This document shows positions 1-64,000 of a DNA stretch of 64,000 nt, piece after piece. The position numbers and the translations under genes are program-made. Location of the stretch: assembly GCA_963675755.2 (NCBI GenBank), contig CAXXMD010000003.1, positions 3,072,001 to 3,136,000 of the forward strand. Direction: 5' to 3'. Within the stretch, counting starts at the first letter, position 1. Each line of letters starts with the position of its first letter. The notes beneath the pieces were generated by a model. It did not search any database, was not told the DNA's origin, and was given only the letters and a program-made list of their open reading frames with translations. The DNA comes from a bacterium (lineage in GTDB: Bacteria > Zhuqueibacterota > Zhuqueibacteria > Residuimicrobiales > Krinioviventaceae).

Positions 1-1353
1 ACCACGCGCCTTGCCTCCCAGAGAGCCTCCACCAATTCTTGATATGCTGGAATATGGATCATAAGTCTCTTTTTTGAAATCTGTTATAATGCCTTGTTGG
101 CGTATTTTTCGATATTCTTTCAACGACGCAATTAAATCTTGACGGGCGTTTTCAACATCCGGGAAATCTGTGATTTTGCGTGGACGCAGCTGGTGCGCAA
201 GCCAGAATTCAGTTCTGGCTTTTAACCAGTTTGAAAAATGATTACGTGCAGCATGGTACAGAATACTTTCGGCAGGTACCGACCTTAATTGTTCTTCAAG
301 AGAAATTAGATCATTCGCGCGGCCTACTTCAGCACCTTCTTTGGTGTAAAAAACAAAATCTCCAAAACAGAGGTTGTTAATCATAAAGTGCTGCAATTCG
401 TGCAGCAGAGTAGGCGAGTTTTTCAAAACAAATGAAGCTCCAATGGAATGGGCTTCTTTTTCGTTATCAATATTGTTTGAATTCAATAATACCGGTATAT
501 CAGGATGGCTGTTTAATACGTATTTTGCGAATTCAAGCCCGGCTCTGGCGTCCATAGCATTGTTGCGTGGGAATTCAATATCTGAAATAACACCCAGAAT
601 GGTTTCATTGTAATTATCGTAATACGATTTTGCTTCTTCATAGGTTTTACATAAAAGTATTTTGGGCCGTGCCCGCTGTCGCAGTTGCTTGTGAGATAAA
701 TTAATACCTTCAGAGATCAGGCGCTGTGATTGGCGCATGGTCTCTAGATAGATCATGGGCAGGAAGGAGGAATAATACCTTACATTATCCTCTATTACTA
801 TAATTGATTGTACACCAACCAGATTTGTATCATGATCTACGTTTAATTTATCTTCCAGATGTTTAATAATAGCAAGTAAAAGTCTAAAATCTCCCTGCCA
901 GATAAAGATTTGGTCAAAAACTGATGAATCCTGGTGCAAGAGCAAGTCAGACAATTCCCGATTATCGAACGCAAGCAGTACAATTGGTATACCAATATCC
1001 AGAGATTTTACCTTTTCTGCAAAATTGGAAACCCGCATATCTTCAATATGCAAAGTAGTCAAAATAAGGTCGAACCTGCGTTCTTCCTGTATGATTGCCA
1101 GGGCTTCTTTACCGCTCGATACCCGGGTCAACTCGGGCGAGTGACTTAAATTTAATCCCTGGTATTTCTCACGGATCAATTCATATAATCTGCCGTCTTC
1201 TTCGAAAACATAGAGATCATACAAGCTGGATACCAGTAGAATATCTCTGATACGCAATCGCATAAGATTTTGGAACCCTTGAAATCGGGTTCCATACCCA
1301 TGCTCGACCCATAACGGGTCGGCATGGGGCAGAACTTTGATATTAGATGACAT
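1..1353 (-). CDS. PEP/pyruvate-binding domain protein with N-terminal receiver-like domains (PEP synthase/PPDK-like); runs off the window edge
   Basis: Absent from the ORF track because its stop lies outside the window. Manual translation from ATG at 1353: MSSNIKVL...RIRDILLVSSLYDLYVFEEDGRL...FIWQGD...RARPKILL...FGDFVFYT...NHFSNWLKARTEF...RIGGGSLGGKARG. These motifs match the family commonly found beside gdhA. Confidence 0.85.
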   Translation of the reverse strand, partial: MSSNIKVLPHADPLWVEHGYGTRFQGFQNLMRLRIRDILLVSSLYDLYVFEEDGRLYELIREKYQGLNLSHSPELTRVSSGKEALAIIQEERRFDLILTTLHIEDMRVSNFAEKVKSLDIGIPIVLLAFDNRELSDLLLHQDSSVFDQIFIWQGDFRLLLAIIKHLEDKLNVDHDTNLVGVQSIIVIEDNVRYYSSFLPMIYLETMRQSQRLISEGINLSHKQLRQRARPKILLCKTYEEAKSYYDNYNETILGVISDIEFPRNNAMDARAGLEFAKYVLNSHPDIPVLLNSNNIDNEKEAHSIGASFVLKNSPTLLHELQHFMINNLCFGDFVFYTKEGAEVGRANDLISLEEQLRSVPAESILYHAARNHFSNWLKARTEFWLAHQLRPRKITDFPDVENARQDLIASLKEYRKIRQQGIITDFKKETYDPYSSISRIGGGSLGGKARG

Positions 1354-1371
1354 AGTATCTTTCAATTCTTA

Positions 1372-2733
1372 TTATACAATACCCTGGTCAATCATTGCAT
1401 CCGCAACCTTGAGAAAACCACCAATATTTGCACCATTTACATAATTGCCAGGAGTGCCAAATCTTTCGGCAACATCAACACAGGTTTTATGGATATTTTT
1501 CATGATCATATGCAAACGTTCGTCCACTTCTTTGCGTGTCCAGGGGAGGCGCATCGAGTTTTGTGTCATTTCAAGTCCGGAAACAGCAACACCACCGGCA
1601 TTGGCAGCTTTACCCGGTGCATAGAGCGCGCCCGCATCCAAAAATACTTTGACGCCATCAATGGTTGTGGGCATGTTTGCACCTTCACTGATTACATCAA
1701 CACCGTTCTTGAGCAGGTTTTCAGCATCTTTTTTATTGATTTCATTTTGTGTTGCACTTGGGAAGGCACAATCTGCTTTATGGTCCCAAAGTGGGTTATA
1801 ATCCAGGTTGTGGTCCAGATCGGTATAAACCGCGGTTTTATATTTATCAGCATATTCTTTAATTCTGCCGCGTCGTTGGTTTTTGAGATCCATAACAAAT
1901 TCAAGTTTTTCGCTGTCAATTCCTGCTTCATCATAAATATAACCATTTGAATCAGAAAGTGTAACAACTTTGCCGCCCAGCGCGATTACTTTTTCAGTGG
2001 TATATTGAGCTACATTACCTGAACCTGAAACCAGACAGATCTTTCCTTCAAGTGTTTGTCCTTTGGTTTCAAGCATTTCTGCTGCCATGTATACTGCACC
2101 ATAACCGGTTGCTTCGGGTCTTATCAGAGAGCCACCCCAATTCAGGCCTTTACCTGTAAGTACACCGGTGAATTCATTTTTGAGTTTTTTATATTGGCCA
2201 AAAAGAAAACCGATCTCGCGTCCGCCAACTCCAATATCACCTGCTGGTACATCCGTGTTTGGGCCAATATGACGGTAAAGTTCACTCATAAAGCTCTGGC
2301 AAAAACGCATTACTTCATTATCACTCTTGCCTTTGGGATCAAAGTCAGAGCCACCTTTGCCACCACCCAGTGGAAGCGAGGTAAGACTGTTTTTAAATAC
2401 CTGTTCAAAAGCCAGAAATTTTAAAATACTTAGATTTACAGATGGATGGAACCGGAGTCCGCCTTTATATGGACCAATTGCACTGTTCATTTCAATTCTG
2501 AATCCCCGGTTTATTTGCACTTCTCCCTGATCATCTACCCAGGGAACGCGGAACATGAGAACACGTTCCGGTTCTATGATTCTTTCAAATATTTTTACAG
2601 ATCGGTATTCCGGATAACGGTCATATACCAGCGCTACAGATTCAGCTACTTCTTCCACAGCTTGTAAAAATTCACTTTCATGCGCGTTCTTTGCTTTTAC
2701 ATCGCTCATCAGGGAATTGATAAAATCCGACAT
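1372..2733 (-). CDS. gdhA: NADP-specific glutamate dehydrogenase
   Basis: GPYKGGLRFHPSVN, GGGKGGSDFDPKGKS, DVPAGDIGVG, RPEATGYG, GSGNVAQY, KAANAGGVAVSGLEM. Confidence 0.97.
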   Translation of the reverse strand: MSDFINSLMSDVKAKNAHESEFLQAVEEVAESVALVYDRYPEYRSVKIFERIIEPERVLMFRVPWVDDQGEVQINRGFRIEMNSAIGPYKGGLRFHPSVNLSILKFLAFEQVFKNSLTSLPLGGGKGGSDFDPKGKSDNEVMRFCQSFMSELYRHIGPNTDVPAGDIGVGGREIGFLFGQYKKLKNEFTGVLTGKGLNWGGSLIRPEATGYGAVYMAAEMLETKGQTLEGKICLVSGSGNVAQYTTEKVIALGGKVVTLSDSNGYIYDEAGIDSEKLEFVMDLKNQRRGRIKEYADKYKTAVYTDLDHNLDYNPLWDHKADCAFPSATQNEINKKDAENLLKNGVDVISEGANMPTTIDGVKVFLDAGALYAPGKAANAGGVAVSGLEMTQNSMRLPWTRKEVDERLHMIMKNIHKTCVDVAERFGTPGNYVNGANIGGFLKVADAMIDQGIV

Positions 2734-3009
2734 GATAACCTCTTTATTATAATTTTCAAGATTTTTAGGAAAAGATGCAGAATATCATGTGGATTTACGG
2801 GAAAGATAAATTCAGCAGGGTACACTCTAATTGTGGATATATTAGAACCATAGCACCTGTTTTTAGTAACTACCTCGGTAGAGTATACAAAATTTATCAT
2901 TTCCTTGCAACCTTTTTTTGATTTTGTATGCAGTGAATTCAAATTTATTGTTTGCAACATTGTTTTAAATCTGTTACTTTAAAAGAAAATTATAATAAAA
3001 GGAGGGCCC

Positions 3010-4584
3010 ATGAAGAACCTGTTTGCGGGAATAGATAGCTCTACCCAGAGTACCAAATTACTTGTACTGGATCTTGATGAGAATAAAGTTGTACATGTGG
3101 ATGCAGTGAATTATGATAATGATTTACCTCAATATAATACCCGAAATGGTGTTGTTGTCAGTCAAACTGAAGGTGCATCCGAATCGGATCCCATGATGTG
3201 GGTAGAAGCTTTGAATATATTATTCGCGCGTTTACAGAAATCTAATGTTCCTCAACAAAATATTAAAGCGATCGCTGTTTCAGGGCAGCAACATGGTTTG
3301 GTTACCCTGGATGCAGAGGGTAACCTTACACGAAAAACCAGTAAATTGTGGAATGATTTCAGCACTCAGCAGGAATGTGATCTAATGACAAAAGCCGTCG
3401 GCGGGTTGGATGCCATGATTGAAGAGGTTGGTAACAGTCAACGCACGGGTTATACGGCAGCAAAGATTTTTCATATGGTTCGTAACGAACCGGAAGCTTT
3501 TGCAAAAACCACTACCTGTTTTCTGGTTCACAATTTTATCAACTGGTATCTCACAGGAGGCAAAGATGGTGGCGTTCGGGTGATGGAACCGGGAGATACT
3601 TCCGGAATGGCATTGTGGGACCCTAAAACCGGCAAATGGTCTGATAAAGTAATGAATGCCATTTCACCGGATTTAAAAAATAAAATTCCAGCTCTTGAAC
3701 CTGCTGATAAATCTATTGGATTTATTGGAAAAACACTTGCTGAGCAATATGGCTTTGATCCGGAATGCCGGATTGATGCCGGTTGTGGAGACAATATGTA
3801 TGGCGCGGTGGGCACCGGTAATGTAGAGCCGGGTATTGTAACGATCAGCCTGGGAACAAGTGGAACCGCTTATACCTTCCTGGATGAACCTTATATTGAT
3901 CCTACCGGTGAAATAGCAGCCTTTTGTGACAGCACCGGGCACTATTTACCTTTGTTATGTGTATCTAATCTGGCGAATGGATACAACGCAATTATTGACC
4001 AATTTAAATTAAGTCATAAAGAATTTGTAGATATTGTAAAAACGGTTCCGGTTGGAAATGAAGGGCGTATGCTGATTCCCTGGTATATGGGCGAACGTAC
4101 TCCGGATGTACCTCAGGCAAGTCCGGTTTATTTTGGTTTTGATTTAGATGATTTTACCAGAGAAAAATTGTGCAGAGCCGTATTAGAGGGGCATATATTA
4201 AATCTTTACGACGGTTTTAGAAAAATGCCGGTCAAGGCAAAAGAAATTCGGGTAACCGGAGGACTTGCTCAATCCGAAGCCTGGGTACAAACGATTGCAG
4301 ATGTATTTGAAGCAGAAGCTGTACCAGTTGAAGGTGAAGGTGCGGCATTGGGTGCAGCATTGCATGCAGCATGGGTATATGATAAGGAAAATGGTGGAAA
4401 TGCTTCTTTGAAAGATATAACAGAACCTTTTGTAATATTACGTGAAGAAAGACGCTGCAAACCTGTTCCTGAAAATGTGGATGTTTTTAGAGTACAAAAA
4501 TCCATGTTTTCTGCTCTAAGTCAACGTGTCAGGGGACACAATTCTAATGATGATCCTTTTGCTTTGCGAGCAAAATTGTTATAA
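3010..4584 (+). CDS. xylB: FGGY-family carbohydrate kinase, probable xylulokinase
   Basis: GIDSSTQSTK, SGQQHGLV, GDNMYGAVGTG, ISLGTSGT, GERTP, GAALGAA; RBS GGAGG at 3001. Confidence 0.85.
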   Translation: MKNLFAGIDSSTQSTKLLVLDLDENKVVHVDAVNYDNDLPQYNTRNGVVVSQTEGASESDPMMWVEALNILFARLQKSNVPQQNIKAIAVSGQQHGLVTLDAEGNLTRKTSKLWNDFSTQQECDLMTKAVGGLDAMIEEVGNSQRTGYTAAKIFHMVRNEPEAFAKTTTCFLVHNFINWYLTGGKDGGVRVMEPGDTSGMALWDPKTGKWSDKVMNAISPDLKNKIPALEPADKSIGFIGKTLAEQYGFDPECRIDAGCGDNMYGAVGTGNVEPGIVTISLGTSGTAYTFLDEPYIDPTGEIAAFCDSTGHYLPLLCVSNLANGYNAIIDQFKLSHKEFVDIVKTVPVGNEGRMLIPWYMGERTPDVPQASPVYFGFDLDDFTREKLCRAVLEGHILNLYDGFRKMPVKAKEIRVTGGLAQSEAWVQTIADVFEAEAVPVEGEGAALGAALHAAWVYDKENGGNASLKDITEPFVILREERRCKPVPENVDVFRVQKSMFSALSQRVRGHNSNDDPFALRAKLL

Positions 4585-4592
4585 AAATCCAT

Positions 4593-4617
4593 TCCCCCGG
4601 TAAGCCGGGGGAGTTTT
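4593..4617 (+). terminator. Rho-independent terminator after xylB
   Basis: CCCCCGG-TAAG-CCGGGGG hairpin followed by a T run. Confidence 0.8.
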
Positions 4618-4749
4618 CCTTTCAAGAAATAATAATTATTTGTATATTGTTGAAAATAAAAAGTGGTTAAATGTTCATTAGTTTATACCTTTGGGCTGAT
4701 ACTGCATTAAAATTTGGTTATAATCCATTCATATAAAAAGGAGATTTAC

Positions 4750-5214
4750 ATGCAAGTTGCAAAAGACATGGTTGTTGCCATGCATTATACATTGGTATTA
4801 GAGAATGGTGAAATTGCAGATACTTCAGCAGACCGTGAACCGCTGAGTTTCATTTGTGGTCACAGTCAGATTATTCCTGGATTGGAAAACGAATTGATGG
4901 GAATGACTGTTGGTGATAAAAAAACTGTCAAAGTTGCGCCAAAAGATGCTTATGGTGAATATGATGAAAGTCTGTTACAACGCGCTCCCAGAGAACAAAT
5001 CCCTGAAAATATAGAGTTGAAAGAAGGTTTGGTATTACGTGCAAATAGTGAAGATGGTCAAATAATGGAATTTGTTGTAAAATCCTTTGATGAAAAAGAA
5101 GTTGTTTTTGATTTGAACCATCCTCTGGCAGGCGAAACACTGACTTTTGAGACTGAAATTATGGAAGTACGAGCAGCAAGTCCTGAAGAAATTGATCATG
5201 GACATGTTCATTAA
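4750..5214 (+). CDS. slyD: FKBP-type peptidyl-prolyl isomerase, SlyD-like
   Basis: VVAMHYTL, GHSQIIPGLE, APKDAYGEYD, DLNHPLAGETLTF, C-terminal HGHVH; ATG at 4750 after AAGGAG. Confidence 0.92.
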   Translation: MQVAKDMVVAMHYTLVLENGEIADTSADREPLSFICGHSQIIPGLENELMGMTVGDKKTVKVAPKDAYGEYDESLLQRAPREQIPENIELKEGLVLRANSEDGQIMEFVVKSFDEKEVVFDLNHPLAGETLTFETEIMEVRAASPEEIDHGHVH

Positions 5215-5224
5215 GATTATTTAT

Positions 5225-5259
5225 AAAGGCCGTCAGCAAATTGGAGACGGCCTTTTTTT
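5225..5259. terminator. Bidirectional terminator between convergent slyD and GWxTD genes
   Basis: AAAGGCCGTC...GACGGCCTTTTTTT. Confidence 0.8.
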
Positions 5260-5262
5260 ATT

Positions 5263-7836
5263 TTAATCATTACTTGCTTGATAATTGGGGTGTTCTATAG
5301 TAATTCCTACTTTTTTTGTATATTCTTGTCCGCTGTTCAAATCTTTTATATTGATGATTAAATCATAAATACCAGTTTCCTGTTTTCCCACAGCCAGATT
5401 GAGATATATGCTTTCATCTCGACTTATACCTTGATAGTCAAATGCCGTTCCGGTTTGCCCGTCTTTTCCCAGCAGACTTTTAAAAAATCCATACAGTTTC
5501 TGTTCTTTAAGGTTTTCTATGGGACCAGCTGGTTTCAAGCTGCATTCTACATTGAAATGAGTTTTAAATTCATTGTTGAGAATTAAATTGTATATTTCAA
5601 AATAGATACCAATTGTAGCATTTGATGGATAAGCTGAAAACATGTGAGGTGTATAAGTGATATCATTTTTGGTGAATTTGGAATATTCGGTTTTTACTGT
5701 AATCGGATTGGATAAAATTACATCACTGGACAATAGTTGATTTGTATTATAGTTAACAATTTGAAGCGTGTCTCTATAAACACCGGTACGATGAGATAAA
5801 AGATCGGTGAATTGTAATTCATAAACATGAGAACCGGGTTTAATTGAAGTGCGGTCTAGTCTTACAGCTGAATTATATTTCCAGGCATCCGGTCTAACAT
5901 CTACCGGTACTTTTTCAGTTTTTTTGATTCTCACTGAAGGGTCCCAATTCCTGTCATACATACCTAAAAATGTTTTCAGATGCAATTCAGGGGGAGACTG
6001 GGAACGGTCCAGAACGGTTTGATTGCCTTCCAGTAGATAATAAAGCTCGAGATCGGTTTGATTGTTTTCACCTTTAAAACTTTTAAAGGTATAGGGAATG
6101 GTTAGTGGTTTTGAAATGTATCTATAATCAGAGCTTTCAGTTTGCAGTGCTGATTTTAGATCCTCAAGTGTTTCATTTTTGAATTCAACACACATACGTT
6201 TGACTTGTTCAATATCTGGCCTGTCCATAAAAGAGACTACACTTAATTGTCCGTATTTAGGATCAAGGTCTTCCCGGCCTGCCGGTGCATACGGTATGGC
6301 TTCTATAACCCATCCCAGAAATCCACCGTATTTTTTGAAATGGAAAATCATTTCGGGGCGGGTATCGGTTTTGAAATATTTCCAACTCAGGTTCATTGGA
6401 AGGTTATCAAAATATTCTTTACGATATAAACTTTCACCCAGGTCAGCTCTGGGAACACGTGGAGCACCAACTGCCATTTGGGCTTCGTCATCGGGTGATT
6501 CGTTCAGTCTTCTGGCAATTTCTCCTGAATTCGCGCTGATACCTCCAACGATGTGACGCATTGCTGCATCATATTCATCCTGTTTTTTTAGACGCCATGA
6601 AATATATTCTTCAGAAATAATATTTGGCATTCCATCCATTGATCTAGCCTGATCATCCGGGAATCCATGGCGTATAAAAATGAGCCCTAGATCGTCCAAA
6701 TCCCGTTCACTGTTGATGACAGCTTGAGGAAAACCTGCTGCTTCGAGCATTTTTGAACCCTGAATATTGTAATTGGCAAAAGGATGTAAATCCTGATAGG
6801 CTACTTCATTGAACCTGTTACTCAACATGTATCTGCGATAGTTTTTTTGAGCAAATGAAAGCCTGCGATAATGTTCTCCAATTCTTTCGTTTTCCAGAGT
6901 AGCATAATTGGGGTCCCGAACATTCCAAAAGCGTTTGTAAAAAATTGGCAGGTCCTGGAGACGGGTGTTTTGTAACTTGTCATGCTCTTTATCTGTTAAA
7001 AGGTAACTGAGATCTTTATAGACTTCAATTACTGTTGTGCTGTCTTGAAGGTTTTCAATAGCTTTCCAATAGTGTTTTAATCCCTTTGCATCATCCTGCA
7101 TATTGAAATAGTTTCTGGCTAAAAGCAGATCAAGCATACTTGTAGAATAATCCGGGAATTTTTTTTGAGTTTCTAATAACTGATCCAGACTGAGCTGGTA
7201 ATGTCCTGCAGCAAAATGGACATGAGCAAGGTTTAAATAATACTGGGGATTATCCGGATTTTTCTCTATCAAATAATTGATGGTTTCGATAATGTTTTCA
7301 TTATCTTGCATCCATAACGCTATTTCAAGGAATTGCTGGAAAATTTCCTGATTGTCAGGATTGTGTCGAATGGCTTTGTTGTATAATTTTAGGGTTTGTT
7401 CCGGCATATCTAATAGTTTATTGGCATTGCCTATTTCAAGCCATGCATCCGAAATAGTGGGATCATATATGACTGCTTTTTCAAAATAATCGCGGGCTTT
7501 GATAATGCGCTTGGGTCGATGTTTGTAGACCATACCCATTTGATAATATGCGCGTGCATATTCCCTGTCAAGTTGAGTCGTCTTTCGGAACTCGTTCAAA
7601 GCATCCCTGCCTGCGGGATTTTTTGAATAATAAACCATACCCATGCCATAATGCGCCTGTGCAATATCGTTATCCTTGTCCAGGATAGACTTGAACAGTT
7701 TTTCTGCTTCTTTTAATTCTTTTTTGTAGACATGTGTCATCCCCTGTTCGAATAATGGCTGCCACCAAAGATCAGCTTCTGATGCAGACAAAACTGTAGA
7801 CAAAATGATTACTGCCAAACCAGTAATATATTTCAA
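5263..7836 (-). CDS. Secreted TPR-repeat + GWxTD-domain protein
   Basis: Signal peptide; TPR repeats (AQAHYGMGMVY, ARAYYQMGMVY, SDAWLEIG); FWNVRDPNYATLENERIGEHYRRLSFA and DDLGLIFIRHGFPD match the GWxTD core; C-terminal Ig-like beta domains (IGIYFEIYNL). Confidence 0.8.
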   Translation of the reverse strand: MKYITGLAVIILSTVLSASEADLWWQPLFEQGMTHVYKKELKEAEKLFKSILDKDNDIAQAHYGMGMVYYSKNPAGRDALNEFRKTTQLDREYARAYYQMGMVYKHRPKRIIKARDYFEKAVIYDPTISDAWLEIGNANKLLDMPEQTLKLYNKAIRHNPDNQEIFQQFLEIALWMQDNENIIETINYLIEKNPDNPQYYLNLAHVHFAAGHYQLSLDQLLETQKKFPDYSTSMLDLLLARNYFNMQDDAKGLKHYWKAIENLQDSTTVIEVYKDLSYLLTDKEHDKLQNTRLQDLPIFYKRFWNVRDPNYATLENERIGEHYRRLSFAQKNYRRYMLSNRFNEVAYQDLHPFANYNIQGSKMLEAAGFPQAVINSERDLDDLGLIFIRHGFPDDQARSMDGMPNIISEEYISWRLKKQDEYDAAMRHIVGGISANSGEIARRLNESPDDEAQMAVGAPRVPRADLGESLYRKEYFDNLPMNLSWKYFKTDTRPEMIFHFKKYGGFLGWVIEAIPYAPAGREDLDPKYGQLSVVSFMDRPDIEQVKRMCVEFKNETLEDLKSALQTESSDYRYISKPLTIPYTFKSFKGENNQTDLELYYLLEGNQTVLDRSQSPPELHLKTFLGMYDRNWDPSVRIKKTEKVPVDVRPDAWKYNSAVRLDRTSIKPGSHVYELQFTDLLSHRTGVYRDTLQIVNYNTNQLLSSDVILSNPITVKTEYSKFTKNDITYTPHMFSAYPSNATIGIYFEIYNLILNNEFKTHFNVECSLKPAGPIENLKEQKLYGFFKSLLGKDGQTGTAFDYQGISRDESIYLNLAVGKQETGIYDLIINIKDLNSGQEYTKKVGITIEHPNYQASND

Positions 7837-7969
7837 TGTACTCTCCCCATTTGATTAGGTATTTTGAAATGTTGTTAATTGTACCCCAACTGATATTACA
7901 AAACAAGCCTTTTTAATTAATAAAAAAAAATTACCATTAATGCAAGAAATTAAAAAACTTTTTTTAATT

Positions 7970-8545
7970 TCAAGGAGTTGTGTATGATGGCTCTGTGGGT
8001 TCTGTGACGGCCATGTCACGTTCCCAACCACTGTATTGTAATACAAGGGATTCTATTGCAATTTCGTTTGAATTGGCATCAAACTCGGTTACTGGACTGT
8101 ATTGTGCCGGCCAGCAGTTATAAACCTTGAAGGCCATAACAGTTTGTCCTGCTTCATTCAGCAATTCAATTATTATATCTTTTTTATATTCAGCCTGGGG
8201 TGTACTTGAATTGTTATTCCAGACCTGGGTTGCCCATTGTTCAAAGGATGTATCATGAGTGCGGCCCCGCTCAAGTAAAAGAGGCTGAACAGTTGTTTTT
8301 CCCGGCACCTGTTTAACTGTACCGTTTTTGTCATTTCCTGATTTATAAACCATGATTTGAGTTTCCCGGTGCAAGCCACTGATATGGAAAATTCCGGGTA
8401 TATATTTTCCGTCCCATTTTACTCTGAATTTACTGCGATTATAAGGATTTGTTCGGTGTGTATTTACAGCAAACTCGATTGCAATTGATGAACCTGCTAT
8501 TATAAATATTAAAAAGATTATTGATACAATTCTATTTTTTTTCAT
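7970..8545 (-). CDS. Phage/eCIS tail tube protein (T4 gp19 / Afp1-like) with N-terminal Sec signal peptide
   Basis: FAVNTHRTNPY..KFRVKWDGKYIPG, PGKT...LLLERGRTHDTSFEQWA, KKDIIIELLNEAGQ...FKVYNCWP, DANSNEIAIESLVL..GWERD..VTEPTEPS; signal MKKNRIVSIIFLIFIIAGSSIA; RBS AGGAG. Confidence 0.88.
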   Translation of the reverse strand: MKKNRIVSIIFLIFIIAGSSIAIEFAVNTHRTNPYNRSKFRVKWDGKYIPGIFHISGLHRETQIMVYKSGNDKNGTVKQVPGKTTVQPLLLERGRTHDTSFEQWATQVWNNNSSTPQAEYKKDIIIELLNEAGQTVMAFKVYNCWPAQYSPVTEFDANSNEIAIESLVLQYSGWERDMAVTEPTEPSYTTP

Positions 8546-8569
8546 AATGAACTCCTGATTTTCAATATA

Positions 8570-9106
8570 TTATCGAATACTGAGGTCACGTTCCCAGCCT
8601 TCATGTTCCAGAACCAGAATTTCCATTGCTTCATCACTACTGTTTTTTTCCAGTTTGGTCAAGGGAACATATTTTGAAGGCCAGCATTTGTAAACCATAA
8701 AAGCCATCAAGGTTCTGCCCGTATTGTCTATCAGTTCAATAATAATATCTTTACGAAAATCTCTCAAAGAGACTTCTGATCCCAATCCGCTGCCCACATA
8801 GCTGACTTTATTTGCCCATTTTTCAAATTCATTGTCCATTGAGCGAGGTCTTTTAAGAACAATGGGTTGATACTCGGTCTGTCCGGGTGCCCTTTGTGCA
8901 GTATTGGGACTTGCTCCATTACGATATTCAATGACCTCGGTTGTTCTTACCAGATCACTAACAAATGAAACATCAGGAATAACCTTTCCATCCCATTTGA
9001 CATGGAAATCGACCTGTACATTCCCGGTTGATGGTGGTTGAGCGGATGAATTAAAAAATAAAGTGAATATAAAGAAGGTTAATAGAATGAATTTTACTTG
9101 TTTCAT
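8570..9106 (-). CDS. Phage/eCIS tail tube protein paralog (gp19 / Afp1-like) with Sec signal peptide
   Basis: FHVKWDGK, RTTEVIEYRNG, PGQTEYQPIVLKR, EFEKWANKV..GSGLGSEVSLRDFRKDIIIEL, VYKCWPSKY, LEHEGWERD; signal MKQVKFILLTFFIFTLFFNSSA|Q; RBS AGGAGG. Confidence 0.88.
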   Translation of the reverse strand: MKQVKFILLTFFIFTLFFNSSAQPPSTGNVQVDFHVKWDGKVIPDVSFVSDLVRTTEVIEYRNGASPNTAQRAPGQTEYQPIVLKRPRSMDNEFEKWANKVSYVGSGLGSEVSLRDFRKDIIIELIDNTGRTLMAFMVYKCWPSKYVPLTKLEKNSSDEAMEILVLEHEGWERDLSIR

Positions 9107-9183
9107 AATTTCCTCCTGATTTGTTATAACTATAAACCCTTGTTATTGCGAATTTATTCTAAATCAGGATATGGTTTTTATTA

Positions 9184-9528
9184 TCAATAAAAGATGAGCA
9201 GGGTCACAAAGAGAAAGAGTTTTAGCAAATTTATTAAATGTAATGGATAATTAAAGCAGAATGTAACCTCGGGTTTTGTTTTCCATTCAATAAAACGCCA
9301 TAGATGGGTAATAATCAGTATGAGGAATAGTATTTTGGTAGCCGAGGGCGTTTCATTCAACATCAAATAAATGAGCAATATAGAAAAGATGATATCTGAA
9401 ATTCCCAGAATAATATTTTTGACCGTGGCCCATAACGTACGCTTCAAGATTACGAGTTTGAGTAACAAGAGAGATGATTCTCCCCCGAGAAGAATTGTAG
9501 TGATTACTATTAGTAAAGAATATCGCAA
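9184..9528 (-). CDS. Small hypothetical integral membrane protein (about 4 TM)
   Basis: Hydrophobic ORF; TTG at 9528, directly after the upstream stop, is a more likely start than 9594. Confidence 0.6.
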   Translation of the reverse strand: MRYSLLIVITTILLGGESSLLLLKLVILKRTLWATVKNIILGISDIIFSILLIYLMLNETPSATKILFLILIITHLWRFIEWKTKPEVTFCFNYPLHLINLLKLFLFVTLLIFY

Positions 9529-9529
9529 A

Positions 9530-10306
9530 TTATTTTTTCCGTGTAAAAAGCAACCCGGACCAGATATTATCAATAGAGCATATTTTATAATCAACCAGGC
9601 CGGCAGCTAGTCCTGTATTGCGTATCAGGGTTTGTGTTAAATCGGTTTTTACCCCCGATGATTTTTTAGGCCAGGCGATCCACAGTTTTTTTTCTCCGTA
9701 TTTCTGGCTGATTGCTGCAATTTGCTCTTCCAGGTCAGCCATGCTGTTGAGAAACCAAAGGGTGACATCACCCTGAGCGTTCCCTGAGGATTGCATTCTG
9801 GCACCAACGGGGAGCTGAGGGGCAAGCATGTCTTTAAAACCTTCAGGTTCATTTAACAGCGTAACAACAGAGTCTGGTTTGATACCGAGTTTTTTAGGAA
9901 GGGGGGTACCCGAATAGGCGGCCATTACAGATTCCGGCACAACAGGGGCCGCGGGAGGAGATTCTATTGCCTGTTTAAGAGCATTTTGAATATGCTCCCA
10001 TTCCGTATAAACGGCATCGGGTAAAATGGATTGGGTTTTTAAAACTTTGTCTGGTTCTCCTTCAACAAATACGAGAGGCATATTACGTGTGTTTTTATAA
10101 CTTCTGAAACCAATTGCTACATCCCGGCCTACTGATGGTTTGCGTGAAAGATCAATAACCATTATATCCGGAGGATCATCACGCAATTGTCTCATGCTCT
10201 TGTTGTCCAGCGGACCTGATGCTACCTGGTAACCCAAAGATTGTAGTATTTCTGATAAAGATACTGCTTTTTCAGCATCCCAATGTAAAAGATAAATTGA
10301 ATACAT
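9530..10306 (-). CDS. Receiver-like domain fused to DUF3052 domain
   Basis: N-terminal PPDIMVIDLSRKPSVGRD...MPLVFV is REC-like; C-terminal YSGTPLPKKLGIK...LWIAWPKKSSGVKTDL...GLVDYKICSID..WSGLLF is DUF3052-like. Confidence 0.75.
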   Translation of the reverse strand: MYSIYLLHWDAEKAVSLSEILQSLGYQVASGPLDNKSMRQLRDDPPDIMVIDLSRKPSVGRDVAIGFRSYKNTRNMPLVFVEGEPDKVLKTQSILPDAVYTEWEHIQNALKQAIESPPAAPVVPESVMAAYSGTPLPKKLGIKPDSVVTLLNEPEGFKDMLAPQLPVGARMQSSGNAQGDVTLWFLNSMADLEEQIAAISQKYGEKKLWIAWPKKSSGVKTDLTQTLIRNTGLAAGLVDYKICSIDNIWSGLLFTRKK

Positions 10307-10322
10307 GTAGAATTATCAATCA

Positions 10323-11759
10323 CTAGTTAATTTTTATGTTAAAAACCAGTACTACAAGTGTAAATGTAAACAGTGTGATCAACATAACAAACAAGATATT
10401 GAGGAAAATCCCCGCTCTTGCCATTTTGGGAATTGTAATGGTTCCGCTGCCATAAATAATTGCATTGGGTGGTGTTGCAACGGGCAGCATAAATGCGCAG
10501 CTCGCTGCTATGGCGGTAGGAACGACAAATAATAACGGATCTTGCCCAATACTAACCGCAACAGAAGCCATAATGGGTAAAAACGCGGCTGTTGTTGCAG
10601 TATTGCTCGTCAGCTCGGTTAAAAGGATAATACATGATGTTATAATAAATACAATGATGATAATGTGTAGATACTGAATTTGAGAGAGCTGGGTGCCTAT
10701 CCAAACAGAGAGACCTGTACTGCTAATTGCAGATGCCAGTGACAAGCCTCCCCCAAACAATAATAAAACACCCCAGGGTAATAACTGCATGTCTTTCCAG
10801 TCCAACAAAAACTCTCCCTTTTTCCAGTCTGAAGGTACAAGAAACATGAGCAGTGCTCCCAGAATTGCTATGCCTGTATCAGAAATGCCGGGAACGATGT
10901 CGTGCAACAAGGGACGTATGATCCAAAGTATGGCAACTAGTGCAAAAACAACAGCGACTTTGATCTCGTTTGCAGACATTTTTCCCATTTTGGCAAGTTC
11001 GGATTTGATAAAGTCTTTACCACCACTAAATGAATTAATTTTTATCGGATATATTACATAAACCAATAACAGATATGAAAGAAAAATACCAATGATTACC
11101 AGGGGCACTCCAACAATCATCCATTTTACAAAATCCATTTGGAAACCATAGGTTTCATTTAAAAATGCCGCCATTAAGGCGTTGGGCGGGGTACCAATCA
11201 GTGTACCTAGGCCGCCAATGCTTGCAGAATAGGCAATACTTAATAATAAGACAACTGAGAAATTGCCTAGGTCACTATCATTATTACTGCTTTTTGCTAC
11301 TTCTACGATTGACAAGGCGATCGGCAGCATCATCATTGCGGTTGCAGTATTGCTGACCCACATGCTCAGAAACGCCGTAGCTATCATAAATCCTGCAATA
11401 ATGGAGCGGGGTTTCATACCTATGCTGCGGATGATTTCTAAAGCCATGCGTTTATGTAGATGCCAGCGTTGAATACCCAGGGCGACTACAAAGCCTCCCA
11501 TAAACAGAAAAATCAAAGGATTTGCATAGGGTGCGGCAGCTGGTTTTATTGCTGCTACACCAGTAATGGGAAACAAAACCAGGGGGATTAGTGCTGTTGC
11601 AGCAATGGGGATTGCTTCTGTGATCCACCAGACTGCCATCAGGCAACCGATAGCAGCGGTGTACCATGCTTCTGGTGATAGATTTTGAGGTGCGGGAAAG
11701 ATTAAAAATAGCAGAAACAGAGTTGGGCCTAGAAACAATCCGGTTTTTTTCATGAGCAT
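10323..11759 (-). CDS. DASS/SLC13 sodium:dicarboxylate (or sulfate) symporter
   Basis: WWITEAIP, FLSMWVSNTATAMMMLPI, GTLIGTPPN, TELTSNTAT, AFMLPVATPPNAI; start at 11759 or 11753. Confidence 0.92.
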   Translation of the reverse strand: MLMKKTGLFLGPTLFLLFLIFPAPQNLSPEAWYTAAIGCLMAVWWITEAIPIAATALIPLVLFPITGVAAIKPAAAPYANPLIFLFMGGFVVALGIQRWHLHKRMALEIIRSIGMKPRSIIAGFMIATAFLSMWVSNTATAMMMLPIALSIVEVAKSSNNDSDLGNFSVVLLLSIAYSASIGGLGTLIGTPPNALMAAFLNETYGFQMDFVKWMIVGVPLVIIGIFLSYLLLVYVIYPIKINSFSGGKDFIKSELAKMGKMSANEIKVAVVFALVAILWIIRPLLHDIVPGISDTGIAILGALLMFLVPSDWKKGEFLLDWKDMQLLPWGVLLLFGGGLSLASAISSTGLSVWIGTQLSQIQYLHIIIIVFIITSCIILLTELTSNTATTAAFLPIMASVAVSIGQDPLLFVVPTAIAASCAFMLPVATPPNAIIYGSGTITIPKMARAGIFLNILFVMLITLFTFTLVVLVFNIKIN

Positions 11760-11953
11760 CCCTATATATGAACTGAAAAGTATGGCCCTGATCTTGATAA
11801 GCATCAGGACCTTTCGGAAATTATGCGCCAGCTTGGTACTGGTATTATTAATATCGGATATTTTTTGAAATTGTCAAGTGTTGATCCGAAAAAATGAAAA
11901 ATAATCTTGAATTATATTGTATCCAGTATAAAATTAATAATAAATATTATAAT

Positions 11954-13282
11954 TCAAGCTCTGGGTTTTATCTTCCAGGTGAATGCCAGCAGAATGATAG
12001 AGACAAGAGTGCAGCCAAGAATGCAGAAAATGATCACATCCCATCCGGTGGTTGTACCGTATACCCGGCTAAAATAATCGGCAATCCAGCCAAAACCTTT
12101 TGCCTGGGCGGTCCTGCCCATATAGCCAAAGAGACCTATGAATCCCGCAGCGGTGCCCACTGCTTTTTTAGATGTAAGATCCAAACCGGATACTCCCAAT
12201 AGCATTACGGGCGGGTAGACAAAAAATCCGATAATGGCAAGGAATGTCATGTCGAGCCAGAGATGGCCGGGAGGATTGAGATAAATACCGGTAAACGCAG
12301 CGAAAATAGGGATCATGCAGAGCAGACTCAGCATTCCTCGTCGTCCGCCCATTTTATCGGACAGCCACCCGGAGATCAGGGTAGAGGGGATTCCGCCAAA
12401 CTCGATAATAAGGATCGCCAAACCACCGCTGGTGAGTGTTGCGTGTTTCACTTCACGCAAATAAAGCGGACCCCAATCCAGCATGCTGTATCTTACAATG
12501 TATACAAAAAAGTTTGCTATTGCAAAAATCCAGAGGTATTTATTTTTTAGGATATTTTCAACAAACAGTTCCCGGGTGGTGAGCTCTTTTTCAAATGTTA
12601 AACCTGATTCAGGAAAATCGTTTTTATATTCTTCAATTGGAGGCAGGCCAACAGATTGGGGCGTGTCTTTTAATCTAATAAAAAGATATATAGAGCCTAC
12701 CAAGGCGATAGTTCCAGGAAAGTAAAAAGCTGCCTGCCAGCCAAAGTGAGATGCCGCAAATGCAGCTAGAATACCTGCAATACCACCCCCAATATTATGC
12801 GCAACATTCCAGATGGCAAATATAGAGCCTCTTTCTTTTAGACTGAACCAATGCCCAATGGAACGACCGCAAGGGGGCCAGCCCATACCTTGCACAAACC
12901 CGTTAAGTGACCACAATAATAAATGAACCGGATAACTGGCAATACCACCAAACATGAAATTGATAAGAGCTGTTAATAATAACCCAAATGCCATAAACGC
13001 CCTGGGATTGCTACGGTCTGATAATGAACCCATTAAAAATTTTCCAAGGCCATAGCAGATTGCAGTCAAAGCAAGGATATTGCCAATCATGTCATGGTTA
13101 TAGGCAAGAGCTCCTTCGATATCTTTGGCAACAACCGAAAGGTTATTGCGAACCAGATAAAATGTAGCATAACCCAAAAAGGTTGCTTCAAGAGTACTCC
13201 ATCTATACTTTTTGTAAAGATGGTCAGTTTTTGTTGCATCAACTCGGTCAATATGTGGTGCAGGTTTGAACAGAGATCTCAA
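11954..13282 (-). CDS. MFS organophosphate:Pi antiporter (GlpT/PgtP/UhpT family)
   Basis: [75 protein letters not shown]. Confidence 0.9.
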
Positions 13283-13298
13283 AGGTTACCTCCTGTAT

Positions 13299-16200
13299 TT
13301 ATGGTTTTAAAAATATTAAAGCATCTATATTGTTTTTTAAACCAAAATGGGTCTCAAAATTCAATTCTCCATCAAGTTCGAGTGTTTGTTGAGGTAAAGT
13401 GTCTGATAGTGATATTTCAATCTGCTTTTTTTCATTTGGCTTGATATCGTCAATTGTAAAATTACCCGATATTCCTTTGAATGCTATTACAGGATTTCTT
13501 AAGGTGAATGCTCTTTTATTTTGTATTTCTAAAACGACTTTTTGATCTTTATATGAAATCAGTTTTACCGCAGCATCAGCGTGAAATTGTTTGAATGCGT
13601 CAGCCATGGGCTGCCTGATCTCAAATCTTGAGTTGATGTCAATCAAACCCGGATGATGTTCTGGTACGTCGGTCAGTTTGTAAAATGTGCCACCTGCCAT
13701 ACCCTTGTCTAATCCCCATTGGCCCATGCCCCAAATGGCATCAAGCCCGGTTAACTCGTCCGGTCCCCAAAAACTGTTATATTCGGTATAAATAACCGGC
13801 AAGTTGTGTTCAAATCCCAGGTTTATACTTGTTTCAATAATGGGTTGTCTATCTGTGGATTTCTGAAACAATCCAAAATAGTAATTAATACCCATAATAT
13901 CCTGTCCCCGCCAGTTATCCTGACCGTATAGATTGGCATAATTTACCGGACGATTGTACGGATCATAGATTTTGTATGCAGGATAAACCGTAAGAAGGAA
14001 TTCATCCAAATTACTATGAATTTCATTGCAGGAATTCCAAAACAAAACGCCGGCATTGTCCTTGTACGCATTTACGAATTGGCGACTCACTTCCTGAATA
14101 CCTGCAAGGGGGGAACCATTGTAACGGGTAAATATTTCTTCTGATGATGCACACGAAAAATCGGCCAAAGCCATCCAGCACATGTTTTCTTCAAATGCCA
14201 GGTCAACAAGCCAGGTATTGGGATGGTCACCACGTAATGTGTTAAATCCGCATTCTTTGAGGATCTCCATTGCTTTTTTAGAGAGTGCCCGACTCGATCC
14301 CCATAAACCATGAACGTTAACACCTTTCATGATAAAAGGTTCACCATTGACCAGGATATCGGTTCCCTGTGTTTCTGCTACAGTAGATATTATTCGCTTG
14401 TCATAATGAACAGGGCCGTTATTCGTCTTTAATTCAAAATGCAGATCATAATATCCCCAGTTTGGGGTGGGTTGGAGCGTTGTTTGGGCTTTATCGGAAA
14501 GAGTGGTTTGGACTAGTTCTTTTTCATTAGTTGAAACGGTAATTTCAGTAGAATTAATTTTTGTTTTACCTGCTAAAAGATTGATGTCTATTGGGGTAGT
14601 AAATGTTGAACCCGATTTTTCAACATGATTGTGTCGTTTAACAAGTATTGCCATCTTGTTAGGCAATGCGATCGTTTCTTCTTTTTCTGTCATTGTCAGG
14701 ACGCTACCATCTTTGATGATACGTACCCTGGAAATCAGTTTGCCATACTGATGGATGTTATAATCCAGGCTGATTTGATTTTTCCCATGTTTTAATGATA
14801 TTTCCGGAAAGCTTGAAAATACAATATTGCCAGTCTCTGTTTGAACATCGAAAGCACAAATTGCATCAAGAGTGTTCTCACCATAATGGGTAACGTCTAT
14901 GGTACAGTGTGTTTGGTTTGTATTTTTATCCCACTCGGTTACCAGGGCGTTGATCTCGATTAGCCGCGCAGTTATATAAACCGGGCACAGGGTGTATAGC
15001 CTGCCTGTATTGAAATAGTTAATGGATTCAGGATTGTTTAAAAGTACCCATTGAAATGGACCTTTTTTCGTAGTATCCCTAACAGTAACAGTAAGGTAAT
15101 GCTTGCCTGTAAATATTTTGGGCATATGGATCGCGGCAGTAGCATCCAATGGTGTTTGCAGAGGAAGTGAAAATGTTATGTTTTGTAAATGGGAACCGGG
15201 TTTCCATGTTGAGGTGGCAGGGGCAGGATTGATAATCTCTGTTTGCAGTATCTGTCCATATTCATTGCAAATGTGATACATGAACTGTAAATCTTGATTG
15301 ATGGTAGAGCCTGTTACATTCCATGGTACAGATAGCGTGTAATCTTTACCCATTACAAATGATGTGCTCGAGTGGGAAATATCCCCAAATTGCAGGCTGT
15401 AGGTGCCATCGTGCTGTTGACCATGATATAAATTATCAGCCGAGTTTACAAGCTGTTCTGCATAATCAACTGCTTGATAAGTAGCTTTTTGCTCCCCCTG
15501 ATCCAGTCGTTCTTTTGCCAACCCAAGTAATGAGAGGGCACTTGAGTAAGCAGTTTTTTTCTTGAGCGTTTGAGGATCATTTAAATTCGCATTTTTTGAG
15601 TTTAGAAAGGATTCCATTTGTGTAGACAATTTGTTGATTTTGGCTTCCAGTTCTTTATTTGACCGGTATTCGATGGTTCGCTCATCAGATCCAAGCTGGC
15701 TGCCGTCAGAATGGGTTAATTCAATTTGCAGGGTATAGTGACCTTCATTCCGGATTTGTAATGGAGATTGGGCCAGAATTTCTTTCAATGGGAGTGTGAA
15801 TGACCCGGAAGGAATATTTTGGGATGTTTTAAATTTTAGAGTTTTGTTGTTATGTTTGAGTGAAATTAATATTTCACAATTTTGCACTGCTTTTTGAAAG
15901 TTTGTATACAGATTAAATTCGGGGAGCGATTTGTTCAAAATAATGTGCTTGGGAGTGGATAAAAAGACTGTTGGCGGGGTAATGGTTACATCTTTATCTG
16001 ATGATATAAAATGTGCTATCCTTGCATAACCTGACCAGCATCTAACTCCATAACGGCCTTGCAGACTGTTGTCGCTCTTTGCCTGAATGACCCATTCTTT
16101 GGGTTCCTGTTCAGTGACAGACCAGAACTTGCAGTAAATATTTTCTCCATCCAGCTTTACTTTTTGCCAGAACCAACCGGTTGGATTCCATTTGGTATCA

Positions 16201-16670
16201 AAGGTCAATCCTTTTCCCGCAGCCAGATCAAAAGTATAATCATCTATTGAGGCATCACGGTAACGTAAACTAGTACCCGAGTCTTCATCCTGTTCTATCC
16301 AGTATTGTGGACGTCTTTCTTTGGTATTGTGGTAATATTCAACGTCTTGAGGAAAATCAGCTCTGAACATCAATATTCCGTCAGCATCTCTTTCAGTTGG
16401 AAGCGGATCTTTCCATAATACCTGAATATAACCATTTGCCATCTGTTGGGATTTTGCAAACAGTATAATATTTTTACCTTTAAATTCAATAACCTGTTTC
16501 CCATAACCCGGCGGGACTGATGGGTCATCAACAATTTCTGCCTGACCGTCACCGGCCATATCCAGGACTTGCCAGTCATCTAATGATTCACAGTTTGATT
16601 CAAATTCTGCATGTACAAAGGATGAATAGAACAAGATTAAAATGATAAAAACGTATCGGTTCTTGAGCAT
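13299..16670 (-). CDS. Large secreted protein with C-terminal GH2-like (clan GH-A) TIM barrel
   Basis: Signal peptide; ILVNGEPFIMKGVNVH, GFNTLRGDHP, FWNSCNE (acid/base), IYTEYN (nucleophile). Confidence 0.75.
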   Translation of the reverse strand: MLKNRYVFIILILFYSSFVHAEFESNCESLDDWQVLDMAGDGQAEIVDDPSVPPGYGKQVIEFKGKNIILFAKSQQMANGYIQVLWKDPLPTERDADGILMFRADFPQDVEYYHNTKERRPQYWIEQDEDSGTSLRYRDASIDDYTFDLAAGKGLTFDTKWNPTGWFWQKVKLDGENIYCKFWSVTEQEPKEWVIQAKSDNSLQGRYGVRCWSGYARIAHFISSDKDVTITPPTVFLSTPKHIILNKSLPEFNLYTNFQKAVQNCEILISLKHNNKTLKFKTSQNIPSGSFTLPLKEILAQSPLQIRNEGHYTLQIELTHSDGSQLGSDERTIEYRSNKELEAKINKLSTQMESFLNSKNANLNDPQTLKKKTAYSSALSLLGLAKERLDQGEQKATYQAVDYAEQLVNSADNLYHGQQHDGTYSLQFGDISHSSTSFVMGKDYTLSVPWNVTGSTINQDLQFMYHICNEYGQILQTEIINPAPATSTWKPGSHLQNITFSLPLQTPLDATAAIHMPKIFTGKHYLTVTVRDTTKKGPFQWVLLNNPESINYFNTGRLYTLCPVYITARLIEINALVTEWDKNTNQTHCTIDVTHYGENTLDAICAFDVQTETGNIVFSSFPEISLKHGKNQISLDYNIHQYGKLISRVRIIKDGSVLTMTEKEETIALPNKMAILVKRHNHVEKSGSTFTTPIDINLLAGKTKINSTEITVSTNEKELVQTTLSDKAQTTLQPTPNWGYYDLHFELKTNNGPVHYDKRIISTVAETQGTDILVNGEPFIMKGVNVHGLWGSSRALSKKAMEILKECGFNTLRGDHPNTWLVDLAFEENMCWMALADFSCASSEEIFTRYNGSPLAGIQEVSRQFVNAYKDNAGVLFWNSCNEIHSNLDEFLLTVYPAYKIYDPYNRPVNYANLYGQDNWRGQDIMGINYYFGLFQKSTDRQPIIETSINLGFEHNLPVIYTEYNSFWGPDELTGLDAIWGMGQWGLDKGMAGGTFYKLTDVPEHHPGLIDINSRFEIRQPMADAFKQFHADAAVKLISYKDQKVVLEIQNKRAFTLRNPVIAFKGISGNFTIDDIKPNEKKQIEISLSDTLPQQTLELDGELNFETHFGLKNNIDALIFLKP

Positions 16671-16906
16671 TAGTTTACCTCGAGCTGATTGTGTGCGTGT
16701 TGTAGATTGTTAAGAGTATTTGTTATATGGGTATGTACAAATATTTAATGATATAAAAGGATTCTCGAAAATCCTTGCCAAAAAATATAAACAGTTGCGT
16801 TACTTATATTATGAAAATATATGAATTATACAAGTAAAACAACGTAATTCTTGAATAGAAGGGGAGTGAGAAAAAGTTTGGGAATTTGAGATTAATATTT
16901 AATTCA

Positions 16907-16929
16907 AGGCCGGTAAGCACCGGCCCTTT
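16907..16929. terminator. Hairpin terminator after the FG-GAP gene
   Basis: AAGGCCGGT-AAGC-ACCGGCCCTTT. Confidence 0.6.
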
Positions 16930-16936
16930 GGATGTT

Positions 16937-19075
16937 TTATTTAATCATAACCATTTTTTTTGAATATGTGTGTAATGCGGTTTGAGTTTTAATGTTTACC
17001 TGATAAAAGTAAACTCCCGAACTCGATACTTTACCGTTATAGTTTGTTCCATTCCAGGTATTTTGGTGATACCCGGCATTCAACTGTGAATTATTCAAAC
17101 AGTTTACTTTTCTTCCGTTAATGTCATAAATGTTTATTTCAACATTCGCTTTTTCATCCAATTGAAAGGATATACGGGTTTGTGCGTTAAAAGGATTGGG
17201 ATAATTTTGATTTAGAATAAATCCATCAGGAACAGGATTGGATTTGCTATTGATTGCCAATGTAGGGTCTTTTTCAAAAATGGTGAAAATACCGGTATCG
17301 TCCCGGATGATGAGTTCATCTGAACCATCATTATAAATGTCATAAAATGTGGGGACATATTCTCCATAATAATCAATATTAACAAAGGCATCATTCCAAC
17401 GGGCCCAGGCGGGGGATTGGGCATTGCCAATGTTTTCAAAGGCATACAATGAATCCGTAGCACTGTATTTAACAATCATATCAAAATCACCATCCTGATC
17501 CAGATCGCTGAATGTAGAGTAATGGAAAACGGTGTTTGGCAGTCCTTGTTTCCAGTCCTGTCTTAATTTCCAGGTAGAATCCGGATCTTGTGTATTTTCA
17601 TAAAAATGATACGCGCTGGGATAATTGTAATTTTCTTCACCAATGTCCATGACTGTTTTTTCGCGGAAAATAAAATCAAGGTCACCATCGTTATCCAGAT
17701 CATAAAAGTTAATGTCCAGAAACAGGGTGCTGTCAAACTGGCTAAAGATCATATCATTTAAACTGGTTTTGCTGGTCCATTCGCCGCTCAGGTCCGGTTT
17801 CGAGTTTTCATAAACATTTGTATAACTGTAATACATGTAATGATGTGTGTAAATAAATTCGGGCAGGCCATTATTGTCAAAATCTGTCAACTGGTCTTTG
17901 TAAGAGTCTCCTTCCGTATAAGTGGTAAACTCTGTTTCTGAGGGCGTGTGTTTGTAGAATAAGCAGTTCATCAGCGTATCTGGTGTGAGGCGAACGGGTT
18001 TTAGCCCAAATTCTATCCAACCTCTATAACCATTGACAAAAAGTAAAGATGGAAAGCGATTATTCAATTGAAATGGATAAATTCTTGAGAATGGTAAAGC
18101 AGGTAAAGAATTCAATACATAATAATTGGGATCAAAGGGCTGCTCTGCATTACCAGTGGCTAAATAAATACGACAAACGCGTTTCCCATCAATGACAAAT
18201 AAATCCTTTTTCCCATCTTTATTATAATCATAAGGGAAAATGGAATTGATGGTATCATTGATCTCAATATTTGGCAAATTTTGTTCATTTGAAAAGTTGA
18301 ATCCGTTTGAATCCTGTCTGCCATAAAATAATTTAATTTTGTAAATACCTTCTGTAATACTGATAATCAGCATATCAACCAGACTGTCGTTGTTTACATG
18401 CATCATGGTTGGAGAGATGTATTCATAGCTCAATGTGTTTTTTGTAGCATTTTGTAAAACGGTCGAGTCTTTTTCCCAAGCAGGTTCGCTTGCATTACCA
18501 ATATTTCTAAAAAAGGATAAATTTAGTACTCCAAGTCCTATATAGCTATTATTCACTAGCAAGTCTAGATCTCCATCGGAATCTATATCAAAGAAAGATG
18601 GATTGTCTGGTGTATACGAAGCTATTTCAAAACTAACATCTTTGAATGTATCCGGATTAAGGGTCAAGGTTAGTGTGCTGTCAATTTCCCAGTCATACAG
18701 TTCTGTGGCATCTCTGATGATTATATTCGGATTACCATCTGCATCAATATCCTGGATTGTAAAGCCCATATTACCTATGCAGCCTTCAATTCTTGTTTCA
18801 TATATTTTATCGGGTAGATAATATGGGGGTGTTTCTGTGTCTTGTCCTAAAAAGATTTGGAGTTTTCGCCAAGTCCAATCTTTATGTTTCCCTAAAATTG
18901 CCAAATCCGTAATACCATCCTTATTAAAATCACAAGGTGCCATAGCATTAACGAAAATATCTAACCCCGATGGATTCAACGGGCGGGTGTCAGCCATCCA
19001 GTGGATGGGTACAGCAAAAAGATTGAAATTCAGGATTAAAATAATAATTTGAAAAAGGTGTTTTGAATTAATCAT
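16937..19075 (-). CDS. Secreted FG-GAP/VCBS repeat beta-propeller with C-terminal T9SS type A/FlgD-Ig domain
   Basis: Repeated DxDxDGDxD (DIDSDGDLDLL, DLDNDGDLDFI, DLDQDGDFDMI); LNQNYPNPFN...IYDINGRKV...SSGVYFY. Confidence 0.85.
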   Translation of the reverse strand: MINSKHLFQIIILILNFNLFAVPIHWMADTRPLNPSGLDIFVNAMAPCDFNKDGITDLAILGKHKDWTWRKLQIFLGQDTETPPYYLPDKIYETRIEGCIGNMGFTIQDIDADGNPNIIIRDATELYDWEIDSTLTLTLNPDTFKDVSFEIASYTPDNPSFFDIDSDGDLDLLVNNSYIGLGVLNLSFFRNIGNASEPAWEKDSTVLQNATKNTLSYEYISPTMMHVNNDSLVDMLIISITEGIYKIKLFYGRQDSNGFNFSNEQNLPNIEINDTINSIFPYDYNKDGKKDLFVIDGKRVCRIYLATGNAEQPFDPNYYVLNSLPALPFSRIYPFQLNNRFPSLLFVNGYRGWIEFGLKPVRLTPDTLMNCLFYKHTPSETEFTTYTEGDSYKDQLTDFDNNGLPEFIYTHHYMYYSYTNVYENSKPDLSGEWTSKTSLNDMIFSQFDSTLFLDINFYDLDNDGDLDFIFREKTVMDIGEENYNYPSAYHFYENTQDPDSTWKLRQDWKQGLPNTVFHYSTFSDLDQDGDFDMIVKYSATDSLYAFENIGNAQSPAWARWNDAFVNIDYYGEYVPTFYDIYNDGSDELIIRDDTGIFTIFEKDPTLAINSKSNPVPDGFILNQNYPNPFNAQTRISFQLDEKANVEINIYDINGRKVNCLNNSQLNAGYHQNTWNGTNYNGKVSSSGVYFYQVNIKTQTALHTYSKKMVMIK

Positions 19076-19160
19076 GATACTTCCCCCTATCAAAATTAAA
19101 AATGGTGTTGTTATTAATAGTTAATAATAATTGTAAATAAAGTCAACATTTTTTTGAAAT

Positions 19161-19535
19161 TTACATCATGCTGGCCCGCATTACATCCAAACGGACTTTT
19201 GCATCTACATCTTCTTTGATTATAGGATCCAGGTTAGCGCAGGGGTAATCGTCACAGAACGCACAGGACTGCATTCCCCGATTTTTTGCGCAATTGCGGA
19301 TTTTGCAATCGGTACAGGGGGTGAACAGCACTCCTGAATCACTCATACAGCCCAGACAGTCTGTAATGTCCTCCAGTTTATATTTTGTGTTATAGAGATT
19401 GTTAGTAATGTAGACAATCTCTTGCCGCATTTTTTGCTTCTTTTGTGGATCGGGTTCAAGTGTTGCCATATAAATAGGACAGCCTTTGCACATTAATCCG
19501 CAATAAGAAAACTCGGATTGGTAAGATGTTGACAT
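19161..19535 (-). CDS. DUF3795-family Cys-rich protein
   Basis: CGLMCKGCPIY...CLGC...CTDCKIRNCA...CAFCDDYPC. Confidence 0.8.
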   Translation of the reverse strand: MSTSYQSEFSYCGLMCKGCPIYMATLEPDPQKKQKMRQEIVYITNNLYNTKYKLEDITDCLGCMSDSGVLFTPCTDCKIRNCAKNRGMQSCAFCDDYPCANLDPIIKEDVDAKVRLDVMRASMM

Positions 19536-19683
19536 GATTCATACCTGTTGTTAATGATTAAAGCCGGGTTGAATCTATATTGTATTAAACATTTGAGGTG
19601 GAAGAACTATTCAGGAATTTCTTGACAATGTAAAACCGGGTTGTTAGGTACTCGTTCTGTGGACTTGGCCCTGGAAGGATGAT

Positions 19684-19717
19684 AAAAAAACGGTCCCGAG
19701 AAAAAATCCCGGGACCG
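19684..19717 (-). terminator. Terminator after the cytochrome c gene pair
   Basis: CGGTCCCG...CGGGACCG with an A run on the + strand (U tail on the - strand). Confidence 0.65.
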
Positions 19718-19724
19718 ATACTCA

Positions 19725-21029
19725 TTAAAGCTCCAGCCCCAGAATGTAATCTGCAATTTCTGTCAACTGGGCGTCTCCCAAATGTGCCATGGACGGCATA
19801 ATGGGGCCACCGCGTTTGACCTGGGGATTTTTAGCCCATAATACAACCTGCTGGGGATTGTCTGGGTACAATTCAATAATCTCTTTGAGGGAAGGTCCTA
19901 CCATTACAGTAGTAGGTGCATGGCAAACGCCACAATTTCTTGCAAATGCAGCTTCAGCACCGGTAGCTTTGGGCGCTTTACTGATGCCCATGCGCTCGCG
20001 TCCTCTGGCAGCTTCAGCTTGCCAGTAGAGCAGTTCAGTTTTTTCTGCTACCATTTTACGGTGTGGATCAACGGCACGTTCACGATAATAGTGACGTCCA
20101 AACGCCATCATGGTTACGGTACAGGTGAGCAAAATGATTATGATCCAGAAACGTCCATTTGAAAATTCACGTTGGCTGTGGAGTTCGTTCCACACATACA
20201 ACATGAACAAAATGGCGCCTGTAATTCCCAAACCGATAAAGAGGTATACGGTAAGGTGAAGACCATGCACAGGCAGAGTCAGTAATAATAACGGTCCTAC
20301 AATAAACTGCATAGAGGTAACCATGAATGCAATTTTGTAAAAAAGTCTTTTTACTTCTGAACGGGTAAAGCCCGGCAGCTTTTCTTCGTGGGGATATTTT
20401 TTACGTCCAAACCAGCCGGCTCCAAACAAAGCGGTAACTGCAATAGCCGCGAGAATAAAATGCATATAACGGGGGATTACATTTTGCAATAAAACAGCAG
20501 AAATAAATCCTTTAACCTCCAGCCAGCGACTGGGAAAGAGCATGAGGTTGACATTGGCCAGAAAAATAAGCGGAATGACCATGAATAATGCCAGAGCCAC
20601 ACCAGCAATGGTTAAGTGGATTAGCTTGTTATCTGCAAGTTTGTCCCAGGTATATTTATGCAGATACGTTAGTAAAAACGCAACCGAAACAGAAGGAATG
20701 ATCATTACCCAGGCAATACCGGTAAGAGAAGTTGAAGCGTAAAAATAAGTTGTATATGCCAGATTGATTGCTAATAGTGGTGCAACGCCCAATACCACTG
20801 CCAGACTTTTATTAACCGTTACCGTTTTGGAAATCTCTCTTGCCAGATGGTCATATCTTTTATTTGATATTCCCATAATTTCAAAGATAAACGAGAGTGC
20901 CACACCGCCAAACATAAAGTTCACAAACAGAATGTGCAGCATGAACAGAAAAACCAGTAAAATTTTTAATGTACCTTCCGGTAAGGGAAGTTGTAATTGT
21001 ATATCATGAGGTACAGGTATAGAATCCAT
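19725..21029 (-). CDS. Polytopic membrane protein with C-terminal monoheme cytochrome c (CydA'-like partner)
   Basis: About 8-9 TM segments with HILFVNFMFGG and PRYMHF; C-terminal CGVCH...VGPSL...MPSM. Confidence 0.8.
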   Translation of the reverse strand: MDSIPVPHDIQLQLPLPEGTLKILLVFLFMLHILFVNFMFGGVALSFIFEIMGISNKRYDHLAREISKTVTVNKSLAVVLGVAPLLAINLAYTTYFYASTSLTGIAWVMIIPSVSVAFLLTYLHKYTWDKLADNKLIHLTIAGVALALFMVIPLIFLANVNLMLFPSRWLEVKGFISAVLLQNVIPRYMHFILAAIAVTALFGAGWFGRKKYPHEEKLPGFTRSEVKRLFYKIAFMVTSMQFIVGPLLLLTLPVHGLHLTVYLFIGLGITGAILFMLYVWNELHSQREFSNGRFWIIIILLTCTVTMMAFGRHYYRERAVDPHRKMVAEKTELLYWQAEAARGRERMGISKAPKATGAEAAFARNCGVCHAPTTVMVGPSLKEIIELYPDNPQQVVLWAKNPQVKRGGPIMPSMAHLGDAQLTEIADYILGLEL

Positions 21030-21056
21030 ATCTTCCTCTATTTTTAAGGTCCTTAA

Positions 21057-22451
21057 TTATCTATCAATTCCTGCTGTTTGTGCACCTTCCATGCGAAAGG
21101 CCCGGTTTTGATGCGCAATGATAAACTCGCTCAATGCCTCGCGCTCTGCGTCGGTACCGGGATATGGCGGCATAAAGGGTCTCACATTGTGCATGCCCGC
21201 TATAAAGTTCGAGATCTGTTCCGGTGTCCAGGGTGTGTCTCCGGGGAACAGGTAACGGAATTTACCGGTAACGCTGTTTATACCACTGACCGTATGACAA
21301 CGACTGCAGGTAAGCATAAAAACATCCCGTCCCGCTTCATAATGGTTGTCAGGTGTGATCTCTTTGGTTTTCACAAATGAAGCATGAGGGAGTACACCAT
21401 CTTCACTGTAAAGTGCGTAATTGTCTTTTAATAATCCGTTTGCGTACATATAATCTGCAATGACATAGGGTTTGCGCAGGAACTCTCTTGCGCGTTCAAA
21501 ATAACCCAATAAAGCAATACCCATAATAAAAGGAATTAACATTACAAATCTGGGAACCCAGCGAGAGCGGATAATTCCTGCTGTGGCAACAATGGCTACC
21601 GTTACAACCATGGCTAATAGTATAATGAGAATTGTGTGGTACCAAGTTGCATAATTTTGAGTTGCAACGGCAATAGGAGCATTTTCAGTCATATATGCCG
21701 GTATACGCTGCCAGTACCACCAGGCAGCTGCGGCGGTCGGAACCAGCCAGGTTAGACTCCATATAGATAGATATTTAATTACGGTATATCGTACCGGTTG
21801 TTTTTTTACGAAAAAGGGAACCAGAAACATGAAAAAGAGTCCGCTGCTCATTAATGCAAAAGAGGTTCGGAAAGCAAGCTGCGGAATATATACAGGATTC
21901 AAAACAGCCGTGAGCAAACTTGAGAATTCAGTCCATTCACGTATGAATGGCATCCATTTCCCGGGAGTCATCATAAATCCCAGCACAGCCGTAATAATAA
22001 CCATAGTAAGCCATGAGAAAAGTGCCAGGAACGCACCAATGCGGATATGTTTCTTTTTATTGGTTTTTGACATGGATTTCCAGCTTAGGAAATACCACAT
22101 GATAAAGCAAACTTCTGCAACAAAAATAATCCATTCGGTAAACCATGCCCAAAAGAAAATCCGTAACAAGCTGCCTATAGCATCAGGGTTTACCAGAGAT
22201 GTGGTGAGCCAGATACCCACACCGGTTAAAGCTCCAAAAGTAGTTGTAATGATGAAAAATACAAAAGTGAATTTGTAAGCCAATTCGTCAAGTTCGGCGT
22301 CCTTGCGTTTATGGGCTATCCATTCCAGCAGGGTTACCAGAGGTACAGCTCCTACAGCCATGGGATGATTGATCATAACATGCACAATGGCTACAATCGC
22401 TACAAGCATGCGATTACCGATAAAGTCCAGATGAAAGAGTGGAAAATCCAT
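21057..22451 (-). CDS. Cytochrome bd subunit I-like membrane protein fused to cytochrome c
   Basis: AIVHVMINH, TTTFGALTGVGIW, WFTEWIIFVAE, ERAREFLRKPYVI; C-terminal CSRCH...FMPP. Confidence 0.8.
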   Translation of the reverse strand: MDFPLFHLDFIGNRMLVAIVAIVHVMINHPMAVGAVPLVTLLEWIAHKRKDAELDELAYKFTFVFFIITTTFGALTGVGIWLTTSLVNPDAIGSLLRIFFWAWFTEWIIFVAEVCFIMWYFLSWKSMSKTNKKKHIRIGAFLALFSWLTMVIITAVLGFMMTPGKWMPFIREWTEFSSLLTAVLNPVYIPQLAFRTSFALMSSGLFFMFLVPFFVKKQPVRYTVIKYLSIWSLTWLVPTAAAAWWYWQRIPAYMTENAPIAVATQNYATWYHTILIILLAMVVTVAIVATAGIIRSRWVPRFVMLIPFIMGIALLGYFERAREFLRKPYVIADYMYANGLLKDNYALYSEDGVLPHASFVKTKEITPDNHYEAGRDVFMLTCSRCHTVSGINSVTGKFRYLFPGDTPWTPEQISNFIAGMHNVRPFMPPYPGTDAEREALSEFIIAHQNRAFRMEGAQTAGIDR

Positions 22452-22459
22452 TCAAACTC

Positions 22460-23083
22460 CTATGCTTTCAGGGTTTTTAAGAATTTATTTATAGATTTTT
22501 GAATAACCTTTTTTTTATGTTGAAGCAATGGTTCACATAAACCATAGAGTTCTTGATGTAATTCAGGATGATATCCGGCAACAGCTTCAAGCCCCGCTAT
22601 TGCATGCCCGGCATGTCTACCATCCCAGGCAGTCAGAATATTTTGTAATACCGGCCAGACTTTAATTGCAGTGTCCGGACTGGTTGATGCATAAGCGGAA
22701 AGTATATCAGCTGTATAGTCCCGTACAATGATACTATTATCATTATTAAATATATTGTAAAATAGGTTTAGATTTTGTGCAATTGTATTTGGGATTTTGC
22801 CTGCAGTTAACGCAAGTGCATGTGCAGCTTCCCAACGTACACGGGTAGTTTTGTTATCAAGACAATTAATTAATGTTTTGCAATAAGAAATGATCAAATC
22901 CGGATTTATTTCAGCTACCATTGTAAAAACCTCAGCACAATCTCCTGCTGTTTGGGGTTGGGTTAATCCTTTTTCGACCTCTGACAATAAAGACGGATCT
23001 GCCAAGCATTGCTCAGCGACGGACCGGTTCGATTGCTGGGTTTTATCGCCGGTTAGCGATGATAACTGGTCTAAAAGGCCCAT
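22460..23083 (-). CDS. HEAT-repeat-like hypothetical protein
   Basis: Helical repeats (RVRWEAAHALAL, SIIVRDY); ends 8 bp upstream of the cytochrome gene. Confidence 0.65.
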   Translation of the reverse strand: MGLLDQLSSLTGDKTQQSNRSVAEQCLADPSLLSEVEKGLTQPQTAGDCAEVFTMVAEINPDLIISYCKTLINCLDNKTTRVRWEAAHALALTAGKIPNTIAQNLNLFYNIFNNDNSIIVRDYTADILSAYASTSPDTAIKVWPVLQNILTAWDGRHAGHAIAGLEAVAGYHPELHQELYGLCEPLLQHKKKVIQKSINKFLKTLKA

Positions 23084-23219
23084 ACTGCCCTGTTGTTTTG
23101 ATGATTTTAAATGGCTTTATGCAATAATAAGAATCTATATCATAAGGCGCAAGTGAATTTCACATTCAAGTATCAAGATGTAGTGGAGTTCTGTATGGAT
23201 TTTTAAGTTTAATATGGGA

Positions 23220-23254
23220 TACCTTCCAGGTTTTGATTGGAATACCTGGAAGGT
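23220..23254. terminator. Hairpin/terminator downstream of the YbaK gene
   Basis: TACCTTCCAGG...CCTGGAAGGTA inverted repeat. Confidence 0.6.
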
Positions 23255-23266
23255 AATGGATAGGTT

Positions 23267-23758
23267 CTAGTGATATTTTTCCCGATTATATTTTCTGTGC
23301 ATTGAAAAATTGCCAATGTGCGGATTTGTAAGTTTTTTGAAATCTTGAAATTTCATTTTAATCAGTTCTTTGTGGTTGCATGCATTAAAATAAATTTCAG
23401 GATCATTTGCCAGATCTTTGTCAACCCATACAGGTACATTGTAGAGGTTGCCAAAGGGAGGCATTGCACCTACTTCACAATCCGGGAATTGAAATTTAAA
23501 TTCCTCTTCTGATGCAAGCAGAACCTGATCTGCACCGGTAATTTTTTTAAGATGTGAAAAATCAACCTTACTCGATGCGGGTAGAACAGCCATAGCCATT
23601 TTACCATTAATGAGCACCATTACTGTTTTGGCCATTTCCTTACCGGGAATATGGGCATAATGGGCAATTTCCTGAGAGGTGTATGCGGGAGAATGGGATA
23701 ATGTAATATACTTTACATGGTGCTCATCCAAATAATGTGTTAATTGGGATGAAGGCAT
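23267..23758 (-). CDS. YbaK/EbsC (ProX-like) aminoacyl-tRNA deacylase
   Basis: HSPAYTSQEIA, MAKTVMV, MAVLPA, FPDCEVGAMPPFG; ATG at 23758 after AAGGAG. Confidence 0.9.
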   Translation of the reverse strand: MPSSQLTHYLDEHHVKYITLSHSPAYTSQEIAHYAHIPGKEMAKTVMVLINGKMAMAVLPASSKVDFSHLKKITGADQVLLASEEEFKFQFPDCEVGAMPPFGNLYNVPVWVDKDLANDPEIYFNACNHKELIKMKFQDFKKLTNPHIGNFSMHRKYNREKYH

Positions 23759-24132
23759 AATATTCTCCTTAATTATATTAAAAATTGAATTGCTGATACA
23801 CTTGGCAAATAATGGCGGAAATGCAATTAAAGGAAAGCATGTATCATGCAATTGTTTGTTTGTAATTTTAAATTCTGAGGGAATTCCGAATCCGGAAATG
23901 TTAGCATAGGAAAATGCAGCCCTGTTTCTATTTAATAATAATTAATAATTGATATCATGTCAAGACAATAGTTTTAAAAACAGCCGGTAGTTTGATGTTT
24001 TAAATAATGAATAATTTCTACAAGCAAAACATCAAATAATTATATGGAAATTACTAAATCGGTATTTGGAATATTGATAAAAAATCACGTTATTAAAAAT
24101 GAAAAAAATTACTTTATAAAGAGGAATTGCTA

Positions 24133-26220
24133 ATGAAAAAACTTTTGACAATCCTATTATTGGGAGTTATCATGACTTCATGTACACAACAAAAAAATCC
24201 ATTTTTACAAACATGGAACACTCCTTTTGGAACACCACCATTTGATAAAATTCAAGAAAAACATTATATGCCCGCCTACCTGGAGGGTATGAAACAGCAA
24301 ATGGAAGAAGTAGATGCTATTATTAACAATTCTGAAGAGCCAACTTTTGAAAATACACTTGAAGCCCTGGACAATAGTGGGAAATTGCTTGATAAAATAG
24401 ACAATGTCTTTAGTAATTTAAATTCATCAACTACAAATGATGAAATGCAAAAGATTGCCAAAGAGGTTTCACCATTATTATCAAAACATTATGATGATAT
24501 CTCGATGAACGACAAGCTTTTTGCACGTATCAAAGCTGTTTATAACAAGCGTGATCAGCTCCAGTTGGATACTGAACAGTTTAAACTTTTAGAGAAAACC
24601 TATAAAGATGCGGTACGTGGTGGTGCGCTTTTAAATGATGAGCAAAAAGACAAGTTGAGAGCAATAAATGCTGAACTTTCTAAATTGTCTTTGCAGTTTG
24701 GCGAAAATGTTTTAAAAGAAAATAATGAATTTAAACTGGTTCTTGATAAAAAAGAAGATCTGGCAGGACTGCCGGCCAGTGTTATTGCAGCAGCTGAAGA
24801 AGCGGCAAAAGAACACGGTGAAGAAGGCAAGTGGGTATTTACCCTGCATAAACCCAGTTTAATTCCCTTTTTGCAGTTTTCTGATAAAAGAGAATATCGT
24901 GAAATTATGCTAAAAGGATATATTGAACGTGGCAACCATAATAATGAATTGGATAATAAAGATATACTGAAAAAGATGGCTTCTTTGCGTGTAAAACGTG
25001 CCAATCTGCTTGGCTATGAAACACACGCCCACTATATTCTTGAAAAAAATATGGCAAAAGAACCAGAGCATGTATACGAGTTGTTGTGGAAATTATGGAA
25101 ACCCGCTTTAAACAAAGCAAAGGCGGAAGCTTATGATCTGCAAGCCATGATCAATAAAGAGGGCGGTAATTTTAAACTCGAGCCCTGGGACTGGTGGTAT
25201 TATGCGGAAAAAATTAAAAAAGAAAAGTATGAATTAGATGATGAAGAACTGCGTCCTTATTTCCAGTTAGAGAATGTTAGAGACGGTGCGTTTGCCGTAG
25301 CAAACAAACTCTATGGAATTACATTTACAGAGCTGCCGGATGTTAAAGTTTATCACCCGGATGTTAAAGTATTTGAAGTTAAAGATGCTGATGGTTCACA
25401 TGTTGGTGTTTTGTATACCGACTATTTCCCCAGAGCCAGCAAACGCGGCGGTGCATGGATGAGCAGTTTCCGAAAACAATCTAATAATGGTGAATATATC
25501 ACTCCCTTAATCACCAATACCTGTAATTTTACCAAACCTACCGGTGATACACCTTCATTGCTCAGTCTTGAAGAAGTATCTACATTGTTTCACGAGTTTG
25601 GTCACGCGTTACATGGATTGTTATCTGATTGTAAATATAATGAACTATCAGGAACTTCAGTTCCCAGAGATTTTGTTGAACTTCCATCACAGATTATGGA
25701 AAACTGGGCCAGTGAACCGGAAGTGATGAAAAGTTTTGCCAAACATTACAAAACAGGAGAGACAATACCCGATGAATTGTTGGCAAAAATAGAAAAAGCG
25801 GGTAAATTTAACCAGGGCTTTGCCACGGTTGAATATTTGGCCGCATCTTTTTTAGATATGGATTGGCATACACTTGCTGAAACCAAAGAGCAGGATGTTG
25901 AATCATTTGAAAATGCAAGTATGCAAACCATTGGTCTGATCCCTGAGATTGTTGTACGTTACAAAAGTCCTTATTTTAGACATATTTTTGCCGGAGGTTA
26001 TTCATCAGGTTATTACAGCTATATCTGGGCAGAAGTATTGGATGCAGATGCGTTTCAGGCATTCAAGGAAAACGGTATATTTGACCGAGAAACAGCAATG
26101 GCGTTTCGTAACAATGTGCTTGCAAAGGGTGGCAGTGAAGATCCTATGAAGTTATATGTAAAGTTTAGAGGTCAGGAACCAGATATAAAAGCCCTTTTAG
26201 AAAGAAGAGGACTCAATTAA
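24133..26220 (+). CDS. dcp: M3-family metallopeptidase (peptidyl-dipeptidase Dcp-like), lipoprotein
   Basis: Lipobox MTSC; SKRGGAWM, TLFHEFGHALHG (HExxH), RDFVELPSQIMENW, GYYSYIWAEVLDAD. Confidence 0.92.
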   Translation: MKKLLTILLLGVIMTSCTQQKNPFLQTWNTPFGTPPFDKIQEKHYMPAYLEGMKQQMEEVDAIINNSEEPTFENTLEALDNSGKLLDKIDNVFSNLNSSTTNDEMQKIAKEVSPLLSKHYDDISMNDKLFARIKAVYNKRDQLQLDTEQFKLLEKTYKDAVRGGALLNDEQKDKLRAINAELSKLSLQFGENVLKENNEFKLVLDKKEDLAGLPASVIAAAEEAAKEHGEEGKWVFTLHKPSLIPFLQFSDKREYREIMLKGYIERGNHNNELDNKDILKKMASLRVKRANLLGYETHAHYILEKNMAKEPEHVYELLWKLWKPALNKAKAEAYDLQAMINKEGGNFKLEPWDWWYYAEKIKKEKYELDDEELRPYFQLENVRDGAFAVANKLYGITFTELPDVKVYHPDVKVFEVKDADGSHVGVLYTDYFPRASKRGGAWMSSFRKQSNNGEYITPLITNTCNFTKPTGDTPSLLSLEEVSTLFHEFGHALHGLLSDCKYNELSGTSVPRDFVELPSQIMENWASEPEVMKSFAKHYKTGETIPDELLAKIEKAGKFNQGFATVEYLAASFLDMDWHTLAETKEQDVESFENASMQTIGLIPEIVVRYKSPYFRHIFAGGYSSGYYSYIWAEVLDADAFQAFKENGIFDRETAMAFRNNVLAKGGSEDPMKLYVKFRGQEPDIKALLERRGLN

Positions 26221-26231
26221 AAAGTTTTATG

Positions 26232-26264
26232 AAAAAGGCCGTCTCAAAAGGGACGGCCTTTTTT
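26232..26264 (+). terminator. Rho-independent terminator after dcp
   Basis: AAAAAGGCCGTCTC-AAAA-GGGACGGCCTTTTTT. Confidence 0.85.
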
Positions 26265-26393
26265 CGTTTAACAATATACACTCTCCGGGGAAAAATTTAT
26301 CACTAAATAGTGGTCTTGCTTAAAATCTATTTTTATTTAATTTGTAAATTCAATAAAAACAATTTATTGTAGACTCTCTTTTCTCTGATTAGA

Positions 26394-26408
26394 TGGCATA
26401 ATTGTTGT
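26394..26408 (+). promoter_or_regulatory. Sigma54-like -24/-12 promoter element upstream of MCP1
   Basis: TGGCATAATTGTTGT, identical upstream of all three MCP genes; fits TGGCA-N6-TTG spacing with -12 TTGT instead of TTGC. Confidence 0.65.
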
Positions 26409-26590
26409 GATAACTATCAAGTTGTATATTGATACAGTCTTACAAAACCAGATTGCAAGAACAATGAAATGAAAATTTATTGTTTGTCAAATTTTTGTTG
26501 AATATAAAATGTATAAAAAATTCAAATTTCTTTTTTTCATTAACTTGCTGACAAGGGGTAAGCAGCAAACTATAGAAAGGATGTAATAAA

Positions 26591-28348
26591 ATGAAATTTC
26601 AAAAATTTGGAGTGCTTTTAAAACTTTTGATAGGAATTGTATCAATTATTGTAATAAACATAATAATGACACAGCATTTAAAACTCACTGATACGGGGAA
26701 AGTGAGTTATTCAATGGGGTATTATCTATTACTGACTTTACAGATTCTAATTGCAGGTATTACAATTTCTTTTATTGTATTTCAATTAAATAAAACTATT
26801 GGAATGCTTGACAAGTTGTTAAATGGTGATCTGGATAATGATTTTAAATCAAGTACGAAAGATGAGTTTAGTATTATAGCACAATATTTGAATGATCTGC
26901 AGTTAAAATTAAAAGAAAAAATAACCTGGTATGAAAATATTCTTGATTCAATTCCATTTCCAATCTCTGTTACTGATATGAATATGAAATGGACTTTTAT
27001 TAATAAACCTGTTGAAGATATGCTCAAAGTAAAACGACCCGATGTAATGGGGCAACAGTGTGAAAACTGGAATGCAAATATTTGTAAAACTGAAAATTGT
27101 GGAGTATTTCGTTTACGAAATGGTTTTACTGAAACATTTTTTAAACAGTTTGGGATGGATTTTAAAGTTGATTCTCAATATATACATGACTCAAAAGGAA
27201 AACAAGTTGGACATATTGAAGTTGTACAGGATATTACTTCCTTGTCGAGAATCTCTGAATACTTGAATTCTGAGATAAGTTCATTGTCTGCCGATATACA
27301 ACTCATGGCGCATGGTGATTTAACTGTTGAACCTGTTACAGGTGAGAGTGATGAATATACCCATGATGCACGAAAGACGATATTGCAATTAAATGATGCA
27401 CTATTACATACAATACAAAATATGGGTGAAAAGTTAAGCCAGGTAAAAGCAGCTTCAGACCAGGTAAGTAGTGGTGCTCAGCAGATGGCCCAAGCCAGTC
27501 AATCTTTAGCTCAAGGTGCTTCAGAGCAGGCAAGTAATATTGAAGAGATAACAAGCAGTATGCAGGAAATGGGTGCTATGACAAATCAAAATACAGCAAC
27601 TGCAAAAGAAGCTTTGAATTTATCTCGTGAATCTATTAATACTGCTGAAAAATCTTCAAAAAGTATGCAAAAATTATCAGAAGCAATTCAAAAGATTAAG
27701 GAATCTTCTGATGAAACTTCAAAAATAATAAAAACAATTGACGAAATTGCATTTCAAACCAATTTATTGGCGTTAAATGCCGCAGTAGAAGCAGCTCGTG
27801 CGGGTGAAGCCGGTAAAGGTTTTGCGGTTGTTGCTGAAGAGGTTAGAAATCTTGCTATGCGTAGTGCCGAAGCTGCCCGTGAAACCTCTTTGATGATAGA
27901 AACAGCTATTAACAATTCTGACAATGGTGTTTCTTTGAATGTAGAGGTGACTGAATCACTTCAGGAAATGATCAGCCAGGTAAATAAAATTGAAGAACTT
28001 GTTGAAGAAATATCTTCTGCAAGTAACCAGCAAAAAGAAGGAATTGATCAGGTAAGCGATGCAATGGAACAAATGAGTAATGTTACACAACAAAACTCGG
28101 CCAATTCTGAAGAAACTGCCAGCGTTGCGGAAGAACTTACAAGTCAGGCTGAGGTAATGAAAGAAATGGTGAATGAATTTAAAATAAAGTCAACTCATTC
28201 TGCTTCTACAATAGTAAAATCACAATCTTTTGACCATAATACCAGGATAGCCAAAAGAGATCAGGGTAATCAACAAAATGAAAAATCAATATCGACACCT
28301 GAACAGTTGATTCCATTTGAAGATGATAATGTTTTTAATGAATTTTAA
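26591..28348 (+). CDS. Methyl-accepting chemotaxis protein (2TM-HAMP-PAS-MA) with C-terminal pentapeptide VFNEF
   Basis: [40 protein letters not shown]; [26 protein letters not shown]. Confidence 0.95.
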
Positions 28349-28442
28349 AAATTTATAAATCGAGGATCCATAATAGAAGATACCAGAGAACCTGATTTAC
28401 TGTTTATCTCCATCTAGAAATATGGTGTTTTGATTGTTACAT

Positions 28443-28472
28443 AAAGGCTGTTTCATTAGAGACAGCCTTTTT
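28443..28472 (+). terminator. Terminator after MCP1
   Basis: AAAGGCTGTTTC-ATTA-GAGACAGCCTTTTT. Confidence 0.8.
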
Positions 28473-28616
28473 AGTTTCTAATGAATATTCTTTCTTTCCT
28501 GTTCCAGGGGAATTTTTTCAAATTTTTAAAACAAAAAAAATGAATCATTGTACAAGAAGCTTTTCAAATTCCTTAAAAACAATTTGTTAATTGATTGATT
28601 GCTATTGTATTTGTAT

Positions 28617-28631
28617 TGGCATAATTGTTGT
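28617..28631 (+). promoter_or_regulatory. Sigma54-like promoter element upstream of MCP2
   Basis: TGGCATAATTGTTGT. Confidence 0.65.
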
Positions 28632-28811
28632 TATAATTACCATTGAGTATTGTAAAACAATCATTCCAAATACTAGATTTTGAATTTTTTTTATACCTTT
28701 CAATTCAAAATCTTGACTGCAGTAAGAAAATGTGATAATACAACTAGAAATTTATTTTGATTTTGAGAAATCAAAGATTAACACGCTATTGTGCAGAAGG
28801 GACATGTCAAA

Positions 28812-30575
28812 ATGAAACTAGAAAAGAGCGGGGTCCTGTTACGACTTGGTGCGGGATTTTTATCAATAATTTTGATCAATTTTTTTATGATCCAACAACT
28901 GGAACCAACAGAAACCGGAGAGTGGGAGCTTTCATTGGTTTTTTATTTATTGCTGGCTTTGCAGGTTTTAATTGCAGGTATTGTTTTGTTTTCAATTGTT
29001 TCACCTTTAAAGAAAACGATTGCCATGCTGGATACACTTTTAACGGGTGATCTTGATGATGAGTTTAAATCAAATAATAAAGACGAGTTTGGTTTAATTG
29101 CTCGATATATAAATGATCTTCAGGATAAAATTAAAGAACGTATTGTTTGGTATCAAAATATTCTCGATGCTTTGCCCTTTCCTGTATCTGTAACAGATAT
29201 GAATATGAAATGGACGTTTATCAATAAAGCTGTTGAAGATATGATCAGTCAGAAACGCGATCAGGTATTGGGTAAAAGTTGTAATAACTGGAATACAGCT
29301 GCTTGTAAAACAGAGAATTGTCCCTTGCATCGTTTACAGAATGGTGAAAAACAGACACTATTAGAATTGTATGGTTTTAATTTCAGCGCAGAATCAGCAT
29401 ATGTACATGATCCCAAGGGCAAAACAATTGGTATGATGGAAGTTTTGGTAGATGTTACAAAATCAACGCGAATTAATAATTATCTTGATCATGAGATTAA
29501 TACATTATCTGAAGATTTGATACGAATGTCGCAAGGTGATTTGACTGTTATCCCTGTAACAGAAGATGGTGACGAGTATACTAAAAAAACCCGGGAATCA
29601 ATATTAAAATTGAACAATTCATTGACACAGACTATTCGCAATATGGCAGAAAAGCTTGAACAAGTCAAAGCCGCTTCAGATCAGGTTAGCAGTGGTGCTC
29701 ATCAGATGGCGCAGGCAAGCCAATCATTGGCACAGGGTGCTTCTGAACAGGCAAGTAATATTGAAGAGGTTTCAAGCAGTATGCAGGAGATGAGTGCTAT
29801 GACAAGTCAAAATACTGCCACTGCAAAGGCAGCTTTAAACTTGTCGCGTGAATCCCGTGATACTGCTGAAAAATCATCGTCCAGAATGGAAAAACTATCA
29901 GAAGCAATACAAAGAATAAAATCATCGTCTGATGAAACCTTTAAGATTATTAAAACAATTGATGAAATAGCATTTCAAACCAATCTTTTGGCATTAAACG
30001 CTGCGGTAGAAGCGGCTCGTGCAGGTGAAGCCGGTAAAGGATTTGCCGTTGTTGCGGAAGAAGTACGTAACCTGGCAATGAGAAGTGCGGATGCAGCACG
30101 TGAAACATCTGACATGATAGAAGCTGCTATTAACAACTCGGATGATGGAGTTAAATTGAATTTAGAGGTTACCGAGTCCTTGCAGGAGATGATAAATCAG
30201 GTTAATAAAATAGAAGAACTGGTTGATGAAATTGCATCAGCAAATGAACAACAAAAAGACGGCATTGATCAGGTGAGCAATGCAATGGAACAGATGAGTA
30301 ATGTTACGCAACAAAACTCGGCAAATTCTGAAGAAACAGCCAGTGTTGCTGAAGAGCTTACAAGTCAGGCTGAGGTTATGAAAGAGATGGTTTCCGAGTT
30401 TAAAATAAATTCAAACCAACCAGTATCTGCACCTGTTAAACCACAATCATCAAACGGTAATGGTAAGCATAATTTTAATGTACCAAAGGTTGAGATACAA
30501 ACAAAAAAAGTAGAAACAGTAAAGTCTCCTGAACAGTTGATCCCATTTGACGAAGATGCTTTTGATGGATTTTAG
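28812..30575 (+). CDS. Methyl-accepting chemotaxis protein (paralog 2) with C-terminal pentapeptide AFDGF
   Basis: Same architecture and signalling hairpin as MCP1; ATG at 28812 aligns with the paralog starts. Confidence 0.95.
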
Positions 30576-30631
30576 GGATAACAAGAGGTAAATAATTGGG
30601 GCTATTTCAGAAATTGAAATGGCCCTTTTTT
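30561..30631 (+). repeat. About 70-bp direct repeat, copy 1 (MCP2 3' end plus terminator)
   Basis: TTTGATGGATTTTAGGGATAACAAGAGGTAAATAATTGGGGCTATTTCAGAAATTGAAATGGCCCTTTTTT, near-identical to 32828-32900. Confidence 0.9.
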
Positions 30632-30903
30632 ATATGTCACATATGTATATTTGATTAATTAGAATTGGTTCCGCAAAATATCTGGCACATCCCCCAAAAT
30701 ATAAATTATTTTTAAGAGAAATGTTAGTAGAGATTAATTGAAAGCTTACTTGATTTGATCTTGTTATGTTAAAAATTACCTTTATTGTGGAAAAAGTTCC
30801 TTACATAAAAATGATAAAAAATGAGTACATAATGTGGTTCTTTGCAATTTTCTGTAAAATAAGAGTTTATGTTTGCTGCGTTTTAAAGTTTTTGTGATAA
30901 AAA

Positions 30904-30918
30904 TGGCATAATTGTTGT
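30904..30918 (+). promoter_or_regulatory. Sigma54-like promoter element upstream of MCP3
   Basis: TGGCATAATTGTTGT. Confidence 0.65.
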
Positions 30919-31113
30919 AGTTCAGATTTATTAGTCATCTAGTCTGATATTATAGGAGAAAATTTTTTTGATCCAAGTTTTTTAGTTATAGTTTTTGATT
31001 CTTACCTATTAATCTTGCTTGTATTTTCTGCAAACGAACCTGTGTACTTGCTGCTTTAATTTAACATCTTTTATAGAAAGTATAAAGGCCTTAACTTTAG
31101 AGGAATAAATTTA

Positions 31114-32733
31114 ATGAATTTCAAAGAGAACGGGGTATTAATACGTCTTGGGGCCAGTATTTTAGCTATTATATTTTTAAATATTATAATGGTACATCAA
31201 ATAAACGCATCTGAATCCGGTGAACTTTTATCATCTTTTACATTTTATCTAATTCTAATATTACAGATTATTATCGGAGCTATAGCAATTTTTTCTGTAA
31301 CAATACCATTAAAGAAAACTATGAGGATGCTGGATGTTTTATTAAACGGAGACTTGGATGATGATTTTAAAAGCAGCATCCAAGATGAATTTGGAATAAT
31401 TGCTCAATACATTAACGATCTTCAAAGAAAAATTAAGGATAGAATCGTTTGGTATCAGAATATTCTTGATGCATTACCATTTCCTGTTTCTGTAACAGAT
31501 ATGAATATGAAATGGTCTTTTATCAATAAAGCTGTTGAAGAAATGATCAATAAAAAGAGAGACCAGGTTATAGGGCAACCTTGTAATAACTGGAATACAG
31601 CTGCCTGTAATACAGAAAATTGTCCGCTAGATCGACTCAAAGCAGGGCAATCCCAATCTTTTTTAGAGCTTTATGGTTTAAATTTAAAAGCAGAGGCAGC
31701 ATATGTTCATGATGCTTCCGGGGTAAAAATTGGTATGATGGAAGTATTGATTGATGTGACAGAGATTGCTCGGGTATCAGATTATATGCAAAATGAGATT
31801 AATACATTATCAAAAGAACTGGTTCGTATGTCAAAAGGTGATCTGACAATTACTCCTGTGCCTGGTGAAGGTGATGAATATACACATGAAACCCGTGAAA
31901 CAATGTTGATATTGAACAACGCCTTGCTCCAAACTCTTGATAATCTTAACGAAAAACTGCAGCAAGTCAATGCGGCTTCTGATCAGGTTAGTAGTGGTGC
32001 ACAGCAGATGGCACAAGCAAGCCAAACCCTTGCTCAAGGTGCATCTGAACAGGCAAGTAACATTGAAGAAGTTTCAAGCAGCATGCAGGAAATGAATGCA
32101 ATGACACGTCAGAATAGCGCCACTGCAAAAGAAGCACTAAATTTATCCAAAGAGTCAAGGCAAACCGCTGAAAAATCATCTGCAAGTATGAACAAATTGT
32201 CAGATGCGATTCAACGTATCAAGGACTCTTCTGATGAGACATCGAAAATAATAAAGACGATTGATGAAATTGCATTTCAGACGAATCTGCTGGCATTAAA
32301 TGCGGCTGTCGAAGCTGCCCGAGCCGGTGAAGCGGGTAAAGGATTTGCTGTTGTTGCGGAAGAAGTACGTAACCTTGCAATGCGTAGTGCTGATGCAGCT
32401 CGGGAAACTTCGGAGATGATTGAAGCAGCAATCAGAAATTCTGACGATGGAGTAAATCTTAATCAGGAAGTTACCAATTCTTTGCAGGAAATGATTGTTC
32501 AGGTTAATAAAATTGAGGAACTTGTAGAAGATATCTCTGCAGCAAGTGAACAGCAGAGTGAAGGGATTGAACAGGTAACCAATGCTATTGAACAGATGAC
32601 AAGTGTTACGCAGCAGAATTCTGCAAATTCAGAAGAAACCGCAAGTGTTGCTGAAGAGCTTACTAGCCAGGCAACAGTTATGAAAGAGATGGTTGCAGAA
32701 TTTAAACTTTCGAATAAATTATCTCATATTTAA
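31114..32733 (+). CDS. Methyl-accepting chemotaxis protein (paralog 3), C-terminal tail truncated
   Basis: Same architecture; stops shortly after the signalling domain. Confidence 0.95.
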
Positions 32734-32842
32734 TCTTTTACTTTATCTCAACCTAATGATAACAGGTTTTATGTGCAAAATAATGGTGATAACGGAATAG
32801 CAGATTCCTTTTGATGAGGATGACGCATTTGATGGATTTTAG
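32734..32842 (+). pseudogene. Decayed C-terminal tail of MCP3
   Basis: After the stop, a shifted frame (32801-32842) reads QIPFDEDDAFDGF*, matching the MCP2 end [12 protein letters not shown]. Confidence 0.8.
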
Positions 32843-32900
32843 GGATAACAAGAGGTAAATATTTGGGGCTATTTCAGAAATTGAAATAGCCCCTTTTTTT
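32828..32900 (+). repeat. About 70-bp direct repeat, copy 2 (includes a bidirectional terminator)
   Basis: Near-identical to 30561-30631; hairpin GGGGCTATTTCA-GAAAT-TGAAATAGCCCC plus T run. Confidence 0.9.
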
Positions 32901-35685
32901 ATTTATTTTTTTCTGCTCTGATCTTGTCTTCTTTAATACTGTTTTCCAGCATATCAGCAGGATGATCAAGGATTGGGGAGTCTGCAACGGCTTTCCAATT
33001 GAAATTTTCATCAAAGGGGTCCAGTGCTTTCTGTGGATCAAATATGCGCATGTCTGGCGCAAGTGCGTTATAAGGGTTAAAATCAGGTTCGTTTGTAAAA
33101 AAGTCTGACATGTCTGATGCACCCGCATCGTATTGGTTCAAATAGGGGAGGCCTAAAATATGCCAGAATGTTTTAAATATGCTGCCAAAACTGTAATGTA
33201 CATGGCTGACATAATTCTTTTTAACCCAGGGAGAGATCACCATTAACAGGCTTCGGTGCGCATCAATATGATCAACGCCGCCCTGTGAATCATCTTCGGT
33301 AATGACGATTGCCATATTTTTCCAATAGGGGGTATGAGATAGAAATTCAATCATGCGGCCAACGGCCAGATCGTTATCTACCATATAGCTTTCTCTAAAG
33401 GGGTAGCCATCTTTTGGACGCTCACCTGAACCATGATCATTGGGGACCATGATTGTAATTACAGACGGCATGGTTTTTCCTTCACCCATCCATCTATCAT
33501 TGAATTCTTTGAGGAACATGTCGATACGGAACTGGTCTGGGATACCTGTGTTGTAGGTGGCATATATTTTTGATGATTTGTCATATATTGGTGCCGGAAC
33601 CGGATAGTTTACAACATAACGAACGCCGGTGTATTTGAAAACATTTTCGCCATACGAGGGAGCAAGCTCAAGCCCGAATCCAAAATTAAAGAAATCGATC
33701 TTGTTACGTTCCAGATGGTCCCAAATTGAACCTGCTTCGTTATAGTCTTCAGGATAGATTGCACCGGTAGCGCCTACAAACGCAAGGTTGCCGGGAGCTG
33801 CTGAGCCCTGGCGCATTCTTCTTCCACCGCCATAACTTGCAGATACACTTGTCTCCACCCACTCGTTGGGGTATGTATTGACCAGCCAGCGATGACCATC
33901 TGCCGAGTGGTCAGAATCGCAATAGAAATTATCAGAAATTGCAAATCGTTTAGCCAGTTCAAGGTGATTACGCATTACGGTTGCATTTTCTACAGATCTT
34001 TTTTTATCATCGCTTTTGAAATTAACACCCGCCCCATATCGTGCAAGTGAGGGTTCGCCATTTCCATTTTCTACCTGACCAAAAACTTCGTCATATGTTC
34101 GGTTTTCTTTGGATACAAATACAATATGTTTGATTGGTGACTCTTTTTGTCCGGGAAAGAGGGGAATGGGATTGTCACCGCGGTTTTGAACAGCCTTTTC
34201 TGTGACTTGTTCAAAGTTGAAATTGTTCTCTACAACCTTTTGCGTAAGCGATTTTAATTCGCCATCCGCGGGTATGTCCATTATCGTAACAGTACCTTTC
34301 ATCAATCTGCCAATATTACTACCTTCGGGTCCCGGATCAAATGCAGGTCCGCCATTAGGACCACTTCCAAAACCTTTGGCATTGGCAACAATGAGTTTTT
34401 TCCCGTCTTTGCTCACTCTGATTTTGGATGGAAACCAACCTGCGGGAATGTGCCCCAGCACTTTCATCTTTTCTATATCCAGAACACCAACAGCATTGAT
34501 ACCTGATTCTGCAACATACAGGCGTTTATTGTCCGGTGATAATGCCAGACCAAAAGGAATTACACCCCTGAGCTGGCCCAGACGTTTGTCTACAGATAAA
34601 GAAATGTTTTGCACAACCGTGTCTTGTTGAGTATCGATAACGGAAATACAATCGTTATTACCGTTGCTTACAAATATATATCGTTCTGTTGCCACAACCG
34701 AATTGGGGCTGGCACCGCCAACTGCGGGAAAATCTTCAACCATTTCACCTACGAGTATGCCTGTTTTTACTTTTGCGGTTACTTTGGGTGGGGTCTGTTC
34801 CAGATCCACTTTCCAAACGGAAAAGGATTCAGGAACATTCGGGTCACCCAGGCCAGGTACTTTAACCGAGTCCGTATCAATACCATCTCGTGCTTCTTTC
34901 GTATTGTAAGCAAATGGCGGGTAATGCAGGGCAGTGCCTTGCATATTTTTCGGATCAACGCTGCTGATATATTTGTATTCAAACATACCTACGTTGGCTA
35001 CCCATGCATGTTTGCCATCGGGTGACAGGGTAATTCCAAAAGGATACCGGCCGGTGGGTACATTGTATTTAATTTTTTGGGTTTGTGTATCGATGACCAA
35101 TAAACGAAAGTTGATTTGATCTACCGCATAAAGGGTAGAGCCATCATGGCTCAAAACCATATCGCCAATATAGCCATGAGTAAAGTCAACAGCTTTATCT
35201 TTGTAACTGCATTCAATCTGTCCTTTGGATTCACCGGTTGCTACATCAAACATGAAAATTCGATTTTCCTGACCGCCTGCAACATATACGGTTTTGTTAT
35301 CAGGAGTGATTGCGAGTCCCATAAATACAGCTGCAAGGGTACCGTTGTCATTTTCAACACCGGGAGGTACTTGTTGAATATCCGGTTCGTCACTGGTGAC
35401 ATTTCGCAACAGTGTTATGGAAAAGGGACGCGTACCCGAGTTGGCTGTAACTGCAACACTGCCATCGGGGCTAAGCGTTAATCCATACGGATGCGGGGCA
35501 ACCGTATAGGTTTTACCCAAAGGGGTTACAATTCGACCATTGGGTATAATGGTTTCACCCTGCTTGTTAATTTGGGTGATCTCTTTCCCTGCGGGTGCAG
35601 AGACAGTCCATTTTTTATTATTTTGTGATCCACATGATATTGTGAATAGTACAACTAGAAACAGCAAAAAAACAATTTTTTTCAT
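32899..35685 (-). CDS. YncE-like beta-propeller + phosphoesterase (alkaline phosphatase/phospholipase C superfamily) lipoprotein
   Basis: Lipobox TISC after ATG at 35685 (RBS GGAGG); PYGLTLSPDG repeats; PIKHIVFVSKENRTYDEVFG, DNFYCDSDHSADGHRW, PNDHG, EDDSQGGVDHIDAHRS. Confidence 0.88.
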   Translation of the reverse strand: MKKIVFLLFLVVLFTISCGSQNNKKWTVSAPAGKEITQINKQGETIIPNGRIVTPLGKTYTVAPHPYGLTLSPDGSVAVTANSGTRPFSITLLRNVTSDEPDIQQVPPGVENDNGTLAAVFMGLAITPDNKTVYVAGGQENRIFMFDVATGESKGQIECSYKDKAVDFTHGYIGDMVLSHDGSTLYAVDQINFRLLVIDTQTQKIKYNVPTGRYPFGITLSPDGKHAWVANVGMFEYKYISSVDPKNMQGTALHYPPFAYNTKEARDGIDTDSVKVPGLGDPNVPESFSVWKVDLEQTPPKVTAKVKTGILVGEMVEDFPAVGGASPNSVVATERYIFVSNGNNDCISVIDTQQDTVVQNISLSVDKRLGQLRGVIPFGLALSPDNKRLYVAESGINAVGVLDIEKMKVLGHIPAGWFPSKIRVSKDGKKLIVANAKGFGSGPNGGPAFDPGPEGSNIGRLMKGTVTIMDIPADGELKSLTQKVVENNFNFEQVTEKAVQNRGDNPIPLFPGQKESPIKHIVFVSKENRTYDEVFGQVENGNGEPSLARYGAGVNFKSDDKKRSVENATVMRNHLELAKRFAISDNFYCDSDHSADGHRWLVNTYPNEWVETSVSASYGGGRRMRQGSAAPGNLAFVGATGAIYPEDYNEAGSIWDHLERNKIDFFNFGFGLELAPSYGENVFKYTGVRYVVNYPVPAPIYDKSSKIYATYNTGIPDQFRIDMFLKEFNDRWMGEGKTMPSVITIMVPNDHGSGERPKDGYPFRESYMVDNDLAVGRMIEFLSHTPYWKNMAIVITEDDSQGGVDHIDAHRSLLMVISPWVKKNYVSHVHYSFGSIFKTFWHILGLPYLNQYDAGASDMSDFFTNEPDFNPYNALAPDMRIFDPQKALDPFDENFNWKAVADSPILDHPADMLENSIKEDKIRAEKNK

Positions 35686-35929
35686 AATTCCTCCATTTTT
35701 GCCAATACAGTAACATACTGTAATGTAAAACAATTTCCAATAACATGTTTTGTTTAAATTACAAGTTTTTCTTTTTTTTACTTGATTTTTAATACTTTTT
35801 TCATTTTTATAAGGACAGGGGTTTTGTTGATCCAAACATTAACAAAATCAACCAACCGCAGCACCGGCATTACAATTATAATTAATCATTAATGTTGTAG
35901 GAATGCAGTAGAGTCTATGGAGGGCTTTT

Positions 35930-37198
35930 ATGAGACTTTTAGCAGTATTCTTATTGGGGGTATGGTTATGTTTTACCTGCCCGGTGTTTTCTCAATTATC
36001 AGAATGTCGTATTGATTTCAATACCGCAGGAGATGGTGCAGATGTCTATGGCGGCAATACCTGGAATTTGAAAACGTATGCTGTAAGTACTGGTTTGGCT
36101 TTGACCAATATTGATGGGAGTTCAGCAGTTGGAGCTACTGTTCGTCTTGAAAATTTAGACGATAAATTGCCAAATGGCTGTTGGAGTTTGGGATCGGTGG
36201 ATTGGATCCATTCAGCTTCTGGTGAAGGGGCTGATCAATTGTTTTATACATCTGCAGCAGATATTCAATCTTTTATCCGATTAGAGAATCTGGTAGATGG
36301 ATACTATCGTATTGATCTGGTTGTAAGTTATTCTTATACAGGCACCTATTATAGCAGTGATTATCAGATCGGCAGCAATTATGGTGTTGTACGAGAACCG
36401 GGTGGAGACATTGTTAGTGGTATGACCGGTCAGGGATTTAATCCCAATGCAGGATATAATGATGGCAGGTATATATCGTGGTCGGATATTGTGCCGGATG
36501 ATGGATCAATCTCTGTACAAATATCCGGCAGTAACCATAACATGATTAATGCATTGCGAATTATTTACACGGGAGATTTATCTTTACCTGTAGATCTTTC
36601 CATGATGCGGGCGCAATGGAAAGGAAACAGTCTTTTGATTGAATGGTGCACTGCAAGTGAACAAGATAACCTGGGATTTGAAATACATCGCTCCTGTTCT
36701 GAGGTGGGCGGGTTTGAAAGGATTGCCAGTTATTTGGATCGTTCCGAATTGATGAGTAAAGGCAATTCAACAACGATCAGTCAATATTCCTATACGGATC
36801 TTGATGCCAATTTTGATGACTACTATTGGTACAAAATAGTTGATGTGGATATTGCCGGTAATCGCACAGAGCATGGACCATTCAAAGTTCAAACTGAGGG
36901 AGAGCAAGCAAAGCACCTTGATCAGTTTGAAATCTATCCGTGTTATCCCAATCCTTTTAATCCGGTGACACGAATCGACTTTGAGCTGCCTGGTGATCAA
37001 TATACGCAAATTACAATTTTCAATGTATTAGGAAAACCCGTATGTGAATTGGTCAATAGTCAATTATCGGCCGGTAGACATTCAGTTACATGGGACGCCA
37101 AAGATTCAAATGGAAATGAGATAGCAGGTGGTGTGTATTTTGTACATGTGTCGAGTGGTTCGTTCAGTGAGGTGACAAAAATTATATACTTGAAATAA
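35930..37198 (+). CDS. Secreted protein with C-terminal T9SS type A/FlgD-Ig domain
   Basis: Signal peptide; SLPVDL..WCTASEQDNLGFEIHRS; YPNPFNPVTRI...GGVYFV. Confidence 0.8.
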   Translation: MRLLAVFLLGVWLCFTCPVFSQLSECRIDFNTAGDGADVYGGNTWNLKTYAVSTGLALTNIDGSSAVGATVRLENLDDKLPNGCWSLGSVDWIHSASGEGADQLFYTSAADIQSFIRLENLVDGYYRIDLVVSYSYTGTYYSSDYQIGSNYGVVREPGGDIVSGMTGQGFNPNAGYNDGRYISWSDIVPDDGSISVQISGSNHNMINALRIIYTGDLSLPVDLSMMRAQWKGNSLLIEWCTASEQDNLGFEIHRSCSEVGGFERIASYLDRSELMSKGNSTTISQYSYTDLDANFDDYYWYKIVDVDIAGNRTEHGPFKVQTEGEQAKHLDQFEIYPCYPNPFNPVTRIDFELPGDQYTQITIFNVLGKPVCELVNSQLSAGRHSVTWDAKDSNGNEIAGGVYFVHVSSGSFSEVTKIIYLK

Positions 37199-37263
37199 CA
37201 TCTGTTGCATTTTAATGGATTAGTCATTATTTTCATCCTTGTACCACAATTTGGAGTTAAAGA

Positions 37264-37581
37264 ATGGCCTGGTTTTTTCTTTTTATTGCCGGTGTGATGG
37301 AGATTACCTGGGTGTTGGGGATGAAGTTTTCAGAGGGTTTTAGCAGACTCTGGCCAAGTATAATGACAGTTATTGCAATGACTTTTAGTATGTATTTTTT
37401 ATCTCGTGCTATCAAGGTAATTCCCATTGGGACCGGTTACGCGGTTTGGACCGGAATTGGGGCAGCAGGCACTGCAATTATTGGTATGCTGTATTTTGAC
37501 GAGTCCCGATCTTTTTTGCGGATGATTTGTATTGTGTGCATTGTATTTGGGATTGTAGGGCTCAAAGTGTTTTCAAAATAG
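37264..37581 (+). CDS. sugE: SMR family transporter, SugE/Gdx subtype
   Basis: MAW..LFIAGVMEITW...KFSEGFSRLWPS, IPIGTGYAVWTGIGAAGT, GIVGLK. Confidence 0.88.
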   Translation: MAWFFLFIAGVMEITWVLGMKFSEGFSRLWPSIMTVIAMTFSMYFLSRAIKVIPIGTGYAVWTGIGAAGTAIIGMLYFDESRSFLRMICIVCIVFGIVGLKVFSK

Positions 37582-37590
37582 GCTGAAATA

Positions 37591-38070
37591 ATGGAATTAT
37601 TACAAAATGGTTTTGTATATCTGGTTCCGGTTCTGCTGCCTAACCTGATTTGGCTTTTTTTCTCAAATCATGATGAAATTGGTGAAGTAAAGGAAAGTCA
37701 AAAAACAATTTACAAGAATTTATCGATTCTTGAGAATGTTGGGCGCATTGGGATTTTTATTATACCCTTGTTTGGCAATGTTTTAATTGATCAATATTAC
37801 CCCTATTTTGCAATAATGCTTTTTATTGGATTATTTATTTATTATGCCGGCTGGATACGGTATTTTATTAATGAACGGAAACCAGAATATTTGTATTGTT
37901 CTTTATGGAATCTACCATATCCTCTGGCTGTAGCTCCTGTGTTTTATTTTATGCTATTATCATTATTAATTCTTTCAATACCTATGCTTCTTTTTTCTAT
38001 AGTGTTTGGGATTGCACATGTATTGAAAAGCAGGATAGATTATAATTTATTGCTGGATCAAAAAGAATAA
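37591..38070 (+). CDS. Hypothetical membrane protein
   Basis: Hydrophobic ORF (LLPNL, LENVGR, YYAGWIRYF, PLAVAP) in operon context. Confidence 0.7.
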   Translation: MELLQNGFVYLVPVLLPNLIWLFFSNHDEIGEVKESQKTIYKNLSILENVGRIGIFIIPLFGNVLIDQYYPYFAIMLFIGLFIYYAGWIRYFINERKPEYLYCSLWNLPYPLAVAPVFYFMLLSLLILSIPMLLFSIVFGIAHVLKSRIDYNLLLDQKE

Positions 38071-38089
38071 AAAAAGTCAGGATGTAGTT

Positions 38090-39349
38090 ATGAATTCTCG
38101 TGATCGTATCCAATGTACTCTGTACAATAAAGAACCGGATATTCTGCCTGTTGATTTTGGTGGCGGGCCTGTAACCGGTATTGCTGTTCAGGTTGTGTAT
38201 CAGCTTCGGCAGAGATTGGGTTTGGACAATCCGGGAACTCCGGTTAAAGTAATTGAGCCTTATCAAATGCTGGGTGAAATCAAACCGGATTTGCAGGACG
38301 CATTGGGATTAGATGTGATTTCTGTAAATAACAACGGAACTATGTTTGGATTTGATCTGGTTGATTGGAAGGAATGGACTACTCCTGATGGAACGCCTGT
38401 ATTGGTGCCGGGATTATTTAATACACAAAAAGATGAGAATGGTGCTATACTTCAATATCCCAAAGGAAATACCCAATTACAGCCTTGTGCAAAAATGCCC
38501 AAAAGTAGCTATTTTTTTGATGCAATTGATCGTCAGTTGCCTATTGATGAAGAAACGCTGGACCCTAAAGACAATCTGGAAGATTTTTCTCTTTTAAAAC
38601 AAACGGAAATCGATCATTATAAGACAGAAACAAATCGTTTGTTTACCGAAACAGATAAAGCCATTTACAGCACTTTACCCGGAGTAAGCTTTGGTGATGT
38701 TGCTCTGGTACCGGGATTGTTTCTGGAGAATCCCAAAGGGGTACGTAGTGTTGAAGAGTGGTATATGAGCTCCTTAATTCGTCCCGATTATATCAAGGCT
38801 GTTTATGAACAGCAGACCGAGATTGCTTTGCAGAATTTGAAAACTTTGTATGATACTATCGGTAATAAAATTTCTGTTATTCAGATTAACGGTACGGATT
38901 TCGGAACACAGAATGGTCCTTTTTGCTCCAAAGCGCAATACCGTGACATGTATTTACCCTATCAGAAAAAACTAAACGATTGGATCCACGCAAATACCCA
39001 ATGGAAAACATTTATTCATAGCTGCGGGGGAATTTACCCCTTGTTGGATGAAATTGCAGAAGCAGGATTTGATATCTTGAATCCTGTGCAAAGTACTGCC
39101 AAAGATATGGAATTGGCACGTTTAAAAAAAGAATATGGAGATACCTTTGTATTCTGGGGTGGTGGTGTAGACACGCAGAATATATTTCCTTTTGGTACGC
39201 CAGAACAGGTTAAAGAAGATGTTAAACAACGAATAGAGATTCTGGGTGATGGCGGTGGATTTGTTTTCAGTACCATACATAATATTGTTGCCAATGCCCC
39301 CATTGATAATGTGTTGGCCATGTTTGAGGTGATTAAAACTTTTCGATAA
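38090..39349 (+). CDS. Uroporphyrinogen decarboxylase/MtaA-CmuA methyltransferase-like family protein
   Basis: MNSRDRI..EPD.LPVDFGG, GTDFGTQNG, FIHSCG, GFDILNPVQ, FWGGGVDTQ..PFGTPE, GGFVFSTIHNI. Confidence 0.85.
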   Translation: MNSRDRIQCTLYNKEPDILPVDFGGGPVTGIAVQVVYQLRQRLGLDNPGTPVKVIEPYQMLGEIKPDLQDALGLDVISVNNNGTMFGFDLVDWKEWTTPDGTPVLVPGLFNTQKDENGAILQYPKGNTQLQPCAKMPKSSYFFDAIDRQLPIDEETLDPKDNLEDFSLLKQTEIDHYKTETNRLFTETDKAIYSTLPGVSFGDVALVPGLFLENPKGVRSVEEWYMSSLIRPDYIKAVYEQQTEIALQNLKTLYDTIGNKISVIQINGTDFGTQNGPFCSKAQYRDMYLPYQKKLNDWIHANTQWKTFIHSCGGIYPLLDEIAEAGFDILNPVQSTAKDMELARLKKEYGDTFVFWGGGVDTQNIFPFGTPEQVKEDVKQRIEILGDGGGFVFSTIHNIVANAPIDNVLAMFEVIKTFR

Positions 39350-39404
39350 AAAATCTCTGCATTATTTCGATAAGCAATGCAGAGATTTGAGCAATTACAA
39401 AATC

Positions 39405-40220
39405 TTATCCCAACGCAACATCCAGGGTCATCATGACCGCGAATCCCAGCATGGCTCCAATGGTTGCTATGTCGCTATGCTTGTCGAGTTGCGATTCAGG
39501 AATGAGTTCTTCAACCACAACATAGATCATTGCTCCTGCTGCAAAAGCCAGCGCATAAGGCAGAATGGGGCGCATCTGCAAAACAGCCCAGGCACCCAGC
39601 ACACCCGCTATGGGTTCAACTGTACCGGAAAGCTGACCATACCAGAAACTTTTACGCCTGCTTAATCCTTCTCTACGCAGGGGAACAGATACCGCTGCAC
39701 CTTCAGGAAAGTTTTGAATTCCAATACCAATTGCCAGTGCAACTGCTGCCGCAGTTGTAGCAGAAGGAAGCCCAGCTGCCGCTGCACCAAAAGCAACACC
39801 AACCGCCAGACCTTCCGGGAAATTGTGAATGGTTATTGCCAAAACGAGTAAAATACTCCGCTTCCATGTGGTTTGCGGACCTTCTGCTTCTTCAGTTGGA
39901 AAGCCGGGATGCAGATGTGGAAGTAATCTGTCGATCAACCATAAAAATGCTCCACCACCCAAAAATCCAACCGTTGCAGGGATCCATGCGGGAATTGTCA
40001 TTTGGTTTTCAGCCATTTCTATTGCTGGTGCTAACAAGGACCAATAACTTGCGGCTATCATAACGCCTGCCGCAAAACCCAGCATACCATTTAATATATT
40101 ATGTTTTACAGATTTAAAAAAGAATACCATAGCGGCACCCAGGGCTGTAACAAACCAGGTGAATAATGTGCCGATTAATGCTTGTATAACCGGATCTTGT
40201 TTCGATATGAAATCAATCAT
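39405..40220 (-). CDS. ZIP-family (GufA/ZupT) divalent metal transporter
   Basis: [57 protein letters not shown]. Confidence 0.93.
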
Positions 40221-40410
40221 TGTAATGTCTCCAAGAATTTTAGAGTATGTAACAGTATAAAAAATGTAAATCTAATATCCAACTTAAAAGTTGGAATTAT
40301 TATTCCATAAAATTCAGTTTATATGATGTAATATAAAAAATTTTTTTTGCATCCAACCCCAACATCCTGCATCTAAATTATAAACACTAGAGAAACAGCA
40401 GGAGAAAAAA

Positions 40411-40989
40411 ATGCTAAAAGCAATTGAAAATGTTGAACAATACCAGCAGGTTGCAGATAAAGAGAATTTTTATATTCTGGCGTTTTATTCAGACGCTTCT
40501 GAAAAAAGTAAACAGGCAATAAATGTACTGGATGATTTAAAGAATGACAATAGCGATACTCCGTTTTACTCAGTTAACGCTTCAACAGTCAAAGATATTC
40601 ATCCCCGGCTGGGTGTGAACAGTGTGCCAACTGTATTGGCTGTCAAAGACGGCAAGATCGTAAAGAATATTCAAGGATTGCAGAACCGCAATCATTATGA
40701 AATGTTGTTATATGATGCACCCGTTAAAAAAGATGGTACTGCAAAACCACGTCATTCTGTAACCGTTTACAGTACACCAACATGTTCCTGGTGTAACCGG
40801 TTAAAACAGCATTTGCGTCAACATAGGGTCATGTTTCGTGATGTTGATGTATCCAGAGACCAGCATGCAGCTCAGGAATTGATGCGACGTACCGGTCAAA
40901 CCGGTGTACCACAAACAGATATTGATGGTCAAATTATAGTAGGATTTGATCAAACACGAATCGATTCATTATTGGGATTAGCGAAATAA
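40411..40989 (+). CDS. Thioredoxin-fold (no CxxC) + glutaredoxin (CSWC) fusion
   Basis: N-terminal LAFYSDASEKS...GVNSVPTVL; C-terminal VTVYSTPTCSWC...TGQTGVPQTDIDGQIIVGFD. Confidence 0.85.
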   Translation: MLKAIENVEQYQQVADKENFYILAFYSDASEKSKQAINVLDDLKNDNSDTPFYSVNASTVKDIHPRLGVNSVPTVLAVKDGKIVKNIQGLQNRNHYEMLLYDAPVKKDGTAKPRHSVTVYSTPTCSWCNRLKQHLRQHRVMFRDVDVSRDQHAAQELMRRTGQTGVPQTDIDGQIIVGFDQTRIDSLLGLAK

Positions 40990-41017
40990 TATAAAATTGA
41001 TATGGAGGAAAAGTAAC

Positions 41018-41302
41018 ATGCAAAATATTCAACCCGTAAACGGCAATGTATTGATAGCATTTGAAGACAGCTCGGAAGAAACTACTTCCGGTGGTATTAT
41101 AATACCTGATACTGCTAAAGAAAAACCCAGCGAAGGCGTAATTGCTGGTATAGCTGCCGATGCATCAGAGCAGATTGCTGTGGGTGATCGTGTTATTTAT
41201 AAAGCATATTCCGGGACTGAAGTCTCTTATGAAGGTAAAGACTATTTGATCGTTCCGGTGGGTGATATCCTTGCCAAATATGTAGAGGTAGATGCTATTT
41301 AA
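41018..41302 (+). CDS. groES: Co-chaperonin GroES
   Basis: IQPVNGNVLI, EETTSGGIIIPDTAKEKP, VGDRVIY..YSGTEV; ATG at 41018 after GGAGG. Confidence 0.92.
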   Translation: MQNIQPVNGNVLIAFEDSSEETTSGGIIIPDTAKEKPSEGVIAGIAADASEQIAVGDRVIYKAYSGTEVSYEGKDYLIVPVGDILAKYVEVDAI

Positions 41303-41331
41303 CTCTAAATACCAAGATTAGAGTTATTGTG

Positions 41332-41371
41332 AATAAAAAACCGGATTGTTTATCTTTCCGGTTTTTTTATT
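41332..41371 (+). terminator. Terminator after groES
   Basis: AATAAAAAACCGGA...TCCGGTTTTTTTATT. Confidence 0.8.
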
Positions 41372-41492
41372 GGGTATTGATTTATGCTGTATGGGCTTTT
41401 AATAATTAATTGTTCAGATAATTCCATTGAATATTATTAAATACTGTTTTATTTTATGTTATATCTGACCATTTAAAAGTGAGGTCCTCCCC

Positions 41493-42590
41493 ATGAAAAA
41501 TAAAACAACCCGTCGGCAATTTTGCAAGTCTGCCCTTGTCGCAACGCCTCTGGTGATGTTGAGTAAAGCATCGGCACAATCTCAATCTACCGGTTTGTCA
41601 AAAAAGCTGGGTATAGCACTGGTAGGATTGGGTTACTATAGTAAAGATTTACTGGCACCAGCCTTGCAAATGACGAAAAATTGTTATCTGGCCGGAATTG
41701 TTTCTTTTCCTATGGATGATCAACAATACTGGATTGATAAATACAATATCCCCCGTAAAAATGTCTATGCGCATACTGATTTTGATGCCATTGCAGATAA
41801 TCCTGATATTGATATCATTTATGTGGTTCTGCCCAACTCGATGCACCACGAGTATACCATCCGTGCGGCAAAAGCCGGCAAGCATGTGATTTGTGAAAAG
41901 CCCATGGCCCTGACGGTTAAAGAATGTCAGGAAATGATTGATGCCTGTAATGATAATCATGTAAGATTGTCTATTGGGTATCGTTTACATTACGAACCCT
42001 ATACACAAGAGGTGATGAGATGTGGGCGAGATAAAGTGTTTGGTGCTATAAAATATGTGCATGCTTCCGCAGGGTATCGAAACGGATCAAAGAAAACCCA
42101 TTGGAAACTGCAAAAAGCTTATGGTGGTGGAGTATTGATGGATATGGGGGTATACTGCATTCAAGGCGCCAGATATACCATTCAGGAAGAACCCATTAGC
42201 GTTACTGCGCAGCAATTTACCTTTGATCCTGAACGTTATGATGAAGTGGATGAAATGGTTACCATGCAATTTGAATTTCCGGGAGGGGCTGTTGCAAATT
42301 TATCCACTACTTTCGCAGCCAGCACAAATACTCTTTACGCAGCGGCTGAAAAAGGATGGTTCGATATGAATCCGTTCTCGCTCTATAATGGATTAACGTT
42401 GCGAACACAGAATGGCCCGGTAAATCTACCGGATATTAATCAGCAGGCCGCACAAATGGATGATGTAGCCTGGAGTATCGCAAAAAAGCTGCCAATGAGG
42501 GTGCCCGGAGAAGAGGGATTGCAGGACATCAAGATCGTTACCGCTGTTAAAAAAGCAATTGAAACCGGGAATAAAGTTGAAATATTGTAG
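41493..42590 (+). CDS. Tat-exported Gfo/Idh/MocA oxidoreductase (glucose-fructose oxidoreductase-like)
   Basis: TTRRQFCK twin-arginine signal; ALVGLGYY, DIIYVVLPNSMH, AGKHVICEKPMA, GGGVLMDMGVY. Confidence 0.92.
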   Translation: MKNKTTRRQFCKSALVATPLVMLSKASAQSQSTGLSKKLGIALVGLGYYSKDLLAPALQMTKNCYLAGIVSFPMDDQQYWIDKYNIPRKNVYAHTDFDAIADNPDIDIIYVVLPNSMHHEYTIRAAKAGKHVICEKPMALTVKECQEMIDACNDNHVRLSIGYRLHYEPYTQEVMRCGRDKVFGAIKYVHASAGYRNGSKKTHWKLQKAYGGGVLMDMGVYCIQGARYTIQEEPISVTAQQFTFDPERYDEVDEMVTMQFEFPGGAVANLSTTFAASTNTLYAAAEKGWFDMNPFSLYNGLTLRTQNGPVNLPDINQQAAQMDDVAWSIAKKLPMRVPGEEGLQDIKIVTAVKKAIETGNKVEIL

Positions 42591-42626
42591 CTTTTACTAT
42601 TATTAATTTATCGAACAGGAGTTTGC

Positions 42627-44441
42627 ATGTCGGAACATATTATGGTCAGTCTGTCAAGTATCATTATTCTGGGAATTGGTGCACAATGGCTGGCATGGCG
42701 TTTAAAATTACCTTCAATTTTATTTTTACTCTTGTTCGGCTTTATTGCTGGTCCTATTACCGGATTTTTGAATCCCGATGAGTTGATGGGTGAGCTTTTA
42801 CTACCGGTTGTTTCAATTTCAGTTGCGGTGATTTTGTTTGAAGGGGGGCTTACGCTAAAACTCAACGAACTGAAAGAGATTGGCCGGCAGGTCATGATTC
42901 TTATTTTTGTGGGCGTTTTAGTTACCTGGGCTATTGCCGCTGTTTCCGCGCATTATATCTTGCATTTGAACTGGAATATCTCATTGTTGCTGGGATCGAT
43001 TCTGGTTGTAACCGGACCTACAGTTATTGGTCCTTTGCTGCGTCATATCCGGCCAACCCAAAAGGTGGGTAAAATATTAAAATGGGAAGGAATTGTTATT
43101 GATCCCATTGGTGCTTTGCTGGCTGTACTGGTCTTTGAAGGTATTTTGATTGGTGAAATGGGAAAAGCCGGAACGGTAGTCATGTTGAGCATTGGTAAAA
43201 CTATTGTTTTCGGCAGTCTGATTGGACTGCTGGCGGCGGGATTATTGGTATTGTTTTTTAGACGGTTCTGGATACCCGATTTTTTACAGGAAACCGTAAC
43301 CCTGATGATGGTTGTTGCAGCGTTTGTGGCTTCCAATATGGTGCAAAAAGAATCAGGATTGTTTGCAGTAACCTTGATGGGCATAGCGCTTGATAATCAG
43401 AGATATGTTACGGTTAAACATATTGTAGAGTTTAAAGAAAATCTTAGAATCCTGGTAATATCGGCCTTGTTTATATTGCTTGCAGCACGGTTGAATTTAC
43501 AAGATTTTCGAGCATGCAGTTATACCAGTTATATCTTTTTGGCTGTAATCGTGTTTATTGCACGACCGGTTTCGGTATTTTTGTCAACCATCAACTCTGG
43601 CTTAAATATTCGTGAAAAGCTGTTTCTGTCATGGATGGCCCCCCGTGGAATTGTTGCTGCTGCCGTGGCTTCTATCTTTGCCCTGGAGCTGACACATATT
43701 CATCTGCCTCAGGCTGAATTTCTAGTGCCCATAACCTTTATGGTTATTGTGGGTACAGTAAGTATTTACGGTCTTTCTTCCTCGGCTGTTGCCAGGTTGC
43801 TGGGAGTTTCGCAGCAAAATCCGCAGGGTGTGTTGTTTATTGGGGCGCATCATTGGGCCAGGGCATTGGCAAAAATTCTACAGGAATATAATTTTCGTGT
43901 GGCCCTGGTAGATACCAACAGGTTTAATGTGAAAACCGCAAGAATGGAAGGGTTAAAAGTCTATCATGGTAATGTAATGTCTGAACATATTTTAGATGAA
44001 ATGGAATTGGAAGGGATTGGAAGAATGGTTGCATTAACTTCAAATACCGAAGCCAATTCCATGGCTGCGATCCATTTTTCCGAATTGTTTGACAAGGAAG
44101 AGTTGTATCAACTGCCGCCTGCACCTGAAACCAAAACGGATATCAATTCGTCCAAACATTTACGTGGCAGATATTTATTTACCAAAGATGCTTTCTACAA
44201 TGCCCTAAACACGCTTTATATAAAAGGCTCTGTTATCAAGGCAACAAAGTTGACCAAAGAATTTGATTTGCAAAATTTTTACAATCTGTACCAGAACAAG
44301 GTCATTCCTTTGTTTTTAATCGTTGATGATAAACTGCGAGTATTTACGGTTGATACTGTACTGGAGCCCAAACCAGATCAAATAATAATTGCTATGGTAG
44401 ATCAAACTGTTTTGCCTTCCAATGCCAAGATGAAAGCTTGA
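42627..44441 (+). CDS. CPA1 (NhaP-type) cation:proton antiporter with C-terminal TrkA-N/RCK domain
   Basis: ILFEGGL, VTGPTVIGPLL, WEGIVIDPIGA, ESGLFAVT, WMAPRGIVAAAVAS; C-terminal GVLFIGA...VALVDTN. Confidence 0.9.
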   Translation: MSEHIMVSLSSIIILGIGAQWLAWRLKLPSILFLLLFGFIAGPITGFLNPDELMGELLLPVVSISVAVILFEGGLTLKLNELKEIGRQVMILIFVGVLVTWAIAAVSAHYILHLNWNISLLLGSILVVTGPTVIGPLLRHIRPTQKVGKILKWEGIVIDPIGALLAVLVFEGILIGEMGKAGTVVMLSIGKTIVFGSLIGLLAAGLLVLFFRRFWIPDFLQETVTLMMVVAAFVASNMVQKESGLFAVTLMGIALDNQRYVTVKHIVEFKENLRILVISALFILLAARLNLQDFRACSYTSYIFLAVIVFIARPVSVFLSTINSGLNIREKLFLSWMAPRGIVAAAVASIFALELTHIHLPQAEFLVPITFMVIVGTVSIYGLSSSAVARLLGVSQQNPQGVLFIGAHHWARALAKILQEYNFRVALVDTNRFNVKTARMEGLKVYHGNVMSEHILDEMELEGIGRMVALTSNTEANSMAAIHFSELFDKEELYQLPPAPETKTDINSSKHLRGRYLFTKDAFYNALNTLYIKGSVIKATKLTKEFDLQNFYNLYQNKVIPLFLIVDDKLRVFTVDTVLEPKPDQIIIAMVDQTVLPSNAKMKA

Positions 44442-44531
44442 CAATAATAAAAATATTATTTATTTTTCAAACTAGTGAACTCATCAGATCGATGGATGTG
44501 TATCTGTCGAATTTAACCTAGGAGAGGAAAA

Positions 44532-45293
44532 ATGAAATTTCGCAATTTTACTTTTGTAGTATTGGCACTAATTTTCATCTCTGTTACATATGTAGCAGCG
44601 CAGGAACAAGAACTCCCTGATCCAAAGTTGACCGAGGTATGGGACCCGGTCCCCCCAATTGTAACTCCTGGTGAAGGTACAGCTGCCCCATCAGATGCTA
44701 TTGTTTTGTTTGACGGTACAGATTTTTCCAATTGGAAACATGCAGATGGCAAACCTGTTAAATGGTTTTTGAATAAGGATGAAGGTTGTATGACGGTTGT
44801 TAAAAAGACCGGTACAATTGAAACAAAACAAGAATTCGGTGACATTCAGCTCCATATCGAATGGCGTACCCCTGCAATTCCTGTTGGTCGTGGACAGGGA
44901 CGTGGCAACAGTGGCGTTTTCTTTCAAAAACGTTATGAACTGCAAGTGCTGGATTCATATCTGAACCAGACCTATTCAAATGGTCAGGCAGGAAGTATTT
45001 ATAAGCAATCTATTCCATTGGTTAATGCCAGCAAAGGTCCCGGTGAATGGCAAACATACGATGCTGTCTTTATTGCACCCCGCTTCAACGATGACGGCTC
45101 TTTGAAAACCCCAGGTTATATTACTGTATTTCATAATGGCGTGTTGATTCAGAACCATTTCGAAATACAGGGCCCTACAGAATTTCGTGGTAAACCCGAA
45201 TATAAAGCACATCCTCTTAAACAAGGAATTATGCTGCAAGATCATGGTAATCCAACAAGTTTTAGAAATATCTGGGTAAGAGAACTGGATTAA
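44532..45293 (+). CDS. DUF1080 (3-keto-disaccharide hydrolase-like) secreted protein
   Basis: PSDAIVLFDGTD, FGDIQLHIEW, GNSGVF, YELQVLDS, GEWQTYD, LQDHG...FRNIW. Confidence 0.9.
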   Translation: MKFRNFTFVVLALIFISVTYVAAQEQELPDPKLTEVWDPVPPIVTPGEGTAAPSDAIVLFDGTDFSNWKHADGKPVKWFLNKDEGCMTVVKKTGTIETKQEFGDIQLHIEWRTPAIPVGRGQGRGNSGVFFQKRYELQVLDSYLNQTYSNGQAGSIYKQSIPLVNASKGPGEWQTYDAVFIAPRFNDDGSLKTPGYITVFHNGVLIQNHFEIQGPTEFRGKPEYKAHPLKQGIMLQDHGNPTSFRNIWVRELD

Positions 45294-45303
45294 GTTTTTT
45301 AAA

Positions 45304-45338
45304 CAGGCCATCAAATTTTTTGATGGCTTGTTTTTTTT
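45304..45338 (+). terminator. Terminator after DUF1080 gene
   Basis: CAGGCCATCAAA..TTTGATGGCTTG followed by a T run. Confidence 0.75.
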
Positions 45339-45673
45339 GGGGGTTGTTGTGTAATTCATTGTACGGGTTGTAATTGTTAATTCGATTATATTTTCAATTC
45401 TTTATTGCAATAATTTAAATTTTTCCATAGTATATTAATATAGATTTCAAATTTGTCAATGTGTATCCAATATCAAGGGTGTTATACAATTTAATGGAAT
45501 GTCATAAATGTTGCCTCTGGACAATATTGTTTCAATCTGACTACCGACAACTATTGTGATATTCACAAATGGGCTATATTGAAATAGAATCTTTATTGTG
45601 ATAAATGCGTTATAATACAATATGGTTTAATGAAATTATCCCGGATGAATTTCCGGAATAATAAGGAGCGCAA

Positions 45674-46540
45674 GTGGATTTAAAAACGACTTTGTTTAGA
45701 TACCGTTTATTAATTATCACTGTTTTGGGTTTTTTTGTACTGATTCTTGTATCAATGCTTAACGAAATTTTGGATTTGCCGCATCTGCTTTTTAATCAAC
45801 CCGCAACGCCAATCAACAAGACCGAGTTTTTATTAGAAACGTTTATGCTGTTATGCTTTGGTTTTGTTATCAATGTCAGTGTTTTTATCTACTCTTATCG
45901 ATATAATCGCTCCAAGATTATGCTTATTCGATCATTGGAAGAAAAAGAATTTTTGCTCAAAGAAATTCATCACCGCGTCAAGAATAATCTGGCTTTGATT
46001 ACCAGCATTATCAACCTGCAGGAACGATCTGTTGATGATGAAAAATTTAAAAATATTTTGCAGGACCTGAAAAGCAGAATAACTTCTATAACGCTTATTC
46101 ACAAAAAACTATATAATTCTGATGATTTGAACACAGCCCATGCTGAAACCTATTTCCGGGAACTGCTTGAAGAAGTAACACAGATATCTGACAAATCGAT
46201 TGATATTCAAATGGATTTTGATAATATCCGGATTGATCAGAAAACACTCATTCCACTTGCAATTGTAACCAGCGAGCTTGTGACCAATGCCATTAAATAT
46301 GCTTTTCCGGATGAAGCCCATCCGCAAATCCGTATGGTGTTGAAAAATGGGAAAAAAAACTTTTTATTCAGCCTAGGGAATAATGGGGCGGGGCTGCCGC
46401 AGGATTTTTCAATAGAAAATTATTCTTCATTGGGCCTAACACTGGTGAGGCTGCTGACCAGCCAGATAGAAGGGGACCTGGAGATTGTAACCGAGCCACA
46501 TACGGAATTCAGAATCAGGATTCCGGTAGTGGGGGAGTGA
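45674..46540 (+). CDS. Membrane sensor histidine kinase (HisKA_2 type)
   Basis: 2 TM; EKEFLLKEIHHRVKNNL, ELVTNAIKYAF, NNGAGLP, SLGLTLV. Confidence 0.9.
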   Translation: MDLKTTLFRYRLLIITVLGFFVLILVSMLNEILDLPHLLFNQPATPINKTEFLLETFMLLCFGFVINVSVFIYSYRYNRSKIMLIRSLEEKEFLLKEIHHRVKNNLALITSIINLQERSVDDEKFKNILQDLKSRITSITLIHKKLYNSDDLNTAHAETYFRELLEEVTQISDKSIDIQMDFDNIRIDQKTLIPLAIVTSELVTNAIKYAFPDEAHPQIRMVLKNGKKNFLFSLGNNGAGLPQDFSIENYSSLGLTLVRLLTSQIEGDLEIVTEPHTEFRIRIPVVGE

Positions 46541-46706
46541 AAATATTGTTAAATATTATTTTTTGTTTAAAATTTTGTTAATTTTTATTAATATTTACGA
46601 GTTATGAAATAAATATCTTGACTTTTACGATAATATTTGCTAATTAAATACCAATCCTTGGGTCGTACAAAACTAAAATTTCAAATAAAATCTTAGGGGA
46701 TTTATT

Positions 46707-46997
46707 ATGAAAAAGATGAAAACTATTAGTCTTGTTCTATTAGTAGCTGTAGTTGTCTTTGGTGGGATTCATATAGTAAATATTCAAAGTGCAAATGCGA
46801 GTATCACACCCAATCCTTGTCGATTGTCAAATCTTTGCTCCGCAAGTGGCAATACATGTATTACTTGTTGGTGTGATGTGTATGGCGCTTGGAGTTGTGA
46901 ATGCGAGGACCCTGTTACTCTAAATCATTTTACTGTTGCGGAATATGACCCTGATTGTGATAGCCCGACGCATCCATGTTACCCTTGTCCAAATTAA
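46707..46997 (+). CDS. Small secreted cysteine-rich protein (10 Cys in a roughly 65-aa mature part)
   Basis: RBS AGGGG; signal peptide ending SANA; mature SITPNPCRLSNLCSASGNTCITCWCDVYGAWSCECED...DCDSPTHPCYPCPN. Confidence 0.75.
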   Translation: MKKMKTISLVLLVAVVVFGGIHIVNIQSANASITPNPCRLSNLCSASGNTCITCWCDVYGAWSCECEDPVTLNHFTVAEYDPDCDSPTHPCYPCPN

Positions 46998-47076
46998 TAA
47001 AGTGAATTAATTAAAAATGGCCCAAGGATTATTGATAATATATTTGTTTTCTGTTTGTGTTGCATAATAATCTATA

Positions 47077-47661
47077 ATGGAGAGAATAATGAAGAAATTT
47101 TCTTTTTCCAATTTGATTTTGAGTATTATTTTTATAATTATGGCATTTGAAATTATTTTTCTGAGTATACAAAATAAAAAGTTGAATGATCAATTAAGTA
47201 AATTAATTGGACATACTAGCGCTCAACCTGATATGGTTGTAGGGACAAAACTGGCTGATAGTTTATCTGTGAGCTTGGAATATGGAAATGTTGTTAACTT
47301 TGATGAAAAACATCCAAAATATTTAGTTATATATTTTTCAACAACTTGTAAGGCTTGTATAGAAGATGCTGAGACGTGGATGGATTTGTACGAGTATTTG
47401 GGAAAGAAGAACATTAGTATGTTTGGCATTTGTCAAGGTGAGCCGGATATAGTAAACGAATTTATTATAAAGAATAAACTAAAATTTCCTGTTGCTCCAG
47501 ATCCCACAAATGTTTTGCTAAAGAAATTTGGAATACATTCACTTCCAAGTAAATCTATGATTGATGAAGATAATATTGTCTTGTTTTATTCAAGGGGAGC
47601 ATCAGGTGAACGCGATTTGAAAGAATTAAAAAAGATTGTACCTGAATTGCAGGCAGGATGA
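47077..47661 (+). CDS. Membrane-anchored TlpA/ResA-like (AhpC-TSA/redoxin) thiol-disulfide oxidoreductase
   Basis: N-terminal TM; LVIYFSTTCKAC; FPVAPD...FGIHSLPSKSMID (cis-Pro loop). Confidence 0.8.
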   Translation: MERIMKKFSFSNLILSIIFIIMAFEIIFLSIQNKKLNDQLSKLIGHTSAQPDMVVGTKLADSLSVSLEYGNVVNFDEKHPKYLVIYFSTTCKACIEDAETWMDLYEYLGKKNISMFGICQGEPDIVNEFIIKNKLKFPVAPDPTNVLLKKFGIHSLPSKSMIDEDNIVLFYSRGASGERDLKELKKIVPELQAG

Positions 47662-47664
47662 GAA

Positions 47665-48294
47665 ATGAAAAAAATAGCGATGAATGCTTTACTGGTCATT
47701 GTTTTGCTTGCGGTTTGTGTCCACTTTGTTATGCAGATCAATAGCAACAATAAAGTTTTGGCTGAAATTGATGATTCGCTCAAGCCCTTATCATATCAAC
47801 AACAAGTTGATTACATGAAGCAGGTGTTTGTCCGGGCAGACTCGTTTCGTTATATTAAATTCAGGGACCAGTTTTTTTATCATGTCTTTCAGGATACCGT
47901 TCCAGTTGGGTATGCTAAAATTATCGACAAGGACCTTGCATGTTCTACCTGTCGTGATGTGAGATATTTATGCGCCCTGGACAGTGCCTTGTGTGTTAAA
48001 GAGGTTGTTTTGATTAGTGATTTGGATCAAAAACGCATCTATGACAAAATACTCCATTTTGAAGATGGTGTAAACCGAGTGGTTGGGAAAAAAGTTTTTA
48101 ATATTGTGAATTTGTCTGATTTTATCTCTCAGTTTAAAAGTACTTTGCCTGGTGATAAAATCTTTAACGAGGATGCGGAGATTGATGTAATCAGTGGTGC
48201 TACTAAGACCAGTCACAGCATGTATGAGGGGATCAAAGAGTTTTTAGCAGAGGCTTCTTATTATTCAAAGCAATATTATGCTAAAAATATGTAA
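47665..48294 (+). CDS. Membrane-anchored FMN-binding (RnfG/NqrC-like) protein with extra CxxC
   Basis: N-terminal TM; PVGYAKI..ACSTCRDVRYLCALD; flavinylation motif DVISGATKTS. Confidence 0.75.
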   Translation: MKKIAMNALLVIVLLAVCVHFVMQINSNNKVLAEIDDSLKPLSYQQQVDYMKQVFVRADSFRYIKFRDQFFYHVFQDTVPVGYAKIIDKDLACSTCRDVRYLCALDSALCVKEVVLISDLDQKRIYDKILHFEDGVNRVVGKKVFNIVNLSDFISQFKSTLPGDKIFNEDAEIDVISGATKTSHSMYEGIKEFLAEASYYSKQYYAKNM

Positions 48295-48319
48295 TTAAAT
48301 TGTATTTTTTAAAATGAAG

Positions 48320-48347
48320 TTGCCATGCACTTTTTTGTGCATGGCAA
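48320..48347. terminator. Perfect hairpin closing the 46707-48294 operon
   Basis: TTGCCATGCAC-TTTTTT-GTGCATGGCAA. Confidence 0.65.
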
Positions 48348-48658
48348 TTGGGGAAAGATTTATCTCGTTATATTCATTTTCATAAAATGAAATATACTCC
48401 TAAATTAATATTTCAATCATTTTTATTCCAGAGTTATGTGAATAATGCAATTCCTGTCTATAATAAAATTAGATTTATATTTAAATTATTTGCTTTTTTG
48501 TGTTAAATTTTGTATTATTTCAAACTTGATTCCAAAATAAAAATATTGCAATTTTTTATGTTTGCGTTTGCGACACAGGGGTTAGTGTGTCTGAATGTAC
48601 CGGGAAAAGTGTGTTTATCTAATTATTCTTATTAACTCATAATTCGAGAGGGTGTATT

Positions 48659-49606
48659 ATGCGTAATTGTTTCATTTCATGTCTGTTACTAGTATTACTT
48701 TCAAGTGTAGTTTTTGGCAATGAACAGAAATTTGTAGATGATGTAGAGCAGTTTGTAGCACAATTGAATTCCCAGGAACAAGCATTTGAGAAACGCAGTA
48801 TTCAAAATCAAATGAATATTATTAATGAACGCCGAGTTCCTTATGCAATGATCTATGAGCAGACAGGATTGTTTACCTGGCAGCTGTTTTCAAATTGTTT
48901 TTTTGATTCAGATGTTGATACTACAACTACAGTAAACGTAGATATAGATTACAGACCCACAACAGATCAATTTACTGTAATACCCGCATATTTTACTTTT
49001 ACTTCAAAGCGTCCTTATGATTCATTGAATGATTATAAGGATTTTATGGTTGGTATTTTTCAGAGTGTAGGTACAGCTCATTCAGTATTAATTGATGAAG
49101 CAAATACCAGATATGGATTTGATGGCCATCATTATTGCCAGTCATTCTATTCCGGTACAACAAAGTTGGTTCTTGATTGTTACTTTGTATATGTTAATGA
49201 TGTTGCCTGTGCATTTTATTACATGACGGGTGACTCGTTTTATGACGATGCCTTGTATCAAATCTTTTTTGAATTGATACTTGATGTGGTCGAGTTTCAA
49301 CAGCCAAACGCAATCAATAACGAATCCTTGAAAAAACCGGTGAATTTTGACATGTCTCAAAATTACCCGAATCCCTTTAACGCTTGTACCCGGATCCAAT
49401 ATTCTGTAAATGAACCTACTGATGTAAAAATTGAGATTTTTGATGTCAATGGTAGATTAGTACAGACTCTGGTAGACAAGTTTCATTCCCAGGGACAATA
49501 TGACATTAGCTTTGATGCAAACGATTTGGCCAGTGGAGTGTATATTTACAGAATTTCTGATATGAACCATGCTTCCCGTGCACATCGGATGATCTTGGTG
49601 AAATAA
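48659..49606 (+). CDS. Secreted protein with C-terminal T9SS type A/FlgD-Ig domain
   Basis: Signal peptide; MSQNYPNPFNACTRIQY...IFDVNGRLVQTLV...LASGVYIYRI. Confidence 0.8.
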   Translation: MRNCFISCLLLVLLSSVVFGNEQKFVDDVEQFVAQLNSQEQAFEKRSIQNQMNIINERRVPYAMIYEQTGLFTWQLFSNCFFDSDVDTTTTVNVDIDYRPTTDQFTVIPAYFTFTSKRPYDSLNDYKDFMVGIFQSVGTAHSVLIDEANTRYGFDGHHYCQSFYSGTTKLVLDCYFVYVNDVACAFYYMTGDSFYDDALYQIFFELILDVVEFQQPNAINNESLKKPVNFDMSQNYPNPFNACTRIQYSVNEPTDVKIEIFDVNGRLVQTLVDKFHSQGQYDISFDANDLASGVYIYRISDMNHASRAHRMILVK

Positions 49607-49655
49607 ATATAAAATTCAACGTGTCGGAGATCGCATTGCTAATCTCCGACACGAT
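49604..49655. repeat. 52-bp palindromic direct repeat, copy 1 (REP-like)
   Basis: TAAATATAAAATTCAACGTGTCGGAGATCGCATTGCTAATCTCCGACACGAT; 51/52 identical to 50631-50682; 12-bp stem CGTGTCGGAGAT/ATCTCCGACACG. Confidence 0.92.
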
Positions 49656-49714
49656 CTATTAATATTTTATGATCCCACCGAGCTTTTTATAAACTATAAT
49701 TTTGCAATAACATT

Positions 49715-50524
49715 TTAGTTATATTCTCTAATATAGAAATTTCCCCTGTCATTAATTTTTTCAATTTGTTTAATAGTCTTTTTGAGTGATTTTAAATTCG
49801 GTTCAAGTTTTTTATCATTCTTGTAGACAAAAGAAGATTTAACGCCTAGTGTAGAATATGCTTTTTCTACAAAAACCATTTTATTTTCAAGTTTAGAATT
49901 TGTAGGAAACGTATGTGCACCATAGTTTTTAAAAACATTTTCAATATCCATACTTTTTAGAGCAGTATATAATATTTTCAAGTGATTTCGTGTTAAAAAG
50001 AATATATATTGTTTTTCCAAATCCAAGGGAACCGTATCAATAGATGATCCTACATACAGCCCAGTTTGTCTCATTATATAAATAGTATCCTGTAATTTGT
50101 ATTTATCATTTCCCAATAAAATTTCATCAACATGAATAGAAAAGGTTGAACCAAATAGTGGATAATAGGTTTTTTTTACAGTATCATATACCGTAGAGTC
50201 ATATTCAACTTTAACTACTGTTCCCAATATTACAAAATCTGATTCAAGCGCGTTTTCTTTATAGTTTTTTCCACCTGCCAATTTATAAGCCAATTCTTTT
50301 AAATCAATTCCCATCTTTTTGAATTTTTTATGTTCATTGATATTGATTTCATGCTCATAAAAGCTTTCTGCAAATTTTTTGTCAATCTCTAGTGTTTTTA
50401 ATGCTTTTTCAAGAAAATCATTTTTGTGAACAGTATTTGTTTCAGACATATTATCCTGGCAAAATGAGACAGAATTTAAAAAAATAATGAGAATTGATAA
50501 AACGATAGATGTTTTTGTTTTCAT
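49715..50524 (-). CDS. Hypothetical secreted protein, very AT-rich
   Basis: Signal peptide MKTKTSIVLSILIIFLNSVSFC|Q; Lys-rich; RBS GGGGAG. Confidence 0.7.
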   Translation of the reverse strand: MKTKTSIVLSILIIFLNSVSFCQDNMSETNTVHKNDFLEKALKTLEIDKKFAESFYEHEININEHKKFKKMGIDLKELAYKLAGGKNYKENALESDFVILGTVVKVEYDSTVYDTVKKTYYPLFGSTFSIHVDEILLGNDKYKLQDTIYIMRQTGLYVGSSIDTVPLDLEKQYIFFLTRNHLKILYTALKSMDIENVFKNYGAHTFPTNSKLENKMVFVEKAYSTLGVKSSFVYKNDKKLEPNLKSLKKTIKQIEKINDRGNFYIREYN

Positions 50525-50630
50525 TTATGACTCCCCGGTTGTACCCCGTTTGTATTCTTGTACCAAGGATCTCTGCCTTGGGATTATTTGTTTCTTGCCA
50601 CCCAGGTTTTAACCTGATTGAAAAAGTGAT

Positions 50631-50682
50631 TAAATATTAAATTCAACGTGTCGGAGATCGCATTGCTAATCTCCGACACGAT
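50631..50682. repeat. 52-bp palindromic direct repeat, copy 2 (REP-like)
   Basis: TAAATATTAAATTCAACGTGTCGGAGATCGCATTGCTAATCTCCGACACGAT. Confidence 0.92.
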
Positions 50683-50692
50683 TGTTTTGTTA

Positions 50693-52171
50693 TTATCTCG
50701 ATAGTATCTTTTTCTGGTCGGCGGGGCGTGGCATAAAAAAGTCGTATTGACCGATACCGCATTCCTGAATCATATCGATGCAATATTCCAGACGTTTTAA
50801 TTCTTCTGCGTTACGATTGTTGGTACCCATGGCGAATTTACATCCTGCTGCTTTGGCTTTTTTGATGAATGTAGCACTGGGCACGCGGTAACGATCATTG
50901 ATCTCTATGGCAACATCGTTTTCCAATGCGGCTTTTATCACTTTATCCATGCGGGCATCGGTCCACAGTTCGTCATAGCGATCACGGATGATTTCGGGCA
51001 GTACCGTAGCATTGACATAAATGTCGATAGGTTCATCCTGCAATACCCCGAGGATTTTTTCCACATACATGTCCATCCATTTCTGTTCGTCATCAACCTC
51101 TACTTCATCTTTTATCCATACATGGATTCGTTTTCCGCGATGGTCGATAAAGGTCATGGCGTCGCTGAAGACATAATCGAATTTTGCAATGGCTTCCTTG
51201 CTGAACAGGTCCATCCATTCGCGGCCTTCGGCTTGCATACCCAGATACACCGGTTTGTCTTTCATGGATTCGATAAATTCGTAAATACCGGCATCATCAT
51301 GAATAGGAAAGTCGAGCCCGCAGTTGGGTGCAATACCGTACATGATACCGTCGCGCATGGATTGGGCCAGAGCCATATCCAGGGTAATGTCTTTTTTTAA
51401 ATGAACATGAAAGTCGATAACGGGATAGTTGTCATGGTTCATGTTGAGGAGTGTGGTATAGGTTTCGTCCACAACCGGGGTAACAATCTCACCGGGATCA
51501 GCATCGTCAGGTAACGGTTTAACCATAATGTTTTTATACATGGCTGTGCTGTTGGGATCGTGACACTGGAACGCAAAAGTCCCGCTTGAAAGTACGCGGC
51601 CCGGTTCACTGGGACGAACAGGATGTTCAGGCTCTACATAATCAGATACCAGCATATCGTTGATCCATACCTGAATACGGGGTACAACCACTTTGATACG
51701 CATGGTAAACCATTCATCATCACCAATAAACTGTTTAAAGGTATTGCGTACTGCATAGATACTGCCGGTTTTTTTGTATTCATACCAGGTGCCGTCTGCA
51801 CTGGGCTTTTGTGAATTGTTGACCTGTATTTCGTAACCATGGTCAGGCCAGCCATCCTGCTGATATTTTGAATGAACATAGATTCCGGAATTGGAATTGG
51901 CGCGAGCCATTACATCGGCCTTGAATTCAAAGTTTTTGAAATTGTGGTCCATGACCGGTCCATCGTAAAAGAGATGTGCGCGTGTACCGTTGCATACAAT
52001 GGCGCCGTTTTCGATGCGAGCCGATTCACTGTTTTCACTTATTTTCCAACCATCAAAAGATTTTCCATCAAACAGGGAAATCCAGTTTTTTGCATCAGGA
52101 TCACCGCATCCGGAGAAAAAAAACAAGAACGAAACTGACAACAAGAGGGGCAGGAGCATCCGGTATTTCAT
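50693..52171 (-). CDS. Lipoprotein: DUF1080 domain fused to a PHP-like domain
   Basis: Lipobox FSGC; WISLFDGKSFDGW, NSNSGIY, GYEIQVNN, FQCHDP; C-terminal VIDFHVHLK, FDYVFSDAM, VAIEINDRY.VP, FAMGTNN. Confidence 0.82.
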   Translation of the reverse strand: MKYRMLLPLLLSVSFLFFFSGCGDPDAKNWISLFDGKSFDGWKISENSESARIENGAIVCNGTRAHLFYDGPVMDHNFKNFEFKADVMARANSNSGIYVHSKYQQDGWPDHGYEIQVNNSQKPSADGTWYEYKKTGSIYAVRNTFKQFIGDDEWFTMRIKVVVPRIQVWINDMLVSDYVEPEHPVRPSEPGRVLSSGTFAFQCHDPNSTAMYKNIMVKPLPDDADPGEIVTPVVDETYTTLLNMNHDNYPVIDFHVHLKKDITLDMALAQSMRDGIMYGIAPNCGLDFPIHDDAGIYEFIESMKDKPVYLGMQAEGREWMDLFSKEAIAKFDYVFSDAMTFIDHRGKRIHVWIKDEVEVDDEQKWMDMYVEKILGVLQDEPIDIYVNATVLPEIIRDRYDELWTDARMDKVIKAALENDVAIEINDRYRVPSATFIKKAKAAGCKFAMGTNNRNAEELKRLEYCIDMIQECGIGQYDFFMPRPADQKKILSR

Positions 52172-52172
52172 G

Positions 52173-53135
52173 TTACATTCCTTTCTGTGATATTGAGTTG
52201 ATTAATGCCAGCTTGCCGGCAACATGACCAGTCTCAAGCAATATATGAGCATCTTTAGCCTTTTGCAAGGGGAATTCTTTTTCGATATGGATATAAATTT
52301 TTTGGTTTTCAATCAGATCGCTTATACGCTGAAGGTCGTTTGCATCGGGTTTTACCACCATGCCCACTGCTTTGCGACCCAATTCTGTTGCTTTGGCTGT
52401 AATTGTTTGCGCGGATATGGTAGGAAGGCAAACCAATAATCCATTCGTAGTCAGGCAGTCAAGCGAGCGAATGCCGGTTTCACCGCCAACAGCGTCTATT
52501 ATCAGATCCATATCATTGGCGATTTGGGTGAAATCCTCTTTTGTATAATCAATACATCGATCAACACCCAGTGAATAGAGTAAGTCGTGATGGCTTGATG
52601 ATGCTGTTGCGATTACCCGGGCATTTTGAGCTTTGGCAAACTGTACGGCAAAATGCCCAACACCACCGGCGGCTGCGTGTATCAGCACCTTTTGTCGGGA
52701 TTGCAAATGCCCTGTATTGTGCAGGGCCTGCCATGCAGTTAAGCCGGCGAGAGGAACACCGGCAGCCTGAGACCATGAAATTTTAGATGGTTTGAAAGTA
52801 ATTTCATTTGGATACACCATAACGTAATCTGCATATGCACCAGCCCGGTCCAGTGCGATCATCCCCAAAACCTCATCACCTGGTTTGAATTCGGAAATGG
52901 TATCTCCGCACTGTTCAACGGTGCCTGCCAGGTCGTATCCGGGTGTCCAGGGGAGGTGGTCTTTGATTTTTTGCGCCATGAAACCCAGTCCCTTGCGTGT
53001 TTTCCAGTCTATGGGATTGATACCCGCAGCACGGACTTTGATCAATATTTGATCGTTATCGATTTTCGGTTTTTCTACATCCCGGTATTCAAGAACAGAT
53101 GGAGGTCCAAATGCTGTAATTTGTATGGCTTTCAT
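52173..53135 (-). CDS. NADP-dependent quinone oxidoreductase (MDR family)
   Basis: AAGINPIDWK, PGYDLAG, PLAGLTAWQAL, VLIHAAAGGVGHFAVQFAK. Confidence 0.92.
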   Translation of the reverse strand: MKAIQITAFGPPSVLEYRDVEKPKIDNDQILIKVRAAGINPIDWKTRKGLGFMAQKIKDHLPWTPGYDLAGTVEQCGDTISEFKPGDEVLGMIALDRAGAYADYVMVYPNEITFKPSKISWSQAAGVPLAGLTAWQALHNTGHLQSRQKVLIHAAAGGVGHFAVQFAKAQNARVIATASSSHHDLLYSLGVDRCIDYTKEDFTQIANDMDLIIDAVGGETGIRSLDCLTTNGLLVCLPTISAQTITAKATELGRKAVGMVVKPDANDLQRISDLIENQKIYIHIEKEFPLQKAKDAHILLETGHVAGKLALINSISQKGM

Positions 53136-53142
53136 TATTTCC

Positions 53143-55290
53143 TTATTTTAATAACAGACACTTTTTTATATCAATAGCAGTCTCTGTTTCGAGTTTATAA
53201 AAATATACACCGCTTGGTAAATTCTCTGCATTCAAGGTCAACTTGTGATTTCCCGGGGATTGTACCCCGTTGTATAATTTTTGTACCAGTTGTCCGTTTG
53301 TGTTATATAGATCAAGTGTAACGAACTGTTGTTGCTTTAAATCATATTCAATAACCGTCTCAGGGTTAAAGGGATTGGGATAGTTTTGTTTTAAATGGAA
53401 ATTTTGGGGAACAGTTTCCAAATGATCTAATGCAATAACAGTTGTTGGATCATATTGTACAAAGCTGAGACCAATTTCCATATTGAGTATTCCTATTATA
53501 TCATCACCTATTGCTACGCGTCTTGATCCATCCAGCGTTTCAAATGTACCTAGTGTTTCAAGGTTATAAATGTCTTGAATATCTAATATGTCTAATGCAC
53601 TAGATGAACTTGCTGCATAAAGGGTATTGTTGATTATGTCCATGTCAAAAATATAATTTCTGTAACTGATAGCATGAGATTCAGTTATTGCTGCAGGATT
53701 AGAGATATCAATATATCGGACATAACGTGAATAGTCATAAGTGATTAAATAATTATTAAAAAAGGTGAGTGCTGATAGCCGACTGGGAGTTAAGAATGAA
53801 TCCATTTTTACCGGATTCATAAAATCAGTCAGATCATACAGGTATGTTCCGTATTGATCTTCATGGGTTGCCAGATAGGGGGCAGAATATACGAATTCTT
53901 CTGCTTCATTGCTGGTAGTGAAGGAACTGACCTCCGCAGGTGCTGTGGGATCAGAAATGTCGATTATACGAATGTGTTTGTCAAAAGTTGCCAATATGAT
54001 TTTATCATTTTCTACATGTAAATATTCACAGGAATAGGATGAATCCAATTTCCCAATAACCTGTGGATTTTGTTTGTCTGTTGTGTTTAGAATATATAAT
54101 CCGGCATAACCCATTGCAATATAAACCGTATCATTTTTTACTTCAAGATCCGTTGCGTAACATTGGTCCTGGCGCCAGGTAGATAATAGTTGAGGATCTG
54201 ACGGATTTGTTATATCGATAATTCGTAAACCATGATGTGAATTGGCTATATATGCGTAATTGCCTTCTAATTCAATTTCCTGTAATCTGCCACCCGGTTC
54301 AATTATAGAGGGTGTCATGGTGCCCATTTCCGCTTCCGGATCGAATTCGAACAGATACACATCTCCACCATTGTCTGCTATAATCACTTTGTCAGATGAA
54401 GCAGTTACATAAAATGTGTTATCTGGTGTATAGTAATAATTTACCATTTCACAATTATGAGGATCAGAGATATCCCATATATCCAGCCCATTTGTGCTGG
54501 AAACGATAGATATGTAATCATCATGTATAATTATTTCCTGTACAACGCTGCCGGTATCCATTGTATCAATAATAACCGGATTTTCAATATCTGTTATATC
54601 ATAAACAAATACATATCCTCCGCAACCCGTGTAAAGAAAATTGTCTTTAACATCAACAGCATTATTTTTCCCATCCAGAGGAATGTTGAGCATCTCAAAC
54701 ATATTTGCAGGATCTGCAATATTGTATATTGTAGTTCCATCATTATAACCGGTAGTGAAACAATAATCTCCGTCTATATGAAAATCCTGGCAATAATGTG
54801 CATTTAATTCCGAGATCAATGTGGGCTCACTTTTATTGCTAATGTCCAGAGCGGTTATATTGCTTGTAATAAGAAAAATAACATTGTCTTTAACATAAAG
54901 ATCCTGTACTTGAAAGTCTTGATTGTTACCCGGGTATCTGGATAGTTCTGTAGGATTTGTGAGATCCGAAATATCTAAAATGATCACCCCTTCATTATAG
55001 CTTCCAATAAATGCGGTTTGGTCCTGAACATCTATAACCTGAATTAATCCTTTTGTAGTAAACTCGGAAACAAGAACCGGATTTTGGATGTCTGAAATAT
55101 CATAAACTTGAAAGGTCTTTCCATTTCCCATGAATAGAGTGTTACCTGATGCATATACTGCTTTACATATGCCATATGGCCATTCACCTAATAATGTACA
55201 ATTTAAATTATCCTGTGGAGTTGCTGATACGCGATCTGAAATACCTGATATAAACAAAACAATGAGTATCAAGAAAATATGATGTTTCAT
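53143..55290 (-). CDS. Secreted LVIVD-repeat protein with C-terminal T9SS type A/FlgD-Ig domain
   Basis: Repeats such as GVIILDISDLTNP and GLRIIDITNPSDP; LKQNYPNPFNPET...LPSGVYFYKL. Confidence 0.88.
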   Translation of the reverse strand: MKHHIFLILIVLFISGISDRVSATPQDNLNCTLLGEWPYGICKAVYASGNTLFMGNGKTFQVYDISDIQNPVLVSEFTTKGLIQVIDVQDQTAFIGSYNEGVIILDISDLTNPTELSRYPGNNQDFQVQDLYVKDNVIFLITSNITALDISNKSEPTLISELNAHYCQDFHIDGDYCFTTGYNDGTTIYNIADPANMFEMLNIPLDGKNNAVDVKDNFLYTGCGGYVFVYDITDIENPVIIDTMDTGSVVQEIIIHDDYISIVSSTNGLDIWDISDPHNCEMVNYYYTPDNTFYVTASSDKVIIADNGGDVYLFEFDPEAEMGTMTPSIIEPGGRLQEIELEGNYAYIANSHHGLRIIDITNPSDPQLLSTWRQDQCYATDLEVKNDTVYIAMGYAGLYILNTTDKQNPQVIGKLDSSYSCEYLHVENDKIILATFDKHIRIIDISDPTAPAEVSSFTTSNEAEEFVYSAPYLATHEDQYGTYLYDLTDFMNPVKMDSFLTPSRLSALTFFNNYLITYDYSRYVRYIDISNPAAITESHAISYRNYIFDMDIINNTLYAASSSSALDILDIQDIYNLETLGTFETLDGSRRVAIGDDIIGILNMEIGLSFVQYDPTTVIALDHLETVPQNFHLKQNYPNPFNPETVIEYDLKQQQFVTLDLYNTNGQLVQKLYNGVQSPGNHKLTLNAENLPSGVYFYKLETETAIDIKKCLLLK

Positions 55291-55421
55291 AACTTGCCCC
55301 TTTTGTTTTATAATACAGTATTAATACAATATACGTATTACTGGTGCAGAGTCAAGAAAAAACTGATCTAATTATTAATTAGATCAGTTTGAATTTTATG
55401 AAAAAAAGTGAATATTGAGGA

Positions 55422-56210
55422 CTATTTGTCTTTTTGATAGACTCTTACATAATCTATATAATATTTTTGAGGGAAAATAGCGTCATCAATACCTTCGCGT
55501 CCGCCCCATGAACCGCCAATAGCAAGATTCAGCAACAGATATTGAGGTTTATCAAATGGCCAGGTTTTCCAGTCTCCCTTGCCATCATTTTCATAGGTGA
55601 ACAGGGTGTCATCATCAACAAAGAATGCCAGCTTTTCAGGCGTCCATTCAAGCGTATATGTATAAAATTGATCATAAGGAGTGGAATATACTTTACGGTT
55701 GCCCTTGCCGGTGCCAATTGTATGATTGTTTGTTTTGGTATGAACATTGGCGTGGATATTTTCGGGAGCATAACCCACGTTTTCCATGATATCGATCTCG
55801 CCGCAACCTGGCCAGCCGACAAATGTACGGTTTGTGCCCAGCATCCAGATGGCGGGCCAGGTGCCTTTACCGGTGGGGAGTTTGGCCCTGATCTCGAACC
55901 GACCATAGGTCCATGATTGGGTATAGCGGGTGTTGATACTTGCCGAGGTATATTCCATATCTTTGAACGGCTCTTTATGGGCTTCAATTACCAGAAAACC
56001 ATCCTCAACCCTTGCGTTTTTCAGACGGTGCTTGGTATAGTACTGTTTTTCCTGGTTGCGAACGTATCCTGATTCATAATTCCATTTTGCGGGATCAGGC
56101 AGCCCTTTGTAATCAAATTCATCACTCCAGACGAGCTTCCAGTCCTGAGCAAAGGAGGGGAGTATTGAACAAAATAATAAAAAGACCAGGAAATATTTAA
56201 CAATTTTCAT
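55422..56210 (-). CDS. Glycoside hydrolase family 16 (laminarinase-like)
   Basis: WKLVWSDEF, YTSASINT, YGRFEIRAKLP, GTWPAIWML, GEIDIME, LLLNLAIGG, IDYVRVYQ. Confidence 0.93.
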   Translation of the reverse strand: MKIVKYFLVFLLFCSILPSFAQDWKLVWSDEFDYKGLPDPAKWNYESGYVRNQEKQYYTKHRLKNARVEDGFLVIEAHKEPFKDMEYTSASINTRYTQSWTYGRFEIRAKLPTGKGTWPAIWMLGTNRTFVGWPGCGEIDIMENVGYAPENIHANVHTKTNNHTIGTGKGNRKVYSTPYDQFYTYTLEWTPEKLAFFVDDDTLFTYENDGKGDWKTWPFDKPQYLLLNLAIGGSWGGREGIDDAIFPQKYYIDYVRVYQKDK

Positions 56211-56798
56211 CTAAACTCCTCTGAATTTGGGAAGGATGTTTTGTTCAATATAAAAGACAACTTTATCTCTTGTGGGGAAAAATAGATAGACAAAGATAAA
56301 AAAGAAGATAGAAGGAAAAAGTAGAAACCAATAAACATTCATTTCCTGCATTAAATCCGCAAATACACCCGTTAAAAAACTGGTTATACCTAATAGTGCT
56401 ATACCTTCGAGTATAGCCAATTTGATAATCATGAGAGTACGATACTGAACAAGCAGGATTTCAACAGGATTTTCTACTTTTTTCCCCTGAGTATCTCTGA
56501 AACCTTGTTTATGGATTTTAGCTATTCTGCCGGGTGAAAGAAGGATTTTGTGAATAGAGAATACAAGCGGGTAACCTATTATCATTAGCGCAAATACCAT
56601 TATTAGGAAAATATTCAGCACATTATAGTCTGCACCGCCTGTTCCGCTGTTGCTGCCAAAGTAATTTAGATACATGGTAGCAATTAAAAGAATGAGTACA
56701 CCCATTACCATAGCTATATTGATTGTTTTCATTTGACGAGTTTCAATATCTGAGATTTTCTGTTCAACCTGGATTGTAGATATGTTTGTGAAATCCAT
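56211..56798 (-). CDS. Hypothetical 4-TM membrane protein
   Basis: Hydrophobic ORF with IIKLAILEG motif, abutting the GH16 gene; RBS GGAGG. Confidence 0.7.
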   Translation of the reverse strand: MDFTNISTIQVEQKISDIETRQMKTINIAMVMGVLILLIATMYLNYFGSNSGTGGADYNVLNIFLIMVFALMIIGYPLVFSIHKILLSPGRIAKIHKQGFRDTQGKKVENPVEILLVQYRTLMIIKLAILEGIALLGITSFLTGVFADLMQEMNVYWFLLFPSIFFFIFVYLFFPTRDKVVFYIEQNILPKFRGV

Positions 56799-56863
56799 TT
56801 TGGCCCCTCCAAATTGATAAATAATGGGGGCTGTTTTTTTTAACAGCCCCTGAATTGTTAAAT

Positions 56864-58201
56864 TTAAACGATCCCCAGTTCTTTTTGAATTTGTTCAAGT
56901 GATTTGCCTTTGGTTTCGGGCAGCCATTTCCAGACCATAAAGAATTGTAATATCATCATCAGGCTGAAAAAGATAAAGGCACCGCCACCGCCAATGCCGG
57001 GCAGATTGGCAATCACTGGAAATGTCCAGGATACCAGGGCAGCTCCTACCCAGTGAGTAAAGCTTCCCAGTGCCTGTCCTTTAGCGCGTACCATGTTGGG
57101 GAAAATCTCGGCCAGAAAAACCCAGATAACTGCACCCTGTGAAAAGGCGAAAAAGGCAATATAACCGATCAAATATACCAGAACTGCATATCCGTTAAAG
57201 GATTTCAGAATGAATGCTCGTCCCACCATACCCATAAAAAAGGTTAGACCTACAGATCCAATTAAAAGCAGTGTTTTGCGACCAAATTTGTCAATCACAG
57301 TCATGGCTATAATTGTAAAGATTAAATTGGTTGCACCTACTGCAACGGTTTGTAGTAATGCAGTATCAGATGCCAGTCCGGTCATTTCAAAAATGCGGGG
57401 AGCATAATACATGATTACGTTTATACCGGAAAGCTGGTTAAAAGCTGCAACCATAATAGCCAACAGAATTGGTTTTTTGAATTTGGGTGAAAATAGTTTT
57501 TCCTTGGCGCTATTGAGTTCAATTTTTAAGGATGCTTCAATTTCATCCAATTCCTGTTCTACATTGTCTTCACCAATTTTAAGCAAAACTGTTTTTGCTT
57601 CTTCACGTCTGCCTTGTTTCATAAGCCAGCGTGGACTGAAAGGAATGAAAAACAGTAAAATGAAAAACAAAACTGCCGGCAGGGTTTCTACACCCAGCAT
57701 CCAGCGCCAGGCATCAGTTTGAATTGAACCGGCAATAAGAAAATTTGAAAAATAGGCAACCAGAATACCAATAACAATATTGAATTGACTGACGGCTACC
57801 AGGCGTCCACGTAACCGTGCAGGAGAGATTTCAGCAATATACATTGGCGCCATAACAGAAGATCCACCAACGGCCAAACCACCGATAAAGCGAAAAAATA
57901 ACAGTGAAAACCAGTCCCATGCAAACGCACATCCCATTGCTGATACTGCATACAGAACTGCAAGAATAACCAGTACCCGTTTACGACCGAATGCATCGCC
58001 CGGTTTACCCACAACAATTGAACCAATAATGGTACCGATCAAAGCCACTGCCACTGTAAAACCCAACCAAAATTCATTCAGATTGAACACTGTTTCCAGG
58101 GCGCTGGTAGTGCCTGAAATAACTGCGGTATCAAATCCGAATAAAAAACCCCCTAATGCTGCAACAACAGTACATCCTATCACAAACATTTTGCTTTTCA
58201 T
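56864..58201 (-). CDS. Sugar porter family MFS transporter (XylE/GalP-like)
   Basis: AALGGFLFGFDTAVISG, DAFGRK, PMYIAEISP..RGRLV, QLSGINVIMYYAP, DKFGRK, PETKGKSLE. Confidence 0.95.
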   Translation of the reverse strand: MKSKMFVIGCTVVAALGGFLFGFDTAVISGTTSALETVFNLNEFWLGFTVAVALIGTIIGSIVVGKPGDAFGRKRVLVILAVLYAVSAMGCAFAWDWFSLLFFRFIGGLAVGGSSVMAPMYIAEISPARLRGRLVAVSQFNIVIGILVAYFSNFLIAGSIQTDAWRWMLGVETLPAVLFFILLFFIPFSPRWLMKQGRREEAKTVLLKIGEDNVEQELDEIEASLKIELNSAKEKLFSPKFKKPILLAIMVAAFNQLSGINVIMYYAPRIFEMTGLASDTALLQTVAVGATNLIFTIIAMTVIDKFGRKTLLLIGSVGLTFFMGMVGRAFILKSFNGYAVLVYLIGYIAFFAFSQGAVIWVFLAEIFPNMVRAKGQALGSFTHWVGAALVSWTFPVIANLPGIGGGGAFIFFSLMMILQFFMVWKWLPETKGKSLEQIQKELGIV

Positions 58202-58446
58202 TTTCGTCCTCTTTTTCCAATGTGATTGATATGTACAGAATTTAATAAATTTTATTTACTATGCAATATTTTATAATTTTTAGGATTTTTAATTTATATC
58301 AAATTATAGTATATTCTAAAACCAGTTGATAGTGTATGGTATGAGTATTCGTTACCGGGGTAACGCATCTGGGAATGTGGATTTTATAAAAGGTGTTTTA
58401 AAATTTTTATCTATAATTGAATGTATTCGTTTTATTGGAGATATTA

Positions 58447-60786
58447 ATGCGCAATATTTTGATTGTGCTCTTTTTATTTTGGGTTGTTCAGGGTCTTGCG
58501 CAAACTGCAGGAACGGTCAGCGGTTTTGCGTATGATGACGATACCGGAGAGGCTTTAATTGGTGCAAATGTCTTTATAGAGGATTCTCGTATTGGATCTT
58601 CAACAAATACAATGGGATTTTTCTCTATCCCTAAAATACCAGTAGGGCAGTATAATCTTGTTTGTCAGTATATGGGGTACAAATCAGAACAACAAAAATT
58701 AATTATCAAACCTAATGGTAAAGTTGAATTAATTTTCAGGCTCGAACCCACTACTATTTATACAGAAACGGTTTCGGTGGTTGCAGATTCGGTAAGAACC
58801 AGTGTGAAATTGTATCGCCAGCCCATATCCAAGATTACCATGTCTCCGCGGGAGATTCAACACATTCCGCAGGTTGTAGAAACGGACCTGCTGCGTTCGT
58901 TACAAACCATGCCGGGAATTGCATCGGTTTCGGATTTTTCTTCAGAACTATATGTACGCGGAGGAACGCCGGATCAGAATTTATATTTAATTGATGGTAC
59001 AGATGTTTACAATCCTGAACATTTATTCGGACTGTTTTCTACTTTTAATACCGATGCTATTAAAAATGTAGAACTGTCAAAGGGTGGTTTTGGCGCCGAG
59101 TATGGCGGTCGATTATCCTCCGTATTGGATGTTACCAATCTTGATGGAAACCGGCGTGAATATACCGGCAAGACCAGCATCAGTATCTTGTCTGCAAAAA
59201 CCACAATGCAGGTCCCTCTGGGCAGGTATGGCGCATTATCTGGCTCTATCCGCAGGACTTATTTTGATAAAACCATCGCCAAGCTGGATGCGTTTAAAGA
59301 TGAGAATATTCCGGATTATTATTTTTACGACGGCCATCTCAAAGCATATCTGGATCTGGGAGCTCATGACAAACTGACCCTGAGTACTTATAAGGGGCAG
59401 GATAATATGGATTTTGTGTTTGATAAAGATAATCCCAATTCTCAATCCATGATGTATAAATGGGGAAATACAACAGCCAGTGTCAGATGGACCCATATTT
59501 TCTCTTCCCAATTGTTTGGGAATTTCTGGTTCACCAGCAGCAGCTTTGATTCGGGATTTGAGCTGGGTGATGATATGAATGAAACCAATACCATTGATGA
59601 CCGCACATTAAAAGGGAATCTGGAGTATTTTTATTCCGGCAGGTTGAGCTTTAAGCTGGGTTATGAATACAAAGATTTATCAGGTAAATTTGTCTCAAAA
59701 TTTCCCGGTAATGAAGTAAATATTCAACAAAAACCGGTCCATTTTGCAGCCTATTGGCAGGCTGAATGGAAGCCTACTCCACTCATGGAAGTTCAACTCG
59801 GGTATCGTTATAATTCTTCATATAATAAAGTTACTCGGCACGATCATGATCCTCGTGCAAGTTTCAAGTATCGTTTGAATGAAACATTGAATCTGAAAGC
59901 CGCTGCCGGGCGGTATCATCAATACCTGTTTCGCGTTCCACGGGTGTTTATAGCGGATATCTGGTCGGTTTCTGACGAGTATTATGATGATGCCAAATCC
60001 AATCACTATATTTTGGGTCTGCAAAAAGAAGTGGCTGGAAATTACGAGTTTGAAGTTGAAAGTTATTACAAAGATTATGCAAACCTCTATATCTTTGATC
60101 CGTTTTTCTGGGTGGAAACACAGCATGCCCAATATAATGATAAAGGTGAACCCTTGTACACCAATACCAAAGACATGTATGATGTTGGTACAGGGCGTGC
60201 TTTTGGTTTGGAAATGATATTACGCAAAAACAGCGGACCGGTAACCGGGTGGATCGCATATACCCTGGGTCGAGTTGAAAATACGGTTACGGATTTGAAT
60301 GGCGGTAATGAATATGTTCCACGTCATGATCGTACACATACATTAAATATGGTCAGCACTATGGACGTGAAAAATGCCATACGGGCGTTTAGGGGCGTAC
60401 CGGCAAAAGATGATAAGGCAAAATGGCGTTTGGGTTTCGGATTTGTCTATGCAACCGGTCAGCCCATAACAACAACCAGTTCTGTGTATGTTACCAACCA
60501 GCTCCCTGATCAAAATGTGTATTTGGGTTACAATTTGTATCCTACCAGTCGAAATAATTTTAGATTGCCGCCTTATATACGTTTGGACCTGAGTTTAACA
60601 TATTCGCGAAAATTCAAGCATACTACATTTGAACCCTATCTACAGGTTTTTAATGCTTTGAACCGGAGGAATGTCTGGTTTATTCGATATGAAGACGAGA
60701 TTAACAATGGCATGATCATGCAGAATGTTGACACACAGGGTATGTTACCTGTATTACCGTCTATTGGTTTTAATCTGCTATTCTGA
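58447..60786 (+). CDS. TonB-dependent outer-membrane receptor with carboxypeptidase-regulatory-like N-domain
   Basis: TVSGFAYDDDTGEALIGANV, LQTMPGI, LYVRGGTPDQNLYLIDG, YGGRLSSVLD, RLPPYIRLDL, C-terminal Phe. Confidence 0.92.
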   Translation: MRNILIVLFLFWVVQGLAQTAGTVSGFAYDDDTGEALIGANVFIEDSRIGSSTNTMGFFSIPKIPVGQYNLVCQYMGYKSEQQKLIIKPNGKVELIFRLEPTTIYTETVSVVADSVRTSVKLYRQPISKITMSPREIQHIPQVVETDLLRSLQTMPGIASVSDFSSELYVRGGTPDQNLYLIDGTDVYNPEHLFGLFSTFNTDAIKNVELSKGGFGAEYGGRLSSVLDVTNLDGNRREYTGKTSISILSAKTTMQVPLGRYGALSGSIRRTYFDKTIAKLDAFKDENIPDYYFYDGHLKAYLDLGAHDKLTLSTYKGQDNMDFVFDKDNPNSQSMMYKWGNTTASVRWTHIFSSQLFGNFWFTSSSFDSGFELGDDMNETNTIDDRTLKGNLEYFYSGRLSFKLGYEYKDLSGKFVSKFPGNEVNIQQKPVHFAAYWQAEWKPTPLMEVQLGYRYNSSYNKVTRHDHDPRASFKYRLNETLNLKAAAGRYHQYLFRVPRVFIADIWSVSDEYYDDAKSNHYILGLQKEVAGNYEFEVESYYKDYANLYIFDPFFWVETQHAQYNDKGEPLYTNTKDMYDVGTGRAFGLEMILRKNSGPVTGWIAYTLGRVENTVTDLNGGNEYVPRHDRTHTLNMVSTMDVKNAIRAFRGVPAKDDKAKWRLGFGFVYATGQPITTTSSVYVTNQLPDQNVYLGYNLYPTSRNNFRLPPYIRLDLSLTYSRKFKHTTFEPYLQVFNALNRRNVWFIRYEDEINNGMIMQNVDTQGMLPVLPSIGFNLLF

Positions 60787-60802
60787 TTTTGAGGAGATCA
60801 TT

Positions 60803-61720
60803 GTGAAATATATATATATTAATATTCTCATTTTATTTTTACTATTGTCCGCTTGCGGCAAAGTTTCTGTGGATGTGGATGAATCAACGTATGAACCCAA
60901 GATTGTGGTAGAGGGATATATCTATCCCGGACAGTCGCCCGCAAAGATTATTCTAACCCGGAATTATCCCTTGAATACGGAAATTGATTTGGGAGCTTTT
61001 TACATTACAGATGCAAATGTATCCATTACGGATATGAAAAGTGATGAAACATTTGATCTGGATTATGATGCGTTTTCTTTTTCATACAAATACAAGGGTA
61101 ATGATTTTGTAATTGATTATAATCGTTCTTATAGAATCAATTTGAAAGCAACAATTGATGGAAAAGAACTGACCGCATCTTGTGTTACAACCACACCTGC
61201 GGATGGCTTTGATATTGTTTCTGATGAATCTTTGCTGGGCACACAAAAATATACAACAGCCGTAGAGAATGGTACAAAATTCAATTTAAAGTTTAAACGT
61301 TCACCCACAGTAGATTCTTATATCACTTCTATTGTTGCGCTTGATGCATCGTTTAATAACTTTATTGAAGATAATATTATGGGTTTATCACGTTCGGATT
61401 TTGCAGATACAACAGATTCCGACGACTTGAGATACTTTAACTATATCAAAAACCAGTCCCAATGGACACAAACGCGCTTGGGCGGGGGAGACGATTTGTC
61501 TGCTATGGATATTGAATGGTATTCTACCTGGTTCTATGGCACCTATCGGGTCATTATGTATTGCGCGGATGAGAACATGACAGAATATTATCTTACTCAC
61601 AGTACGATACAGGAAGTAGATGGGAATTTACTGGAACCGAAATTCCATTTTGAGGGAGATGCTATTGGCGTGTTTGGATCGGCAATTCCGGATACGGTAT
61701 ATTTTGTGATAATTGATTAA
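60803..61720 (+). CDS. DUF4249-family lipoprotein (partner of the TonB receptor)
   Basis: GTG at 60803 after GAGGAG; lipobox LSAC; PKIVVEGYI...ILTR; C-terminal AIGVFGS. Confidence 0.8.
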   Translation: MKYIYINILILFLLLSACGKVSVDVDESTYEPKIVVEGYIYPGQSPAKIILTRNYPLNTEIDLGAFYITDANVSITDMKSDETFDLDYDAFSFSYKYKGNDFVIDYNRSYRINLKATIDGKELTASCVTTTPADGFDIVSDESLLGTQKYTTAVENGTKFNLKFKRSPTVDSYITSIVALDASFNNFIEDNIMGLSRSDFADTTDSDDLRYFNYIKNQSQWTQTRLGGGDDLSAMDIEWYSTWFYGTYRVIMYCADENMTEYYLTHSTIQEVDGNLLEPKFHFEGDAIGVFGSAIPDTVYFVIID

Positions 61721-61725
61721 CTGGA

Positions 61726-62403
61726 TCAAGTTGGTAATTCTTGTAAATGTTGTAGCTTTTCTAACCATTTGTTCAAGTAGTAACATTCATTTTTCATTCT
61801 GACCAAACTGATTTCTTGGGAGATCAATGGGCCATGATATGTCTTTTTGTAATGTGGGAAAATTGACTCTATCCTTTTTGATGGTGCTGTTTGCGGTCCG
61901 TCATTTATTTTTTCCGGTGAGTCAAAGTCGCTGCGAATTTGTTCAAGTTGCCTAGTTTGGCTTGGAGTAGCTTCTAACTCCCGAGCAATTATTTGAGGTT
62001 CAGTAAAAAGGTAGCCTTCAAATTCATGGACCATCAGGTTTGGGATGAATCTGGGATTGTTTATATCATTTTCCAGTTCTCGAAAAAGAGTGTCAACTTT
62101 AGTTTCCAAATCTGGATTGAGAGTCGATATGCCGGGGAAATCATTTGGTAGTCCATATAAATCCAGTAATGTGGTACAATATGCAGACTGGTCATTCAAA
62201 CATCTGACAATTTCTTTTCTGATATTAGTTTGGTAACCCGTTCTCGGATTAAAGCCGCCTTTACCCTTGCGTCCCAGTTGACGATTTGTAACTGTTAATC
62301 GTGGATAAAAAAATATATTGTAGTGATTAAATTCAGGAATTAGAACTCTTTTAACAAATGCTTCTTCAGTTTCACCTTCTACTACCACATTGATTCTGAC
62401 CAT
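61726..62403 (-). CDS. DUF4276-family (TOPRIM-like) protein
   Basis: VVVEGETEEAFV, TTLLDLYGLP.DFPG, FIPNLMVHEFEGYLF, PEKINDGPQTAPSKRI, YKKTYHG; start overlaps the ATPase stop (TAATG). Confidence 0.85.
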   Translation of the reverse strand: MVRINVVVEGETEEAFVKRVLIPEFNHYNIFFYPRLTVTNRQLGRKGKGGFNPRTGYQTNIRKEIVRCLNDQSAYCTTLLDLYGLPNDFPGISTLNPDLETKVDTLFRELENDINNPRFIPNLMVHEFEGYLFTEPQIIARELEATPSQTRQLEQIRSDFDSPEKINDGPQTAPSKRIESIFPHYKKTYHGPLISQEISLVRMKNECYYLNKWLEKLQHLQELPT

Positions 62404-63503
62404 TAAGGTCTTCCCCCTATAACATTTTTCTCCCACAATTCACCCATAGAATAATCTTCAAGCCAGTCTTTGAGTTCCTGTTCGTTACATCTTTTAAATT
62501 CTGATGCACCCTCAGAGTTTCGATCAACAACTATTATATCCTCCGGTTGAAAGTGATCAATCAGATAGGTTGATTGCGTAGAGACAATGACCTGTGTGCT
62601 ATTACTTTTTAATTTTAATATGTCCGCAAGCCTGGCCAAGGCATAAGGATGTAAACCCAATTCCGGTTCATCTAATATGATTGTTGCCGGCGGGTTGGGT
62701 TGTAAAAGTGCCGTGGCAAGGCAGATAAAACGTAATGTGCCGTCGGAGAGATGTCTCGCTGTAAAAGGGAAATCTGATCCTCTTTGCAACCATTCAAATT
62801 GTATCTTGTCTTCTTTATAGGGAATTGGGCGAAGTTTAAATTGATCGATAAATGGCGCAACCATTTGCACGGTTTTCAGTATTTTGTTATAGTGAACCGG
62901 ATTTTGTATTTGCATTGTAAATAAAAAAGCTGCCAGATTGCCTGCGTCATGATTTAGTTTTTCATTATCATTTATATATGTTTGACGTTTTACAGAAGCC
63001 GAATCGCTGGTGTCTTGGAAATGGTAGACAGTCCAACTTGAAATTGTTGGGTAAATATAGGATGCAATATCTTGTCTTTTACCATTGTTATATTCGTTTT
63101 TTAAATTTGACTCGACATTACCCATGCCAATACTATACCATTGGGGACTATGCCAAAATACACCAGCAAAATACATTGTTTCTTTCTCGAAGATTAAGCT
63201 ATTGGTATCGGTAGGTTCTAGAGTGAAGCCATATCCATTTACTTTAAAATATAATTTACCATTAAAAGTTTTAGTTACTTTTGGCCCTAAATATAAAAAC
63301 TGATCTGCCCCGCCTTTTTTGTTAACGAAATGTTGCAGTCTTTCTTTAACAATGTTGTTTAATAATTCAAAGAATTCAATGAAATTACTTTTACCTGCAC
63401 CATTGGGGCCAATGAGAATATTCAAATTGTTTAATTTAAAATTTTCCAGGTTTTTTATTGATTTGAATCCTGAAATTGTAATTTTATCTAAATGCTCTGA
63501 CAT
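62403..63503 (-). CDS. AAA_21/AbiEii-like ABC-type ATPase
   Basis: GFKSI, ILIGPNGAGKSNF (Walker A), LSDGTLRF (signature), IILDEPELGLHP (Walker B), VIVSTQS, MGELWEKNVIGGRP. Confidence 0.9.
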   Translation of the reverse strand: MSEHLDKITISGFKSIKNLENFKLNNLNILIGPNGAGKSNFIEFFELLNNIVKERLQHFVNKKGGADQFLYLGPKVTKTFNGKLYFKVNGYGFTLEPTDTNSLIFEKETMYFAGVFWHSPQWYSIGMGNVESNLKNEYNNGKRQDIASYIYPTISSWTVYHFQDTSDSASVKRQTYINDNEKLNHDAGNLAAFLFTMQIQNPVHYNKILKTVQMVAPFIDQFKLRPIPYKEDKIQFEWLQRGSDFPFTARHLSDGTLRFICLATALLQPNPPATIILDEPELGLHPYALARLADILKLKSNSTQVIVSTQSTYLIDHFQPEDIIVVDRNSEGASEFKRCNEQELKDWLEDYSMGELWEKNVIGGRP

Positions 63504-63599
63504 TCGAAATTGCCTTTATAAAATGTAATAATCTCAATATAAAATTATATTCAATAAAAGCAAATTGATAATTGAGGAAAGGTAATGTTGGAAAAGCAA

Positions 63600-63631
63600 C
63601 ATCCCCTGGAGAAATGTCCTTCCAGGGGATG
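63600..63631. terminator. Hairpin terminator after the GH97 gene
   Basis: CATCCCCTGGA...TCCAGGGGATG. Confidence 0.7.
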
Positions 63632-63638
63632 TCTATTT

Positions 63639-64000
63639 TTACGGGGTTATCTTGATCACACAGCCACCGCCAGGGGCGAGATGGATATTAAGTTTGTCAC
63701 TAGCGGTTACTTGTTTTTTATCTACGATATAATCTTCAGCAAATCGGTCTGCGTTTATGCCGTCTTTGTATATTGTTGTCATAAAACTGCCGGATGTGAG
63801 AAATGACAGATCAACGGTTATGTCTCGGGGCGTCCAGTCTGCCATGGCTCCCACATACCAGGTGTTACCGCTGCGGCGGGCAACAATTAAATAATCTTCT
63901 ATTTTAGCGTCTAATACTTTGGTTTCATCCCATTCAACCGGTACGTTAGCAATCAAATCCATAATGTTGGCGGGTTCACGTTCGTAATTTGACGGAGAGT
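63639..64000 (-). CDS. Glycoside hydrolase family 97, C-terminal part (5' end outside window)
   Basis: SPSNYERE...VPVEWDETKVL...VARRSG.TWYVGAM...VDLSFL...YKDGINADRFAEDY...LAPGGG. Confidence 0.88.
   Translation of the reverse strand, partial: SPSNYEREPANIMDLIANVPVEWDETKVLDAKIEDYLIVARRSGNTWYVGAMADWTPRDITVDLSFLTSGSFMTTIYKDGINADRFAEDYIVDKKQVTASDKLNIHLAPGGGCVIKITP

What the first reader, a model, noticed from the sequence alone, without database searches (positions are those of the whole stretch)
7970..9106. Two orphan contractile-tail tube proteins carrying Sec signal peptides: a possible exported tube/filament system
Seen: two tandem genes, each with its own strong RBS (AGGAGG, AGGAG). Each encodes a 22-aa signal peptide (basic N-terminus, hydrophobic core, SSA|Q or SIA|I) fused to a complete tube domain (FxVKWDG, PGxT, FExWA, KDIIIEL, VYxCWP, GWERD). 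No sheath, baseplate, VgrG/spike, PAAR, Afp15-type ATPase or capsid gene occurs anywhere in the 64 kb. Established: gp19/Afp1/Afp5/Hcp-fold tube proteins form stacked hexameric rings, assemble in the cytoplasm without signal peptides, and are normally encoded beside a sheath gene. Inference: these are domesticated tube proteins exported by Sec that polymerise in the periplasm or outside the cell as a sheath-less nanotube, filament, conduit or cargo carrier. I know of no described system of this kind.
Basis: partly seen in the sequence, partly recalled or inferred. Interest (0 to 1): 0.9.

Follow-up and report, generated by a model that had tools for sequence, protein, structure and literature searches.

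The report
Sec-exported orphan phage-tail tube protein pair
Two neighbouring genes encode phage-tail "tube" proteins that carry export signals and have no sheath, baseplate or spike anywhere in the genome, and they belong to a large undescribed family, so a piece of an injection machine seems to have been re-used as a stand-alone protein of the cell envelope.

Summary
On the minus strand lie gene B (8570-9106, 178 aa) and, 24 nt downstream, gene A (7970-8545, 191 aa). Both are PF06841/TIGR02241 tube proteins. Each has a 22-residue N-terminal signal-peptide-like segment that must be translated: the next in-frame start is codon 58 (A) or 90 (B).

The signal is a family trait. Of 205 homologues examined, 165 carry it (114 A-type, 51 B-type). 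Position -1 is Ala in 97 of 118. The segment is 19% identical between homologues, against 64% for the mature part.

The 98%-complete genome has no sheath, gp25, Baseplate_J, spike, PAAR or T6SS sheath. The B-then-A pair recurs in other genera and metagenome contigs with unrelated neighbours. One origin of the exported clade from cytoplasmic eCIS tubes is not rejected.

Both genes are under purifying selection (dN/dS 0.21 and 0.13). A-type proteins keep nearly all tube-conserved positions. The best reading is Sec export to the periplasm of ring- or tube-forming subunits that work without a sheath. Assembly and function remain untested, because the structure tool was off. Five literature searches found no description.

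The parts
8570..9106 (-). Gene B: 178-aa exported tube paralogue. It lacks the N-terminal F-x-V-N-x-x-R-F-D-P-Y-K strand and the C-terminal E-P-x-E-P-S-F-T-E-P tail of A-type and cytoplasmic tubes.
   Evidence: ORF. PF06841 1.7e-29 and TIGR02241 91.6 bits. All 51 B-type homologues examined carry a signal peptide. B-type is one clade, SH-aLRT 86.
9041..9106 (-). Signal peptide of B (codons 1-22), predicted cleavage SSA|QPP
   Evidence: Direct reading plus script. 5 of the 16 amino-acid differences from the sister genome fall in these 22 residues.
9112..9117 (-). Shine-Dalgarno AGGAGG, 5 nt before B's ATG
9107..9210 (-). About 100 nt upstream of B that is conserved with the sister genome, while sequence further upstream is not; the likely promoter region of the two-gene operon
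   Evidence: Pairwise alignment. A sigma-70-like match lies at 9209-9180, but this is a consensus match only.
7970..8545 (-). Gene A: 191-aa exported tube paralogue with the full-length tube architecture
   Evidence: ORF. PF06841 1.2e-37 and TIGR02241 127.8 bits. 114 A-type homologues carry a signal peptide.
8480..8545 (-). Signal peptide of A (codons 1-22), predicted cleavage SIA|IEF. The cleavage point falls where cytoplasmic homologues have their Met1-Ala2.
   Evidence: Alignment A1, script. 6 of the 12 amino-acid differences from the sister genome fall here.
8552..8556 (-). Shine-Dalgarno AGGAG, 6 nt before A's ATG, inside the 24-nt B-A spacer

Best explanation
A and B form an autonomous two-gene operon. 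It encodes Sec-exported, signal-peptidase-I-processed descendants of the inner-tube protein of extracellular contractile injection systems (the Cis1/Afp1 lineage of PF06841). They belong to a widespread clade in which the tube protein has been uncoupled from sheath, baseplate and spike.

Shown here:
- family membership;
- obligatory translation of the N-terminal hydrophobic segment;
- conservation of signal-peptide architecture, but not sequence, across 165 homologues;
- absence of contractile-machine genes from the genome;
- recurrence of the B-then-A cassette in unrelated gene neighbourhoods;
- purifying selection.

Inferred:
1. Both proteins cross the inner membrane unfolded through Sec and are cleaved after Ala22.
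2. They stay in the periplasm, because they have no T9SS sorting domain, no lipobox and no beta-barrel.
3. Mature A still forms hexameric rings that stack into a sheath-less tube, because it keeps nearly every position conserved in sheath-associated tubes.
4. B, which lost both terminal extensions, co-assembles as a specialised end ring (cap, initiator or anchor).

The cellular role is open; candidates are a structural element of the envelope, a conduit or a carrier. My odds are about 0.85 for export, about 0.55 for ring or tube assembly, and about 0.25 for B acting as an end ring.
For: Family: Pfam and NCBIfam scores are above cut-off. The profile's best solved relatives are CIS inner tubes: AlgoCIS 7adz at 1e-20, Anabaena tCIS 7b5h at 1.1e-20, Afp1 at 6.6e-8 and Pvc1 at 7.8e-8.

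Signal peptide:
- No alternative start exists, and a Shine-Dalgarno site sits at the right distance.
- In 118 A-type homologues, position -1 is Ala in 97 and is small (A/G/S/T) in 116.
- 96% have a net positive charge in the first 10 residues, and the median length is 26 residues.
- Identity is 0.19 in the signal region against 0.64 in the first 60 mature residues.
- All 51 B-type proteins have the signal.
- Cleavage falls exactly where cytoplasmic homologues begin.

Orphan status:
- The own genome has only two gp19 matches and no sheath, gp25, Baseplate_J, Phage_base_V, PAAR, VipB or Phage_GPD.
- Sheath was found in 0 of 5 pair-bearing genomes, while the search does find the sheath in control genomes G003 and G046.
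- A sheath lies in the locus of 0 of 5 exported-type loci, against 75 of 97 main-type cytoplasmic loci.

Cassette:
- B lies upstream of A in 9 of 9 loci that hold both genes (WIN, L015-L018, L021, L120, L121, L123).
- A groups with A and B with B across loci, and no other gene is shared between loci of different genera.

Selection and origin:
- dN/dS is 0.21 (A) and 0.13 (B) against the sister genome.
- Mean pairwise identity is 0.69 (exported A), 0.67 (exported B) and 0.75 (cytoplasmic).
- 66 columns are at least 90% the same residue in both exported A and cytoplasmic proteins. Only 4 columns conserved in cytoplasmic proteins are relaxed in exported A.
- A tree with all exported rows on one side of a branch is not rejected. 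It scores 30.2 log-likelihood units better than the quick free tree, p-AU 0.82.

Destination: a neighbouring protein carries Por_Secre_tail, whereas A and B carry only the tube domain.
Against: - No dedicated signal-peptide predictor, structure model or experiment supports cleavage, localisation or assembly.
- An uncleaved signal anchor would fit the hydrophobic segment almost as well.
- Retained conservation could reflect constraints other than self-assembly.
- Tube proteins normally need a baseplate hub and a tape measure to start polymerising (general knowledge of contractile tails, recalled). The genome shows neither.
- Singleton A-type genes without B exist (L023, L059), so B is not needed everywhere.
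- 2 of 5 other genomes with exported tubes do have sheath genes on other contigs, so 'never with a contractile system' does not hold.
- The tree is a quick one, its backbone is unresolved, and the outgroup branches are long.
- The window's own A is a divergent member: stem branch 0.48, and a 4-residue shorter loop.
Confidence: 0.55

Rival explanations
1. Envelope decoy or exclusion factor. The exported tube proteins do not build a structure of their own. They sit in the periplasm and bind the tip, tube end or tape measure of incoming contractile phages, tailocins, eCIS or T6SS, and so block injection.
For: The distribution is patchy (6 of 41 genomes of the order) and the neighbourhood is always different, as is typical of accessory genes. 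Tube-conserved positions are almost fully retained although the cell has no sheath of its own, as expected of a mimic. A B-type subgroup has a Cys-containing, lipobox-like end of the signal (P0153, P0154, P0164, P0180, L120). This recalls lipoprotein exclusion factors, which is a resemblance recalled from memory, not tested.
Against: No PADLOC family matches A, B or two neighbouring genes. The neighbours I looked at are transporters, housekeeping and secreted enzymes, not defence genes. None of the 10 classifiable hits among 12 viral contigs is an exported form, so this is not a phage-borne exclusion gene. GC content equals that of the surrounding window (0.39 against 0.38).
Confidence: 0.15
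2. Periplasmic Hcp-like ring acting as chaperone or carrier. A and/or B form single hexameric rings, not tubes, that hold a client protein in the lumen.
For: The proteins share a family with ring-forming tube proteins. B has lost both terminal extensions, which would fit a non-stacking ring. That T6SS Hcp rings chaperone effectors is established knowledge, recalled here.
Against: No conserved neighbouring gene could be the client. No fusions of exported forms to other domains were found: 3 long proteins turned up, none exported.
Confidence: 0.1
3. Uncleaved signal anchor. The N-terminal segment is a type-II membrane anchor, so the tube domains are tethered to the outer face of the inner membrane rather than released.
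For: The hydrophobic cores are 12-13 residues long and preceded by Lys/Arg. No predictor or experiment shows cleavage.
Against: Position -1 is Ala in 97 of 118 and small in 116 of 118, and -3 is mostly A/S/V/G. That pattern has no reason to be kept in an uncleaved anchor. The cores are short for a transmembrane helix.
Confidence: 0.1
4. Decaying remnant of a lost eCIS or prophage, or a gene-calling artefact.
For: No other contractile-system gene remains in the genome.
Against: The frames are intact with Shine-Dalgarno sites. dN/dS is 0.13-0.21. 165 homologues share the architecture. The cassette is conserved across genera and families.
Confidence: 0.02

Closest known systems
eCIS inner tube proteins (Cis1/Afp1/Pvc1/Alg1; Pfam PF06841, TIGR02241)
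   Same: Same sequence family. The exported clade averages 0.65 (A-type) and 0.57 (B-type) identity to cytoplasmic 170-176-aa tubes. In 75 of 97 loci with at least 2.5 kb upstream, those tubes have a sheath gene in the locus, usually directly upstream. Solved relatives are 7adz, 7b5h, 6rao and 6j0b.
   Different: A Sec signal peptide replaces Met1. The locus has no sheath, baseplate, spike, PAAR or tape measure, and the sheath, baseplate, spike and PAAR families tested are absent from the whole genome. The genes stand alone as a two-gene cassette. Scores are far below the NCBIfam CIS1/CIS5 equivalog cut-offs.
Afp5/Pvc5/Cis5 tube-initiator paralogue of eCIS
   Same: It is a second, shorter tube-like paralogue encoded beside the main tube, as B is beside A.
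   Different: B is not a Cis5 orthologue. It nests with the Cis1-like A and cytoplasmic group as one clade, scores only 28.3 bits on CIS5_fam, and is exported.
T6SS Hcp (TssD)
   Same: A homologous ring-forming tube subunit that ends up outside the cytoplasm (general knowledge, recalled).
   Different: Hcp has no signal peptide and leaves the cell by sheath contraction. The genome here has no VipB/TssC.
Orphan cytoplasmic tube genes seen here (L022, L024, L082, L124, L127 and others)
   Same: They are the nearest non-exported relatives, share the K-Q-F variant of the N-terminal motif, and also lack a neighbouring sheath (0 of 6). The three genomes tested (G047-G049) had no PF04984.
   Different: They have no signal peptide, no B-type partner, and presumably a cytoplasmic location.

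Membership tests
PF06841 Phage_T4_gp19 / TIGR02241 tube protein family | Profile score above the curated cut-off over the whole domain | tested here: met
   A 129.1 bits and B 102.7 bits against 28.2. TIGR02241: A 127.8 and B 91.6 against 62.4.
NCBIfam CIS1_fam / CIS5_fam equivalogs (eCIS inner tube / tube adaptor) | Score above the equivalog cut-off (220 / 260 bits) | tested here: not met
   CIS1_fam: A 55.9, B 43. CIS5_fam: A 60, B 28.3.
Extracellular contractile injection system (eCIS) or contractile prophage tail | Sheath gene (Phage_sheath_1) in the locus or genome | tested here: not met
   None in the own genome, in 5 of 5 pair-bearing genomes, or in 10 of 10 exported-type loci. Positive controls G003 and G046 were found.
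Extracellular contractile injection system (eCIS) or contractile prophage tail | Baseplate and spike genes (GPW_gp25, Baseplate_J, Phage_base_V, Phage_GPD, PAAR) | tested here: not met
   No match in the 98%-complete genome. The list of core domains is taken from a passage of bioRxiv 10.1101/2020.09.22.308684. DUF4255 and the AAA ATPase were not searched.
Type VI secretion system | TssC/VipB sheath | tested here: not met
   No PF05943 match.
Sec/SPase-I signal peptide | Positive n-region, 7-15-residue hydrophobic core, small residues at -3 and -1, features kept across homologues without sequence identity | tested here: met
   Own script, not SignalP. Position -1 is Ala in 97 of 118 and small in 116 of 118; 96% are positively charged; identity is 0.19 against 0.64 for the mature part. 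165 of 205 homologues carry the signal.
Sec/SPase-I signal peptide | Actual cleavage and periplasmic location | not testable with these tools
   Needs N-terminal sequencing or cell fractionation.
Tat signal peptide | Twin-arginine S/T-R-R-x-F-L-K motif in the n-region | tested here: not met
   The n-regions are MKKNR and MKQVK. By eye, no conserved RR motif appears in the alignments. The consensus motif is recalled.
Bacterial lipoprotein (SPase II) | Lipobox ending in Cys at +1 | tested here: not met
   Neither signal in the window contains Cys. A B-type subgroup elsewhere has ...L-G-C, often with D/E at -3, which is atypical; for those the result is inconclusive.
T9SS cargo | C-terminal sorting domain (Por_Secre_tail / CHU_C) | tested here: not met
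   Only PF06841 was found, ending 16 (A) and 6 (B) residues before the C-terminus. The neighbour at 16937-19093 does carry the sorting domain.
Ring- or tube-forming assembly | Hexameric rings that stack | tested here: inconclusive
   The only evidence is indirect: 66 columns at least 90% identical in residue with sheath-associated tubes, and only 4 relaxed.

The most novel reading that the evidence does not exclude
A new kind of envelope structure: a sheath-less nanotube or filament that assembles in the periplasm from two Sec-exported tail-tube paralogues. A would be the polymerising subunit and B the end ring or anchor. The structure arose once from an eCIS tube gene, needs no baseplate, tape measure or ATPase, and now occurs in several mostly uncultured phyla (labels seen: KSB1, Calditrichia, Eisenbacteria, Latescibacterota, Rhodothermales).
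Probability: 0.4. Interest if true: 0.9.

Novelty: new variant of a known kind. Interest (0 to 1): 0.78.

Why it matters
As far as I know, every characterised contractile-tail derivative (phage tails, tailocins, eCIS, T6SS) assembles its tube in the cytoplasm on a baseplate and inside a sheath. This finding is a conserved clade of tube proteins that leaves the cytoplasm through Sec and has no sheath. If confirmed, it would be a new route by which a phage part is taken over by the cell.

If the proteins assemble, they would form a self-organising protein nanotube in the periplasm that needs only one or two small genes. That would interest envelope biologists and people who engineer protein tubes.

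There is also a warning for annotation. Some public gene calls start at an internal Met inside the signal (for example P0025, against the full ORF in L016). Source names, where a source gives one, read "phage tail protein" or "phage tail-like protein". Both habits hide the feature.

Tried and rejected
No fold search was therefore possible.

Complex prediction with mature A (23-191) and mature B (23-178), both as alignments: the first request did not complete because the machine was busy. The same request was then accepted, collected unfinished and collected finished. The result was no verdict (score 0.14, mark 0.32, controls not run). It counts neither for nor against binding.

The look-up of sequencing runs listed 7 holders in 3 studies and no RNA holder. 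I have nothing on expression, and read laying was not used because contigs cannot show it.

The 'longer' protein search found 3 fusions (AAA, sheath C-terminal domain, one unnamed), none of an exported form. They look like cytoplasmic eCIS genes or merged gene calls.

The Protein Atlas only returned ordinary PF06841 clusters. PADLOC gave nothing for A or B. PHROGs gave only 'tail tube protein'.

PF19266 (CIS_tube) had no match in the genome, but the control genomes did not ring either, so that blank says nothing.

I looked by eye for a shared promoter motif upstream of B in six loci and saw none. The promoter and terminator scan gave counts near its shuffled background (13 against 7.5 ± 2.8, and 1 against 1.4).

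I looked for conserved neighbours of the cassette. The only recurring similarity was the T9SS sorting domain of unrelated large secreted proteins, so I rejected it as a link.

I did not run the search of protein representatives. At 50% clustering, exported and cytoplasmic forms (0.65 identity) would probably fall into the same clusters.

Rows dropped:
- For the tree I took every 3rd exported A-type, every 2nd B-type, every 2nd non-exported protein and every 3rd cytoplasmic-type locus, 109 rows in all. Sequences were cut to start 4 residues before the V-K-W motif.
- P0025, P0074 and P0120 were scored as exported because their gene calls start inside the signal.
- In one search, P0025, P0074, P0120 and P0122 were left out.

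Supplementary files of papers were closed. Lists of eCIS loci or orphan genes in the supplements of the surveys could bear on the claim that this has not been described.
Full report
WHAT IS THERE. On the minus strand of the window lie two ORFs 24 nt apart. Gene B is at 8570-9106 (178 aa). Gene A is downstream of it at 7970-8545 (191 aa). Each ATG follows a Shine-Dalgarno site: AGGAGG 5 nt before B's ATG and AGGAG 6 nt before A's. Both proteins match Pfam PF06841 (Phage_T4_gp19). A scores 1.2e-37 over residues 39-175 and B scores 1.7e-29 over residues 31-172. Both also match NCBIfam TIGR02241 above its cut-off. They stay far below the equivalog cut-offs of the eCIS models CIS1_fam and CIS5_fam. 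PHROGs calls both 'tail tube protein'. A profile of the family finds solved CIS inner tubes as its best relatives: AlgoCIS 7adz at 1e-20, Anabaena tCIS 7b5h at 1.1e-20, then Afp1, Pvc1, Afp5 and Pvc5.

THE SIGNAL PEPTIDES ARE REAL FEATURES OF A FAMILY. Each protein starts with two or three basic residues, then a 12-13-residue hydrophobic core, then S-x-A. The predicted cleavage sites are SIA|IEF in A and SSA|QPP in B. No other in-frame ATG, GTG or TTG exists before codon 58 (A) or codon 90 (B). Both lie inside the tube domain, so a complete domain cannot be made without the hydrophobic segment.

The stronger argument is comparative. Two homologue searches (the best 120 of each) gave 205 distinct proteins. 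By a simple rule, 114 are A-type with a hydrophobic N-terminal extension, 51 are B-type (all with one), 39 are A-type without one, and one is a fragment. At least three of the 39 are gene calls that begin at a Met inside the signal. P0025, for example, is the same gene as the full ORF in L016.

In 118 A-type proteins with at least 15 residues ahead of the F-x-V-N motif:
- position -1 is Ala in 97 and is small (A/G/S/T) in 116;
- position -3 is mostly A, S, V or G;
- 96% carry a net positive charge in the first ten residues;
- the median length is 26 residues.

The segment is only 19% identical between homologues, against 64% for the first 60 mature residues. Shape is conserved without sequence, which is how signal peptides evolve. 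The cleavage point sits where the cytoplasmic relatives have Met1-Ala2 (alignment A1). Between this genome and its sister genome, 6 of 12 (A) and 5 of 16 (B) amino-acid changes fall in the 22 signal residues. I had no SignalP. No twin-arginine motif and no Cys occur in the two signals, so Sec with signal peptidase I is the reading.

THEY ARE ORPHANS. The genome (6.48 Mb, 3 contigs, 98% complete) has just these two gp19 matches. It has no match to:
- Phage_sheath_1
- GPW_gp25
- Baseplate_J
- Phage_base_V
- PAAR
- VipB
- Phage_GPD

These are most of the eCIS core domains listed in a passage of bioRxiv 10.1101/2020.09.22.308684. DUF4255 and the AAA ATPase were not searched. The same sheath search finds the expected genes in control genomes G003 and G046.

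Among 41 genomes of the same order, the tube query hits 7. G000, G001, G017, G023 and G025 hold the pair. G002 holds one copy, found at the end of the locus fetched for it. G003 holds a classical eCIS locus. Only G003 has a sheath. Exported tubes were thus found in more of the genomes searched in this order than contractile systems were.

Of five further genomes with exported tubes, three have no sheath. Two (G043, G045) have sheath genes on other contigs. So absence of a contractile system is usual but not a rule.

A CONSERVED CASSETTE IN CHANGING SURROUNDINGS. Nine loci hold both genes: the window, L015-L018, L021 and the metagenome contigs L120, L121 and L123. In all nine, B lies directly upstream of A. 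A groups with A and B with B across loci. No other gene is shared between loci of different genera.

Eight further A/B pairs in the protein tables share the same longest-contig length. That suggests they lie on the same contig, but this is an inference. One of the eight is L016.

Single A-type genes without B also exist: L023, and L059, which has 10 kb of flank on each side.

The roughly 100 nt upstream of B are conserved with the sister genome while sequence further upstream is not. This fits a promoter belonging to the pair. GC content equals that of the window (0.39 against 0.38).

Source labels of homologues name candidate division KSB1, Calditrichia/Calditrichaceae, Eisenbacteria, Latescibacterota, Syntrophaceae, Rhodothermales and a 'Thermotogae' MAG. 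A same-family genome of the window's organism is labelled KSB1: the L016 contig has the same length as the longest contig listed for P0025 and P0146.

WHERE THE CLADE COMES FROM. The nearest non-exported relatives are 170-176-aa tubes that start M-A-Q-F-x-V-N. In loci with at least 2.5 kb upstream, a sheath gene is in the locus in 75 of 97 of the main (mostly K-N-F) type. It is in 0 of 6 of the K-Q-F type closest to the exported clade, and in 0 of 5 exported loci. Counted without the flank filter, the figures are 53 of 74 and 0 of 10. Of 12 viral contigs, 10 could be classified and none is exported; 11 of the 12 hold a sheath.

In a quick maximum-likelihood tree of 109 rows, B-type is one clade (SH-aLRT 86). 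The cytoplasmic forms lie on one side of a branch (94) apart from one pair. The A-type backbone is unresolved, and the exported/cytoplasmic state needs 2 changes. Holding all cytoplasmic rows plus the outgroup together gives a tree 30.2 log-likelihood units better than the free quick tree, with p-AU 0.82. One origin of the exported clade is therefore not rejected, but it is not proven either.

B is not a Cis5/Afp5 orthologue. It is a duplicate within this lineage. It lost the 14-residue N-terminal strand and the 11-12-residue C-terminal tail, and gained a variable, often Pro-rich linker.

A plausible order of events is: loss of linkage to the sheath, then gain of a signal, then the A/B duplication. 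The order itself needs a rooted, careful tree.

ARE THEY STILL TUBE-FORMERS? I have no direct evidence. The structure predictor was off and the single complex job gave no verdict. Indirectly, both genes are under purifying selection: dN/dS is 0.21 and 0.13, against 0.02-0.10 for five neighbours.

Exported A-type proteins are about as conserved among themselves (0.69) as cytoplasmic tubes are (0.75). 66 alignment columns are at least 90% the same residue in both groups. Only 4 columns conserved in cytoplasmic tubes are relaxed in the exported ones, and none has switched residue. A small protein in which almost every surface stays constrained after losing its sheath partner is what a self-assembling subunit would look like. 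A mimic of foreign tubes would look the same, so the decoy rival stays open.

WHERE DO THEY GO? Sec export puts them in the periplasm. This organism labels surface proteins with T9SS C-terminal sorting domains, as in the FG-GAP protein at 16937-19093. A and B end right after the tube domain and have no lipobox.

COMPARISON WITH WHAT IS KNOWN. The proteins are members of the tube family, but they are not part of any eCIS, T6SS or prophage tail by the defining features tested.

Five full-text searches found no paper that describes tube proteins with Sec signals or exported orphan tubes:
- tail tube / signal peptide / contractile injection
- tube protein / Sec signal peptide / eCIS
- the family accessions
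- periplasmic / exaptation / orphan
- KSB1 / Calditrichota / CIS

In the papers I opened, 'signal peptide' refers to the N-terminal loading signal of eCIS cargo (passages of PMC12210884). Two eCIS surveys do not contain the words 'signal peptide' or 'orphan' in their main text (passages only, supplements closed).

One preprint notes a gp19-domain protein as the most abundant member of one of its protein clusters in the extracellular proteome of Accumulibacter granules (bioRxiv 10.1101/2024.11.06.622250, passages). It does not say how the protein leaves the cell.

VERDICT. The feature is real, conserved and widespread, and I found no description of it. It is a tube protein of the contractile-injection lineage that has been given a Sec signal and freed from the rest of the machine, here as a two-paralogue operon. 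Export is well supported by sequence. Assembly and function are inferences.

Interest is 0.78. Novelty: a new variant of a known kind. There is a 0.4 chance that it is a new type of periplasmic nanotube.

Noticed in passing
L022, L024, L082, L124, L127 (K-Q-F type); L047, L080, L086 and others (K-N-F type): Cytoplasmic (signal-less) tube genes that stand alone. 0 of 6 K-Q-F-type and 22 of 97 other loci with at least 2.5 kb upstream have no sheath in the locus. The three genomes tested (G047-G049) had no PF04984, though their completeness is unknown. Orphan tube genes seem common and deserve their own look.
   Followed up: partly
L049:10548-11081, L093:10539-11099, L139:10487-11002, L143:3356-4000, L151:4518-5123, L153:5122-5712: Six sheath-less cytoplasmic tube loci share a downstream 171-214-aa partner with an F-Q-Y-N-P-E motif. 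One of them hits Pfam CIS_tube below threshold (0.00097). This may be a second kind of sheath-less two-gene tube module.
   Followed up: partly
L161:~430-965: A K-N-F-type (otherwise cytoplasmic-type) tube gene has a signal-like N-terminus (basic start, 16 hydrophobic residues...G-A|K-F) on a 2.1-kb metagenome contig. This may be an independent gain of export.
   Followed up: no
P0153, P0154, P0164, P0180; L120:~2600-3142: A B-type subgroup ends its signal with ...L-G-C followed by W-H-P-P-G-P-P. This may be a lipoprotein version, but D/E at -3 in several members is atypical for a lipobox.
   Followed up: partly
window 9184-9594 (-): A 136-aa hydrophobic ORF lies just upstream of B and overlaps the end of the 258-aa gene. 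It has no Pfam hit and no counterpart in the sister genome, where this stretch is not alignable. It is probably not a gene.
   Followed up: partly
window 5263-7836 (-): An 857-aa protein lies 133 nt downstream of A. It has an N-terminal hydrophobic, signal-like start, TPR repeats and a GWxTD domain (TIGR04514, 3.2e-10). It is next to the pair only in the same genus, so it is probably unrelated.
   Followed up: partly
window 9530-10306 (-): A 258-aa protein has no Pfam family and only a faint PhoB-receiver-like N-terminus (E 0.0096). It is conserved in the sister genome at 91%.
   Followed up: no
P0025, P0074, P0120 (public gene calls): Some public annotations start these genes at a Met inside or after the signal peptide. 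This hides the export signal; source names, where given, read 'phage tail protein' or 'phage tail-like protein'.
   Followed up: yes
window 16937-19093 (-), 13299-16670 (-): An FG-GAP protein with a T9SS sorting domain and a 1123-aa GH2-like protein show that the organism has T9SS cargo.
   Followed up: yes
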